DNA from: Geotalea daltonii FRC-32
GTDB lineage: Bacteria; Desulfobacterota; Desulfuromonadia; Geobacterales; Geobacteraceae
Direction of reading: 5' to 3'
NCBI RefSeq assembly: GCF_000022265.1
Contig: NC_011979.1
Span: 2,430,001-2,462,000 of the forward strand
Length of the DNA stretch: 32,000 bases
Part shown: piece by piece, positions 1-32,000 of the stretch
Numbering within the stretch: the stretch's first letter is position 1
Layout: the number at the start of each line of letters is the position of its first letter
Made by a program: the position numbers and the translations under genes
The notes under the pieces: model-generated
The model's database searches: none
What the model saw: only the letters and a program-made list of their open reading frames with translations
Told to the model about the DNA's origin: nothing

Positions 1-2
1 TG

Positions 3-1103
3 GTGCGCGATGTCGCAATCCGGGAAATCGCCCCAAGGGCCCAGGAACTGGACGAGAAATCACTCTTCCCCGAACATGCCCGTGACCTTTTTGCCCAGCT
101 CGGGCTTTTGAACCCGCTTCTGCCGGCTGCTTACGGGGGCACCGAAATGGGCATAGCCACCGTCGTCCTTATTCTGGAGGAAATCTCCCGGGTCTGCGCG
201 TCCACCGCCCTTTTATTGATCGGCCAGTTCGACGGCATGCTCCCCATCATCCACGGGGGAAGTCCGGCCCTGAAAGAAAAATTCCTCCCCCGCTTCAGCG
301 GCGAATCGAAGCTTTTGACCGCCCTGGGGGCAACGGAGCCAAATGCCGGCTCGGACCTGCTGAACATGAAGACCCGCGCCGAGCGTAAGGGGGACAAATA
401 CGTCATCAACGGCCAGAAATGCTTTATCACCAACGGCTCCGTTGCCGATATCACCGTCGTCTATGCCTATACCGACCCGTCCAAGGGGGCGAAGGGGATC
501 AGCGCCTTTGTCGTGGAGCGGGGCACACCGGGCCTCATCTATGGCCGTGACGAAGTGAAGATGGGGATGCGCGGATCCATCAACTCCGAACTCTTCTTCG
601 AAAACATGGAAATCCCCGCCGAGAACCTGATCGGCGAAGAGGGGACCGGCTTTGCCAACCTCATGCAGACCCTTTCGGTGAACCGCATCTTCTGCGCCGC
701 CCAGGCGGTTGGCATTGCCCAGGGTGCCCTGGAGATCGCCATGAACCATGCCCGTGAACGGGTCCAGTTCGGCAATACCATCGCCCACCTGACCCCGATC
801 CAGTTCATGATCGCCGATATGGCCACCGCCGTGGAGGCTTCGCGGCTCTTGACGAGAAAGGCCGCCCAGCTGGTGGACGAGCACGATAAAAAGGCCGTCG
901 TCTTCGGGGGAATGGCCAAGACCTTCGCCAGCGACACCGCCATGCAGGTAACCACCGATGCGGTCCAGGTGCTGGGGGGCTCCGGCTACATGAAGGAGAA
1001 CAACGTGGAGCGCATGATGCGCGATGCCAAGCTTACCCAGATCTACACCGGCACCAACCAGATCACCCGCATGGTCACCGGCAGGGCCTTGTTATTCCAG
1101 TAG
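3..1103 (+). CDS. Acyl-CoA dehydrogenase family flavoprotein (5' end cut by window edge)
   Basis: The frame is open from the window edge to TAG at 1101-1103. ACAD hallmarks are present in the translation: GATEPNAGSD, KCFITNG, LGGSGYM and a C-terminal ...QIYTGTNQITRMVTGRALL. It is about 15-20 aa shorter than a typical ~380-aa ACAD. Confidence 0.85.
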   Translation: MRDVAIREIAPRAQELDEKSLFPEHARDLFAQLGLLNPLLPAAYGGTEMGIATVVLILEEISRVCASTALLLIGQFDGMLPIIHGGSPALKEKFLPRFSGESKLLTALGATEPNAGSDLLNMKTRAERKGDKYVINGQKCFITNGSVADITVVYAYTDPSKGAKGISAFVVERGTPGLIYGRDEVKMGMRGSINSELFFENMEIPAENLIGEEGTGFANLMQTLSVNRIFCAAQAVGIAQGALEIAMNHARERVQFGNTIAHLTPIQFMIADMATAVEASRLLTRKAAQLVDEHDKKAVVFGGMAKTFASDTAMQVTTDAVQVLGGSGYMKENNVERMMRDAKLTQIYTGTNQITRMVTGRALLFQ

Positions 1104-1149
1104 ATTTGACAGTCATGATTTTCTTGCAATGATAAAGGAGCCGGTAGCG

Positions 1150-2496
1150 ATGCGCAGACTCTTCATATATGTTTTGGCCGCAGGGATGCTGGCAGTTCCT
1201 GCGGCGGCCCAGGAAATTCCCCGGGATGTACCCCAGACCACCTACAATTGCGATTTCGATCCGGCCTGCGAGGTGAGCCCCGGCATTTACGGCAAGATGT
1301 CTTCCCCCGTCAGCAGCAAATTCAAATTGTCCATTGGCGGCTTCGTCAAGCTGGATTACATCTACAACTCGGTCAATCTGGGGTCGGCCAATACTATCGG
1401 CACGGTTGCCACCCTGCAGCCGAACGGCATACCCAAATCCGGTTCTGCCGCAGGCAAACAGGATCAATCCCTGTTCAGCGTCCGCCAGAGCCGCCTCTGG
1501 TTCAAGGCCGACGGACCGCCTCTTTTGGGGGCCAAGACCGGCGCCCTCATCGAGACCGATTTCTTCGGCTCGGGGGGGAGCAGCGCCGAATCGGCAAATA
1601 TGCGGATTCGGCTTGCCTATGGCACCCTCGACTGGACCGATACCCAGTTTCTCTTCGGCCAGTCCTGGGATCTCTTTGCCCCGGCGGCTGCCTCGACCCT
1701 TGACTTCGGCCACGGCCAGACGGCTGGCAATCCTACCACGCCGCGGGTCCCCCAGCTTAGGGTGACCCGGAAGGTTACCCTGGACGACCGGAATTCCCTT
1801 AAGTTGATCGCAGCCCTGCAGAACCCCATTCAGAACACCAACACGGCCAACGGCACCCCCGGAGAGACCTGGGGGGCCAAGCCCAATGTTGCAGGACAGG
1901 CCATGTTCGTCAGCAAGGCTCTGGGGGTCGCCCCCGGTTTCTGGGGGCTGCCCATGAATTCATTCACCGCCGGTCTCTTCGGCCTGTACGGCAACCAGGA
2001 GGTGGCGGGTAATTCCCATACGGTGGACTCCTGGGGTTACGGCTTCTACACCTTCGTGCCGCTCCTGAAGTCCGCCGACGGCAAAAGCAGAAAAATGACC
2101 GCTTCCTTCGAGGGGCAAGCCTATACGGCCGCCAACATGGCCTTCAACTATGCCACGGTTAGCCCGCTGGTGGGGTCGGCGGGGGATAAGACCGGGGCCA
2201 AGGGGTACGGGCTTTTCAGCCAAGCCATCTTCTATCCACTCCAGAACCTGGGCTTTACTGCCGGATACGGGATGCGGGGGGCACGGAACCAAGCTGCCTA
2301 CGTGAACAGCGGTATCAAGGACTTCCAGCGATCCAGCTCCCAGGCCTATGCCAATGTGGCCTATGACCTGAACGCCGCCGTCAGGGTAGCCACCGAATAC
2401 CAGTACGTGAGCACCCGCTACGGCAATGTCACCGCCGGTACTTCCGATCTGGGGCACGCCAATGTTTTTCGCTTTTCGCTGATTTACTTTTTCTAG
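1150..2496 (+). CDS. Outer-membrane porin-like beta-barrel protein
   Basis: An in-frame ATG at 1150 lies 9 nt after AAGGAG (1135-1140). It has a signal peptide MRRLFIYVLAAGMLAVPAAAQ. The body is Gly/Asn/Tyr-rich with alternating strand-like segments (FKLSIGGFVKLDYIY, RIRLAYGTLDW). The C-terminus ...FRFSLIYFF ends in an aromatic residue, as in OMP barrels. Confidence 0.6.
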   Translation: MRRLFIYVLAAGMLAVPAAAQEIPRDVPQTTYNCDFDPACEVSPGIYGKMSSPVSSKFKLSIGGFVKLDYIYNSVNLGSANTIGTVATLQPNGIPKSGSAAGKQDQSLFSVRQSRLWFKADGPPLLGAKTGALIETDFFGSGGSSAESANMRIRLAYGTLDWTDTQFLFGQSWDLFAPAAASTLDFGHGQTAGNPTTPRVPQLRVTRKVTLDDRNSLKLIAALQNPIQNTNTANGTPGETWGAKPNVAGQAMFVSKALGVAPGFWGLPMNSFTAGLFGLYGNQEVAGNSHTVDSWGYGFYTFVPLLKSADGKSRKMTASFEGQAYTAANMAFNYATVSPLVGSAGDKTGAKGYGLFSQAIFYPLQNLGFTAGYGMRGARNQAAYVNSGIKDFQRSSSQAYANVAYDLNAAVRVATEYQYVSTRYGNVTAGTSDLGHANVFRFSLIYFF

Positions 2497-2504
2497 GAGA
2501 TACC

Positions 2505-2825
2505 ATGGGGTACCGAATTGCAGTGCTGCTACTCTTCCTGGCCCTTGCCGCATGCGCCGAAAATCGGGCGGTCGTCGATGGCGTGGGATATGTGGAGATC
2601 GACAACCCCACTCTTACCCTTTATCCCGGCGCCCCGGAAAAGATCTGGGTGCCGCGGGAATCGGTCGATCACGGGGTGCCATTGGGGGGGCGGTTGCTGA
2701 AGAAGGGCTACGATGCGGTGGCAAGGGGGATAGGGGAGGGCTCCGAACAGGTGTCTACCTCGGTTCCCCAGCCCCTTCCGGACCACGATCCCCGAGAAAT
2801 TTACCGGGAAAACCAGTTCCGCTGA
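2505..2825 (+). CDS. Small lipoprotein, function unknown
   Basis: AGGAG at 2495-2499 precedes ATG 2505. The N-terminus MGYRIAVLLLFLALAAC carries a lipobox (L-A-A-C). I see no recognisable domain. Confidence 0.5.
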   Translation: MGYRIAVLLLFLALAACAENRAVVDGVGYVEIDNPTLTLYPGAPEKIWVPRESVDHGVPLGGRLLKKGYDAVARGIGEGSEQVSTSVPQPLPDHDPREIYRENQFR

Positions 2826-2919
2826 AGTCCGCTTCTCCGGGGCATTCATTATCGTCCACTGATGTGGCGACCGAACGGACGGACGAAGTCAAGAAACACA
2901 ATTAAAAGGAGCCATCACT

Positions 2920-4233
2920 ATGGACATCGTAAAAAACGCCAAAAGCAGCTATGGCCGACAATACCGGGATAAACTGTGCTCTCCGGAAGAAGCCGCATCC
3001 ATCGTCAAATCTGGCGATGCCCTTTGTTTTCCCATCAGCGTCGGAGAGCCGACTCTTTTCGTCCGGGCGCTGGCGGCACGCAAACACGAACTGGAAGGGG
3101 TAATCGTCAATCAACAGCATCACCTCTGCCCCGACTATTTCACAAAAGACTCGGCCCCGCACATCCGGGTAAATGCCTGGTTCACCAGCCATGTATCGCG
3201 GGAGGCGGTACAGAACGGCTGGGCCGATTTCATACCCAATTACTTCCATGAAGTACCGCGGCTGTTGCGGGAATTCTGGCCTATCGACGTGGCCGGGACG
3301 GTGGTGTCCCCCATGGACGAACATGGCTACTTTACCTGCAGCTTGTCGGTGGCCTACACCATGGAGGCGGTGAAAAAGGCGAAGAAGGTGGTAGTGCAGG
3401 TGAATTCCCAGGCGCCACGGACCCATGGCAATTGCCATATCCATATTTCAGAAATAGACCACATCATCGAGTGCAACGAGCCCTTGGAGGAATTGACGAT
3501 ATCGCCCATATCCACCATAGAGGAGGCCATAGGGGGCTACATAGCCGAGCTGGTGGAGGATGGATCGTGTTTGCAACTGGGCTGGGGAGGCATCCCCAAT
3601 TCGGTCTGCAAGGCGCTCTTGCACAAAAAGGATCTGGGGATCCATACCGAGCTCCTCTCCGACGGCATGGTGGACCTGATCCTGGCGGGCGCGGTCAACA
3701 ATTCCCGCAAGCAGACCCACCTGGGCAAGACGGTGGCAACCTTTGCCCTGGGAACGAGACGTCTCTACGAGTTCATGAATGAAAACCCGACCATAGAAAT
3801 GCATCCGGTGGACTACGTGAACTATCCCCACAACATCGGCAAGAACGACAAGGTGGTTTCGATCAACGCAACCCTGGAAGTGGATCTCCTGGGTCAGTGT
3901 TGTTCCGAATCCTTCGGCCATCTGCAATGGAGCGGTACCGGCGGCCAGGCCGACTTCGCCCGGGGCGCGAACATCTCAAATGGGGGCAAAGGCTTCATCA
4001 CCACTGCCTCCACTGCTAAAAACGACACCATCTCGCGGATCGTCCCGACCCTCAAGCCGGGTGCATCGGTCACCACCGGAAAGAATGACGTGGACTACGT
4101 GGTGACCGAATTCGGGGTGGCCAAACTCCGGGGACAGACCGCCCGGCAACGGGCGCTCAACCTGATCAACATCGCCCATCCCGATTTTCGTGGTGAACTG
4201 ACGGAAGCGGCCCGCAGAATGAACAGGATCTAA
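2920..4233 (+). CDS. Acetyl-CoA hydrolase/transferase family protein (4-hydroxybutyrate/butyrate CoA-transferase-like)
   Basis: AAAGGAG lies upstream of ATG 2920. The 437-aa product carries the family motifs GIHTELLSDG (catalytic Glu context) and SGTGGQADFARGA. Confidence 0.85.
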   Translation: MDIVKNAKSSYGRQYRDKLCSPEEAASIVKSGDALCFPISVGEPTLFVRALAARKHELEGVIVNQQHHLCPDYFTKDSAPHIRVNAWFTSHVSREAVQNGWADFIPNYFHEVPRLLREFWPIDVAGTVVSPMDEHGYFTCSLSVAYTMEAVKKAKKVVVQVNSQAPRTHGNCHIHISEIDHIIECNEPLEELTISPISTIEEAIGGYIAELVEDGSCLQLGWGGIPNSVCKALLHKKDLGIHTELLSDGMVDLILAGAVNNSRKQTHLGKTVATFALGTRRLYEFMNENPTIEMHPVDYVNYPHNIGKNDKVVSINATLEVDLLGQCCSESFGHLQWSGTGGQADFARGANISNGGKGFITTASTAKNDTISRIVPTLKPGASVTTGKNDVDYVVTEFGVAKLRGQTARQRALNLINIAHPDFRGELTEAARRMNRI

Positions 4234-4321
4234 ATGCCTGCTGGCGCGGTTAAATTCCCTTTACATCTGCACTATTTGTCGATTACTGTCGGATCAGCCG
4301 GGCAATTTCGGCAAGGAAGGA

Positions 4322-6172
4322 ATGGGGGGAGCCATGGAAGAGATCACCGGCAGTTCCTGGACCAGGTTCATCAAAAACGGCTATCGCATTTTTCTCGGCT
4401 CCGGAGCTTCCTGTCCCCATACGCTCATCGAGCAATTCCTGGAATCGGCCAGGTATTTCATGGACCTGGAGCTGGTCTACTTGCTCACCATCGGCGAGAC
4501 ACCGTGGACCGACCCCAAGTACGAGCACAACCTGCGGGTCAATACCTTCTTTCTCGACCAGGGAACCAGGGATGCCGTGCGAACCGGCCGGGCCGACTAC
4601 ACCCCCTGTTTCCTCTCGGAGATCCCGGCGCTTTTTACGGAAGACGTGCTTCCCGTCGACGTGGCGCTCATCCAGGTGACCCCCCCCGACGCCCAGGGCT
4701 ATTGCTCCCTCGGGGTCGCCGTCGATATTGTTCTGGCGGCGGCCAAATCGGCCAAGTACATCATCGCCCAGATCAATGACCAGATGCCCCGCACCTTCGG
4801 CCAATGCTATCTCCATCAGGACGAGATCGCGGCATTCCTCAGGGTTTCCCAGCCCCTTCCCCAGGTGCCCGCCTTCGAGATGGACGACGTCACCCTGCAG
4901 ATCGGCAAGTACGTTTCCCTCCTCATCGAGGACGGCTGCACGCTGCAGGCGGGGATCGGCAAGATCCCCGATGCGGTGTTGCGCCGGCTTACCGGCTACA
5001 ATGACCTGGGGGTCCACACGGAAATGTTCAGCGACGGGCTCTTGAACCTGTACAAGAACGGCAACATCACCAACAGATTCAAGGGGCTCCACGAAGGGAA
5101 AACCGTCGCTTCCTTCTGTTTCGGCAGCCAGAAGGTCTATGACTTTGTTGACAATAATCCCCACGTGGAGTTTCACGGCACTGCCTACGTCAACAACCCT
5201 TCAGTCATCGCCCGGAACCGCAAGATGATCTCGATCACCAGCGCCACCCAGGTGGACCTTACGGGGCAGATCGTTTCCGATTCGGTGGCAGGGCAGTTCT
5301 ACAGCGGCCTCGGCGGCCAGGTGGACTTCATCCGCGGTGCGGGCATGAGCCCCGGCGGGCGTCCCATCATCGCTCTCCCTTCCACGGCAAAGAACGGCAC
5401 CATCTCGCGCATCGTCTCCGTGGCCAGCCCTGGAGCGGGAGTGGGCGCCACCAGGGGGGACGTCCATTACGTGGTGACCGAATACGGCATCGCCACTCTG
5501 CGCGGCCGCAGCATTCGGGAACGGGTCATGGAGCTTATCCAGATCGCCCATCCCAAGTTCCGGGACCAGCTCCTGGACGACATGCTGAAATCCTACAAGG
5601 TGCCTGCTTACCAGCGGGACACACCCTCGCCGGTCAAGGAACTGGGGGACACGGAGGTCATCAGGCTGGATGGGAAGGGAGAGGATTACTTTCTGCGCCC
5701 CCTGCGCCCTTCGGACCAGCGGCGTCTCCAGACCTTTTTCTATTCCCACGACAAGGCGACCCTTTTCCAGCGTTACCGCAACGAGCCGAAAAAAATGGGC
5801 ACGGCCAAGGCCTACCGCCTGGTGAACACCGACCTTAGCCGGGACATGGCGTTATGTATCGTCGAGCGTCAGGGCCCACGGGAGGTGATCCTGGCCGTGG
5901 GGCGCTACTACGTGCTGGAAGGGGGAGAAGAGGCGGAAGCGGCCTTCGTCGTTCATGAGTCCATGCGCGACAAGGGATTTGCCAGCCTGCTCCTGGAAAA
6001 GCTCATCCACATCGCCCGGATGAGAAGGCTGAAAGTGCTGGTCGGCAATGTCCGTGCCGACAACCCCTCCATGCGCCGGGTATTCGAAAAGTTCCATTTC
6101 ACCGCGGCCCCTGCTGAAGAACCGTCCGAGCTGCGCTACCTGCTCAATCTGGAGGACCATGCTGAGCCTTGA
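4322..6172 (+). CDS. Fusion protein: acetyl-CoA hydrolase/transferase domain + C-terminal Pat-type GNAT acetyltransferase
   Basis: The N-terminal ~430 aa are paralogous to the previous gene (GVHTEMFSDG, SGLGGQVDFIRGA). The C-terminal ~160 aa are a GNAT: YFLRPLRPSDQRRLQTFF..LFQRY, an acetyl-CoA loop MRDKGFASLLLEKLI, and NPSMRRVFEKFHF. The start could alternatively be ATG 4334. Confidence 0.8.
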   Translation: MGGAMEEITGSSWTRFIKNGYRIFLGSGASCPHTLIEQFLESARYFMDLELVYLLTIGETPWTDPKYEHNLRVNTFFLDQGTRDAVRTGRADYTPCFLSEIPALFTEDVLPVDVALIQVTPPDAQGYCSLGVAVDIVLAAAKSAKYIIAQINDQMPRTFGQCYLHQDEIAAFLRVSQPLPQVPAFEMDDVTLQIGKYVSLLIEDGCTLQAGIGKIPDAVLRRLTGYNDLGVHTEMFSDGLLNLYKNGNITNRFKGLHEGKTVASFCFGSQKVYDFVDNNPHVEFHGTAYVNNPSVIARNRKMISITSATQVDLTGQIVSDSVAGQFYSGLGGQVDFIRGAGMSPGGRPIIALPSTAKNGTISRIVSVASPGAGVGATRGDVHYVVTEYGIATLRGRSIRERVMELIQIAHPKFRDQLLDDMLKSYKVPAYQRDTPSPVKELGDTEVIRLDGKGEDYFLRPLRPSDQRRLQTFFYSHDKATLFQRYRNEPKKMGTAKAYRLVNTDLSRDMALCIVERQGPREVILAVGRYYVLEGGEEAEAAFVVHESMRDKGFASLLLEKLIHIARMRRLKVLVGNVRADNPSMRRVFEKFHFTAAPAEEPSELRYLLNLEDHAEP

Positions 6173-7160
6173 AAAGAAATTTCCCAAGGGGAAAGGGCGC
6201 TTCGTACTCTTTTCCCACCCCGACTGCCTTCTGCACCGGGTGAGGGAAGATCACCCGGAGACTCCCGCCCGCCTGGAGAGCATCCTGCATGGCTGTGCCG
6301 CCTTGCCCGCCTCCCTTCCCTTGTCCTTTCAGGTTCCACCTCCGGCTACCGTGGCACAGCTGCAACTGGTCCATGAAGAGAAGTACCTGCTGAACCTGGA
6401 GGCTGCCTGCCGGCAGCGGGACCCCCTGTTCATGACCCCCGACAATCATATCTGCCCCGATACCTTCCGGGCGGTGCTTGCCGCCGCAGGTTGCGCCCTG
6501 GCCCTGGGGGAGACGCTGCTGGAGAACGGGGCCGGTTTCGCCCTGGTCCGTCCGCCTGGGCACCATGCGGGCAGAAAAAGCGCCGAGGGATTCTGCTTCG
6601 TCAACCATATTGCCCTGGCCATCGAGACCATCAGGCAGCGGCAACCGGCGGCGAATTTTCTCGTGGTGGATTTCGATGTCCATCACGGCAACGGCATCGA
6701 CTACATCTACTACAACGACCCCACGGTTTTTTACTACTCCCTGCACGGCACCCCCGACCATATCTACCCCCATTCCGGCTATGTCCATGAAACCGGCCAT
6801 GGGCCGGGGGCGGGGTTCACCTGCAACATCACGCTTCCCTTGGAGACGTCGGGGGACGAATGGCTGCGCCGGTTTACCGACAACCTGGACCATGCGGTCC
6901 GCAAGATCCAGCCGGACTACATTCTGGTGGGCGCCGGCTTCGATGCACATTACCAGGACCCCTTCGGGGTCATGAAAGTGGAGGACCGGCACTTTCTCCG
7001 GGCGGTGCGCCTCATCCGTGAAACGGCGTGGGACCACTGCGGAGGGAAAGCCGGCTTCTTCCTGGAGGGAGGCTATTCGACTGCCGTTCTTGAGCGGCTG
7101 GTGCCGGAAATTATCACCATCCTCGCCAGCGGGGCTGATTCCCCCTTCTGCCCCCCCTGA
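6159..7160 (+). CDS. Histone deacetylase-family (AcuC/HDAC-like) Zn-dependent deacetylase
   Basis: ATG 6159 follows GGAGGA (6151-6156) and overlaps the upstream stop by 14 nt. HDAC signatures are present: RPPGHHA, DFDVHHGNG, GAGFDAH..DP and LEGGY. Confidence 0.85.
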   Translation: MLSLEKKFPKGKGRFVLFSHPDCLLHRVREDHPETPARLESILHGCAALPASLPLSFQVPPPATVAQLQLVHEEKYLLNLEAACRQRDPLFMTPDNHICPDTFRAVLAAAGCALALGETLLENGAGFALVRPPGHHAGRKSAEGFCFVNHIALAIETIRQRQPAANFLVVDFDVHHGNGIDYIYYNDPTVFYYSLHGTPDHIYPHSGYVHETGHGPGAGFTCNITLPLETSGDEWLRRFTDNLDHAVRKIQPDYILVGAGFDAHYQDPFGVMKVEDRHFLRAVRLIRETAWDHCGGKAGFFLEGGYSTAVLERLVPEIITILASGADSPFCPP

Positions 7161-7262
7161 TTTTCACTCACCTTCCATCTTTTTTTTCCAGCTTTACCCT
7201 CGCGGAAGCCTTTCTTCTGCCGAAATTCATGTCGATTAGCGCCGATCTTCCGCTGGGAATTA

Positions 7263-7350
7263 CCCCCCCTTTAAGAAAGGGGGGCTGGGGGGATTTCGAA
7301 TGTCCCTCAAAGACAAATCCCACTGAATCCCCCTTTGCCAAAGGGGGACC
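7263..7350. repeat. Two inverted copies of a C5-7TTT-N3-AAAG5-6 ... GGGATTT hairpin repeat
   Basis: Copy 1 is CCCCCCTTT-aag-AAAGGGGGG (7264-7284) followed by GGGGGGATTT (7287-7296). Copy 2, in reverse orientation, is AAATCCC (7316-7322) followed by CCCCCTTT-gcc-AAAGGGGG (7329-7347). It looks like a short intergenic repeat family. Confidence 0.5.
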
Positions 7351-7433
7351 GGAAGATTGACGCTCATCGGGAAACCCGTTGCCCTCTCTAAATCCTCCAA
7401 TTAAGGCCTTGCAGCACCGGCCCTGCCGGTAAT

Positions 7434-7467
7434 GTAGCCATAGGGGGACATGTCTCCCTATGGCTAC
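7434..7467. repeat. 15-bp-arm near-perfect palindrome/hairpin
   Basis: The sequence is GTAGCCATAGGGGGA-catg-TCTCCCTATGGCTAC, with one G:T position. A partial third copy, GTGGCTAC, sits at 7516-7523. Confidence 0.45.
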
Positions 7468-7695
7468 GCCCGGAAAAGGCCGCCTGGTGGCGGGGTAAGG
7501 GTGAGTCGTCTCTGTGTGGCTACAACGTGTAATTTATAATACATGGTATTGTGCTGTATTGTGAAGAAAAGTGTTTAAAACTCAGATAGATATGGTTGAG
7601 TGGTTGAGCGGGTGGAATTGGCACATTCAGTGTAATAAAAAACTGTTATATAACATTGAGGCGCATTATCCCGGCCACCGAAAAGGAGTAATTAC

Positions 7696-9366
7696 ATGGC
7701 AGACGACAGACACTATACCTACGATATTTCCATGTTCCGTGACACCTTTGAAAACGACTTCACCTATCTCAACGGCTTTCTCCGGAATACCCACCGCTAT
7801 GCCGACCGCACCGCGCTCACCTGTTATCTGCGCAATCGCCAGTGGACCTACCGCGTGCTTAACGAGGACTGTAACCGCTTGGCCCATGCCCTTATGAAGG
7901 ATGGCGTCGGCAAGACCGACATCGTCATGTACCAGTTGTATAACTGCGCCGAGTGGGTCTTCATCTATCTGGCTCCCCAGAAGCTCGGCGCCATAAACTG
8001 CCCGATCAACTTTCGTCTTTCCTATGGGGAGACTGCGACGATAATCGATGACAGCAAGCCCAAAGTCTTTTTCTATGACGGCGCCGATGGGGAGACGGCG
8101 GAAAAGGCGCTCAACACGGCACAGCATAAGCCGAAAACGGTGGTCATGGTGGATATCTTCGGTACGGCAACGCCCTTTGCCGGCGCCATTTCCTATGAGG
8201 ACTACGTGCGCGACCAGCCCCATACCAATCCCGACATCCCACGTCCCACCCATATCTATGACGAGGTGACACGGCTCTATACCTCGGGGACGACGGGACG
8301 GCCCAAGGGTGTGCCCCTCAACAACATCAACGAGATCTTCAGCGCCCACGACGTCATCATGCACTTTCCCCTCTCCCCCAGGGACAAGACCCTGAACATG
8401 ACCCCATGGTTTCATCGGGGCGGGCTCTATTCAGGTGGGCCTAATCCCACTCTCTATGTGGGGGGGGAACTGGTACCCCTGCGCCATTTCCATGCGGCAA
8501 CGGTCATGGGGCTGGCCGAGGAGCATGGCCTCAGCTTCCTTATCGGCGCGCCGGTCACCCTTTCGGCGCTGGCTGACGAACAGCAGAAGAATCGCCGGGA
8601 CCTGAGCCGGTTGAAGGGGATCGTCACCATGGGAGCCCCCCTGGAGCGGGCGGCCTGCATCAGGTTTCAGGAGGTGCTGACCCCCAACATCTTCAACGGC
8701 TACGGCAGCACGGAGGCCTTCTGGAATACCTTCCTGCGCCCCTATGACCTGCCGGACATGGCCGGATCGGCCGGTCGATCCTGCACTGACGACGACATGG
8801 CGGTGGTCAGGGTATACCCGGACCGGTTGGCGGAACCGGACGACCACGTGGCGAAGGACGGTAATGAGGTGGGTGAGGTGATCGTCCGGGCGGCGGGCAA
8901 ATGTTCGTTCAGCTATGTCAATCGACCGGAGGACGCCAAGGCGAAGTTTTACAAGGGCTGGCTCTATATCGGCGACCTTTGCACCTGGAACGAGCAGGAG
9001 TTTATGACCGTGGTCGGCAGGAAAGACGACATGTTCATCTCCGGCGGCGAAAACATTCACCCGGTGCAGGTGGAGGCGGTTCTCAACGAACATCCCGAAG
9101 TGACGAACAGCCTGGTGGTCGGTATGCCAGACCCCAAATGGGGGCAAGTGGTGGTTGCATACGTAATAAAATCTGGTGAGATGCTTACCGCTAAAGGACT
9201 GGATGAATATTGCCTGCAACACCCGATGCTGGCCAATTACAAGAGACCGCGATACTACCGCTTCGTCGATACCTTGCCGATGACAGCAACAGGCAAGCTG
9301 CTCCACTACAAGGCAAAGGTGCAAGTGCAGGAGGATTCCCAGGCCGGGCTGTTCGAGAAGGTTTGA
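7696..9366 (+). CDS. AMP-forming acyl-CoA synthetase / AMP-dependent ligase
   Basis: AAGGAG lies 7 nt upstream of the ATG. The adenylate-forming core motif YTSGTTGRPKGV is present, together with GYGSTE, a hinge region GDL...GRKDDMFISGGENI, and an A10 motif PMTATGK (Lys codon 9295-9297). Confidence 0.85.
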   Translation: MADDRHYTYDISMFRDTFENDFTYLNGFLRNTHRYADRTALTCYLRNRQWTYRVLNEDCNRLAHALMKDGVGKTDIVMYQLYNCAEWVFIYLAPQKLGAINCPINFRLSYGETATIIDDSKPKVFFYDGADGETAEKALNTAQHKPKTVVMVDIFGTATPFAGAISYEDYVRDQPHTNPDIPRPTHIYDEVTRLYTSGTTGRPKGVPLNNINEIFSAHDVIMHFPLSPRDKTLNMTPWFHRGGLYSGGPNPTLYVGGELVPLRHFHAATVMGLAEEHGLSFLIGAPVTLSALADEQQKNRRDLSRLKGIVTMGAPLERAACIRFQEVLTPNIFNGYGSTEAFWNTFLRPYDLPDMAGSAGRSCTDDDMAVVRVYPDRLAEPDDHVAKDGNEVGEVIVRAAGKCSFSYVNRPEDAKAKFYKGWLYIGDLCTWNEQEFMTVVGRKDDMFISGGENIHPVQVEAVLNEHPEVTNSLVVGMPDPKWGQVVVAYVIKSGEMLTAKGLDEYCLQHPMLANYKRPRYYRFVDTLPMTATGKLLHYKAKVQVQEDSQAGLFEKV

Positions 9367-9491
9367 CGCAGATTTTTTGTACCAGGTGCCGATGGCCGTC
9401 ACGCCTCGCCGACGACTGTGCCATGCCGTCGGCCGTCTCTGCCCGTCCGGTAAGGATTTTAGTGCTTTGTCTTGCCACCCTTCCAATAAAT

Positions 9492-9523
9492 CAAGGACTT
9501 AGCCGACACAGGCTAAGTCCTTG
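9492..9523. terminator. Bidirectional hairpin between convergent genes
   Basis: A perfect 13-bp stem CAAGGACTTAGCC-gacaca-GGCTAAGTCCTTG sits between the stop of the + gene (9366) and the stop of the - gene (9553). There is no strong U-tract. Confidence 0.5.
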
Positions 9524-9552
9524 CTGTTACAGATATGCCTGATCGGGCCTGA

Positions 9553-10398
9553 TCACCGGGCTGTCCCAGCTTCGCCTTGTACCACTCCAAGGCCATACCA
9601 CCAGTTGGTGACGGGTGATTTCTCAAAAAGGATATCTCTGGTTTTTCCGCGGAAGCTGTAGGAAACAGAGCCTTTTTCCTTGGCAAGCATCTCCCGGAAC
9701 GCCCTGTCGACTTCCTCACCAAGCTCCCTGGGGTCCCTGAAGATGAGCTCCTCATCCCAATCGATGGCCATAAGCGGTTGCGCATCGAATGAGAAAAAGA
9801 TGATGTTCGAAGGCAATGCCATCTCCCGCTTGATCTGCCCGCTGAGCTTGTCGAGAAAGACTGATGCCCCCAGCATGCCAACCACTTTCTTGTCCTTGAG
9901 TACCGGTACTGCCACGACGGCAACATTTTTTTCGCTTGTTTTGCTTACCACCAGATCGCCAATCACTGTTTTTCCTGCCAATAGACGGGAAAAATACGGG
10001 CGTGATTTCAGGTTAGCCTCGGCACGGTCTTTCTCCACCGTCCAGTAGTCCCCGGAGGGGAGGGCAAACCACATCAGCGCCGGCACGTTCCTGTCGGCGA
10101 CATTCTTGAGCAACTCCTTTGTCTTTTGCCAATCTCCGGCGATGACCTCGTCCCGTGCCGCCAGTGTTTTGAACTCGTCGGCTATCTTCACCAGATGGCC
10201 ATCGCCGATGGTAATGAGAGAAGCGAGAGCCACCGTGCCGTCAACGGTGAAGGCTTCTGCGTTCCCATTATTATTCATGGCAGGCAATTTGCCGTTGCCG
10301 TACCAAATCTGGGCGTTTCCTGCCTCCACCCCGACAACGGCACACAGGTAAGCCATGATCATCAGCAAACGAACTGAGAAGAGGATGCGTTCTACCAT
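9553..10398 (-). CDS. Secreted/periplasmic Cache-like (PDC-fold) domain protein without an output domain
   Basis: AAGGAGG lies upstream of the ATG at 10398. It has an N-terminal signal/anchor MVERILFSVRLLMIMAYLCAVVG. The body resembles Cache sensor domains (PYFSRLLAGKTVIGDLVVSKTSEKNVAVVAVPV, GMLGASVFLDKLS). There is no kinase, MCP or GGDEF part. Confidence 0.55.
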   Translation of the reverse strand: MVERILFSVRLLMIMAYLCAVVGVEAGNAQIWYGNGKLPAMNNNGNAEAFTVDGTVALASLITIGDGHLVKIADEFKTLAARDEVIAGDWQKTKELLKNVADRNVPALMWFALPSGDYWTVEKDRAEANLKSRPYFSRLLAGKTVIGDLVVSKTSEKNVAVVAVPVLKDKKVVGMLGASVFLDKLSGQIKREMALPSNIIFFSFDAQPLMAIDWDEELIFRDPRELGEEVDRAFREMLAKEKGSVSYSFRGKTRDILFEKSPVTNWWYGLGVVQGEAGTAR

Positions 10399-10574
10399 GA
10401 AAACCTCCTTTTTGCCTTGAGTGGGGTCACCAGAATTCTTGCCCCCTCTGCGTTTTATAGGCTGAGCATCTCCTGATTAAAGTGTAGCCAGAGGGGGGAT
10501 GAAGTCAAAATATGCGGCATGGGCAGCCTGTCGAGAAATGGCAACTCCAATCGTGGGTTAGATGCCGGCGGATA

Positions 10575-10602
10575 TTGACACATTATGTTGCTAAATTACA
10601 AT
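10575..10602 (+). promoter_or_regulatory. Sigma-70-type promoter candidate for the CsbD-like gene
   Basis: TTGACA (10575-10580), a 16-nt spacer and TACAAT (10597-10602) lie about 90 nt upstream of ATG 10691. Confidence 0.4.
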
Positions 10603-10690
10603 TTCCATATGGGGCAAGGTCCTGCATTTCCGGTACTTGTCAGAAGTATTTCCCAGGCCCTTTCTCGGAGAGGGCTAAAGGAGGCCGACC

Positions 10691-10882
10691 ATGAAAGAAA
10701 GCGAGAAGCAAAGTGTTAAGGACAGGGCAGAAGGCAAATATCATCAGATGAAGGGCAGCCTTAAGGAATCTGCAGGCAAGGCATTGAACAAGCCGGGCAC
10801 AACGGTGGCAGGGAAAGCAGAAAAGACAGCTGGCAAAGTGCAGGAAAAAGTGGGTAGGGCAGAGAGGAGCTCTCATAAATAA
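10691..10882 (+). CDS. CsbD-family general-stress-like small protein
   Basis: AAAGGAGG lies upstream. The 63-aa Lys/Gly/Glu-rich product has the repeated GK.KE..GK / GK.EK..GKVQEKVG pattern typical of CsbD. Confidence 0.7.
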   Translation: MKESEKQSVKDRAEGKYHQMKGSLKESAGKALNKPGTTVAGKAEKTAGKVQEKVGRAERSSHK

Positions 10883-10919
10883 GGGCTATGTATCCCTTCA
10901 TTCATTATTGAGCGAGTCT

Positions 10920-10945
10920 CACGAAGTGGGGCTCGTGCTTTTTTT
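10920..10945 (+). terminator. Rho-independent terminator candidate
   Basis: A CACGA(A)G-tgggg-CTCGTG hairpin (one bulged A) is followed by C+TTTTTTT (10939-10945), about 40 nt after the CsbD stop. Confidence 0.45.
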
Positions 10946-11160
10946 GGGGTGATGGAACTGCAGTCAAAGGACTTCAGCTCAAATATCTTGATCTTTATTC
11001 GAAATGTGATATTAGAGACAATACCTGAAAGGGAGTAGCTAGGCTGGTACTGACGTACCTGGCCTTGTCGTTGGCTGGGGCCAATTAGCGAGACTCTCGG
11101 CATCACCCTGGGGTGTGCTGATCGTCTCGCTTTTTCGTTCAAAATTTAGAGGGCAAATTC

Positions 11161-12150
11161 ATGCAAAGATATACCACTATCAGCTATCTGCTGGCCGTCA
11201 GCGCCGTATTGCTCGTTCTGCGCTTTCACCTGTTGCCTGCTGTGTTCGCAGGCCTGGCAGTCTACGTACTGACATTGAAGCTCGCCGGTCATCTCCCGAA
11301 AAACATGAACCGTTTTGCCCACAAGGTGGCTCTGGGGGTCGTGGTAATCTGCGTCATAACCTGTCTCACCAGCGCCGGAGCTGCGATCTGGTCCTTCGTG
11401 GGCAGCAGTCATGGCATCGCTGCCCTGCTTGCCACGGTTGTGGATACCCTTGACAGCTTGCGTCGAACGCTTCCTGACTCCGTGGCCGAGGTGTTGCCGA
11501 CGACAATTGAGGGGCTGAATGAGCAGCTTGTCGAGATACTGCGCAATCATGTCCAGAAAATATCCGTGGTAGGAATGGAGGGTATCAAGGTATTTGCCCA
11601 CATTCTTCTGGGAATGGTGGTCGGCGGAATGGCTGCAGTACATCATTTCATCGAACATGAAAAGTCGCCGCCATTTATCGGAGCCTTGCGATCGAGATTG
11701 GGAAAACTTGCGACAGCCTTCGACAAGGTTGTTTTTGCCCAAGTCAAGATTTCCGGCCTCAACTCAATCTTCACTGCCCTTTATCTGCTTGTGGTGCTGC
11801 CGCTTTTCGGTGTTCACCTGCCAATGGCATCACTGCTGGTTCTGCTTACCTTTGCCGTCGGCATGCTTCCCGTGGTGGGCAATCTCATATCAAATACGGT
11901 TATTGTTGTCATAAGTCTCGGGGTATCGCCACTGGTGGGGATTGCCTCCCTGGTTTTCCTGGTGCTGATCCATAAAGCGGAGTATTTCATGAACGCCCGG
12001 ATCGTAGGCCATGAAGTACAGGCAACAGCATGGGAACTGTTGTGCGCAATGCTGCTTTTGGAGGCGATGTTCGGCGTCGCCGGCCTGGTGGCCGCACCGG
12101 TTGTTTATGCCTGGTTAAAGGCCGAGGTCAAGGAAAAGGGAATGATCTGA
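11161..12150 (+). CDS. AI-2E (PerM/UPF0118)-type integral membrane permease
   Basis: The 329-aa product is polytopic. Its C-terminal half carries MLPVVGNLISNTVIVVISL ... IHKAEYFMNARIVGHEVQATAWELL ... GLVAAPVVYAWLK, which resembles the conserved AI-2E core. Confidence 0.6.
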   Translation: MQRYTTISYLLAVSAVLLVLRFHLLPAVFAGLAVYVLTLKLAGHLPKNMNRFAHKVALGVVVICVITCLTSAGAAIWSFVGSSHGIAALLATVVDTLDSLRRTLPDSVAEVLPTTIEGLNEQLVEILRNHVQKISVVGMEGIKVFAHILLGMVVGGMAAVHHFIEHEKSPPFIGALRSRLGKLATAFDKVVFAQVKISGLNSIFTALYLLVVLPLFGVHLPMASLLVLLTFAVGMLPVVGNLISNTVIVVISLGVSPLVGIASLVFLVLIHKAEYFMNARIVGHEVQATAWELLCAMLLLEAMFGVAGLVAAPVVYAWLKAEVKEKGMI

Positions 12151-12215
12151 GAATAACAATCACCTTCCTAGCGCTTGAGCAGGCAAATATTCAAAATTGA
12201 GAGAGGATCAAAAGC

Positions 12216-12791
12216 ATGAGAGTTAACTTCTGCAAACTTTTACCTTGTGTTGCCTTTGCCGGCGTCATGTCTATGGCTGTCTCCTTCAGTAGTGCTGCGG
12301 CGGCCGACACACCTACGCCGGCCACTGCTCTGTATGAACAACTTGAGGTGTTTCACGGGCATGTTTGTGCCGGATCACTCTTTGGTGCGCGGCTTGGTTT
12401 TGCGGCTAAAGAAGCACTCAAAGCAGCAGGCGGCACTGGTAAATTCAAGTCCAATTATTATGACCTGTCCTGCCCGGTGGACGGTATCCAGGTCGGCGCC
12501 GGCACCACATACGGCAATAAAGCCCTGGTGGTGCAAGACAGGGATGAACACCGGCTTGTTTTGACAGCCGAGGGTAACGGGCTGACGGCTGAGGCGCGGC
12601 TGACCCGAAAGGCGGAAGAGATGGGGCTGCGGACTCGCGATTTGGGGAAAAAGGCCAAGGCTCTTGGGGCAGGCTCACCTGACCGACAAAAGCTGGAGCA
12701 GGAAATCGAGAACATTTATATATGGCTTAAGACTGCCCCTGCAGGCGAAGTGGTCAAGGTCACCATGCTGAACAAGAAATTAAAACGCTGA
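12216..12791 (+). CDS. FmdE/FwdE-family domain protein with a predicted signal peptide
   Basis: An FHGHVCAGSLFGARLG motif matches the FHGHxCPG signature of FmdE. The N-terminus MRVNFCKLLPCVAFAGVMSMAVSFSSAAAA looks like a Sec signal. Confidence 0.55.
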   Translation: MRVNFCKLLPCVAFAGVMSMAVSFSSAAAADTPTPATALYEQLEVFHGHVCAGSLFGARLGFAAKEALKAAGGTGKFKSNYYDLSCPVDGIQVGAGTTYGNKALVVQDRDEHRLVLTAEGNGLTAEARLTRKAEEMGLRTRDLGKKAKALGAGSPDRQKLEQEIENIYIWLKTAPAGEVVKVTMLNKKLKR

Positions 12792-12843
12792 TGTTCATCT
12801 GCAGCAGCACCAGCGGCTGCCCATATGGACTGGAGGTATAAGA

Positions 12844-14490
12844 ATGGAGAGAGTCGTTTATGTAATAGGGCATCGTAATCCCGACACCGATTCCGTTGCC
12901 TCGGCCATTGCCTATGCAGCACTGAAGGTGCGCCAGGGAATGGGAAACGTAGTTGCAGCCATGGCGGGACCGCCAAACCATCAGACCCGGTTTGTCCTGG
13001 AGAAGCTGGGTATTCCGGAACCGGTGTACCTGCCGGATGTGCATCCAAAAGTGCGCGATATTCTGCATCGTCAGCCGATTACCCTGTCCCCCGGGGATAG
13101 TGTCTATGAGGCACTGGAAAAATTCCATCGACACCAGGTAAGAAGTCTACCGGTGCTCGATTCTCAAGGCGTGCCACAGGGAGTAATCTCGCTGCTGAGG
13201 CTTTCCGAATCACTTCTTCTTCCTTGTCCGGAGCAGCAGAGGCTGATCACGACCACCTTTGCAGCGCTCACCAGAACCCTTGGCGGGAACCTGATTGCCG
13301 GAGCTACCGATGATGCGCCCTTGAGCCTGAAACTTTTCGTGGGTGCCATGCACGAGGAATCGTTTTCGGAAAGAATCGGCGGCATAAACCCGGAGCAGCT
13401 GCTTGTCATTACCGGCAATCTCCGCAGCATCCAGGAGGCTGCCATCGAGAAAAAGGTCCGCATGCTGGTGATAACGGGAGGCCACCCCGTTGATCCCGAC
13501 GTTCTTGACTATGCCCGCCGGCAAGGAGTGGGGGTGCTGATCACGCCACATGACACGGCGACGGCAGCCTGGTTGACCAGGCTGTCAACGCCGGTTACCC
13601 TTGTTGCCGAGGGAAAGATCGTTACCATCGGCACAGGAGAGCCACTCTACAAGTTGCGTCAGAAACTGCTGGTTTCAGGTGAGGCGGCAGTCTTTGCCGT
13701 GGAAGAGGGTGGAACTCTCGCCGGTGTAGCTACCAAGTCATCCCTGTTGGCGCCACTCCCCTTTGCCTTGATTCTGGTAGACCACAATGAAACAGGCCAG
13801 GCTGTCCCCGGGGCCGACGCAGTGGAGATTATCGAGGTCATAGATCACCATAAACTGGGAAACAGCCACAGTGACACTCCCATCCCATTTTTTACGGCTC
13901 CGGTCGGCAGTACCTGCACGTTGGTGGCAATGCGCTATCGAGACAGCAGTCTGGAGCCCGATCGGCACATGGCCTCACTGCTTCTGGCAGGCATCCTTTC
14001 AGACACGGTCATCTTCAAGTCACCGACAACAACTGCACTTGACCGTGAAGTAGCAAGATGGCTCGAAGGAGTGGCCAAGCTCGATGCCAGCTCGTTTGGC
14101 AATGAGATCTTTGCCGCAAGCAGTTCCCTCCGGGCGTATCCTTCTGCCAGAGATGCCGTTACCGCCGATTTCAAGATTTTCAGTCAGGATGGAAAAACCA
14201 TTGGCATCGGCCAGGTGGAGGTGGTTGGTTTTCAGGATTTTTACGAGATGAAGGCGGACCTGCTGGCTGCCCTGACGGAACTGAGGCTGAAGGAGAATCT
14301 CTTTCTTGCCGGATTGATGGTCACTGATATTACCACCGAAAGTTCCCTGTTTCTCGTGGAGGGATATACCAGGATCGCCCATTTCATGGACTATCCCCAA
14401 TTGGAACCGCACCTTTTTGAATTGAAAGGGGTGATGTCCCGTAAGAAACAGATGGTCCCCCATCTGTTGAGGATTCTTGCGAAACAATAG
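12844..14490 (+). CDS. CBS-domain-containing family II (DHH/DHHA2) inorganic pyrophosphatase
   Basis: GGAGG lies upstream. DHH motifs are present: VIGHRNPDTDSVASAIAYA, LVDHNE and VIDHHKLG. A CBS/DRTGG-like insert sits between them, followed by a C-terminal DHHA2-like region. The product is 548 aa. Confidence 0.8.
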   Translation: MERVVYVIGHRNPDTDSVASAIAYAALKVRQGMGNVVAAMAGPPNHQTRFVLEKLGIPEPVYLPDVHPKVRDILHRQPITLSPGDSVYEALEKFHRHQVRSLPVLDSQGVPQGVISLLRLSESLLLPCPEQQRLITTTFAALTRTLGGNLIAGATDDAPLSLKLFVGAMHEESFSERIGGINPEQLLVITGNLRSIQEAAIEKKVRMLVITGGHPVDPDVLDYARRQGVGVLITPHDTATAAWLTRLSTPVTLVAEGKIVTIGTGEPLYKLRQKLLVSGEAAVFAVEEGGTLAGVATKSSLLAPLPFALILVDHNETGQAVPGADAVEIIEVIDHHKLGNSHSDTPIPFFTAPVGSTCTLVAMRYRDSSLEPDRHMASLLLAGILSDTVIFKSPTTTALDREVARWLEGVAKLDASSFGNEIFAASSSLRAYPSARDAVTADFKIFSQDGKTIGIGQVEVVGFQDFYEMKADLLAALTELRLKENLFLAGLMVTDITTESSLFLVEGYTRIAHFMDYPQLEPHLFELKGVMSRKKQMVPHLLRILAKQ

Positions 14491-14524
14491 TGAAATTTCT
14501 GCCGGTTTCCCCCCCCATTCCCCA

Positions 14525-14737
14525 TCATCCACAACAACTGTGGATAAATAACCTCCAGCTGTGGATAAAGGTCAAAAAGTATACGTTTCATCAGGCACTT
14601 TTACATTATGCACAAGAGATAGGCATGGGGTGTAACTGGTTGAAATAACGTGTCAATACGAATAGTGTGAATGAAATGTTATTTTTTTGTAATGAATTGT
14701 CGGGCGATGGAAAAAAGATGGGAAGTCCTGTGTATAA
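14525..14737. promoter_or_regulatory. Cluster of six DnaA-box-like 9-mers
   Basis: TGTGGATAA occurs twice (14539-14547 and 14560-14568), a perfect reverse complement of TTATCCACA. TTATGCACA (14606-14614) and TGTGTATAA (14729-14737) both fit TTATNCACA. TCATCCACA (14525-14533) and TGTGAATGA (14666-14674) each have one mismatch. The flank is AT-rich. Confidence 0.5.
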
Positions 14738-14996
14738 CTATAGAAAAATCAGTAAAGTAGGGGCATAAAAAGGAAAAAATGAACAAGGTGTAACCTTGTA
14801 AAGAAAGTGTTGAAACAGCAGTAGCCCAGTGTAATGATTATGGACTGCCCCAAAGATCGAGAGTCGCCATATTGTCACAATTTCACTCCACGCTAACTCC
14901 CACCCCTGATTATACCAGTTAAAGCTTACCATCCTCTTAGTGTCGTTTGGCACGGCTGTGTTAAAATTACCTTAGAAAATCGGTTTTTATTTAAAT

Positions 14997-15174
14997 AGTT
15001 TCCATCCGGAAACTCCGGATGAGAAACTAGTGGTTTCCGATTCGGAAAGAGGGGATTTTTTGTTCTGGCAAGGAAATCAAGGGCTTGCGCGGAGACGTAC
15101 ATCGGTACGTCGCACAAGTAAGCCCGCAGATTGACGCAGCCAGGGCAGAAAAGAACCCTTTCCGGATGGAAACT
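14997..15174. repeat. Perfect 16-nt inverted repeat enclosing ~146 nt with internal hairpins
   Basis: AGTTTCCATCCGGAAA (14997-15012) is the exact reverse complement of TTTCCGGATGGAAACT (15159-15174). Internal hairpins are ATCCGGA-aac-TCCGGAT (15004-15020) and GACGTAC-atcg-GTACGTC (15084-15101). Confidence 0.55.
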
Positions 15175-15219
15175 AAATAACCGGATGGTCGTTCCTGACC
15201 CGGTTCCAGGGGGTACACC

Positions 15220-15726
15220 ATGTCTGAGATGACAGGACGACACTTTATGGACCGGAAGATGCTGGTAACGGCAGCAGCAGCCGGTCTGGTGGCAACGGCT
15301 TTCACGGGCGTGGCTGACCGGCTTTTGGACCGCCTGGTCAGCGACGAACAGAAGAGGCGCGATCGCATGGTACGAAAGGGGACTGCCCACGAAATGGCCG
15401 GACCCTATTTTGCGGAAAAGATGACCGGCAGGGAGTTGGACGAAAAAGGGAAGAAGCGGGCGAAGACAACCTTCAGCATCGCCTATTCCCTCGTCTGGGG
15501 AGCTGCATATGGCATTATCCGGAAGAAGTACCCGCAGCTTTCACGCTATGTCGGGTTACCTTTTGCAGTTCCGTTCTTCTTTGCCTGTGATGGCCTACTG
15601 GCGCCGCTGCTTGGCGTTTCACCGATTCTCAAAAAAGTGCCGTGGCAGCCAAGTGCGAAAGAGATGGCGAATCATATGGCGTGGACTGCCACAGCGGAGA
15701 TGGTACACCGGGCGGTGGCGAGATAA
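15220..15726 (+). CDS. Small membrane protein, function unknown (possibly DUF1440/YagU-like)
   Basis: AGGGGG lies 6 nt upstream of the ATG. Hydrophobic segments are LVTAAAAGLVATAFTGV, FSIAYSLVWGAAYGII and LPFAVPFFFACDGLLAPLLGV. The family call is weak. Confidence 0.5.
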   Translation: MSEMTGRHFMDRKMLVTAAAAGLVATAFTGVADRLLDRLVSDEQKRRDRMVRKGTAHEMAGPYFAEKMTGRELDEKGKKRAKTTFSIAYSLVWGAAYGIIRKKYPQLSRYVGLPFAVPFFFACDGLLAPLLGVSPILKKVPWQPSAKEMANHMAWTATAEMVHRAVAR

Positions 15727-15750
15727 CCTCAATCAGAAGGAGGTTTTGTC

Positions 15751-16728
15751 ATGGCACGAACAAGAGATATTCTGAATCGGGAACTTCCCCCATGGCTTAA
15801 TGCGGTACTTGTTTTCGGCACCCTTGCCACGGTTGTCTATTTCGAGATCAAACGCCCGTTGCGCAAAATGCGCCAGGACAAGGTCACCCGCAACGCCAGG
15901 AACGTCTTCATGTCCTGGACGACGGCAGCGACCATTGCGCTGACGGAAAAGCCGGTAACGGCACCCCTGTCCCGGGCGGTGGAGCGCTATGGTTTCGGAT
16001 TGCTCAAACTTCGCCGGCTGCCGGTATGGGCTGATCTCCTTCTTTCCGTGGTGCTCCTTGACTACACGCTCTACATCTGGCACTACCTGACCCACAAGGT
16101 GCCGTTCCTCTGGAGATTCCATCTGGCCCACCACGTGGATATGGACCTGGATGCCTCGACGGCGCTCCGTTTCCATGCGGGAGAGATGCTCCTCTCGGTA
16201 CTGTGGCGGGCGACGCAGGTGGCGGTCCTGGGCATTTCTCCGCTGGGGCTTGCCCTTTGGCAGACACTGACTCTGATGGAGATCATGTTTCACCATTCCA
16301 ACGTGCGGCTATCTTACCCTGTGGAACGGCGACTGTGCCGCCTGATCGTCACTCCCCGCATGCACGGCATCCATCATTCCGTAGTACAGAAGGAAACCGA
16401 TTCCAACTGGTCGACTATCTTCAGTTGGCCGGACTATTTCCATGGCACCATCCGGCTGAACGTTCCCCAGGACAAGATCATCACTGGTGTCGCCGCTTAC
16501 CAGAACCCGGCAGAGCTGACAGTGGGGAAGATAATGAAGCTGCCCTTTACCGTTGACCGGCCGAGCTGGGTGGTTCCCCAACGCGGCCGGCCTCAACGGG
16601 AAGGACTGACCGATCCGGTGACCAGTTTGCTGCCTGAGGGGGCTGTATCGGTGTCAATCACCAATGCCCCGCTGGAAATTCCTCCGGCCCAACCTGTGCG
16701 AGCCGGCAAGAAAGAGGTTTATCCGTAG
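15751..16728 (+). CDS. Fatty acid hydroxylase / sterol desaturase-family membrane di-iron protein
   Basis: AGGAGG lies upstream. Histidine-box motifs are present: HYLTHK, HLAHHVD, HHSN and HGIHH. The N-terminal half is polytopic. Confidence 0.75.
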   Translation: MARTRDILNRELPPWLNAVLVFGTLATVVYFEIKRPLRKMRQDKVTRNARNVFMSWTTAATIALTEKPVTAPLSRAVERYGFGLLKLRRLPVWADLLLSVVLLDYTLYIWHYLTHKVPFLWRFHLAHHVDMDLDASTALRFHAGEMLLSVLWRATQVAVLGISPLGLALWQTLTLMEIMFHHSNVRLSYPVERRLCRLIVTPRMHGIHHSVVQKETDSNWSTIFSWPDYFHGTIRLNVPQDKIITGVAAYQNPAELTVGKIMKLPFTVDRPSWVVPQRGRPQREGLTDPVTSLLPEGAVSVSITNAPLEIPPAQPVRAGKKEVYP

Positions 16729-16901
16729 GCCCAAAAGACCTGGCCATCGTCACGATTGTTGTCGACGACTTCATTTCTTTTGACTTAGGTCAATGGTCAC
16801 AAGGAAAGGAGCGTCTATGATCCCTGTTACCAATTAAGCTCCGGTGGCAGTGCCGATCTGCCCTCTCCTAAAGACTTATTCATTGAAAGGATGTTTTATC
16901 C

Positions 16902-17612
16902 ATGGGACTCATTACCCGCAGTAGTTTTCAGCTCAGCCTGATCGTTCTCCTCATGATTCCCATGCCGGCACTGGCCATCTCTGCCATTACCTGCCATTGT
17001 TTCACCGATCGTTCCTATGATCCGGCACGCCCGACGGTAGCCGATCCCTATCTCCTGGCCACGACCCAGAACTCTTTTTTTGCTGCAGCATTCGGCGTGG
17101 ACAAAAAAACCATCGTGATGAAGAAGCAGAAGGGAACCTCTGCCGATGACCTGTGGATTGCCTACTGGCTTGGGGCCAGATCGGGGGCTGATCCGGGAAA
17201 TCTGTTGCAGGAGCGCAAAGTCAAAGGTTCGTGGCGGCTGGCGGCGACAGCACTGAATATTTCTGAAAAATCATTGGGGAGCAGGGTTGACGAGGCGCTG
17301 AAGGCCAACGCCCCTGACGAGAGGCTGGCCCGCATGGTGGTCGACGACCTGCTGCTGCGCTTCCGCTTTTATGACGAACCGGAATTGGCGGCATTGCGCA
17401 AGGCCGGTGCCGGGAATCAGGAACTGGTATTATCCGGTCTGATCGCTGCAAAAACCCATCAGTCGCCAATGCAGCTTTACCGTGATGTGAAAAAGGCTGC
17501 TACGAGCTGGGGGGCGCTTCTGCAGCAGGCAAAAATAGATAATTCGGAGATCCCGTCCGAGGTCACGGCGCTGGTCATGGCCACCAACGGTTCCAGAGCC
17601 AAAAAGGAATAA
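16902..17612 (+). CDS. Secreted hypothetical protein with an N-proximal CHC motif
   Basis: A signal peptide ...LLMIPMPALA is followed by ISAITCHCFTDRSYDP. I recognise no domain. Coding is supported by length and codon style only. Confidence 0.5.
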   Translation: MGLITRSSFQLSLIVLLMIPMPALAISAITCHCFTDRSYDPARPTVADPYLLATTQNSFFAAAFGVDKKTIVMKKQKGTSADDLWIAYWLGARSGADPGNLLQERKVKGSWRLAATALNISEKSLGSRVDEALKANAPDERLARMVVDDLLLRFRFYDEPELAALRKAGAGNQELVLSGLIAAKTHQSPMQLYRDVKKAATSWGALLQQAKIDNSEIPSEVTALVMATNGSRAKKE

Positions 17613-17813
17613 TTGTTGATAACCGCAAGTGAAATAGTCGCAACGGCAGCCATCTGGAGTCTGACGGCGATTGGTGGGTTCTTCTGCATCCGTCGCACAC
17701 TGTGCAGCATGAAAGCGAGACGTTCTGGCAAAGAACAGCCCTTCCATTAACAGCAGGACGGATCGTAGCTCAGAATATGGTAGCAGTTACCATTGATACA
17801 AAGGAGAATGATC

Positions 17814-18455
17814 ATGACTGGATCAACGTTTGGATTGATAAAGGCCCTTAGAGCCATGACTATGGTGGCAGCACTGGTGTTTGGGGGCTATGGCCTTGCC
17901 TCTGCCCACTGCGATACCATGGATGGCCCGGTCGTGCAGGATGCGCGCAAAGCATTGGCTGCCGGAGATGTCACGCCGGTACTCAAATGGGTGCAGGAAA
18001 AGGATGAGAAAAGTATAAAAGCCGCCTTCAATAAGGCGTTTGCCGCCCAGGGAAAGAAACAGCAACAAGCCGAAGAAAAGAGGTTTTTCGAATCGCTGGT
18101 GGGCATCCATCGAGCCGGAGAGGGAGCACCCTTCACCGGACTTAAACCTGCAGGCGAAGTGGAACCGGTTATAGCCGAGGCTGACAAGGCGCTGGCTGGT
18201 GGGTCTCCCGACGGACTTGTCGGGATGGTCAACGATGCAGTAAGCCAGGGCATCCGCCAGCGTTACGGAAAAGCCGCCGAAGCATCTAAGCATAAGGATG
18301 AGAGCGTCCAGAAGGGGCGCGAGTATGTGGCGGCCTATGTGGAATATACCCATTATCTGGAGCGGCTGCAGAATTCTGCCGAAGGGCATACGGCCCATGA
18401 CAATGATGCCGCTGGCAAGAAACATGCGGCTCCAGCGCATAAGCACGGACATTGA
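17814..18455 (+). CDS. Secreted protein with a mature N-terminus HCDTMDGPV and a His-rich tail (DUF6448-like)
   Basis: AAGGAG (17801-17806) lies 7 nt before ATG 17814. The signal peptide ends ...GLASA, followed by HCDTMDGPVV. The C-terminus is HTAHDNDAAGKKHAAPAHKHGH. Confidence 0.55.
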   Translation: MTGSTFGLIKALRAMTMVAALVFGGYGLASAHCDTMDGPVVQDARKALAAGDVTPVLKWVQEKDEKSIKAAFNKAFAAQGKKQQQAEEKRFFESLVGIHRAGEGAPFTGLKPAGEVEPVIAEADKALAGGSPDGLVGMVNDAVSQGIRQRYGKAAEASKHKDESVQKGREYVAAYVEYTHYLERLQNSAEGHTAHDNDAAGKKHAAPAHKHGH

Positions 18456-18570
18456 TCGAAGGCCGGGGCCGGATTCATTCGTCGGGAAATGAGGGAATGG
18501 AGATGGACCTGCTTCTGCAGCAGCTAATGGGGGCGCTTCGCTATAACGGCTTTTCCCGAATGTATTGGTT

Positions 18571-19023
18571 TTATTCCCGTGGGATATTGTCATTCACTAT
18601 CTTCGGAAACCGCACCACGCCGAACCAGAAGTCCTGAATCCCCTGGACTACCTTGTAAGTCTGATCCAGCTCCATGGGCTTGGTGATGTAGCAGTTGGCG
18701 TGGGAATCGTAACTCTTTTTCACGTCTTCTTCCGATTCCGAGGTGGTCAGCACAATAACCGGTATGGCTTTCAGGTTGGGATCACCTTTCACTTCTTCCA
18801 GCACTGCCCGCCCGTCTTTTTTCGGCAGGTTGAGATCCAGCAGAATAATGTCCGGCCGTGGGGCGTTTTCGTAACTTCCCTTCCTGTGGAGAAATTCCAT
18901 GGCCTCCAGGCCATTGGCTACCACATTGACCTTGTTGCGATAAGGACTCTCCTGAAATACCTCCTGCAGCAGGAAAGCATCCGCTTCATTGTCTTCCACA
19001 AGCAATATTTCCACGATCTTCAT
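18571..19023 (-). CDS. Single-domain response regulator (CheY-like receiver)
   Basis: Receiver motifs are present: LLVEDNEADAFL, the phospho-acceptor context IILLDLNLPKKDG, VIVLTTS and ITKP. It overlaps the upstream kinase stop by 4 nt. Confidence 0.85.
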   Translation of the reverse strand: MKIVEILLVEDNEADAFLLQEVFQESPYRNKVNVVANGLEAMEFLHRKGSYENAPRPDIILLDLNLPKKDGRAVLEEVKGDPNLKAIPVIVLTTSESEEDVKKSYDSHANCYITKPMELDQTYKVVQGIQDFWFGVVRFPKIVNDNIPRE

Positions 19024-21404
19024 CTGGTCCCTCCACGGGCAGGAATAGTGAAATAAAAGGTCGATCCTTCGTCAAGCCGGGACTCAACCCAGATTCTTCC
19101 CCCATGCAATTCGACGATCTTGCGGCAGATGGCGAGCCCGATACCGGTGCCGGGATGTTCAGACCGGGCATGCAGCCGTTGAAAGATGACGAATATCTTG
19201 TCGAAGTAAAGGGGGTCTATGCCGACACCGTTGTCACGGACGCTGAAACACCATGCATCTGCGAGGCGCTCTGCAGAGATGCGGATCAGAGGCGCCACAT
19301 GGCTTTTCCCGAATTTCACGGCATTGCAGAGCAGATTTTGCAGAAGCTGCACCAGTTGTCCCTTATTACCATGGACTTCAGGCATGGCATCAAGGACAAT
19401 GACTGCGTGGCTTTCCTCTATCAACTGCCGCAGGTTGTCCATGGCCTCTTCGGCAATGGCCAGCATGGAGACCGGCTTGAATTCCCCTGCCGCCACCCCG
19501 AGCTCGGAATAGGCCAACAGGTCGTTGACCAGCGCATGTATGCGATTGGCTCCCTCCATGGCAAAGCGAATGTATTTGTCCGCCTTCTCGTCAATATGTC
19601 CCTCATATTTTCGGGCAAAGAGATCCATGTACCTGGTCACGTTGCGGAGCGGTTCCTGCAGGTCGTGGGATGCCACATAGGCAAACTGTTGCAGCTCACG
19701 GTTTGTCCGTTCCAGGGCTTTCACGGTCTCTTTCAGATCTTCCTCCGCTCTTTTCCTTTCGGAGATGTCGCGGACTATCTTTGAGACTCCCACGATCCTG
19801 CCGGTGGCATTTCTAATGGGAGACATGGTGAGAAAAACAAAGATTCTCTCGCCCTGCTTGGTGATACGTACTGTCTCGAAGTGGTCCTGAATGCCCTGCT
19901 TCATTTTGCGCGTCATTTCCTCAAGCTCGCCGGCTAGTTCCGGCGGGACTACAATGGAGATGTGTTTGCCGATAATTTCGTCGGCCGAATAACCATAGAG
20001 TTTCTCCGCCCCCTTATTCCATGTCTGGACGATGCCGTTCAGGTCCTCGCTGAAAACCGCGTCTTCAGCCCCCTGGACGATAGCGGCAAGGCGGGACATG
20101 GCTTCTTCTGCCCGTTTGCGCTCGGTTATTTCAACCACATAAGTCCCTACAGCTACAGGTTTTTTGGTTGAAGCGAACACCGGAAAGAAACCTGTAAGCC
20201 AATGGCGGGTAATACCTGGTTCTTTGGGGGTCTCACCTGAAATTTCCGTCTCCACTGCTTCACCTGAATCGAACACCTGGACAAGAATGGGGTCAACTAT
20301 CCGCGCATTGACCGGGAGAACCTCCCCAATGGTTTTCCCCAGGGTCTGCTCCTCGGATAAGCCGTTTATCTGGCAGAGGGCCTTGTTCACCCGCAGATAC
20401 CGGTGCTGGTTATCAAAGAAGGCGAAGCCGATAGGAGCATGTCTAAGGAGGGACTCAAGTTCCTCTGTCCTTGACCGCAAAGCTTCTGCTACCCGTTCGC
20501 GATCGCTCAGATCATGGAAAAAAACTGCGATGCCGTCCACATAAGGGTGAACATAGACATCCAGTAATTTGCCGTAGCACAGGTAGTATTCCTCGAAATG
20601 TACCGACCTGTTTTCCTCCATGGCCGACCGATACGCATTCTCGATCCTTGAACCAGGCGCTTGTGGCACTATTTCCCAGTAAGTCTGCCCGATCAGCTGT
20701 TCCGCCTTCAACCCGGAAAGCTCCTCCGCTTTGCGGTTGAAGTCGGTGACACGCCAGTCACGGTCTATGGCGATGAACCCGTCGGAGGTGCTGTCCAGAA
20801 TCCTGCTGATCCGTTCCTTGGCGCTCTTGAGATCGTCAATGTCGGTTGATGTGCCGTACCACCTGATGATCTTTCCGGCAGGGTCGTGCACGGGAACGGC
20901 CCGGCACAGATACCAGCGGTAGATGCCGTCATGTCGCCTGAAGCGATGCTCGATCTGGTACTGGTTACCGGTCTGCATCGCCTCTCGCCAGATAGTTTCC
21001 GTTGCGGCACGGTCTTCGGGATGGATGCAAGAGGAATCGTCGTATGTTTCCAGCCCGGTAAACTCTTTAAAGATCTTGTTCACATAATCAACCGTGCCGT
21101 CAGGCTTGGCAGTCCAGACAAAGCTGGGCATGGAATCGGCAATGAGGCGGAACCTCTCCTCGCCGGCAAGAGAAGCCTCCTTCAGCCGCTTCGAGTACCT
21201 GATGATCAGCAGGTAAAGAAGTGCTGCTGAAAGTAAAACAAACGCTTCACCCTTATAGAAGGAGAGACTTTCCCTGAGCTGCGGGTCGATATTCACGAAC
21301 AGCAGCCTATCGGAGGTGTATATCCAAAGGGTGCTGAAAATGATATAGATCGACACGATCAGCAAGACCTGGATCTGCTCTGACTTACATAGTATACATT
21401 TCAT
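19020..21404 (-). CDS. Membrane-anchored multi-PAS sensor histidine kinase
   Basis: Two N-terminal TM segments are followed by about four PAS-like repeats (RFRLIADSMPSFVW, ISRILDSTSDGFIAID, LLRHAPIGFAFFD, LAAIVQGAEDAVFSED). The H-box is VASHDLQEPLR. ATPase boxes are LLCNAVKF, DNGVGI and GTGIGLAICRKIVELHGG. Confidence 0.85.
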   Translation of the reverse strand: MKCILCKSEQIQVLLIVSIYIIFSTLWIYTSDRLLFVNIDPQLRESLSFYKGEAFVLLSAALLYLLIIRYSKRLKEASLAGEERFRLIADSMPSFVWTAKPDGTVDYVNKIFKEFTGLETYDDSSCIHPEDRAATETIWREAMQTGNQYQIEHRFRRHDGIYRWYLCRAVPVHDPAGKIIRWYGTSTDIDDLKSAKERISRILDSTSDGFIAIDRDWRVTDFNRKAEELSGLKAEQLIGQTYWEIVPQAPGSRIENAYRSAMEENRSVHFEEYYLCYGKLLDVYVHPYVDGIAVFFHDLSDRERVAEALRSRTEELESLLRHAPIGFAFFDNQHRYLRVNKALCQINGLSEEQTLGKTIGEVLPVNARIVDPILVQVFDSGEAVETEISGETPKEPGITRHWLTGFFPVFASTKKPVAVGTYVVEITERKRAEEAMSRLAAIVQGAEDAVFSEDLNGIVQTWNKGAEKLYGYSADEIIGKHISIVVPPELAGELEEMTRKMKQGIQDHFETVRITKQGERIFVFLTMSPIRNATGRIVGVSKIVRDISERKRAEEDLKETVKALERTNRELQQFAYVASHDLQEPLRNVTRYMDLFARKYEGHIDEKADKYIRFAMEGANRIHALVNDLLAYSELGVAAGEFKPVSMLAIAEEAMDNLRQLIEESHAVIVLDAMPEVHGNKGQLVQLLQNLLCNAVKFGKSHVAPLIRISAERLADAWCFSVRDNGVGIDPLYFDKIFVIFQRLHARSEHPGTGIGLAICRKIVELHGGRIWVESRLDEGSTFYFTIPARGGTR

Positions 21405-21650
21405 ACGATGATGGTCCTAAAGACATCATTCTTGTATGGGTGACCATTAACTTAAATTGTATCACATGTGTCCGGAGGCGATTCAGGACAGGAAACGGGA
21501 AAAGGAGGGCTGGTAGGACGGCAGGTGGGCGGCAATTTTTCCTGAAATGGCACAGGAGTGGAAAAGGGGTGTTACACTTAAAATATCGACCATACATTAT
21601 GCATGGGCCGGTTCAGGGAGATACCCGATAAATGGGAAAGGGGAGGCGAC

Positions 21651-22190
21651 ATGCGCGAATGGAATGCGGTCGTTACTGTTCATGAGGGTGGATTTACCGA
21701 GGCACGGCGGCTTCTCGAACAACACGGCCCCGTTGCCAAGTCCGATTTTTTCAATATTCTGCTTATGCGAGCTACCGATCCTTTCCAGGTTCTGGCAGCC
21801 CTCCATGGGCAGTTTGCCGACAACCGGGCCATTGCCACCTGCATTTCCCGATTCATGCCCATGGAGCGGCTGTTCACATTCCAGTCAGCGGCAGAGTTCG
21901 AGCAGCGCTGCCGTCATGAGGTGCTTTCCTTTATCCCCCGCCTGGTAGATTCCAGGTTTCATGTGCGCATGCACCGGCGCGGTTTCAAGGGGAAGCTCTC
22001 CAGCATGGATGAAGAACGCTTTCTCGATGAATTTCTTCTGCAGCAGCTTGCCGAAGCCGGTACCAGCGGCAAGATTACCTTCGATGATCCCGATGCGGTC
22101 ATTGCCCTGGAAACGGTGGGGACCCAGGGAGGACTTTCCCTTTTCACCAAGGCGCAACTGGCACAATTTCCCCTTTTGCATCTGGACTGA
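21651..22190 (+). CDS. Stand-alone THUMP-domain protein
   Basis: GGGGAGG precedes ATG 21651. FHVRMHRRGFKGKLSSMDEERFLDEFLL...ITFDDPDAVIALETVG fits the THUMP pattern. The ORF-track start at 21603 lacks a ribosome-binding site. Confidence 0.55.
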   Translation: MREWNAVVTVHEGGFTEARRLLEQHGPVAKSDFFNILLMRATDPFQVLAALHGQFADNRAIATCISRFMPMERLFTFQSAAEFEQRCRHEVLSFIPRLVDSRFHVRMHRRGFKGKLSSMDEERFLDEFLLQQLAEAGTSGKITFDDPDAVIALETVGTQGGLSLFTKAQLAQFPLLHLD

Positions 22191-22286
22191 CCTTGTCACC
22201 ACATCACAATGTTTTTAATTTCTGGCTTCGGCAAAATGTAGTATAAAGATGCCCTCCCGATAATGTGCCGGCGGTAAAGGATATCT

Positions 22287-22649
22287 ATGCTTGAAAATTT
22301 AACTATTATTCTTCTCTGTCAACTCATCGGCGAGGTCATAACAAGGATGGGCAAGCTGCCTGTACCGGGCCCAGTGCTCGGCATGGTGATTCTCTTCGGC
22401 GGGCTGATGATACGCAACAAAATGCCCCAGGAACTGGAATCGGTGGGAGGTTTTCTGCTGCGTTACCTGTCGCTGCTCTTCGTTCCGGCGGGGGTCGGAA
22501 TCATTACCAATCTGGACCTGCTGGTCAGATCCTGGGCTCCCATCGCAGGCGCCATAATCGTCGGGACCATGGTTACCATTGCCGTGACCGGTCTCGTCAT
22601 GCAGTACCTGAACCGCAGGCAGAACGTCCGCAGGGAGACCCGCCAATGA
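22287..22649 (+). CDS. lrgA: CidA/LrgA-family holin-like membrane protein
   Basis: The 120-aa product has four hydrophobic segments. The N-terminus LLCQLIGEVI....LPVPGPVLGMVILF is typical of LrgA. It is coupled to lrgB by an ATGA overlap. Confidence 0.8.
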   Translation: MLENLTIILLCQLIGEVITRMGKLPVPGPVLGMVILFGGLMIRNKMPQELESVGGFLLRYLSLLFVPAGVGIITNLDLLVRSWAPIAGAIIVGTMVTIAVTGLVMQYLNRRQNVRRETRQ

Positions 22650-23365
22650 ACGGGGATATGAGGGAATTATGGGTTTACCTGTCGACGACGCCGCTGCTCT
22701 GGCTGACTTTGACTCTCATCGCTTACCAGTTGGGAGGCTGGCTGTTTCGCCGTTTCGGCTCACCTCCTGTCCTCAATCCGGTACTGACTGCGGTCGTGCT
22801 TCTGGTCCTTTTGCTCAAGACCAGCGGGACCGATTACCAGACCTATTTCCGGGGCGCCCAGTTCATACATTTTCTTCTCGGACCAGCCACCGTTGCCCTG
22901 GCGATCCCCCTTTACCGGGAGGTTCATGCCGTAAAAAGCGCCTTTCTGCCCATTGCGCTGGCTTTGCTGATCGGCGCTCTTACTGGCATTTTCAGCGCCG
23001 TTGGCATCGGCTGGCTCCTGGGAGGGGAGAAGACCATTCTCCTGACGCTGGCTCCCAAATCGGTTACCACCCCCATTGCCATGGGTATTTCGGAAAAGAT
23101 CGGCGGCCTGCCTTCTCTGACAGCAGTGGTGGTGGTATTGACCGGTATTGCCGGGGCGGTGATCGGTGACGTTGTCCTCAATAAAATGAGGATCAAGGAC
23201 GAAATGGCCCGCGGTATGGCACTGGGCGTGGCTTCACACGGCATCGGCACGGCCCATGCCATTCAGAGGGGAAGGGTGGCGGGTGCTTTCTCTGCCTTGG
23301 CCATGGCCCTGAACGGACTGCTGACGGCCATCATTCTGCCGTTCATTGCCCCTTTTTTGCGTTGA
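22646..23365 (+). CDS. lrgB: LrgB-family membrane protein
   Basis: The 239-aa product is polytopic and carries LAPKSVTTPIAMGISEKIGG and GVASHGIGTA motifs typical of LrgB. Confidence 0.8.
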   Translation: MNGDMRELWVYLSTTPLLWLTLTLIAYQLGGWLFRRFGSPPVLNPVLTAVVLLVLLLKTSGTDYQTYFRGAQFIHFLLGPATVALAIPLYREVHAVKSAFLPIALALLIGALTGIFSAVGIGWLLGGEKTILLTLAPKSVTTPIAMGISEKIGGLPSLTAVVVVLTGIAGAVIGDVVLNKMRIKDEMARGMALGVASHGIGTAHAIQRGRVAGAFSALAMALNGLLTAIILPFIAPFLR

Positions 23366-23401
23366 GATAAAGGCCAGGCAGGAAATGGAGAAACTGAAAA
23401 G

Positions 23402-23911
23402 ATGAATCTGGTGCTTATAGGATATCGGGGAACGGGTAAAAGTCTTGTTTCGAAGCTGCTGGCGGAGCGCCTGCACATGTCGCTTTTCAGTTCCGATGAG
23501 GAAGTGGTGAGAAGGGCGGGCATGCCCATTTCCGAGATAGTCGCCAAACTGGGCTGGACCGGGTTTCGTGATATGGAATCCGAAGTGGCGCGGCAGTTGG
23601 GCGCTCTGGACAATGCCGTCATCGACACCGGCGGCGGGATCATCGAGCGCAGTGAAAATGTGGATGCTCTGGCGGGAAATGCCCGCATCATCTGGCTCAA
23701 AGCCTCGGTCGACACCATCGTCTCCCGCATCGAAACCGACACCGAACGCCCTGCTCTGACCGAAGGCAAGACCTTTACCGAGGAAGTTGCGGAAATCCTC
23801 CAGCGGAGAAATCCCCTCTACCAGAAGACCGCTCACTACACCATCGATACCGACAGCCTCACTCCGGATCAAATTGCCGACCAAGTCCTGTCCTTCTGGA
23901 GCAGCCGGTGA
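23402..23911 (+). CDS. aroK: Shikimate kinase
   Basis: A P-loop LIGYRGTGKS is present, then DSD/E, FRDMES (shikimate-binding region) and DTGGG. The size is about 169 aa. Confidence 0.8.
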   Translation: MNLVLIGYRGTGKSLVSKLLAERLHMSLFSSDEEVVRRAGMPISEIVAKLGWTGFRDMESEVARQLGALDNAVIDTGGGIIERSENVDALAGNARIIWLKASVDTIVSRIETDTERPALTEGKTFTEEVAEILQRRNPLYQKTAHYTIDTDSLTPDQIADQVLSFWSSR

Positions 23912-23952
23912 ACCGGCTGTGAGATCGCTGTGTTCCAATGGGCATTGATTTC

Positions 23953-23981
23953 TTGACTATATCCGAAAACGTGGATATAGT
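23953..23981 (+). promoter_or_regulatory. Sigma-70 promoter with overlapping palindromic operator; leaderless arsR
   Basis: The promoter is TTGACT (23953-23958), a 17-nt spacer and TATAGT (23976-23981). A perfect 9-bp inverted repeat, ACTATATCC (23956-23964) and GGATATAGT (23973-23981), spans it. ATG 23988 lies 6 nt after the -10 and has no SD. Confidence 0.55.
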
Positions 23982-23987
23982 TTCGCC

Positions 23988-24329
23988 ATGGAAAAGATAG
24001 CTGTCGTTTTTCAATCCCTCGACGATGTAACCCGCCTCCGCATTCTGGCCCTCCTTCTCAAGGAGAGTGAATTATGCGTCTGCGATCTTGTAGCGGTTTT
24101 ACAGCTTCCCCAGTCCACGGTATCCAGACATTTATCCCTTTTGAAAAATTCGGGCTGGCTGACAGACCGGCGTCATGGGCTGTGGATTTATTATTCCATC
24201 AACCGCTCCCTGGCCCCTGTCCAGCAATTCCTCGTTCCGGTTCTGGTGAACTTCGTCTCCTCATCCCAGACGGCAAAGGACGATCTGGATCGCCTGGAAA
24301 ATCTGAGCCGGGGGAACTGCTGCGCCTGA
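23988..24329 (+). CDS. arsR: ArsR/SmtB-family metalloregulator (arsenite-responsive type)
   Basis: A winged-helix protein carrying the ELCVCDL metal(loid)-binding motif and the QSTVSRHLSLL recognition helix. It lies directly upstream of acr3. Confidence 0.85.
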   Translation: MEKIAVVFQSLDDVTRLRILALLLKESELCVCDLVAVLQLPQSTVSRHLSLLKNSGWLTDRRHGLWIYYSINRSLAPVQQFLVPVLVNFVSSSQTAKDDLDRLENLSRGNCCA

Positions 24330-24391
24330 TAAATCCATAACAACGGATATAGCGTCTTGTTTTTGAATGACATTTTACGGAGGAGCAGAAG

Positions 24392-25435
24392 ATGACTGAA
24401 CATGTGTCGAAGAAACTCTCATTCCTTGACCGCTGGCTGACGGTATGGATTTTTGCCGCCATGATCGCCGGGGTGGGGATCGGTTACCTGGTGCCCGGGG
24501 TGGAATCGTTCATCAACGGTTTCCAGGTGGGGACCACCAATCTTCCCATTGCCGTCGGCCTGATCCTGATGATGTATCCACCCTTTGCCAAGGTGAAGTA
24601 TGAAGAGATGCCCGAGGTGTTTCGCAACAAGAAGGTGCTCGGACTTTCCCTGGTGCAGAACTGGCTGATCGGGCCGGTGCTCATGTTCGTGCTGGCGGTT
24701 GTTTTCCTGCCTGACAAGCCCGAGTACATGGTAGGCCTGATCATGATCGGCCTGGCCAGATGCATTGCCATGGTCATCGTCTGGAACGAGCTGGCCAAAG
24801 GCAACACCGAGTATGCCGCCGGCCTGGTCGCCTTCAACAGCATCTTCCAGGTGCTCTTCTACAGCGTCTATGCCTGGTTTTTCATTACCATCCTGCCGCC
24901 GATGATCGGTCTCTCCGGCAGTGTGGTCCAGGTGAGCATCCGCCAGATTGCCGAGAGTGTCTTTATCTACCTGGGTATTCCCTGTATCGCCGGCGCCCTG
25001 ACCAGGCTGATCGGCGTCAAGGTGATGGGTAAGGAGCGCTACCACCGTGAGTTCGTGCCAAAGATCAGCCCTATTACCCTGATTGCGCTGCTCTTCACCA
25101 TCGTCGTCATGTTCAGCCTCAAGGGAAAGCTGATCGTGGAAATCCCCACCGATGTCCTGCGCATCGCCGTGCCGCTCCTTATCTACTTCGTGGTGATGTT
25201 CCTGGTTTCTTTCTGGATGGGCAAAAGGATGGGCGCCGATTACAGCAAAACGACAACTCTGGCCTTTACCGCCGCCAGTAACAACTTCGAACTGGCCATC
25301 GCCGTGGCCGTGGCGGTCTTCGGTATCAATTCCGGCACCGCCTTTGCCGCCGTCATCGGCCCGCTGGTGGAAGTGCCGGTGATGATCGCCCTGGTCAATG
25401 TGGCCTTCTGGTTCCAGCGGCGGATGTTTGCCTGA
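24392..25435 (+). CDS. acr3: ACR3-family arsenite efflux permease
   Basis: GGAGGAG lies upstream. The 347-aa, ~10-TM product carries [22 protein letters not shown] (conserved Cys context) and [12 protein letters not shown]. Confidence 0.9.
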
Positions 25436-25655
25436 TGCCGATGCCAGGATAAATTCTTGTAAGAAAAAGCCCGCATCTTTGCTGATATATGTAGCAAATT
25501 ATACTTGGTTCCGATCGTCGCGATTCGAGAAAAGGTAAGCAGAATGCCCAACCAGTGCCTTAGACGCCGACCGAGGCTGAGAAGCGCCCCGGCGCGTCAA
25601 GGCCCGAACCGTTGAACAAAAACAAATTAAATGAAAGGCATTGCAAGTGCCATAT

Positions 25656-26336
25656 ATGAGTGAAAAATTTACTGGTTTTCCCCCTTCAGCAATTCAGTTT
25701 CTCAGAACACTGCGTGAAAACAACAGCAAGGCGTGGTTTGACCTGCATAAACCGGATTATCAGAATGATCTTCTGAAACCGTTGCAGGCTCTGGCTGCCG
25801 GGCTTGGACCATTGATGTTAAGCATTGACCCCGATTTGGAAGTGACCCCGGCAATAAACAGAACCATCTCCCGCATCTACCGGGACACGCGATTTTCCAG
25901 GGATAAGTCCCCATATAAGACCAGCCACTGGATTACATTCAAGCGATTGCGGCAGGAATGGAAGGATTACCCGGCGTTCTTCTTTGAGATATCACCAGAC
26001 TCGTATCGGTACGGTATGGGATTCTACAGCGCCAGCCGCCAGACCATGGATAATTTCCGTACTGCTGTCGATATGAATCCGAAGAAATTTCTTACGGCGA
26101 TTTCGTTCTACTCAAACAACAAAATCTTCACGATTGAAGGCGAGCAGTACAAGCGACCATTGAAAGCAGACATCTCGATGGAATTACAGGCCTGGTACAA
26201 TCGCAAAAGTGTGTACCTTGTCAGCAATCATCAAATAGATGGGAACTTCATTGACAAAAAACTGATCAAGGAATTGCAGTACGGATTTGAAATGTTAGCT
26301 CCTTTCTATCATTACCTGTGCAAGGTGGCTGGTTAA
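25656..26336 (+). CDS. DUF2461 (TIGR02453)-family protein
   Basis: F.GFPPSAIQFLRTLRENNSKAWFDLHKPDYQ and RIYRDTRFSRDKSPYKT match the family signature. The start is uncertain: ATG 25656 or TTG 25641. Confidence 0.7.
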   Translation: MSEKFTGFPPSAIQFLRTLRENNSKAWFDLHKPDYQNDLLKPLQALAAGLGPLMLSIDPDLEVTPAINRTISRIYRDTRFSRDKSPYKTSHWITFKRLRQEWKDYPAFFFEISPDSYRYGMGFYSASRQTMDNFRTAVDMNPKKFLTAISFYSNNKIFTIEGEQYKRPLKADISMELQAWYNRKSVYLVSNHQIDGNFIDKKLIKELQYGFEMLAPFYHYLCKVAG

Positions 26337-26460
26337 AATGTTCAACAATCGGGTGCTGCTGTTTTTCCGCATTACTACACAGCAGAATCTCCGGGTACCG
26401 GCCGAACTGTTGAGCTCACAAAAGTATCCCCAGGCCACATCTTTCTCCCATTGAGAAATT

Positions 26461-27012
26461 ATGAACAAACATTTTGAAGACCTTCTTTTCAATACGAATT
26501 TGGACCTGAGCCTGAGTGTGATTAACAGGGACAATCTATCGCAGTTATCGGTAACTTCCCGGATTGGCGCACCGAGAGTATTCCTTGGCCTCCTCTTCGG
26601 CATTCCCTGTCTGGTTCTGCTCTTCTACGGGGTACGCCACCAGGGGATATATATCCTTCTTTCACTGGTCTTTTGCCCGCCCCTTGCAATTCTCAGTCTT
26701 CTGTTCGGTCTGACCAGACAGAAAAAGACCTTCATCCCCTCCCACGGCGTGGCGATCAAATCCTGCAGCCTGCTCCACATCCAGCGTGATATGCCCGTCC
26801 AGCTCCCAAAGAATGGCGTGTTGCAGGCCTATAAGCGATGGAGTTCCGGAGGCGAATCCGGGGGTGGTTGCTACTTCTATCATGTGGAGATTCAGGGATT
26901 GAAGGGCTTTGGCTTCTGCATCGCCAAAAATAAGAAAAAACGGGATGACTTTGCAACTGATCTTGCCAAATTTCTGGGCTATGAAGTTCGTGATCAGGAT
27001 GGGCAGTTATGA
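26461..27012 (+). CDS. Hypothetical two-TM membrane protein
   Basis: The 183-aa ORF is AT-richer than its surroundings and has two hydrophobic helices (VFLGLLFGIPCLVLLFYGV, IYILLSLVFCPPLAILSLLFGL). It has no clear SD and no recognisable domain. Confidence 0.4.
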   Translation: MNKHFEDLLFNTNLDLSLSVINRDNLSQLSVTSRIGAPRVFLGLLFGIPCLVLLFYGVRHQGIYILLSLVFCPPLAILSLLFGLTRQKKTFIPSHGVAIKSCSLLHIQRDMPVQLPKNGVLQAYKRWSSGGESGGGCYFYHVEIQGLKGFGFCIAKNKKKRDDFATDLAKFLGYEVRDQDGQL

Positions 27013-27058
27013 ATGGTAAGGCGTGGGCAAGCCTTGCTGAACGTTGACTGAAGGAAAT

Positions 27059-27460
27059 TCAAACTGTCCAATCAAGAAGGTTGATGGAGGGGACGCGCAA
27101 AAACTCGCGGGTGTTATTTGTAACCAGAGGGATTCCCAATGATACGGCGTGAGCGGCAATGAGCATATCCATGGAACCAATGGGGGAGCCGGCTTTTTCA
27201 AGAGTCGATCTGATATCTCCATAAACGTGGGCAGCCGCTTCATCATAAGCGACCACCTCCAGGGGGATGATGAACTCGTCGAGAGCTTTGGCGTTTTTTT
27301 CTCGGTGAGCGCTTTTTGCGACCCCGTAGCGCAGTTCGGAGAGGGTTATGGAGGAAATGCCAATGTCACCGATCTCGTACTCCAGAAAATGCTTCAACAC
27401 GGTGTCCGGCTGTTGCTTGATGATATAAATACAGATATTGGTGTCGAGCAGCAGTTTCAT
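27059..27460 (-). CDS. vapC: VapC PIN-domain toxin (MvpT/initiator-tRNA endonuclease-like)
   Basis: PIN acidic residues are in context: LLDTNICIY, SSITLSELRYG, GSMDMLIAAHA and LVTNNTREF. This closely resembles enteric VapC/MvpT. It overlaps the vapB stop by 1 nt. Confidence 0.9.
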   Translation of the reverse strand: MKLLLDTNICIYIIKQQPDTVLKHFLEYEIGDIGISSITLSELRYGVAKSAHREKNAKALDEFIIPLEVVAYDEAAAHVYGDIRSTLEKAGSPIGSMDMLIAAHAVSLGIPLVTNNTREFLRVPSINLLDWTV

Positions 27461-27687
27461 CAGAAATTTTCCCGCTTGTCCTGTTCAGGTTGTATGCGTT
27501 CAGACATGAAGTCGCTTGAGAATTTTTTGAGACTGCCGAATAAAGAATCCCACGAATCGCTCCGGGGGATCAATTGGACGATGTTGCCGCATTTCTTTAT
27601 GAATACCTCGCTGTCATCGAAGCGAAATTCCTTAGGGAGCCTGACTGCCTGGCTTTGTCCATTTTGAAATATTTTTGCTGTTTTCAT
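27460..27687 (-). CDS. vapB: VapB antitoxin (AbrB/SpoVT-type)
   Basis: The 75-aa product starts MKTAKIFQNGQSQAVRLPKEFRF, a swapped-hairpin AbrB motif. A GGAGG SD lies upstream. Confidence 0.85.
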   Translation of the reverse strand: MKTAKIFQNGQSQAVRLPKEFRFDDSEVFIKKCGNIVQLIPRSDSWDSLFGSLKKFSSDFMSERIQPEQDKRENF

Positions 27688-27703
27688 GATCGGCCTCCAG
27701 GTT

Positions 27704-27726
27704 AATATATACCTTAAGTATATATT
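27704..27726 (-). promoter_or_regulatory. Palindromic operator candidate upstream of vapBC
   Basis: A perfect 9-bp inverted repeat AATATATAC-cttaa-GTATATATT lies 17-39 nt upstream of the vapB start. This is the usual position for VapBC autoregulation. Confidence 0.5.
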
Positions 27727-27816
27727 TGGGTTTTCGGGCTGGCAAGTGAAATTTCAACCGCGAGAGCAAAAATGAGATCCAAAAAAGGCTTGCCTGCCCC
27801 CTTTCTCTCTATAGAA

Positions 27817-28188
27817 CTACCACGTTTGAGTTACAGAATCAGGAGTTACCGCCAGGGTGGCGCGCAACCAATCGAATTTCGACTTGAGCAGATCGAAATC
27901 GGGGCCGGAAGTGATGAAGGCTGCCTTGCCCTTGATGAGAAAACCGGCGCCCGGGCCATGCAGGCCTTGCACTTTGCTGCTCCCCAGGGTAATGAGAACC
28001 TCGGGATTATAGGCTATGTTCTTCTCGGTTTTATGCATGTAACCGGCGGGGATCAACAGGCGGCCATCGGCGGAGATCCGGATGTAACTGTTCCAGGTAT
28101 TGACCATATGCGGCCCATCCTGGCCTAAAGTAGCGATGGCAACTACGCCGTCCTGTTTCAGTATCTCCAGCAGCTTTTCGGGAATCAT
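27817..28188 (-). CDS. Pyridoxamine 5'-phosphate oxidase-like FMN-binding split-barrel protein
   Basis: An internal ATG at 28188 is preceded by AGGAGG at 8 nt. KQDGVVAIATLGQDGPHMVNTW and the overall ~123-aa size fit the PNPOx-like fold. The longer ORF-track start has no RBS. Confidence 0.6.
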   Translation of the reverse strand: MIPEKLLEILKQDGVVAIATLGQDGPHMVNTWNSYIRISADGRLLIPAGYMHKTEKNIAYNPEVLITLGSSKVQGLHGPGAGFLIKGKAAFITSGPDFDLLKSKFDWLRATLAVTPDSVTQTW

Positions 28189-28389
28189 CGATACTACCTC
28201 CTGTGATTGTGTTGTTGTAAGAGTACGTGTTCTGTGGGGGAAGGCGATTGCAAAGGTAGTAATGGTACCCGATGGCGAGCGTCTGGTCAACGGCATACTC
28301 TTAAGTAGACCTCATCCTCAGGTTTCGTGAGACTTGTACCTGGAGTTTTTTGAGCAGCCCTACATTCTGTGACTTTTGTCAGCAATCTG

Positions 28390-28417
28390 AGCCCGCACCT
28401 GCTGCGGGCTTTTTTTT
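28390..28417 (+). terminator. Strong rho-independent terminator with no + strand gene upstream
   Basis: The 8-bp GC-rich stem AGCCCGCA-cctgc-TGCGGGCT runs into an 8-T tract (28410-17) that shares its first T with the stem. The nearest upstream gene is on the minus strand. Confidence 0.6.
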
Positions 28418-28427
28418 ATTCCTCCCC

Positions 28428-28482
28428 CGAAAGACATTTCGCTGAAAATTCTTCTTTGTACCCTTTTCCGAAATCCATTTCG
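28428..28482 (+). promoter_or_regulatory. Two related palindromes; candidate enhancer-binding-protein sites
   Basis: CGAAAgacaTTTCG (28428-28441) and CGAAAtccaTTTCG (28469-28482) are 41 bp apart centre to centre. They lie about 35-90 nt upstream of the -24 element. Confidence 0.4.
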
Positions 28483-28514
28483 CATATGCCATTGTGAATT
28501 CAATAGCTTATGAC

Positions 28515-28529
28515 TGGCACATCCCTTGC
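28515..28529 (+). promoter_or_regulatory. Sigma-54 (RpoN) -24/-12 promoter
   Basis: TGGCAC (28515-28520), 5 nt, then TTGC (28526-28529) is an exact match to the TGGCAC-N5-TTGC core. It lies about 50 nt upstream of ATG 28580. Confidence 0.6.
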
Positions 28530-28579
28530 CGTAGTTATGGTGTCGTCTTTTCAATCAAGCTTGCGCACAGGAGGTACCA

Positions 28580-29239
28580 ATGCACGATATTGACAGGACA
28601 TGGAACGAATTTGGTTCAGGCGAGACTGAGATGGGGGAAACAGGTTTCGAGTTCGACCAGGAGATCGGCCAGGAGATCGGCCAAAGTGGAGAAACGTCTA
28701 GTCCCTTTTCTGAACTGCAGGAAATGGAACTGGCCGCGGAACTTCTTTCGGTCAACAATGAGTCGGAGCTTAACAACTTTCTTGGCTCCCTGATCAGGAA
28801 AGCGGGCAGTGCGGCGGGAAGTTTCATTTCCTCGCCTACTGGTCAGGCTCTGGGGGGGATACTGAAACAGGCGGCAAAAAAGGCGTTGCCGGTTGTCGGC
28901 AGTGCCATTGGCGGGTACTTCGGCGGGTCCACCGGTGCAAACATAGGCGGCAAGCTGGCTTCTTCCGCTGGCAAAGCACTAGGCCTTGAATTGGAAGGGA
29001 TGAGCCAGGAAGACCGGGAATTTGAAGTTGCCCGCCATTTTGTCAGGTTTGGCGGAGCGACCGTCAAAAGAGTGTTGCAGACATCAGGGTTCAGCCCGCA
29101 GGCCGTTAACCGGGCTGCAGTGGCAGCGGCCCAGCAATATCTGCCCGGACTGGTCGGAGGTGCTACCGTCGGGCAGAGTTGCGGCAGAGGTGGCAGGTGG
29201 TACCGCCGCGGCAACAAGGTAATTCTCGTGGGCCTGTGA
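28580..29239 (+). CDS. Hypothetical protein, paralogue A: acidic N-terminal region + glycine-zipper region + basic C-terminal RRG motif
   Basis: AGGAGG (28569-28574) lies 5 nt before the ATG. The 219-aa product shares block-wise conserved motifs with the next ORF. I recognise no family. Confidence 0.7.
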   Translation: MHDIDRTWNEFGSGETEMGETGFEFDQEIGQEIGQSGETSSPFSELQEMELAAELLSVNNESELNNFLGSLIRKAGSAAGSFISSPTGQALGGILKQAAKKALPVVGSAIGGYFGGSTGANIGGKLASSAGKALGLELEGMSQEDREFEVARHFVRFGGATVKRVLQTSGFSPQAVNRAAVAAAQQYLPGLVGGATVGQSCGRGGRWYRRGNKVILVGL

Positions 29240-29284
29240 CAACCATTGAAGGACCTAAATCACTTTTGGAAAAAGGAGGCATCC

Positions 29285-29983
29285 ATGTGGGAACAGCAGG
29301 AATTCGGCACGGAAATGCAGGAGCAGGGTGAGAACTACGAGATGTTCGGCGAGATGCCTGAGATGAGCGGCGAATTTCAGGGAGAATCCCCCCTGAACGA
29401 GATGCAAGAAATGGAGCTGGCGGCAGAACTGCTCTCCATCAGCAATGAGCGGGAACTGGAGCAGTTTCTGGGCAGCCTGGTGAAGAAGGCAGCGGGTTTT
29501 ATTAAAAGTCCGATCGGCAAGGCTCTGGGTGGTGTTCTCAAGGGTATTGCCAAAAAAGCACTCCCCATTGTTGGCGGGGCCATTGGCAGTTTTGTCGCTC
29601 CGGGTGTAGGGACGGCAATCGGATCTTCCCTGGGGTCGGCAGCAGGCAAGATGTTCGGCCTGGAACTGGAAGGAATGAGCAATGAAGACAAGGAATTCGA
29701 GGTAGCGCGCCGATATGTGCGCCTGGCCACGGCAGCGGCGCGACGGGCGGCATATGCTCCGTCACGCATGCCGCCCCATATGGCTGCGCGACAGGCGGTG
29801 ATGATTGCAGCGCGCAGATATGCACCAGGTCTCATTAGCTTCCAGCAGCAAAACGGAAATGCTGAACCGTGGAGCAGCGGAGGGGATATGGGAACCGACG
29901 GTTTTCAACAGCAGGATATGGGGGAAAGGAACAGCGGACGCTGGGTTCGTCGCGGGCGGAATATCATAATACTTGGAGCATGA
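29285..29983 (+). CDS. Hypothetical protein, paralogue B of the preceding gene
   Basis: AGGAGG (29274-29279) lies 5 nt before ATG 29285; the ORF-track TTG at 29246 is unlikely. Blocks shared with paralogue A are QEMELAAELLS, FLGSL, ALGG.LK..AKKALP.VG.AIG, GLELEGMS.ED.EFEVAR and GRW.RRG..(V/I)IL.G at the C-terminus. Confidence 0.7.
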   Translation: MWEQQEFGTEMQEQGENYEMFGEMPEMSGEFQGESPLNEMQEMELAAELLSISNERELEQFLGSLVKKAAGFIKSPIGKALGGVLKGIAKKALPIVGGAIGSFVAPGVGTAIGSSLGSAAGKMFGLELEGMSNEDKEFEVARRYVRLATAAARRAAYAPSRMPPHMAARQAVMIAARRYAPGLISFQQQNGNAEPWSSGGDMGTDGFQQQDMGERNSGRWVRRGRNIIILGA

Positions 29984-31296
29984 ACCCGGCCATGGATAAT
30001 GCGGCGCTGCAAATACTCAAAGGTGAGGCGCAAAGCCTGATCACCCGCATTGATAGAATGGAGCCATTCGCGCTGCGCATGCCGATGGTTCTTGCCGCTG
30101 CGGTTCCCCTTCCGGCACAGGTTGCCATAGAGCGTCACCTGTCCGGAAAAAGGCTCAAAATGCGCGCCATGATGACGGGGTATCTCAAGTGGTTGGAGAG
30201 CCCGGAAGGACGCGCGGCATCTCCTTCTCTGGCCCAACGGCGTTTCTCGTTTTTGCGATTAAGGTTCATTGCCATTCTCGCCCAGCTGGACATCTTTGCC
30301 ATTGTCTTCAACCAGCGCAGCGAGCACGACACCGGGATCTGGCTTTCAGGGCTCGATGTGTTCGCCGCTGATGCCCTTACTCTTCCGGGAAAGTACTACC
30401 AAGCTCCACCTGTCATCTGTTTTCTCGAGAGAAGTCCTGGAGCGGCTATTCGACGGGCGAGGACGAGGCTTCCCGGCGGCGATGACAACCCGGTTGCTGT
30501 CATCCAGATTCCCCGGGAGCGGATGATCGGCGGTGGGATTGCATCATCGCTGGTGCATGAAGTGGGGCATCAGGGGGCGGCACTGCTGGATCTGGTGACT
30601 TCCTTGCGCATTGAACTGCAAAAGAGGAAGCGTAACGCCGGAAATGACCAGATTGCCTGGCGCTGTTGGGACCGGTGGACTTCGGAGATTGTGGCTGATC
30701 TGTGGGCAGTGGCCAGACTGGGAGTCTCTGCCACCGTTGGCCTGATGACGGTGGTGGGGTTGCCGAAACCATTCATGTTTCGTGTCGATTTCGAAGATCC
30801 CCATCCGGCACCTTGGATCAGGGTTATGCTTTCCTGTGCCATGGGGCAGGAACTGTACCCTCATTCCCAGTGGCAGGCACTGGCGAAAAACTGGGAGGCA
30901 TTCTATCCCTGTGAGGGATTGGAGGCCGGAAGACTGCGGCTGTTTGCCCTTTTGCAAAAGACGATGCCGGAATTTGTCAAGTGGCTGGTGCACTACCGCC
31001 CGAAGGCCTTGCGCGGGAAGACCCTGCAAGATGCACTCTCGAACACTGATCTGCAACCGGCGCGCCTCGGGGCTATATATAAATCGTGGAAAGAAATGCC
31101 GCAGCTGATAAAGACCGCTTCTCCCACCCTTGTATTTGCCGTCATCGGCCAGGCGAAAATGAATGGACTGATAACCGCTGAAGAGGAAAGCCGGGTTTTG
31201 GCTGATATGCTCAGGTACTGGGCGCTGAAAATAACCCTGGACACAACGGCAGTATGTGCAGGAATGTCGCGTGCCCATCAACCGTTGACTGTCTGA
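29980..31296 (+). CDS. HExxH zinc-metallopeptidase-like protein (gluzincin-type HEVGH ... SEIVAD)
   Basis: ATG 29980 overlaps the upstream TGA (ATGA), and GGAG lies at 29974-29977. The product carries SSLVHEVGHQG and, about 40 aa downstream, WTSEIVADLWA, which resembles the ExxAD third-ligand helix of M48/M78-type peptidases. Confidence 0.65.
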   Translation: MNPAMDNAALQILKGEAQSLITRIDRMEPFALRMPMVLAAAVPLPAQVAIERHLSGKRLKMRAMMTGYLKWLESPEGRAASPSLAQRRFSFLRLRFIAILAQLDIFAIVFNQRSEHDTGIWLSGLDVFAADALTLPGKYYQAPPVICFLERSPGAAIRRARTRLPGGDDNPVAVIQIPRERMIGGGIASSLVHEVGHQGAALLDLVTSLRIELQKRKRNAGNDQIAWRCWDRWTSEIVADLWAVARLGVSATVGLMTVVGLPKPFMFRVDFEDPHPAPWIRVMLSCAMGQELYPHSQWQALAKNWEAFYPCEGLEAGRLRLFALLQKTMPEFVKWLVHYRPKALRGKTLQDALSNTDLQPARLGAIYKSWKEMPQLIKTASPTLVFAVIGQAKMNGLITAEEESRVLADMLRYWALKITLDTTAVCAGMSRAHQPLTV

Positions 31297-31361
31297 AGGA
31301 AAAGGAGATGTCTGCATCACTATCCGCGCATAGGCCCCAAGTAAGATAACAGGAGGATGTC

Positions 31362-32000
31362 ATGAAAAAAGACGAGATCAATGCCGACGTAAAGATAACG
31401 CCGAAAAAGCCTGATCCAAAGAAGGGTGATCGGATTCTTGAAGAGGGGATAAAAATCACCGGTGATGCTGCTGATCTGCTTCGTAAAGCACTGGCAGAGC
31501 CAAAGGAAGTTACGCTGACCCGTCCGGAAGCATTACCCACCGATGACCAGGCACTCTGGGTAGCCATCCGCAACAGGACGACGGCCGTCAATTTCGAGCG
31601 GTATCGAAATTTCATAGGCAGGGTCTTCTGTGACGACGGGGGAAATGAACAGAAACGGTATTTCAGAGGGAAGAGCGATCAGCTTAAGGATGTGAGAAAC
31701 TTCGATGCACGCCTCAGCATTAATTCCATCGATTCCTATAACGTATTGCGGTTTGCCACCGAAATCTTCCTCATAATGGAATGCGGCGTGGTTATTGACA
31801 AGACCGGGGACCCGCTCTTTGGTGAAGATGAGGAAAACATCCGTTCCATCAATTTCGAGGAGGCAGACAGTTTCGAGGAAATCAAGGAAAGGCTGCAAAA
31901 TTATCTGGGCAATACCACCTATCTTCCTTACCTGGACCGGATTCTCAATGCCCTGATCGAGGACTGGAAACTGGAGGAGAAAACGAATCCTTACTGCGGC
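31362..32000 (+). CDS. Hypothetical protein, N-terminal 213 aa only (continues beyond the window)
   Basis: AGGAGG (31351-31356) lies 5 nt before ATG 31362. My own translation (MKKDEINADVKITPKKPDPKKGD...ALWVAIRNRTTAVNFERYRNF...YLPYLDRILNAL...NPYCG) is open to the window end. The ORF is missing from the ORF track, probably because it has no stop codon. I recognise no domain. Confidence 0.6.
   Translation, partial: MKKDEINADVKITPKKPDPKKGDRILEEGIKITGDAADLLRKALAEPKEVTLTRPEALPTDDQALWVAIRNRTTAVNFERYRNFIGRVFCDDGGNEQKRYFRGKSDQLKDVRNFDARLSINSIDSYNVLRFATEIFLIMECGVVIDKTGDPLFGEDEENIRSINFEEADSFEEIKERLQNYLGNTTYLPYLDRILNALIEDWKLEEKTNPYCG

Follow-up and report, generated by a model that had tools for sequence, protein, structure and literature searches.

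The window analyzed here is a stretch of 32,000 nucleotides from Geotalea daltonii FRC-32. Judged from the sequence, a gene coding for a CoA-transferase-GNAT fusion protein and a deacylase gene overlapping it form the end of the predicted sigma-54 cyclohexanecarboxylate operon of this organism, as its last two genes. The features of interest, in window coordinates, are the following.

3-1103, plus strand: second acyl-CoA dehydrogenase of the cyclohexanecarboxylate operon
1150-2496, plus strand: outer-membrane porin-like protein
2505-2825, plus strand: small lipoprotein
2920-4233, plus strand: stand-alone 4-hydroxybutyrate-type CoA-transferase
4322-6172, plus strand: CoA-transferase-GNAT fusion gene (616 aa)
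4322-5611, plus strand: CoA-transferase domain of the fusion, 4-hydroxybutyrate type (residues 1-430)
5021-5023, plus strand: codon of the catalytic Glu234 of this domain
5312-5329, plus strand: GGQVDF codons of this domain
5687-6121, plus strand: predicted Pat-clade GNAT domain of the fusion (residues 456-600)
5936-5938, plus strand: codon of GNAT Glu539
5966-5983, plus strand: codons of GNAT R549-x-x-G-x-A554
6159-7160, plus strand: class II (HDAC6/HDAH-like) zinc-dependent deacylase gene
7161-7695, no strand: intergenic region with hairpin repeats and a duplicated promoter region
7696-9366, plus strand: AMP-forming acyl-CoA ligase, the proposed client

The second acyl-CoA dehydrogenase gene, in whose product Pfam recognises the N, M and C domains of this enzyme family, is cut at the window edge and is complete at positions 11961-13103 of record L086. 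The preceding gene (L086 10551-11693) matches the NCBIfam equivalog for cyclohexane-1-carbonyl-CoA dehydrogenase with 704.5 bits at a cut-off of 650. The porin-like protein starts with a signal peptide, shows an aromatic beta-signal at its C-terminus, matches no Pfam family and is 49% identical to a 459-aa protein adjoining a second ligase; the small lipoprotein, whose signal peptide contains a lipobox with a final Cys, is likewise devoid of a Pfam match. The stand-alone CoA-transferase (PF02550, PF13336) contains HTE and GGQxDF motifs, shares 42-45% identity with the CoA-transferase domain of the fusion, carries Lys5 and Lys8 in its N-terminal tail and is probably an ATP-free activator of the acid substrate.

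Translation of the fusion gene probably starts at the ATG at 4334, because its orthologs are 607-612 aa long. The N-terminal part matches the Pfam families AcetylCoA_hydro (1.2e-22) and AcetylCoA_hyd_C (1.7e-66), aligns over nearly its whole length with the 4-hydroxybutyrate CoA-transferase 9vag (2.5e-128) and retrieves 3gk7 and 2oas in Foldseek with target-normalised TM values of 0.92-0.96. With HTE at residues 232-234 and GGQVDF at 331-336, the sequence-only reading of a complete CoA-transferase domain in the place of the NDP-forming domain is upheld by Pfam, PDB and motifs. Among 116 close homologs, Glu234 is retained in 115 and Gly331, Gly332, Asp335 and Phe336 in all, and 115 of the 430 domain positions show a conservation of 98% or more.

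The C-terminal part of the fusion matches Pfam GNAT families at 9.8e-11 and 1.7e-08 and contains the motifs YFLRPLRPSD (456-465), LFQRYR (481-486) and RDKGFA (549-554), so that the Pat-like signature with its R-x-x-G-x-A loop, noticed in the letters alone, is real. Its best solved relatives are PatZ (9it0, 7.6e-10), SlPatA (4nxy) and MsPat (4oll), and Glu539 is aligned to Glu809 of PatZ. A weaker PDB match is labelled only 'similar to N-acetyltransferase', and the NCBIfam model of mycobacterial Pat is hit at 7.3e-12, which is under the family cut-off. The domain is assigned to the Pat clade by sequence comparison: lysine acetyltransferases of the Pat type are its nearest solved relatives, and it has conserved both the catalytic Glu and the CoA loop. 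The two fusions of the G. daltonii genome are its only Pat-clade GNATs. An AlphaFold2 model of the fusion (pLDDT 91.2, pTM 0.89) suggests a fixed packing of both domains.

The deacylase ATG at 6159 precedes the fusion stop codon (6170-6172), which gives the 14-nt overlap seen earlier, and is preceded by a GGAGGA ribosome-binding site at a distance of 4 nt. The product (PF00850, 8.1e-77) has HDAC6 catalytic domains and bacterial HDAH-type enzymes as best solved relatives and displays the motifs PPGHHA, DFDVHHGNG, GFDAH and LEGGY; the catalytic motifs are retained in all five module deacylases compared, despite identities of 28-50%. The HDAC family also includes acetylpolyamine amidohydrolases, which match only slightly less well than protein deacetylases (about 1e-33 versus 1e-40), and GNATs of aromatic-acid clusters can acetylate small molecules, as does BadL in R. 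palustris and G. metallireducens (PMC6191541). It is thus conceivable that fusion and deacylase N-acylate and deacylate a small amine (for instance a polyamine, amino acid or regulator effector) instead of proteins, and that their nearness to ligases reflects nothing but a shared acyl-CoA metabolism. We consider this very unlikely: the closest solved relatives of the GNAT acetylate protein lysines, no gene for an amine-handling step could be identified among the operon genes examined, and three proteins join CoA-transferase, GNAT and deacetylase domains in one chain, where a writer and an eraser of the same metabolite would run a futile cycle.

The next gene codes for an AMP-forming ligase (PF00501, AMP-binding; PF13193, AMP-binding_C), whose A10 motif PMTATGK spans residues 528-534 with the Lys534 codon at 9295-9297, exactly as first read. 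The ligase does follow the deacylase in order, but a gap of 535 bp lies between it and the fusion-deacylase pair, so that the two are not contiguous. The gap contains G/C-run hairpin repeats at about 7250-7350 and no predicted intrinsic terminator. Its distal part is a duplicated promoter region (7440-7695) with a sigma-54-like -24/-12 motif at 7619-7634; the sequence upstream of the ligase and that upstream of the dehydrogenase operon show 78% mean column identity, and the 19-nt motif TGGCACATNCNGTGTAATA occurs in exact copies only upstream of the operon and of the ligase in the 4.3-Mb genome. The ligase thus possesses its own copy of the predicted sigma-54 promoter of the cyclohexanecarboxylate operon.

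A survey of fusion loci revealed how far the ligase belongs to the module. The ligase ortholog is confined to four of 87 Geobacteraceae genomes, exactly the four with the type-1 fusion, and is retained in the cluster across three different gene orders. The cyclohexanecarboxyl-CoA dehydrogenase ortholog is present in nine genomes, six of which (one with a completeness of only 61%) have neither the type-1 fusion nor its ligase. By these gene distributions, the type-1 fusion follows the ligase rather than the cyclohexanecarboxylate pathway. The paralogous type-2 fusion stands head-to-head with a benzoate-CoA-ligase-family gene at 12 of 12 loci (its own genome and all 11 others fetched), and 13 of 14 genomes contain both of them, the 14th having masked bases; in other Desulfuromonadales, fusion and deacetylase are convergent with a benzoate-CoA-ligase-family gene. 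Three separate pairings of fusions with ANL ligases can thus be counted, and P-x-T-A-T-G-K is found in all ligases paired with fusions, that is, in this ligase and in the benzoate-CoA-ligase-family partners. Chance adjacency is unlikely, because regions no more than 2 kb from an ANL gene make up only 1.3% of the genome and yet both fusions lie in them (at 0.5 and 1.5 kb). Inherited synteny accounts for part of the adjacency within one family, and the loci are therefore not independent.

The deacetylase gene lies at most 2 kb downstream of the fusion in 40 of 43 fusion loci and is tightly linked to it; it follows the fusion in Colwellia as well. Neither ligase query found a match within 31 Colwellia, Litorilituus and Paraglaciecola loci, and the neighbours at the single Colwellia locus inspected gene by gene were unrelated. 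Among 13 distant Desulfobacterota fusions, a ligase is nearby in one and a deacetylase in one. Linkage to ligase genes holds in Geobacteraceae, where the ligase tracks the fusion, and is rare among the distant fusions sampled. The idea of a 'self-contained' switch was overstated, because the conserved core consists of fusion and deacetylase, to which a ligase is linked in some lineages only.

The reading that we favor, with somewhat better than even confidence, is that the module switches acyl-CoA ligases by reversible acylation of lysines, in the manner of Pat. As a Pat-like acyltransferase of protein lysines, the fusion would be the writer, its acylation would be erased by the class II zinc deacylase of the overlapping gene, and the ligase would be induced from the duplicated copy of the operon's sigma-54 promoter. 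By acylating the catalytic A10 lysine, Lys534, the GNAT would block adenylation, and the deacylase would bring ligase activity back. The CoA-transferase domain would bind CoA thioesters, may still react via Glu234 and would inform the GNAT of the acyl-CoA state. The ATP-costly ligase would thereby be turned off as soon as a primed pool of thioesters allows the ATP-free CoA-transferase route to run. What the sequences show directly is the domain architecture, the intact catalytic residues, the overlap of the genes, the duplicated promoter and the conserved adjacency and co-occurrence; which protein is the client, which way the control runs, that the domain is a sensor and which acyl group is used are four elements that we infer. 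If the proposal is true, the fusion uses a regulatory domain outside the published classifications of bacterial acetyltransferases, in which no CoA-transferase-type regulatory domain appears.

The sequence-only reading had left it undecided whether the CoA-transferase domain is a sensor or supplies a non-acetyl acyl donor. Seven of 14 sampled distant fusions and eight representative clusters have lost the catalytic Glu and GGQxDF but kept the GNAT residues; the active site is thus conserved in close homologs and absent from about half of the distant fusions sampled. For this reason the sensor role is favored. The catalytically dead domains parallel Pat, whose acetyl-CoA-binding domain is inactive (PMC8556138). 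Supply of a donor would mean that the domain, as a working enzyme, makes a non-acetyl acyl-CoA in place, for example from the pathway acid and acetyl- or succinyl-CoA, and passes it to the GNAT for a pathway-specific mark on the client. We regard this as unlikely here, and as a family-wide role it is excluded by the Glu-less fusions; it also hinges on Pat-clade GNATs taking bulky acyl groups. The near-invariant active site in the window's own clade and the nearly whole-length alignment with characterised 4-hydroxybutyrate CoA-transferases nevertheless suit a working enzyme, and such strong constraint on Glu234 is not obviously needed in a pure sensor. The sequence covered at loci L002 and L007 contains no stand-alone CoA-transferase, and the fusion domain may be the sole transferase there. 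In E. coli, YdiF produces lactyl-CoA that is used by the GNAT YiaC. Reviews of lysine lactylation mention CoA-transferases and GNATs alike.

Several known systems can be compared with the module. Pat/PatZ (YfiQ), which together with CobB controls Acs in Salmonella enterica and E. coli, resembles the fusion in joining a same-clade GNAT at the C-terminus to a large N-terminal domain that stems from an enzyme of CoA thioesters. Its target is the A10 lysine of an AMP-forming ligase, as is proposed for the module. The N-terminal domain of the fusion, however, has about 430 aa, belongs to the family I CoA-transferases and keeps its catalytic residues in the fusion's clade, instead of being an inactive NDP-forming acyl-CoA-synthetase-like domain of about 700 aa, and the eraser is a zinc deacylase of the same operon rather than a sirtuin encoded elsewhere. 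In B. subtilis, acsA and acuABC are divergently transcribed, a layout that the head-to-head type-2 fusion and ligase recall. There, too, a GNAT writer and an HDAC-family eraser (AcuA/AcuB/AcuC) are encoded beside an AMP-forming ligase client (PMC11532494, PMC8556138), and AcuA/AcuC control AcsA (PMC11532494). AcuA, which consists of a single GNAT domain, is not the nearest relative of the fusion GNAT, among whose PDB matches no AcuA structure is present; no AcuB homolog was seen in the module's operon, and the module deacylase resembles class II (HDAC6, HDAH) rather than class I enzymes.

A metabolic parallel is the reversible acetylation of the aromatic and alicyclic acid CoA ligases BadA, HbaA and AliA by RpPat/LdaA in R. 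palustris, given that the module lies in a cyclohexanecarboxylate cluster and the type-2 fusion is paired with a benzoate-CoA-ligase-family enzyme. RpPat has a type I architecture and the eraser LdaA is an HDAC-type deacetylase; we know of no CoA-transferase domain, writer-eraser operon coupling or fusion in that system. Crosby and Escalante-Semerena reportedly found in 2014 that R. palustris Pat requires an extended motif with Lys or Arg after the Pro, from which the ligase deviates (Met after Pro, His at +3), and this speaks against the switch. The cyclohexanecarboxylate-CoA ligase AliA and BadA are listed among the published acetylatable acid:CoA ligases (PMC11619455).

A further argument against the switch comes, by analogy, from Thermus thermophilus, where the same three protein families are experimentally linked and a 4-hydroxybutyrate-type CoA-transferase is itself the client. 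TtCoAT (TT_C1083) is the major GNAT-dependent acetylated protein, acetylated at Lys5 by TT_C1711 and deacetylated by the zinc deacetylase TT_C0104, and when acetylated it is released from inhibition by a partner protein that senses NAD+ (bioRxiv 10.1101/2025.10.31.685773). Unlike the fusion, the trio consists of separate proteins at separate loci, and no ligase is involved. The main rival to the ligase switch is that the GNAT would acetylate 4-hydroxybutyrate-type CoA-transferases (its own domain, a dimer partner or the stand-alone upstream enzyme), the zinc deacylase would reverse this, and the fusion would be the record of a writer-substrate interaction. The stand-alone enzyme directly upstream, with the two lysines in its tail, and the predicted packing of the domains are in line with this, but we judge it improbable. 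TT_C1083 Lys5 is conserved only in Thermus, according to its authors (bioRxiv 10.1101/2025.10.31.685773), a stand-alone CoA-transferase is absent beside type-2 fusions and at the inspected Colwellia locus, and it is ligases, not CoA-transferase clusters, that the presence of the fusion tracks.

Among the cases of regulatory protein acetylation in bacteria, the reversible lysine acylation of acyl-CoA synthetases is the one understood best. In Geotalea daltonii, sequence comparison points to a conserved unit made of a CoA-transferase-GNAT fusion and a zinc-dependent deacetylase, which in Geobacteraceae is tied to specific acyl-CoA ligases. The genome is a single contig of 4,304,501 bp, and the genes upstream of the fusion are arranged as follows.

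Divergent sigma-54 activator, the first of these genes
Acyl-CoA dehydrogenase, after the activator; NCBIfam equivalog cyclohexane-1-carbonyl-CoA dehydrogenase, 704.5 bits (cut-off 650)
Second acyl-CoA dehydrogenase, after the cyclohexane-1-carbonyl-CoA dehydrogenase gene
1150-2496, outer-membrane porin-like protein, after the second dehydrogenase
Lipoprotein, after the porin-like gene
2920-4233, stand-alone CoA-transferase, after the lipoprotein and followed by the fusion and the deacetylase

The fusion gene (4322-6172) encodes a protein of 616 amino acids, in which Pfam recognizes both halves of an acetyl-CoA hydrolase/transferase and a C-terminal GNAT domain; its best protein match comes from G. 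toluenoxydans (96%). The motifs quoted in a sequence-only reading of this DNA (YFLRPLRPSD, LFQRYR, RDKGFA, HTE and GGQVDF) are all present. The same reading had proposed that a complete CoA-transferase domain replaces the usual NDP-forming-type regulatory domain, and this was borne out: the N-terminal 430 residues are a family I CoA-transferase, with PF02550 (81 bits) and PF13336 (223 bits) both above their gathering scores and with the catalytic Glu and GGQVDF (residues 331-336) intact. The domain strongly matches solved 4-hydroxybutyrate CoA-transferases (9vag at 2.5e-128), and in the alignments with 9vag and 2oas, Glu234 of the HTE motif falls on the conserved Glu of their 'vhte' segment. 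An AlphaFold2 model (pLDDT 91.2, pTM 0.89) was superposed by Foldseek on 3gk7 and 2oas with target-normalised TM-scores of 0.92-0.96. The NCBIfam equivalog for butyryl-CoA:acetate CoA-transferase, TIGR03948, is not reached (236 bits against a cut-off of 674.8). The best solved relatives of the GNAT part are E. coli PatZ (7.6e-10), the GNAT of Streptomyces lividans PatA and Mycobacterium smegmatis Pat. Fusion Glu539 aligns with PatZ Glu809 and the CoA loop RDKGFA occupies residues 549-554, giving both the catalytic Glu and the R/Q-x-x-G-x-G/A loop of the Pat clade. This affiliation led us to reject a BadL-like small-molecule acetyltransferase, and an assembly or frameshift artefact is ruled out by more than 100 full-length homologs and the confident model.

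A published scheme recognizes five types of bacterial acetyltransferases, none of which has a member with a CoA-transferase domain (PMC8556138). The fusion has its GNAT clade in common with type I Pat/PatZ as defined there, but is not filed under this type because its N-terminal part is a family I CoA-transferase. With the AcuABC system, in which the single-domain GNAT AcuA, the CBS/ACT protein AcuB and the deacetylase AcuC share one operon beside acsA, only the logic of a writer and an eraser beside a ligase is common; the writer here has two domains, unlike AcuA, and no AcuB-like gene was found in the operon of the fusion. No description of a CoA-transferase-GNAT fusion was found in the literature searched. 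By analogy, the module would work like Pat/CobB, AcuA/AcuC and RpPat/LdaA, without the type I Pat architecture.

Across the 116 nearest full-length homologs, conservation is higher in the CoA-transferase domain than in the GNAT: Glu234 is found in 115/116 and the Gly, Asp and Phe of GGQxDF never vary, as compared with 108/116 for Glu539 and 116/116 for Gly552 of the GNAT. CoA-transferase activity thus appears to be under selection in the clade of the window. More distant fusions present another picture. In eight representative, Pfam-confirmed clusters, the Glu is replaced by A, P, I, F or D and GGQxDF is gone, while GNAT residues Arg459, Arg484, Tyr485 and Gly552 are kept in 8/8 and Glu539 in 7/8. 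Of 301 Desulfobacterota genomes sampled, 167 encode a Pat-clade GNAT, and for 118 of the 150 best matches the surrounding open frame has the size of a fusion (616-773 amino acids). All 13 fusion-size frames that were fetched proved to be CoA-transferase-GNAT fusions, and the catalytic Glu is absent in half (7/14) of the fusion genes at these sites. The expected conservation of the CoA-transferase active site therefore holds for close homologs and fails in about half of the distant fusions, and active and pseudo-enzyme forms of the domain seem to coexist in the family. Because the Glu-less fusions keep their GNAT residues, CoA-transferase catalysis would be dispensable for the family as a whole, and a role in binding or sensing is thereby favoured, as for the acetyl-CoA-binding domain of Pat, which is inactive. 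The sequence-only reading had left the choice between a sensor and a supplier of a non-acetyl acyl donor; the loss of the Glu in distant fusions makes a sensor more probable than a donor factory, and a donor function is possible in the clade of the window only. We infer that a covalent Glu-CoA state reporting the acyl-CoA/free-acid ratio would be compatible with both the dispensable catalysis and the selection in this clade. Two Desulfobacterota loci carry the fusion gene in multiple copies: three tandem genes are found in one genome (L109, G325:C7:1270601-1276160) and the same triple tandem in a second one (G265:C5:674261-678575).

The deacetylase gene (6159-7160) starts at an ATG inside the fusion gene, preceded by GGAGGA. 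As the fusion gene ends at 6172, the overlap of 14 nt claimed earlier is confirmed. The protein is of the histone-deacetylase family (PF00850, 8.1e-77) and contains PPGHHA, DFDVHHGNG, GFDAH and LEGGY, with the tandem His, Asp/His/Asp zinc ligands and catalytic Tyr all retained. It resembles class II enzymes, such as the catalytic domains of HDAC6 and the HDAH types of bacteria. Protein deacetylases (HDAC6 domains, HDAH, lysine deacylase 5zmp) and acetylpolyamine amidohydrolases both match it at about 1e-40 to 1e-32, two classes that are not separable here from sequence alone. A pair acting on a small molecule is nevertheless unlikely, because the GNAT is of the Pat clade and triple fusions exist: CoA-transferase, GNAT and deacetylase are joined in one polypeptide in a Verrucomicrobiales genome, as well as in two proteins from databases (920 and 955 amino acids), an arrangement that favours protein substrates for the deacetylase. 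Full fusions of this clade were collected at 43 loci from Geobacteraceae, other Desulfuromonadales, Colwellia, Litorilituus, Paraglaciecola and one Verrucomicrobiales genome. A deacetylase-family gene lies at most 250 bp downstream in 39 of them and at 1.7 kb in one more; two of the remaining three loci stop too early to tell. Loci with a stand-alone CoA-transferase only have no deacetylase gene (0/37). The link between deacetylase and fusion is thus deep within this clade. The module deacetylases are 28-50% identical to each other and all keep the catalytic signature. At the single Colwellia locus inspected at the gene level, the neighbours of the fusion-deacetylase pair are unrelated genes.

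The AMP-forming ligase (7696-9366; PF00501 at 1.8e-59, PF13193 at 3.1e-17) was found as first described, with the PX4GK-type A10 motif PMTATGK at residues 528-534 and the Lys534 codon at 9295-9297. It is not contiguous with the pair: between it and the deacetylase gene lie 535 bp of non-coding DNA, in which no intrinsic terminator was predicted. Alignment of the 250 bp preceding the ligase with the 250 bp in front of the dehydrogenase operon gives a mean column identity of 78% and takes in a sigma-54-like -24/-12 element, whose 19-nt core has exact copies only at these two sites of the genome. On the basis of these duplicated upstream regions and their unique core, the ligase is taken as a separate transcription unit, most likely in the same regulon as the dehydrogenase operon. 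The informative part of the promoter signal is the specific shared motif only; matches to the sigma-54 consensus TGGCAC-N5-TTGCW are no more frequent in the window than expected (16 against 18.5). Two G/C-run hairpin units (CCCCC-TTT...AAA-GGGGG), for which no T-run terminator is predicted, follow the deacetylase gene at 7250-7350 and resemble a repeated extragenic element. Further upstream, in the locus overlapping the left edge of the window, a toxin-antitoxin pair with a RES-domain toxin and an antitoxin of the Xre/MbcA/ParS type (L086 7373-8511, C1:2425373-2426511, minus strand) is flanked by a third acyl-CoA dehydrogenase and by the operon's sigma-54 activator.

A survey of the architecture and its linkage to ligase genes, suggested by the sequence-only reading, tied the ligase to the fusion within Geobacteraceae. 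Geobacter and Geotalea loci differ in gene order, among the orders being that of the window and activator, fusion, deacetylase, two dehydrogenases and ligase, and despite this shuffling the ligase ortholog (82-97% identity) always lies inside the cluster. It occurs in 4 of 87 family genomes, exactly those with a window-type fusion. The cyclohexanecarboxyl-CoA dehydrogenase ortholog is present in nine of the 87, six of which (one only 61% complete) have neither this fusion nor its ligase; in at least four of the six (G011, G012, G029, G030), the dehydrogenase instead has a stand-alone CoA-transferase gene no more than about 4 kb away. The presence of fusion and deacetylase therefore goes with the ligase and not with the pathway, and a role of the fusion as a mere member of the cyclohexanecarboxylate pathway was rejected.

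The second fusion of the genome (type-2), a paralog with 45% identity and no adjoining deacetylase gene, is divergent from a ligase scoring above the NCBIfam threshold for the benzoate-CoA ligase subfamily (671 bits, threshold 375), beyond which lie a porin paralog and a TRAP transporter. This head-to-head pair was found in the genome itself and in 11/11 further genomes fetched, and 13 of 14 genomes carry both genes, the 14th having masked bases. In other Desulfuromonadales, fusion and deacetylase are convergent with a ligase of the benzoate-type family. The locus counts overstate independence because the loci are related by descent, and the independent fusion-ligase arrangements number about three. 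Only about 1.3% of genome positions lie within 2 kb of an ANL-type gene, and both fusions do, at 0.5 and 1.5 kb. All fusion-associated ligases compared contain P-x-T-A-T-G-K, and being adjacent to and co-occurring with such ligases lends indirect support to a putative Pat-like function of the fusion. Crosby and Escalante-Semerena reportedly described in 2014 an extended recognition motif of R. palustris Pat, with Lys/Arg after the Pro and Lys/Arg at +3. These positions are Met and His in the window ligase, and Lys and Arg both in the ligases paired with the type-2 fusion and in those paired with L004, L005 and L010. The two porin-like paralogs (window 1150-2496 and L091 3172-4551, 49% identity) match no Pfam family; both sit next to a CoA-transferase-GNAT fusion, within clusters for the uptake and activation of organic acids.

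A preprint on Thermus thermophilus shows that a GNAT acetyltransferase and a zinc deacetylase of this species have a 4-hydroxybutyrate-type CoA-transferase as their main substrate (10.1101/2025.10.31.685773), and for this reason the fusion could record a writer-substrate pair in which the CoA-transferase is the client of the GNAT. Lys5 and Lys8 of the stand-alone CoA-transferase upstream of the fusion would suit such a role, but the fusions follow ligases rather than CoA-transferases.

The earlier interpretation as an acylation switch is thus partly supported and sharpened, with fusion plus deacetylase as the conserved core, a tie to specific ligases in Geobacteraceae, and a sensor preferred over a donor. 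If the sensor is covalent, the balance between acyl-CoA and free acid would set the formation of the Glu234-CoA thioester, and this thioester would in turn gate the Pat-type acyltransferase in the same protein. Writer and eraser, literally fused in some phyla, would act as one bifunctional unit in the manner of AceK or GlnE, a robust switch choosing between ATP-dependent and ATP-free activation of organic acids. The joint reading, in which a covalent, ratio-sensing CoA-transferase gates the GNAT within a bifunctional writer-eraser switch and the fusions represent a sixth, very widespread type of lysine acyltransferase, is rather unlikely to hold in full. The acylation switch itself, if confirmed, would show how energy-limited anaerobes choose between the two routes of activation and would offer a natural series from active enzyme to pseudo-enzyme sensor. 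Geotalea daltonii combines two putative writer-client pairs in one cultivable organism, one of them with a dedicated eraser, which makes the system directly testable.

Deacetylase-family genes also occur in other settings. The second one of the genome (L084, C1:3184907-3185782, 412 amino acids) is divergent from an ammonium transporter gene, and PPGHHA and LEGGY were not found in its product as searched. At locus L117 (3948-5405), the gene immediately after a Pat-clade GNAT is of the deacetylase family; the GNAT frame, of about 925 amino acids, gave no match to the CoA-transferase query, so that writer-eraser pairing is not confined to CoA-transferase fusions. A search among longer proteins recovered eukaryotic HDAC6 and fusions of other kinds, but no triple fusion. 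Other bacterial proteins with a fused deacetylase domain (P0188, P0192, P0201, P0206; P0152, P0154, P0155, P0157, P0158) are of two kinds, GNAT plus deacetylase (about 760-790 amino acids, one named from Methyloceanibacter) and deacetylase plus universal stress protein (about 650-680 amino acids).

Follow-up and report, generated by a model that had tools for sequence, protein, structure and literature searches.

The 3' end of a 32,000-nt window (the whole stretch analysed) from Geotalea daltonii FRC-32 raises the question of what is encoded by four co-directional genes, A–D (Geob_2221–2224), which an earlier note on the same sequence had described as a four-gene module driven by a sigma-54 promoter and possibly encoding a protease-activated, membrane-active effector pair. 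Gene A (Geob_2221; 28580–29239, plus strand, 219 aa) is followed on the same strand by its paralogue B (29285–29983, 232 aa), by C (Geob_2223; 29980–31296, 438 aa), encoding a putative gluzincin-type metalloprotein, and by D (Geob_2224; 31362 to the window end at 32000). D had been recognized as a large protein cut by the window end; 213 of its 511 codons lie inside the window, and the full protein of 511 aa was recovered from the same contig (locus L001). The sequence-level observations of the earlier note were confirmed as a whole, with the ORFs, promoter, hairpin, spacings and A/B paralogy all present, and the recomputed intergenic distances were identical (45 nt between A and B, a 4-nt ATGA overlap between B and C, and 65 nt between C and D). 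A ribosome-binding site had been assigned to each gene, which holds for A, B and D, with AGGAGG 5 nt upstream of the ATG, whereas the GGAG of C is poorly positioned as it lies only 1 nt from the ATG; translation of C more likely proceeds via coupling at the ATGA overlap. The locus is best explained by a self-contained cassette that has spread horizontally and of which A–D form the promoter-proximal part.

The proposed sigma-54 -24/-12 promoter TGGCACatcccTTGC (28515–28529, plus strand), with the sequence TGGCAC-N5-TTGC, is the sole exact match in the window and predicts a transcription start at approximately 28540 and a leader of about 40 nt. With GG and GC required and at most two of the 10 positions mismatched, 67 of 76 related loci have the motif 5' of their first A/B gene, and in about 30 the match is perfect. 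Its position is conserved across phyla: with the start of C as reference, 64 of 155 matches of at least 9/10 cluster between -2000 and -500, with around one per 500-bp bin elsewhere. Two palindromes lie further upstream, CGAAAGACATTTCG (28428–28441) and CGAAATCCATTTCG (28469–28482), centred 80 and 39 bp 5' of TGGCAC, respectively, and these upstream activator sites are the only matches to CGAAR-N4-YTTCG in the entire window. Of 61 loci, 58 have the palindrome no more than 300 bp 5' of the promoter, and 45 have two copies situated 41–42 bp apart (41 bp in Geotalea). The pair is a newly found element and putatively binds H, the activator described below. A terminator-like hairpin, GAGCCCGCA-cctgc-TGCGGGCTT (28389–28421, plus strand), consists of a stem-loop at 28389–28411 with 9 base pairs, 6 of which are G-C, followed by eight T; no other site in the region resembles a terminator more closely. 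The hairpin recurs in Geotalea sp. SG265 (locus L003), altered by a wobble change, and gave only sub-threshold Rfam matches. While the hairpin itself stands, its earlier designation as an insulator can only be presumed, since no co-directional gene ends just 5' of it. Similarly, the AT-richer edge is real, with a G+C content of 45–50% across 25600–28600 compared to 52–58% in the flanks, as is the PIN/MazE-type vapBC pair (27059–27687, minus strand), but these surroundings are shared only with other copies of this Geotalea region and are thus incidental to the cassette.

Hundreds of bacterial species, spread over many phyla, carry the cassette. In a comparison set of 80 loci from about ten phyla, centred on C, the A/B, C and D genes always co-occurred (A/B in 75/75 and D in 73/73 loci), which together with the conserved promoter supports a genuine co-inherited, sigma-54-driven unit. 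Four genes was, however, too small a unit, the complete one comprising 7–10 genes plus an activator gene past the window end. D is usually followed by E (near C in 60/69 loci), a variable slot, often an M20 dipeptidase, G (48/56) and a dedicated sigma-54 activator (bEBP; 46/54), and the downstream extension in Geotalea likewise revealed a bEBP, giving the order two activator sites, promoter, A, B, C, D, E, variable cargo, G and the convergent H. The loci belong to Desulfuromonadota, Nitrospirota, Beta-, Gamma- and Alphaproteobacteria, Acidobacteriota, Verrucomicrobiota, Planctomycetota, Chloroflexota, Myxococcota and Actinomycetota. In the Actinobacteria loci and two Chloroflexi loci the cassette carries its own rpoN. 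As Actinobacteria have been described as devoid of sigma-54 (Francke 2011; PMC3162934), the cassette imports its own sigma-54 gene into groups thought to lack it. A minimal Nocardiopsis version encodes C, rpoN, a tandem A/B gene, D, a signal-less Amidase_2 protein and a bEBP; it has no E, M20 dipeptidase or G, which thus appear to be accessory. The distribution is patchy and mobile, with Tn3 and IS21 genes flanking one locus (L087) and copies on megaplasmids. No prior description was found in the literature, and neither the phage collection nor PADLOC contained the cassette. Its most informative parts lay outside the view of the earlier note: the peptidoglycan-binding-rich cargo slot, the cargo leader, the paired activator sites and the co-transferred rpoN.

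E is a divergent alpha-oxoamine-synthase-like PLP enzyme that keeps the PLP lysine motif SLAKGFG, has DDTQ in place of the BioF-type DDAH and scores far under every equivalog cut-off (64.8 bits versus 426 for BioF); an alpha-hydroxyketone autoinducer synthase model is among its weak NCBIfam matches. The M20 protein exceeds the NCBIfam 'dipeptidase' cut-off (467 versus 441 bits), and G is an amidohydrolase. H is a bEBP comprising a conserved, family-specific, pseudo-receiver-like N-terminal domain, an AAA+ domain with Walker A and GAFTGA motifs, and an HTH. PG_binding_1 was detected in 31 of 71 slot ORFs, which further include Amidase_2, VanY, M23, M74, Trypsin, DUF2272, 3D, OmpA and GIY-YIG domains, as well as weak, sub-threshold HNH and T5orf172 matches in individual proteins. 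The slot harbors 57 of 59 PG_binding ORFs, and 22 of the 61 loci with enough downstream DNA have none. Slot proteins share an N-terminal leader, M-x4-F-x-FExxPF, and account for 31 of 33 matches to the strict N-terminal motif F[ED]xxPF; no export signals were found in them. The Geotalea slot protein (206 aa) has no peptidoglycan-binding domain and a sub-threshold GIY-YIG match (19 bits, cut-off 22.6).

The A–D products gave nothing above threshold in Pfam, NCBIfam, PADLOC or PHROGs, in agreement with the earlier view that they fall outside characterized families. In C, the reported HExxH motif is HEVGH (residues 193–197), invariant together with EIVAD (236–240), an E-x-x-x-D placed 39 residues later on an adjacent predicted helix. 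The model of C is all-alpha with two short strands (AF2 pLDDT 89.9); it has no Foldseek match in PDB or BFVD and no detectable zincin fold match, and the sequence has no PDB match in profile searches and no Pfam or MEROPS-type family. C is regarded as a putative gluzincin-type metalloprotein, its fold being unmatched in these two structure sets. D is highly conserved and predicted to be all-alpha (AF2 pLDDT 70.9), without family, PDB sequence or Foldseek relatives. Identity across phyla is 55–60% for C, D and E, a level that would fit an enzymatic or housekeeping-like role.

A and B share 49% identity with conservation along the full length, and each combines an acidic N-terminus with about 30 uncharged Gly/Ala/Ser residues in a row, in line with the acidic half and glycine-zipper region already noted. 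A is ordered as an acidic N-terminus (MHDIDRT...), an EMELAAELL..FLG helix, the glycine zipper, an EFEVAR helix and the C-terminal GRWYRRGNKVILVGL, while the zipper of B spans approximately residues 93–125 and its C-terminus is GRWVRRGRNIIILGA; GRWxRRGxxIxLxG is the conserved C-terminal motif. A has no above-threshold family match in Pfam, NCBIfam or PADLOC, and the similarity of B to Gly-zipper_Omp (17.7 bits, cut-off 25) and to phage tape-measure PHROGs is restricted to the Gly-rich stretch. Apart from the zipper, hydropathy analysis gave no clear transmembrane or signal segment in A–D, and the best 19-residue values (1.5 for B, 1.0 for A) do not indicate a classical holin transmembrane helix. 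Two A/B copies precede C in 40 loci, one in 30 and three in 1, and Nitrosomonas has an in-cis fusion that places the A/B core between PG_binding and Amidase_2. The term effector pair is thus too narrow, as one copy suffices in 30 loci and A/B are sometimes fused to enzymes.

The reading we tentatively favor, at slightly short of an even chance, is an effector system that is tightly gated and breaches the envelope by a logic resembling that of holins/endolysins or bacteriocins, its function deduced from sequence. As the conserved sites suggest, the promoter would be silent until a signal leads H, at the two palindromes, to activate sigma-54 RNA polymerase. The operon would then yield A/B-type membrane-active proteins together with leader-tagged cargo enzymes (peptidoglycan-binding amidases, peptidases, nucleases and others), all made in the cytoplasm and devoid of Sec/Tat signals. 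C may cut off or remodel the acidic N-terminal pro-regions, with D as an additional core partner; such protease activation is suggested by the invariant motifs of a protein without a zincin fold match. The uncharged zipper of A/B would enter and breach the cytoplasmic membrane and let the cargo reach the cell wall, as a phage holin does for a signal-less endolysin, probably with lysis or permeabilization of the producer cell. The system could serve abortive or altruistic death, or set the cargo free as bacteriocins, and E, M20 and G may build or break a small molecule or muropeptide feeding back on H. The earlier interpretation is partly supported, and a toxin, bacteriocin or abortive-type envelope device is still the most fitting reading. 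Several observations sit uneasily with a gated envelope-breaching system: the lack of a classical holin helix in A/B and of a zincin match for C despite its confident model, the missing PG_binding in the Geotalea slot protein and in 22 of 61 loci, the lack of immunity-like genes by the cargo, the absence from the phage collection and PADLOC, and a C/D/E identity unusually high for conflict systems.

Unrelated murein hydrolases and nuclease-like domains behind a single common leader, along with a weak PT-VENN match in one slot protein, would also suit an interbacterial weapon, in which the slot proteins together with A/B act on other cells as polymorphic bacteriocin-like toxins, matured or chaperoned by C and D. 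The FExxPF leader and the disordered acidic and Arg/Pro-rich regions would be colicin/pyocin-style uptake or translocation epitopes or, alternatively, might direct secretion through an exporter whose genes lie elsewhere. A toxic cargo would be well served by tight sigma-54 gating, and glycine-zipper toxins and translocation motifs have been described for T6SS/T7SS effectors (PMC10240207, PMC10434224 and PMC12744356). We nevertheless consider this unlikely: no immunity-like genes were seen adjoining the cargo genes (at locus L029 two of these abut one another and are followed by G), neither a membrane transporter nor a secretion apparatus is encoded in the cluster, the hosts range from diderm to monoderm and therefore have no common exporter or uptake route, and conservation of the core genes far exceeds what is usual for toxin loci.

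Strong core conservation would fit a non-lethal wall remodelling, stress or developmental programme, in which peptidoglycan is reshaped or recycled when a specific condition prevails, E, M20 and G process muropeptide-derived amino compounds, and A/B are Psp-like envelope-stress proteins. The above-cut-off M20 dipeptidase, the retained PLP lysine motif of E and the enrichment of sigma-54 regulons in cell-exterior functions including peptidoglycan precursors (PMC3162934) are in line with such a role. It is still somewhat less probable than a weapon, as it leaves no place for nuclease-type cargo (GIY-YIG, T5orf172, HNH), the wall enzymes lack export signals, the minimal Nocardiopsis cassette does without E, M20 and G, and the cassette is patchy and mobile. 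The one to three tandem paralogous genes heading the operon, the adjoining putative peptidase and PLP enzyme, and the conserved GRWxRRGxxIxLxG terminus could further be taken for a modified-peptide or small-molecule cluster, with A/B as precursors with acidic leaders, C as leader peptidase and E/G as tailoring enzymes. This is very improbable, given that A/B exceed 200 aa and are conserved over their whole length, known RiPP maturase families are lacking, some versions do without E and G, and the peptidoglycan-binding slot is left unexplained.

When compared to known systems, the co-expression of signal-less peptidoglycan hydrolases and small membrane-active proteins resembles phage holin-endolysin and lysis-cassette ('type 10') release, which likewise must be kept tightly off before the trigger, and the PG_binding_1 plus Amidase_2 architecture is typical of endolysins. 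However, A/B lack classical holin helices, C is absent from the phage collection, lysis cassettes have nothing equivalent to the invariant C and D, control is exerted by sigma-54 and a bEBP, and the cargo is also nuclease-like. With colicins, pyocins and polymorphic toxins the cassette shares a conserved N-terminal part joined to a swappable enzymatic domain (murein hydrolase or nuclease-like), cytoplasmic cargo without signal peptide and tight regulation; it differs in having no seen immunity genes, known trafficking domain or colicin-type lysis gene, in a leader that is no described Ton/Tol box, and in its unusually conserved core. The uncharged (G/A/S)xxxG repeats, able to insert into membranes, recall T6SS Tde1, T7SS TelE and EsxX. 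Caulobacter CdzC/CdzD are glycine-zipper membrane toxins, and in such toxins two paralogues sometimes work jointly. The similarity to A/B is nonetheless compositional only, Pfam Gly-zipper_Omp being sub-threshold; there is no LXG, T6SS or T1SS context, and A/B add the conserved ELAAELL..FLG and EFEVAR helices and the GRWxRRG terminus. The HEVGH and E-x-x-x-D of C follow thermolysin-type gluzincins (HExxH + ExxxD), whereas the missing Pfam/MEROPS-type family and Foldseek zincin match keep its peptidase activity putative. In CqsA/LuxO-type signalling, an alpha-oxoamine synthase makes the autoinducer that controls a sigma-54 bEBP, and the linkage of E to H is reminiscent of this, but E lies far below the equivalog cut-offs with DDTQ instead of DDAH and the cluster has no phosphorylatable receiver partner for H, so that a connection is speculative. 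PspF/Psp-type regulons, finally, share the dedicated activator, paired palindromes, -24/-12 promoter and single envelope-related operon; in contrast to these, the cassette lacks PspA/IM30, its H has its own conserved pseudo-receiver-like N-terminal domain, and the entire regulon, sometimes including rpoN, moves horizontally.

The cassette genes A to D were found as co-directional ORFs at the end of the window, in the positions that the earlier note had assigned to them: A at 28580-29239 (plus strand, 219 aa), B at 29285-29983 (plus, 232 aa), C at 29980-31296 (plus, 438 aa) and D from 31362 to the window end (plus, 511 aa in full on L001, the same contig past the window end, recovered by exact look-up of C). 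Proteins A, C and D are 100% identical to Geob_2221, Geob_2223 and Geob_2224, respectively, of Geotalea daltonii FRC-32, and the proposed paralogy of A and B was borne out by 49% identity between the two. The spacing was also as described, with 45 nt between A and B, an ATGA overlap between B and C, and 65 nt between C and D. A consensus ribosome-binding site had been claimed for every gene; AGGAGG is indeed located 5 nt upstream of the starts of A, B and D, whereas for C just 1 nt separates GGAG from the ATG, and coupling through the ATGA overlap is for that reason the more likely route to translation of C. The proposal of a unit of four genes proved too narrow, as the cassette on L001 continues past the window end in the order D, E (a 354-aa class I/II PLP enzyme), F (206 aa, occupying the variable cargo position between E and G, here called the slot), G (Amidohydro_2) and a convergent H. 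Regulatory (bEBP), ABC or secretion genes had been suggested as possible downstream neighbours, and H, at L001 10188-11588 on the minus strand and 5.6 kb past the window end, is a sigma-54 activator (bEBP; Sigma54_activat, E 7e-58), but no secretion genes were conserved in the 20-kb neighbourhoods. Adjoining the H gene, at L001 11622-13138, are genes for a xylose-isomerase-like TIM-barrel protein (AP_endonuc_2) and an NTP_transf_5 nucleotidyltransferase, which accompany the cassette in Geotalea loci only (three and two loci, respectively).

A scan of one genome per GTDB species returned at least 538 loci, the best 80 of which were analysed, with genes labelled by our own ORF calling and BLAST and with counts restricted to loci with enough flanking DNA. 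The co-occurrence of A/B, C and D expected from the earlier note was found throughout these best 80 of at least 538 loci: A/B genes were present around C in 75/75 and D in 73/73, followed by E (60/69), G (48/56) and the bEBP H (46/54). As judged from gene content, A/B, C and D constitute an invariant triad. The gene order is invariable, comprising one to three A/B genes, C, D, E, the slot, often an M20 dipeptidase, G and a mostly convergent H; ahead of C, 40 loci have A/B in two copies, 30 in one copy and a single locus in three. Reduced to its minimal core, the cassette comprises the A/B-C-D triad, a wall hydrolase and the bEBP, with rpoN added in hosts that are without sigma-54. Carriers among the best 80 of at least 538 loci include Geobacteraceae, Nitrospira, Nitrosomonas, Nitrosospira, methanotrophs, Competibacter, Accumulibacter and Burkholderiales, as well as Acidobacteriota, Verrucomicrobiota, Planctomycetota (including an anammox MAG), Chloroflexota and Myxococcota, and megaplasmids of Rhizobium, Ensifer and Paraburkholderia also bear the cassette. 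C and D retain 55-60% identity across phyla. Database members number in the thousands for each of the three families (A/B, C and D), with more than 5,300 proteins at E ≤ 0.001 for C and likewise for D. A phage origin of the cassette is unsupported, as tblastn with C gave no match in 50,697 phage records.

The exact TGGCAC-N5-TTGC promoter reported earlier, TGGCACatcccTTGC at 28515-28529, was confirmed as the sole exact sigma-54 consensus in the 32 kb window and lies 51 nt before the ATG of A. Using a -24/-12 motif with at least 8 of 10 positions matched and GG and GC fixed, a promoter was found upstream of the first A/B gene in 67/76 loci, about 30 of them perfect. Sites matching at least 9/10 positions cluster on the coding strand between -2000 and -500 relative to the C start (64/155), with about one per 500-bp bin elsewhere. 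By-eye alignment of the upstream regions also revealed a palindrome, CGAAR-N4-YTTCG, often extended to GCGAAR-N4-YTTCGC, that by strict count occurs within 300 bp upstream of the promoter in 58/61 loci; this 300-bp interval holds 103 of the 116 sites in the counted loci, and the palindromes are paired in 45 loci, always 41-42 bp apart, corresponding to four helical turns. The Geotalea window contains exactly two, at 28428-28441 and 28469-28482, which are a classic paired upstream activator site (UAS) and the predicted sites of H. The activator itself has a Walker A motif (GESGTGK), GAFTGA and a C-terminal HTH (weak HTH_8 match), preceded by an N-terminal domain of roughly 120 residues that is conserved in all loci and displays a receiver-like pattern (GIVFFDE ... 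RVLAI ... GASDVLxW); no kinase gene was found in the cluster. Read from these motifs, the cassette is under a dedicated bEBP-sigma-54 switch with paired activator sites, and we are highly confident in its architecture and regulation as described here.

The strong upstream terminator of the earlier note is present as a hairpin (28389-28411) followed by eight T (feature 28389-28421, plus strand), the best such site nearby and directly upstream of the first activator site, but no co-directional gene ends there, the nearest upstream plus-strand ORF stopping at 27012. The hairpin may insulate the cassette region, or it could terminate an unannotated small transcript. It is kept in Geotalea sp. SG265, and Rfam gave only sub-threshold overlaps at this position (Betaproteobacteria toxic sRNA and Trp leader). 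The AT-richer stretch noted earlier was likewise found, with G+C down to 45-50% over 25600-28600, and the vapBC-type pair at 27059-27687 (minus strand) consists of genes for a 133-aa PIN-domain VapC and a 75-aa antitoxin of MazE/AbrB type that overlap by one base, behind a sigma-70-like promoter at 27745-27717. Outside this Geotalea region the pair showed no linkage to the cassette. The same stretch, between the cassette and the remaining window, is occupied by a PNPOx-like gene (27817-28188, minus), a gene for a 183-aa protein with two strongly hydrophobic segments (26461-27012, plus) and a DUF2461 gene (25641-26336, plus). The vapBC pair and AT-rich surroundings had been presented as context of the module; since they are common only to other copies of this Geotalea region, we regard them as incidental.

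Homologues of A/B also occur in Actinobacteria, and two such contigs were examined. The first, L087 from a Solirubrobacteraceae MAG, holds a complete cassette with two A/B genes, C, D, E, M20, G and convergent H, preceded by two palindromes and a promoter matching 9/10 positions, and flanked by Tn3 and IS21 genes. Adjoining it are rpoN (723-2039) and a lytic-transglycosylase-like gene, and each of the two has a separate -24/-12 motif upstream. The second, L086 from Nocardiopsis sp. YSL2, is a minimal version with C, rpoN (8532-9845, RpoN box ARRTVVKYR), a tandem-duplicated A/B gene, D, a signal-less Amidase_2 and H, and has -24/-12 motifs upstream of C and of A/B. Both rpoN products are named 'RNA polymerase factor sigma-54' by NCBI or UniRef. 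The region upstream of the Nocardiopsis A/B promoter (9845-10001) contains no CGAAR-N4-YTTCG and instead carries two CGCGCAGCCGGCTGCGC palindromes about 44 bp apart; this different pair points to co-evolution between the activator and its site. In addition, rpoN was found beside the cassette in two Chloroflexi loci (L060 1417-2697 and L067 17024-18391). According to Francke et al. 2011 (PMC3162934), Actinobacteria 'lack the Sigma-54 system', and among Chloroflexi it is restricted to some members. As rpoN accompanies the cassette in phyla reported to have sigma-54 rarely or not at all, the cassette appears so dependent on sigma-54 that the factor travels along with it.

In line with the earlier note, none of the proteins A-D could be placed in a known family, as Pfam, NCBIfam, PADLOC and PHROGs gave nothing above threshold, and a hydropathy scan of A-D yielded no clear transmembrane helix; no signal peptide was found in any of the four. 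The A/B proteins share a layout of an acidic N-terminus, the motif SPxxExxEMELAxELLxxxxExELxxFLG, an uncharged glycine zipper of ~30 residues, the motif GLELEGxSxEDxEFEVARRYVR, a variable spacer and a terminal GRWxRRGxxIxLxG. The best 19-residue hydropathy was 1.52 for B, in the glycine zipper and borderline, and 1.01 for A. No holin family in Pfam or PHROGs matched A/B, nor did a profile search against all PDB sequences, and the hits to tape-measure PHROGs and Gly-zipper_Omp (17.7 bits, below the cut-off of 25) were dismissed as sub-threshold or compositional, covering the Gly/Ala/Ser-rich stretch only. The Pfam entry PF23135 ('TRI4_N') models the ELAAELL..FLG helix, corresponding to residues 50-83 of A (~28727-28828) and 44-69 of B (~29414-29491); it scores below threshold in A and B (14.8 bits) and above it in P0025, a 397-aa homologue (33.1 bits), and some prior curation of that domain therefore exists. 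A cis fusion occurs in Nitrosomonas, where the A/B core stands between a PG_binding_1 plus GIY-YIG-like region and an Amidase_2 domain, with the GRW motif at the domain boundary, and an extra protein with the A/B core is present in the slot in 23/73 loci. Some A/B-like and cargo proteins of the slot start with a further, third type of N-terminus, M-H-x3-C-x-C-x2-C (e.g. MHDLTCNCQKCR), which resembles the MHDLDRT start of A-type proteins except for a Cys cluster that could be a small zinc-binding element; it was seen in L029 (15714-16901), L023 (15722-16414), L070 (15544-17508), L072 (15438-16115) and L081 (16769-17353).

The HExxH motif that the earlier note had pointed out in C corresponds to HEVGH at residues 193-197, in a predicted helix (187-202), and is invariant in 77 sequences. 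It is followed 39 residues later by EIVAD (236-240) in the neighbouring predicted helix (234-247), with E236, the candidate third zinc ligand, and D240 invariant in 77 homologues; as HEVGH and EIVAD together make up a gluzincin signature, C is a plausible zinc peptidase. Profile searches gave no match for C in Pfam, NCBIfam, PHROGs or the PDB sequences, and no match for D among all PDB sequences. A HMMER profile search with C against 1.8 billion representatives revealed no bridge to a known family among the 150 strongest of 1,137 clusters. The AlphaFold2 model of C was confident (pLDDT 89.9, pTM 0.88) and that of D moderate (pLDDT 70.9). Foldseek found nothing significant for C (best E 0.64 against PDB and 0.22 against BFVD) and nothing below E 0.2 for D against PDB, and the modelled fold of C thus appears unmatched to any solved or predicted viral structure in the PDB and BFVD searches; weak hits to membrane and tape-measure proteins were set aside as generic helical similarity. 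Many D homologues are longer, at 550-750 aa (P0245, P0258; L054 11359-13506), and have an Ig-like beta-sandwich added at the N-terminus (residues ~30-95, matching Por_Secre_tail, Y_Y_Y or PKD weakly) that is absent in Geotalea D. A distant relative of C, with about 30% identity over the HExxH core, is encoded on the Bradyrhizobium quebecense plasmid pBq66S1MBa (L084 5479-6900) in a conflict-island-like context of phospholipase D-like, patatin-like, DUF2252 and S8 peptidase proteins and two CHAT-domain proteins. Since this relative occurs with neither A/B nor D, systems other than the cassette may also make use of the C-type domain.

The content of the slot was surveyed with Pfam using 71 ORFs from the E-G interval of 46 loci. 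PG_binding_1 was found in 31 ORFs, PG_binding_3 in 18, Peptidase_M20 in nine, OmpA and Trypsin in five each, Amidase_2 in three and GIY-YIG in two, with one ORF each for VanY, M74, M23, DUF2272, 3D, Extensin-like_C and a beta-lactamase-like domain; HNH, T5orf172 and PT-VENN matches in individual slot proteins were weak and sub-threshold. PG_binding-type domains are restricted to the slot: across all loci, 57/59 ORFs with such a domain are located on the operon strand 3-8 kb past the C start. Of the loci with enough DNA, 39/61 encode a peptidoglycan-binding protein, in some cases with a murein-hydrolase domain. At their extreme N-terminus, the slot proteins bear the signature M-x4-F-x-F-E-x-x-P-F (e.g. 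MNQEFSFETIPFE, MKRLFTFEAEPFE and MNYSLTFEAEPFE), followed by an acidic run and, in many, by an Arg/Pro-rich run and a wall-binding domain. With the strict form F[ED]xxPF near the start Met, 31/33 operon-strand matches fell in the slot. No signal peptide or transmembrane segment was found in the cargo N-termini. The slot is, by its domain content, a polymorphic cargo position in which wall-binding and wall-cutting enzymes predominate and nuclease-like domains also occur, with a common leader and no export signals. The Geotalea operon has no murein hydrolase in this position; the only domain match of F, to GIY-YIG, was weak and below threshold (19 bits, cut-off 22.6; GIYFIY...WYVGKA), and F is related to the C-terminal parts of planctomycete and myxobacterial slot proteins. 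The preceding enzyme, E, matched Aminotran_1_2 (E 2e-10), and its best PDB match was BioF (E 1.5e-11), followed by Kbl, SPT and CqsA. It keeps the PLP lysine (SLAKGFG), with DDTQ replacing DDAH, and we consider it a divergent alpha-oxoamine synthase and, given scores far below all equivalog cut-offs, the representative of a new subfamily.

We tentatively favour an envelope-breaching mechanism resembling that of holins and endolysins. The sigma-54/H switch would prevent expression of a dangerous operon until triggered; A/B would then insert via their glycine zippers and breach the cytoplasmic membrane, with C trimming the acidic pro-regions. The cargo would then reach the wall, as in holin plus endolysin, leaving the producer permeabilised or lysed, which could serve either to kill the cell abortively or altruistically or to set the cargo free as bacteriocins. 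D would be essential to the action of the cassette, and E, M20 and G would be accessory enzymes that may handle a small molecule or muropeptide feeding back on H. Several observations speak against this mechanism: A/B are without the classical helices of holins, no zincin fold matches C, and the PG_binding protein is missing in 22/61 loci, Geotalea included. The conservation of the core is furthermore unusual for a conflict system, and no immunity genes were seen, small conserved immunity-like ORFs between the cargo genes not being evident in the loci inspected.

These points were weighed together with other explanations. A cargo position with a conserved leader and diverse enzymatic domains could also belong to an outward-directed bacteriocin system; the lack of immunity genes applies here too, and we judge this unlikely. 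The wall-binding and wall-cutting domains of the slot could also serve a non-lethal wall-remodelling or stress programme, which the high core conservation would suit, but the slot also holds nuclease-like domains, and we give this explanation a rather small chance. A modified-peptide cluster, to which the A/B genes beside a putative peptidase and E might point, is highly improbable, as it would leave the wall-binding cargo unexplained. A broader formulation, which we put forward as a somewhat doubtful possibility, holds the cassette to be a mobile 'regulon in a box' that brings its own paired UAS, its bEBP and, where the host lacks it, sigma-54; C and D would read the FExxPF leader and GRWxRRG, process the cargo and deliver wall-degrading or nuclease-like enzymes via the glycine-zipper proteins. 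If this is true, proteins would be released, or cells killed, in a new way that relies on neither known secretion systems nor phage lysis genes. The envelope-breaching mechanism, if true, would add a regulated lysis or bacteriocin system of a new class, and its leader-cargo rule, also new, could be exploited to release proteins.

The scale of the cassette is considerable, with at least 538 species-level genomes carrying it and with C and D having no family, solved structure or described function. It is present in nitrifiers, methanotrophs, anammox bacteria, Accumulibacter and myxobacteria and on rhizobial megaplasmids, and thus bears on organisms that matter to ecology and engineering. The arrival of an actinobacterial sigma-54 with one operon is an exception to the reported absence, and the rpoN-bearing cassettes offer a clean natural experiment on the transfer of a whole alternative-sigma circuit. 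The cis elements and the activator are defined, and tractable carriers exist in Paraburkholderia phymatum, Ensifer adhaerens, Variovorax and Myxococcus.

We found no description of the cassette in the literature on sigma-54, glycine-zipper and polymorphic toxins, bacteriocins and lysis, anti-phage systems and actinobacterial rpoN, with a moderate risk that one exists elsewhere; a conflict-systems paper from the Aravind lab does not cover it, and PADLOC returned no defence-system match, only a single chance-level one (E 0.05). We consider the cassette to be a kind of system not previously described. Like polymorphic toxins, its cargo proteins combine a conserved N-terminal leader with diverse enzymatic domains, but no tie to a secretion route (T5SS, T6SS, T7SS or Sec) was found. 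Its logic is shared with phage lysis cassettes, with polymorphic toxins of the colicin and pyocin type, with Psp-type single-operon sigma-54 regulons and with the glycine-zipper toxins of T6SS and T7SS, whereas its defining components are shared with none of these.

Follow-up and report, generated by a model that had tools for sequence, protein, structure and literature searches.

Genes Geob_2221 and Geob_2222 of Geotalea daltonii FRC-32, here called A and B, encode two copies of a protein module that has not been described before (the AB module). Judging from sequence, AB is the first, promoter-proximal product of an AB-C-D operon, which would be read from a predicted sigma-54 promoter downstream of two conserved palindromes. 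The module most likely acts at the cell membrane, beside enzymes that cut the cell wall. The window, that is, the whole stretch of DNA analysed, comprises 32,000 nucleotides of contig NC_011979.1; all coordinates refer to it and all features lie on its forward (+) strand.

Two copies of one module

Gene A (28580..29239) encodes 219 aa and gene B (29285..29983) encodes 232 aa. Translation of B begins with the ATG at 29285, which has the Shine–Dalgarno sequence AAGGAGG 6 nt before it and is also the start of the deposited Geob_2222; the TTG at 29246 is not its start. The first-pass annotation had called the two genes tandem paralogues, and BLASTP of A against B bears this out (44% identity, E 2e-53), the similarity being far above chance. 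The four pairs of sequence blocks that it quoted were all found in the translations as given.

The AB family comprises 2,448 clusters at 50% identity and spans at least ten phyla, with one to three copies of the module per locus, or fused copies. When 83 homologues are aligned, the blocks shared by A and B are kept family-wide and are not the noise of one lineage. The most conserved positions fall in the zipper region (81–130), EMELAxELL (41–50), FLG (61–63), and GRWxRRG (218–224). The expectation that FLGS and the C-terminal tail would stand out held in part: FLG and GRWxRRG are among the top positions, but the serine is not conserved.

Scans of A, B, C, and D against Pfam, NCBIfam, and PADLOC returned nothing above threshold, and sequence and profile searches of the PDB found no relative of AB, C, or D. 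The structural model of B had no Foldseek match with E < 0.1 in the PDB or BFVD; the top-ranking PDB entries (E 0.15 at best, with a TM-score of 0.2) are unrelated proteins. Matches to TRI4_N and Ntox25 were weak and were taken as chance, and the label "DUF697 family" that IMG attaches to many homologues is not confirmed by Pfam for A or B. We found no description of the Geob_2221/2222 family or its operon in the searchable literature; a mention of sigma-54 in an eLife paper on conflict systems proved irrelevant on inspection.

Anatomy of the AB module

The module is predicted to consist of a disordered acidic segment, a helical bundle containing a near-uncharged zipper hairpin of ~30 residues, a variable linker, and a basic C-terminal beta-hairpin, GxWxRxGxxIxL. 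In gene A, one can assign MHDIDRT and the acidic disordered N-terminus to nt 28580–28720, the EMELAAELL..FLGS helices to 28721–28789, the glycine-zipper hairpin to 28883–28984, the LELEG..VRF helix to 28985–29050, and the tail GRWYRRGNKVILVGL to 29192–29236. The corresponding parts of gene B are the acidic N-terminus (29285–29407), EMELAAELL..FLGS (29408–29476), the glycine-zipper hairpin (29558–29659), the LELEG block (29660–29725), the variable linker, and the tail GRWVRRGRNIIILGA (29936–29980).

The N-terminus is, as had been noted, acidic and poorly conserved, more so than any other part of the protein: residues 1 to 41–47, predicted to be disordered, carry 11–12 D+E versus 0–1 K+R. This acidic part makes up ~20% of the length and is not the acidic "half" that had been envisaged. 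The absence of a Sec signal from A and B was confirmed, there being no hydrophobic N-terminal segment and no 19-residue window that reaches a Kyte–Doolittle mean of 1.6 (maximum 1.0 in A and 1.5 in B). No signal peptide or transmembrane helix was found in any cluster component examined.

The glycine zipper had been placed directly after FLGS; it is the conserved core of the module, but it begins ~30 residues past FLG. In B it reads G109xxxG113xxxG117xxxG121xxxG125, within a 34-residue stretch that holds one charged residue, and B thus shows the uncharged segment with at least three GxxxG repeats in a row by which glycine-zipper membrane proteins and toxins are recognized. G97, G101, G109, and G113 are invariant in the 83 sequences. 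Against the curated glycine-zipper families (Pfam Gly-zipper_Omp, Gly-zipper_YMGG, and similar), B scores 17.6 bits versus a cut-off of 25 (E 0.0038) and A has no match. The zipper is the sole low-confidence stretch in the otherwise confident helical core of the predicted B structure, as would be expected if its folding needs oligomers or lipid. The helices of the hairpin are too short for classical transmembrane spans and their hydropathy lies below the usual threshold; membrane activity of AB is suggested by the sequence motif only.

The FLGS segment and double-glycine leaders

A and B are not double-glycine-leader bacteriocin precursors. The first-pass annotation had seen the spacing of such a leader at FLGS, and one could picture A and B as bacteriocin-like precursors, the acidic leader being cut at FLG-S and the zipper peptide secreted. 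The spacing E(−8) L(−7) F(−4) G(−2) S(−1) does resemble the leader consensus, and bacteriocins with a glycine zipper are known, namely CdzC/D (cited in PMC10240207). Among the 83 homologues, the glycine of FLG at −2 is invariant; the residue that follows is G in 46, K in 16, S in 9, N in 7, and D in 5, so that 28 of them (34%) have K, N, or D at −1 and G/A/S is not conserved there. Residues 61–64 are predicted to lie inside helix 55–70 (pLDDT about 90 or more), which would leave FLGS buried rather than exposed as a cleavage junction. Nor is a cognate C39-peptidase ABC exporter conserved nearby: an ABC ATPase of any kind, defined as an ORF with Walker A plus LSGGQ motifs, was found at only 3 of 84 loci. 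The leader would also be 64–70 residues long and the product about 150–170, and FLG is retained in the internal modules of fused proteins. This reading is largely refuted, and we consider it scarcely credible. RiPP precursors were likewise rejected, the products being folded proteins of at least 150–170 residues that are highly conserved over their whole length.

The AB-C-D operon

The conserved gene order is AB, C, D: all 84 loci have AB, 80 have C, 75 have D, and 53 have a gene for an enhancer-binding protein (EBP); D follows C in 75. Gene C (Geob_2223, 29980..31296) encodes 438 aa from an ATG that overlaps the stop codon of B (ATGA). The earlier mention of a peptidase found support: C lies directly downstream of B, is translationally coupled to it, and has a metallopeptidase motif, HExxH plus ExxxD (H193, E194, H197, E236, and D240), that is kept without exception in 89 sequences; we regard C as a candidate zinc metallopeptidase. 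In gluzincins, ExxxD marks the third zinc ligand. Like gluzincins of the thermolysin and neprilysin type, C is modelled (pLDDT 91) with its HExxH helix after a small beta-sheet and its ExxxD on a later helix; it differs in that Pfam, NCBIfam, and PDB sequence and profile searches gave no match, nor did Foldseek of the model against the PDB (none with E < 0.1). Gene D (Geob_2224), the fourth conserved core gene, encodes 511 aa in full; its 5′ part lies at 31362..32000 and the gene continues beyond the end of the window.

The cluster is patchily distributed across phyla and also occurs on megaplasmids; the operon is horizontally spread. An origin in prophages or phage lysis genes is unsupported, because B and C gave no tblastn match in 50,697 phage genomes.

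Promoter and sigma-54 control

Upstream of A, a terminator-like hairpin (28389..28419; a 9-pair stem with 6 GC pairs, then T8), also conserved in Geotalea sp. SG265, may shield the operon against upstream read-through. It is followed by a distal palindrome, UAS1 (CGAAAGACATTTCG, 28428..28441), a candidate EBP binding site that is identical in Geotalea sp. SG265 except for the spacer, and by a proximal palindrome, UAS2 (CGAAATCCATTTCG, 28469..28482), 41 bp from UAS1. Of 59 homologous promoter regions, other phyla included, 54 have the pattern CGAA-N6-TTCG, for which the background rate is 0.03 per 200 nt; two copies ~41 bp apart are present at 37 of the 59 loci, and their usual starting points are ~86 and ~45 nt before the −24 element. 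The putative sigma-54 promoter itself, TGGCACATCCCTTGCC (28515..28530), lies 50 nt before the ATG of A, agrees with 10 of the 11 specified consensus positions, and has the canonical spacing of −24 GG and −12 GC. At least 10/11 positions agree in 44 of 85 homologous loci, and 9/11 in 24 more.

The EBP gene, where found (53/84 loci), is divergently oriented. The protein matches Sigma54_activat, and each of the three EBP sequences inspected contains GAFTGA; the EBP gene of the G. daltonii cluster would lie outside the window, past its 3′ end. The cluster therefore has both marks of a sigma-54-dependent operon, namely, −24/−12 elements and a cognate GAFTGA-loop EBP family with upstream sites. Loci of Actinomycetota and Chloroflexota carry a sigma-54 gene within the cluster; Actinobacteria have been reported as a phylum without sigma-54 (PMC3162934). 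The N-terminus of the EBP looks receiver-like when the sequence is judged by eye.

This regulatory layout invites a protective reading, in which abundant peripheral AB would stabilize or repair the cytoplasmic membrane in a phage-shock-like response to envelope stress, and might feed back on the EBP while the enzymes remodel the envelope. The sigma-54 promoter, the dedicated EBP, and a first gene for a helical, probably membrane-associating protein follow psp-like logic; the high conservation suits a housekeeping-type stress function, and the oxoamine-synthase-like and amidohydrolase genes of the cluster could make an envelope lipid or amine. However, AB has no similarity to PspA/IM30 by Pfam or fold, and signal-less amidases, endopeptidases, and a nuclease-like domain suit repair poorly. 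A sporadic, horizontally transferred cluster with an imported sigma factor would also be unusual for a core stress response, and we think this reading distinctly unlikely.

Accessory genes and shared tags

The conserved neighbours of AB are C, D, a PLP enzyme, an amidohydrolase, and the EBP. The commonest accessory genes are Amidohydro_2 (51/84 loci) and an oxoamine-synthase-like enzyme (44/84). Cell-wall enzymes, peptidoglycan hydrolases or binders without a signal peptide, occur in a minority of loci. Pfam assigns accessory proteins to PG_binding_1, OmpA, VanY, Peptidase_M74, Trypsin, and Amidase_2; the SLT-like and GIY-YIG-like proteins score under the Pfam cut-offs.

The suggestion that the C-terminal tail is a tag gained ground, as the tail behaves as a portable element. 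In fusions of two to four AB modules it is present only on the last module, and it recurs N-terminally or internally in peptidoglycan hydrolases of the same cluster; altogether, about five accessory proteins other than AB modules have the motif. A second possible tag is the acidic motif E[ML]E[LF], which is enriched in accessory ORFs (7/34 versus 4/477, p = 8e-7). Three loci encode fusions that join an AB module with both PG_binding and a GIY-YIG-like domain.

Such tags could be read structurally. AB modules might polymerize head to tail, the acidic N-terminus of one binding the basic tail of the next, and form with D a cytoplasmic particle or matrix that recruits tagged enzymes. Recurrent tandem duplication, the multi-module fusions with their single terminal tag, the oppositely charged termini of AB, and the presence of the same tag on accessory proteins would all fit such a scaffold. 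We give it little credence: encapsulins, microcompartment proteins, and phage shell proteins show no similarity, no homologues were found in the phage genomes searched, and a scaffold leaves unexplained why conservation should be highest in an uncharged glycine zipper.

Alternatively, AB and the variable accessory proteins might be toxins or cargo aimed at other cells, which share trafficking tags, are assembled or processed by C and D, and are released to kill neighbours, the zipper moving domains across the target membrane as in Tde1. The accessory repertoire is indeed variable and effector-like, with cell-wall hydrolases, a trypsin-like protease, and a GIY-YIG-like nuclease that have tags in common. 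The fusions of PG_binding, GIY-YIG-like domain, and AB module, the Ig-like N-terminal domains of some D proteins (typical of extracellular proteins), the patchy phylum distribution and megaplasmid carriage, and the precedent of Tde1 also speak for delivery. Yet secretion machinery, immunity-like small membrane proteins, and a known trafficking domain were not found at these loci, nor was any match to PADLOC or toxin families; AB, C, and D are much more conserved than typical effectors, and release would still require lysis, so that delivery overlaps the lysis model set out below. We regard delivery to other cells as unlikely.

A proposed gated breach of the membrane

Our best guess, which we would put at less than an even chance, is that AB-C-D may be a module, kept under tight gating, for breaching the membrane or lysing the cell. 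The operon would be silent until the EBP is activated, and activation would produce a burst of AB protein in the cytoplasm. Zipper hairpins would then oligomerize and insert into the cytoplasmic membrane from inside, making it permeable and allowing the signal-less cell-wall enzymes (amidase, VanY and M74 peptidases, SLT-like, and PG-binding or OmpA-like proteins) to reach the peptidoglycan. The outcome could be controlled lysis or the release of cluster products. Glycine zippers are known to permeabilize membranes in Tde1 (PMC10240207) and TelE (PMC10434224).

Within this lysis model, the C-terminal hairpin would be a docking tag. A subset of accessory proteins has the hairpin and a subset the acidic E[ML]E[LF]; hairpin tag and acidic motif may bring their carriers to a common partner, C or D, and C, the HExxH protein, is a candidate maturation protease. 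The model should be read with its weak points in mind. The commonest accessory genes are metabolic-looking, and the oxoamine-synthase-like and Amidohydro_2 genes are left unexplained, as is D. The model of C resembles no protease of known structure. Furthermore, the 55–60% identity of C across phyla is unusually high for a lysis or conflict module and argues against lysis.

More broadly, it is possible, though doubtful, that AB-C-D represents a new system: a mobile, sigma-54/EBP-gated cassette that takes its own sigma factor into phyla without one, and whose zipper and tags would move signal-less hydrolases or effectors across the membrane, by a route of protein release, or of programmed lysis, that has nothing to do with Sec, Tat, holins, or the numbered secretion systems.

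Significance and comparison with known systems

The members of each of the families AB, C, and D number in the thousands, across at least ten phyla, and none of the three has a curated family (Pfam, NCBIfam), a relative of solved structure, or a paper in the searchable literature; nonetheless, their genes make up a single operon of strict synteny, in which the layout of promoter and activator sites is conserved too. The operon provides a defined regulon for an orphan EBP. Actinomycetota appear to have imported sigma-54 along with the operon that it serves; should this be confirmed, it would qualify the view of that phylum as lacking the factor. The operon may reveal a new way in which bacteria breach their own or others' envelopes, and the short tags could serve as protein-targeting tools.

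Besides the gluzincins, to which C was compared above, four known systems invite comparison. With double-glycine leaders served by peptidase-containing ABC exporters (class II bacteriocins, NHLP/Nif11), A and B share the E-L-x-x-hydrophobic-x-G-[GS] spacing; they differ in the variable −1 residue, the site within a folded helix, the absent exporter, and the length of the supposed leader.

Like holin-endolysin cassettes and type 10 secretion, AB loci pair signal-less cell-wall hydrolases with a small protein, rich in glycine and possibly membrane-active, whose transcription is tightly controlled. Unlike holins, AB proteins have no true transmembrane helix, are 220–250 aa long (A 219, B 232) rather than under ~150 aa, and match no holin family; no homologue was found in the phage genomes searched, no spanin was recognized among the recurrent neighbours, and the hydrolases are present in some loci only.

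The psp operon (PspF, PspA) likewise has a dedicated EBP, a sigma-54 promoter, and a helical first product that in AB is probably membrane-associating. AB is not a PspA/IM30 homologue, however, and its operon adds the HExxH protein, the large D, and cell-wall hydrolases. Its EBP, unlike PspF, appears by eye to have an N-terminal receiver-like domain, and the upstream site is CGAA-N6-TTCG.

Glycine-zipper effectors (the N-terminus of the T6SS effector Tde1, the T7SS effector TelE, Tse4, and CdzC/CdzD; PMC10240207, PMC10434224) resemble AB in their consecutive GxxxG repeats within an uncharged segment of an otherwise soluble, signal-less protein and, as in Tde1, some AB relatives fuse the zipper segment to enzymatic domains. 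AB has no sequence or fold relationship to these effectors and no T6SS, T7SS, or T1SS genes nearby; what sets it apart is a zipper that lies within a conserved helical bundle of 150 residues, flanked by acidic and basic terminal tags and encoded in a sigma-54 operon.

Structural annotation of the operon

The window from Geotalea (Geobacter) daltonii FRC-32 holds three complete genes of the operon, Geob_2221 (A), Geob_2222 (B), and Geob_2223 (C), each annotated as "hypothetical protein." Gene A occupies 28580..29239 (219 aa) and gene B 29285..29983 (232 aa). The real start of B is the ATG at 29285, which lies 6 nt past an AAGGAGG and agrees with the deposited protein, and not the TTG at 29246. 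The stop of B overlaps the start of C (ATGA at 29980–29983), and gene D (Geob_2224), which starts at 31362 and runs past the window end, has its own Shine–Dalgarno sequence upstream.

The first-pass annotation described A and B as tandem paralogs with several conserved blocks, an acidic N-terminus, and no signal peptide, and this description holds: the two share 44% identity across their full length (E 2e-53), all of the quoted blocks are present, the N-terminal 41–47 residues carry 11–12 acidic versus 0–1 basic residues, and neither has a signal peptide. A hydrophobic window of transmembrane strength was sought in both proteins and found in neither.

Just upstream of the operon is a VapC (PIN) and VapB/MazE-like toxin–antitoxin pair (27059–27687, minus strand), whose position in Geotalea sp. 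SG265 is taken by a RelE/HTH pair together with transposase genes. Also in the window, on the plus strand, are a 183-aa ORF (26461–27012) that encodes hydrophobic segments and belongs to no Pfam family, and an LrgB-family gene (22646–23365) preceded by a 120-aa ORF (22287–22649). The latter could be LrgA, giving a holin/antiholin-like pair ~5 kb from the operon; we saw no indication that these two ORFs (22287–23365) are linked to it.

Spread, conservation, and predicted structure of the AB family

A word-indexed search returned 2,419 relatives of AB, the module shared by A and B, and an exhaustive profile search gave 2,448 clusters at 50% identity (1,982 at E ≤ 1e-10). Scanning one genome per species revealed at least 377 loci, and the family occurs in Desulfobacterota, Nitrospirota, Bacteroidota, Acidobacteriota, Gemmatimonadota, Actinomycetota, Chloroflexota, Rhodothermota, Myxococcota, and the alpha-, beta-, and gamma-proteobacteria. 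A and B stay below the cut-offs of all Pfam and NCBIfam models (the best, Gly-zipper_Omp, scored 17.6 bits vs. 25), and sequence and profile searches found no related PDB chain.

The conserved blocks hold family-wide. Ranked by per-column information in 83 homologs, residues 81–130 come first (LGGxLKxxAKKALPxVGGAxGSxxAPGxGTAxGSxLGSxAG..FGLELEG), followed by EMELAxELL (41–50), E.ELxxFLG (55–63), and GRWxRRG (218–224), while the acidic N-terminus and the linker ahead of the tail are variable. The first-pass annotation asked whether FLGS and the C-terminal tail are the most conserved positions; FLG and GRWxRRG do rank high, below residues 81–130, and the S of FLGS varies. Fused proteins with two to four modules are common and keep the tail on the last module only. 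The tail is close to universal, as looser variants (GTWxRRG.., GQWRRSRNGRAIILYL, and GNWYRDGNRIVIEGA) are present in lineages missed by the strict pattern. In seven loci from Burkholderiaceae and relatives (L039, L047, L048, L051, L052, L074, and L081), the tail reads G.WRRSR.GR.II.YL and follows a CP.CG motif, which is absent from other lineages and may be half a zinc ribbon. In roughly half of the loci, a single AB copy carries an N-terminal MHD[IL]DRT motif (43 of 84 first-listed AB ORFs vs. 12 of 45 later ones, with some fused proteins counted twice).

For B, an AlphaFold2 model based on 83 sequences (pLDDT 74.8, pTM 0.65) has a disordered N-terminus (1–37), confident helices at 39–50, 55–70, and 76–92, a low-confidence glycine-rich stretch (97–111), further helices at 112–124, 133–156, and 164–189, a disordered linker, and a two-stranded hairpin at 219–230 (pLDDT ~87). 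The zipper glycines, G109xxxG113xxxG117xxxG121xxxG125, fall within a segment of 34 residues that holds a single charge and is split by Pro-Gly; the segment resembles a helical hairpin, though one of insufficient length for two classical membrane spans. Foldseek searches of the PDB (best E 0.15, TM-score 0.2) and of viral models gave no similar fold.

FLGS had also been read as a double-glycine-like cleavage junction. Among the 83 homologs, the residue following the invariant FLG is G in 46, K in 16, S in 9, N in 7, and D in 5, so that 34% are incompatible with a GG/GA/GS site. FLG is retained in the internal modules of fused proteins, and the model of B buries FLGS in the middle of the confident helix 55–70, hence not at a domain junction. 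ABC-ATPase-like ORFs occur within 10 kb of AB in only 3 of 84 loci, where an ORF of ~560 aa lies directly upstream of AB (L025:3112-4809, L030:7031-8728, and L071:7786-9459). All four observations speak against A and B being literal double-glycine bacteriocin precursors, a reading we consider highly implausible.

The AB-C-D operon and its accessory genes

In 84 related loci (L numbers), AB, as one to three genes or as a fusion, is nearly always followed by C and then by D. All 84 have AB, 80 have C, and 75 have D; a divergent AAA+ enhancer-binding protein (EBP) is encoded in 53, an Amidohydro_2 protein in 51, a PLP enzyme distantly related to the alpha-oxoamine synthases (BioF, Kbl, CqsA) in 44, and an M20 dipeptidase-like protein in 14, the loci that miss one of these being mostly short contigs. 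C and D are both large families (more than 5,200 each among the matches listed) with no relative in Pfam, NCBIfam, or the PDB.

C is 55–60% identical between phyla, and H193ExxH197 and E236xxxD240 are invariant in 89 sequences. This combination is the gluzincin signature, and C is a candidate protease on sequence grounds. In its confident model (pLDDT 91) a small sheet precedes the HExxH helix; Foldseek found no similar fold among solved structures. Plasmid-borne relatives outside the canonical cluster, in Paraburkholderia sp. PGU19 (H5) and Bradyrhizobium quebecense (H6), are 26–30% identical over the HExxH region, which suggests that C belongs to a wider superfamily. D has a variable N-terminal part, with Ig-like domains (PKD, CarboxypepD_reg, Y_Y_Y, E-set) in some lineages (L002:12085-14205, P0385, and P0389), and even so lacks a signal peptide. 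A cytoplasmic scaffold or particle built by AB with D is one alternative reading of the system; we regard it as improbable.

Variable accessory genes sit between D and the activator gene. Their products carry PG_binding_1, OmpA-like, VanY, Peptidase_M74, Amidase_2, and trypsin-like domains above Pfam cut-offs, as well as SLT-like and GIY-YIG-like domains scoring below them, and none has a signal peptide. The GxWxRxGxxIxL hairpin of the AB tail recurs in about five of them: N-terminally in an Amidase_2/PG_binding/OmpA protein and the adjoining 612-aa protein (L011:15490-19628), an SLT-like protein (L050:16898-17914), and a PG_binding/M15-like protein (L054:2106-2792, minus strand), and internally in a PG_binding protein (L027:6335-7978). 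Complete AB modules stand behind PG_binding_1 and GIY-YIG-like domains in Nitrosomonas (L033:15229-17172 and L059:15832-17337); the Duganella counterpart (L076:15466-16548) has a GIY-YIG-like domain in that place. In these three fusions the AB part is a third AB module, and an acidic segment also lies in front. The acidic motif E[ML]E[LF] of the AB N-terminus occurs in 7 of 34 accessory ORFs versus 4 of 477 flanking ORFs (Fisher p = 8e-7; small counts, obtained by naive ORF calling). They do suggest that A and B have portable motifs at both ends, common to members of the system. A toxin or cargo system released by lysis and directed at other cells is an alternative reading that we judge unlikely.

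Regulation

A canonical sigma-54 −24/−12 element, TGGCACATCCCTTGCC, lies at 28515–28530 (plus strand), with the ATG of A 50 nt downstream. Ahead of the first AB gene, 44 of 85 loci agree with the consensus at 10 or more of its 11 positions, and 24 more at 9. Upstream are a distal palindrome, CGAAAGACATTTCG (28428–28441), and, 41 bp from it, a proximal one, CGAAATCCATTTCG (28469–28482). CGAA-N6-TTCG was found in 54 of 59 promoter regions, with two or more copies in 37, against a background of 0.03 sites per 200 nt; the sites usually start ~86 and ~45 nt ahead of the −24 element. Since this layout is kept in Proteobacteria, Bacteroidota, Acidobacteriota, Actinomycetota, and Chloroflexota, it very likely marks the site to which the cluster's own EBP binds; the three EBPs inspected have GAFTGA and match Sigma54_activat. 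A strong terminator-like hairpin with a T8 run (28389–28419, plus strand) is intergenic, has no plus-strand gene before it, and is conserved in Geotalea sp. SG265.

A sigma-54 (rpoN-like) gene lies inside or adjoining the cluster in 16 loci (L004, L017, L032, L034, L035, L041, L042, L045, L049, L054, L055, L063, L067, L077, and L078 among them); all 15 with named organisms are Actinomycetota or Chloroflexota, and the sixteenth is a metagenome contig. As sigma-54 is reported absent from Actinobacteria and present in only some Chloroflexi (Francke et al., PMC3162934), the operon appears to carry its own sigma factor along. A protective response resembling Psp is another alternative reading of the system, and a rather unlikely one.

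Functional interpretation

The analysis establishes that A and B are paralogs, that the family is conserved throughout, how the operon is organized, that export signals are absent, which domains the accessory proteins carry, and that motifs are shared among them. The sigma-54 promoter and the palindromes are likewise established as conserved features of the sequence, whereas their predicted binding and action are inferred. In Tde1 and TelE, the zipper glycines are needed for permeabilization (PMC10240207; PMC10434224), and by these precedents AB may be membrane-active through its glycine zipper. A sigma-54-driven burst of expression would then give the signal-less cell-wall enzymes access to their substrate, leading to lysis or release, and C may process the tagged proteins. 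We tentatively prefer this combined model while giving it well under an even chance; the probability that remains after all the named models goes to some explanation outside them. None accounts for the role of D, for why C is so extremely conserved, or for the presence of conserved genes for the oxoamine-synthase-like enzyme and the amidohydrolase.

The literature searched mentions none of the A, B, C, or D genes and describes no sigma-54 cluster of such composition; AB, C, and D all fall outside the curated families, and the models of B and C both lack a structural neighbor. The glycine zipper is a known motif, whereas the AB-C-D system, whose function is entirely inferred, as a whole fits no described kind.
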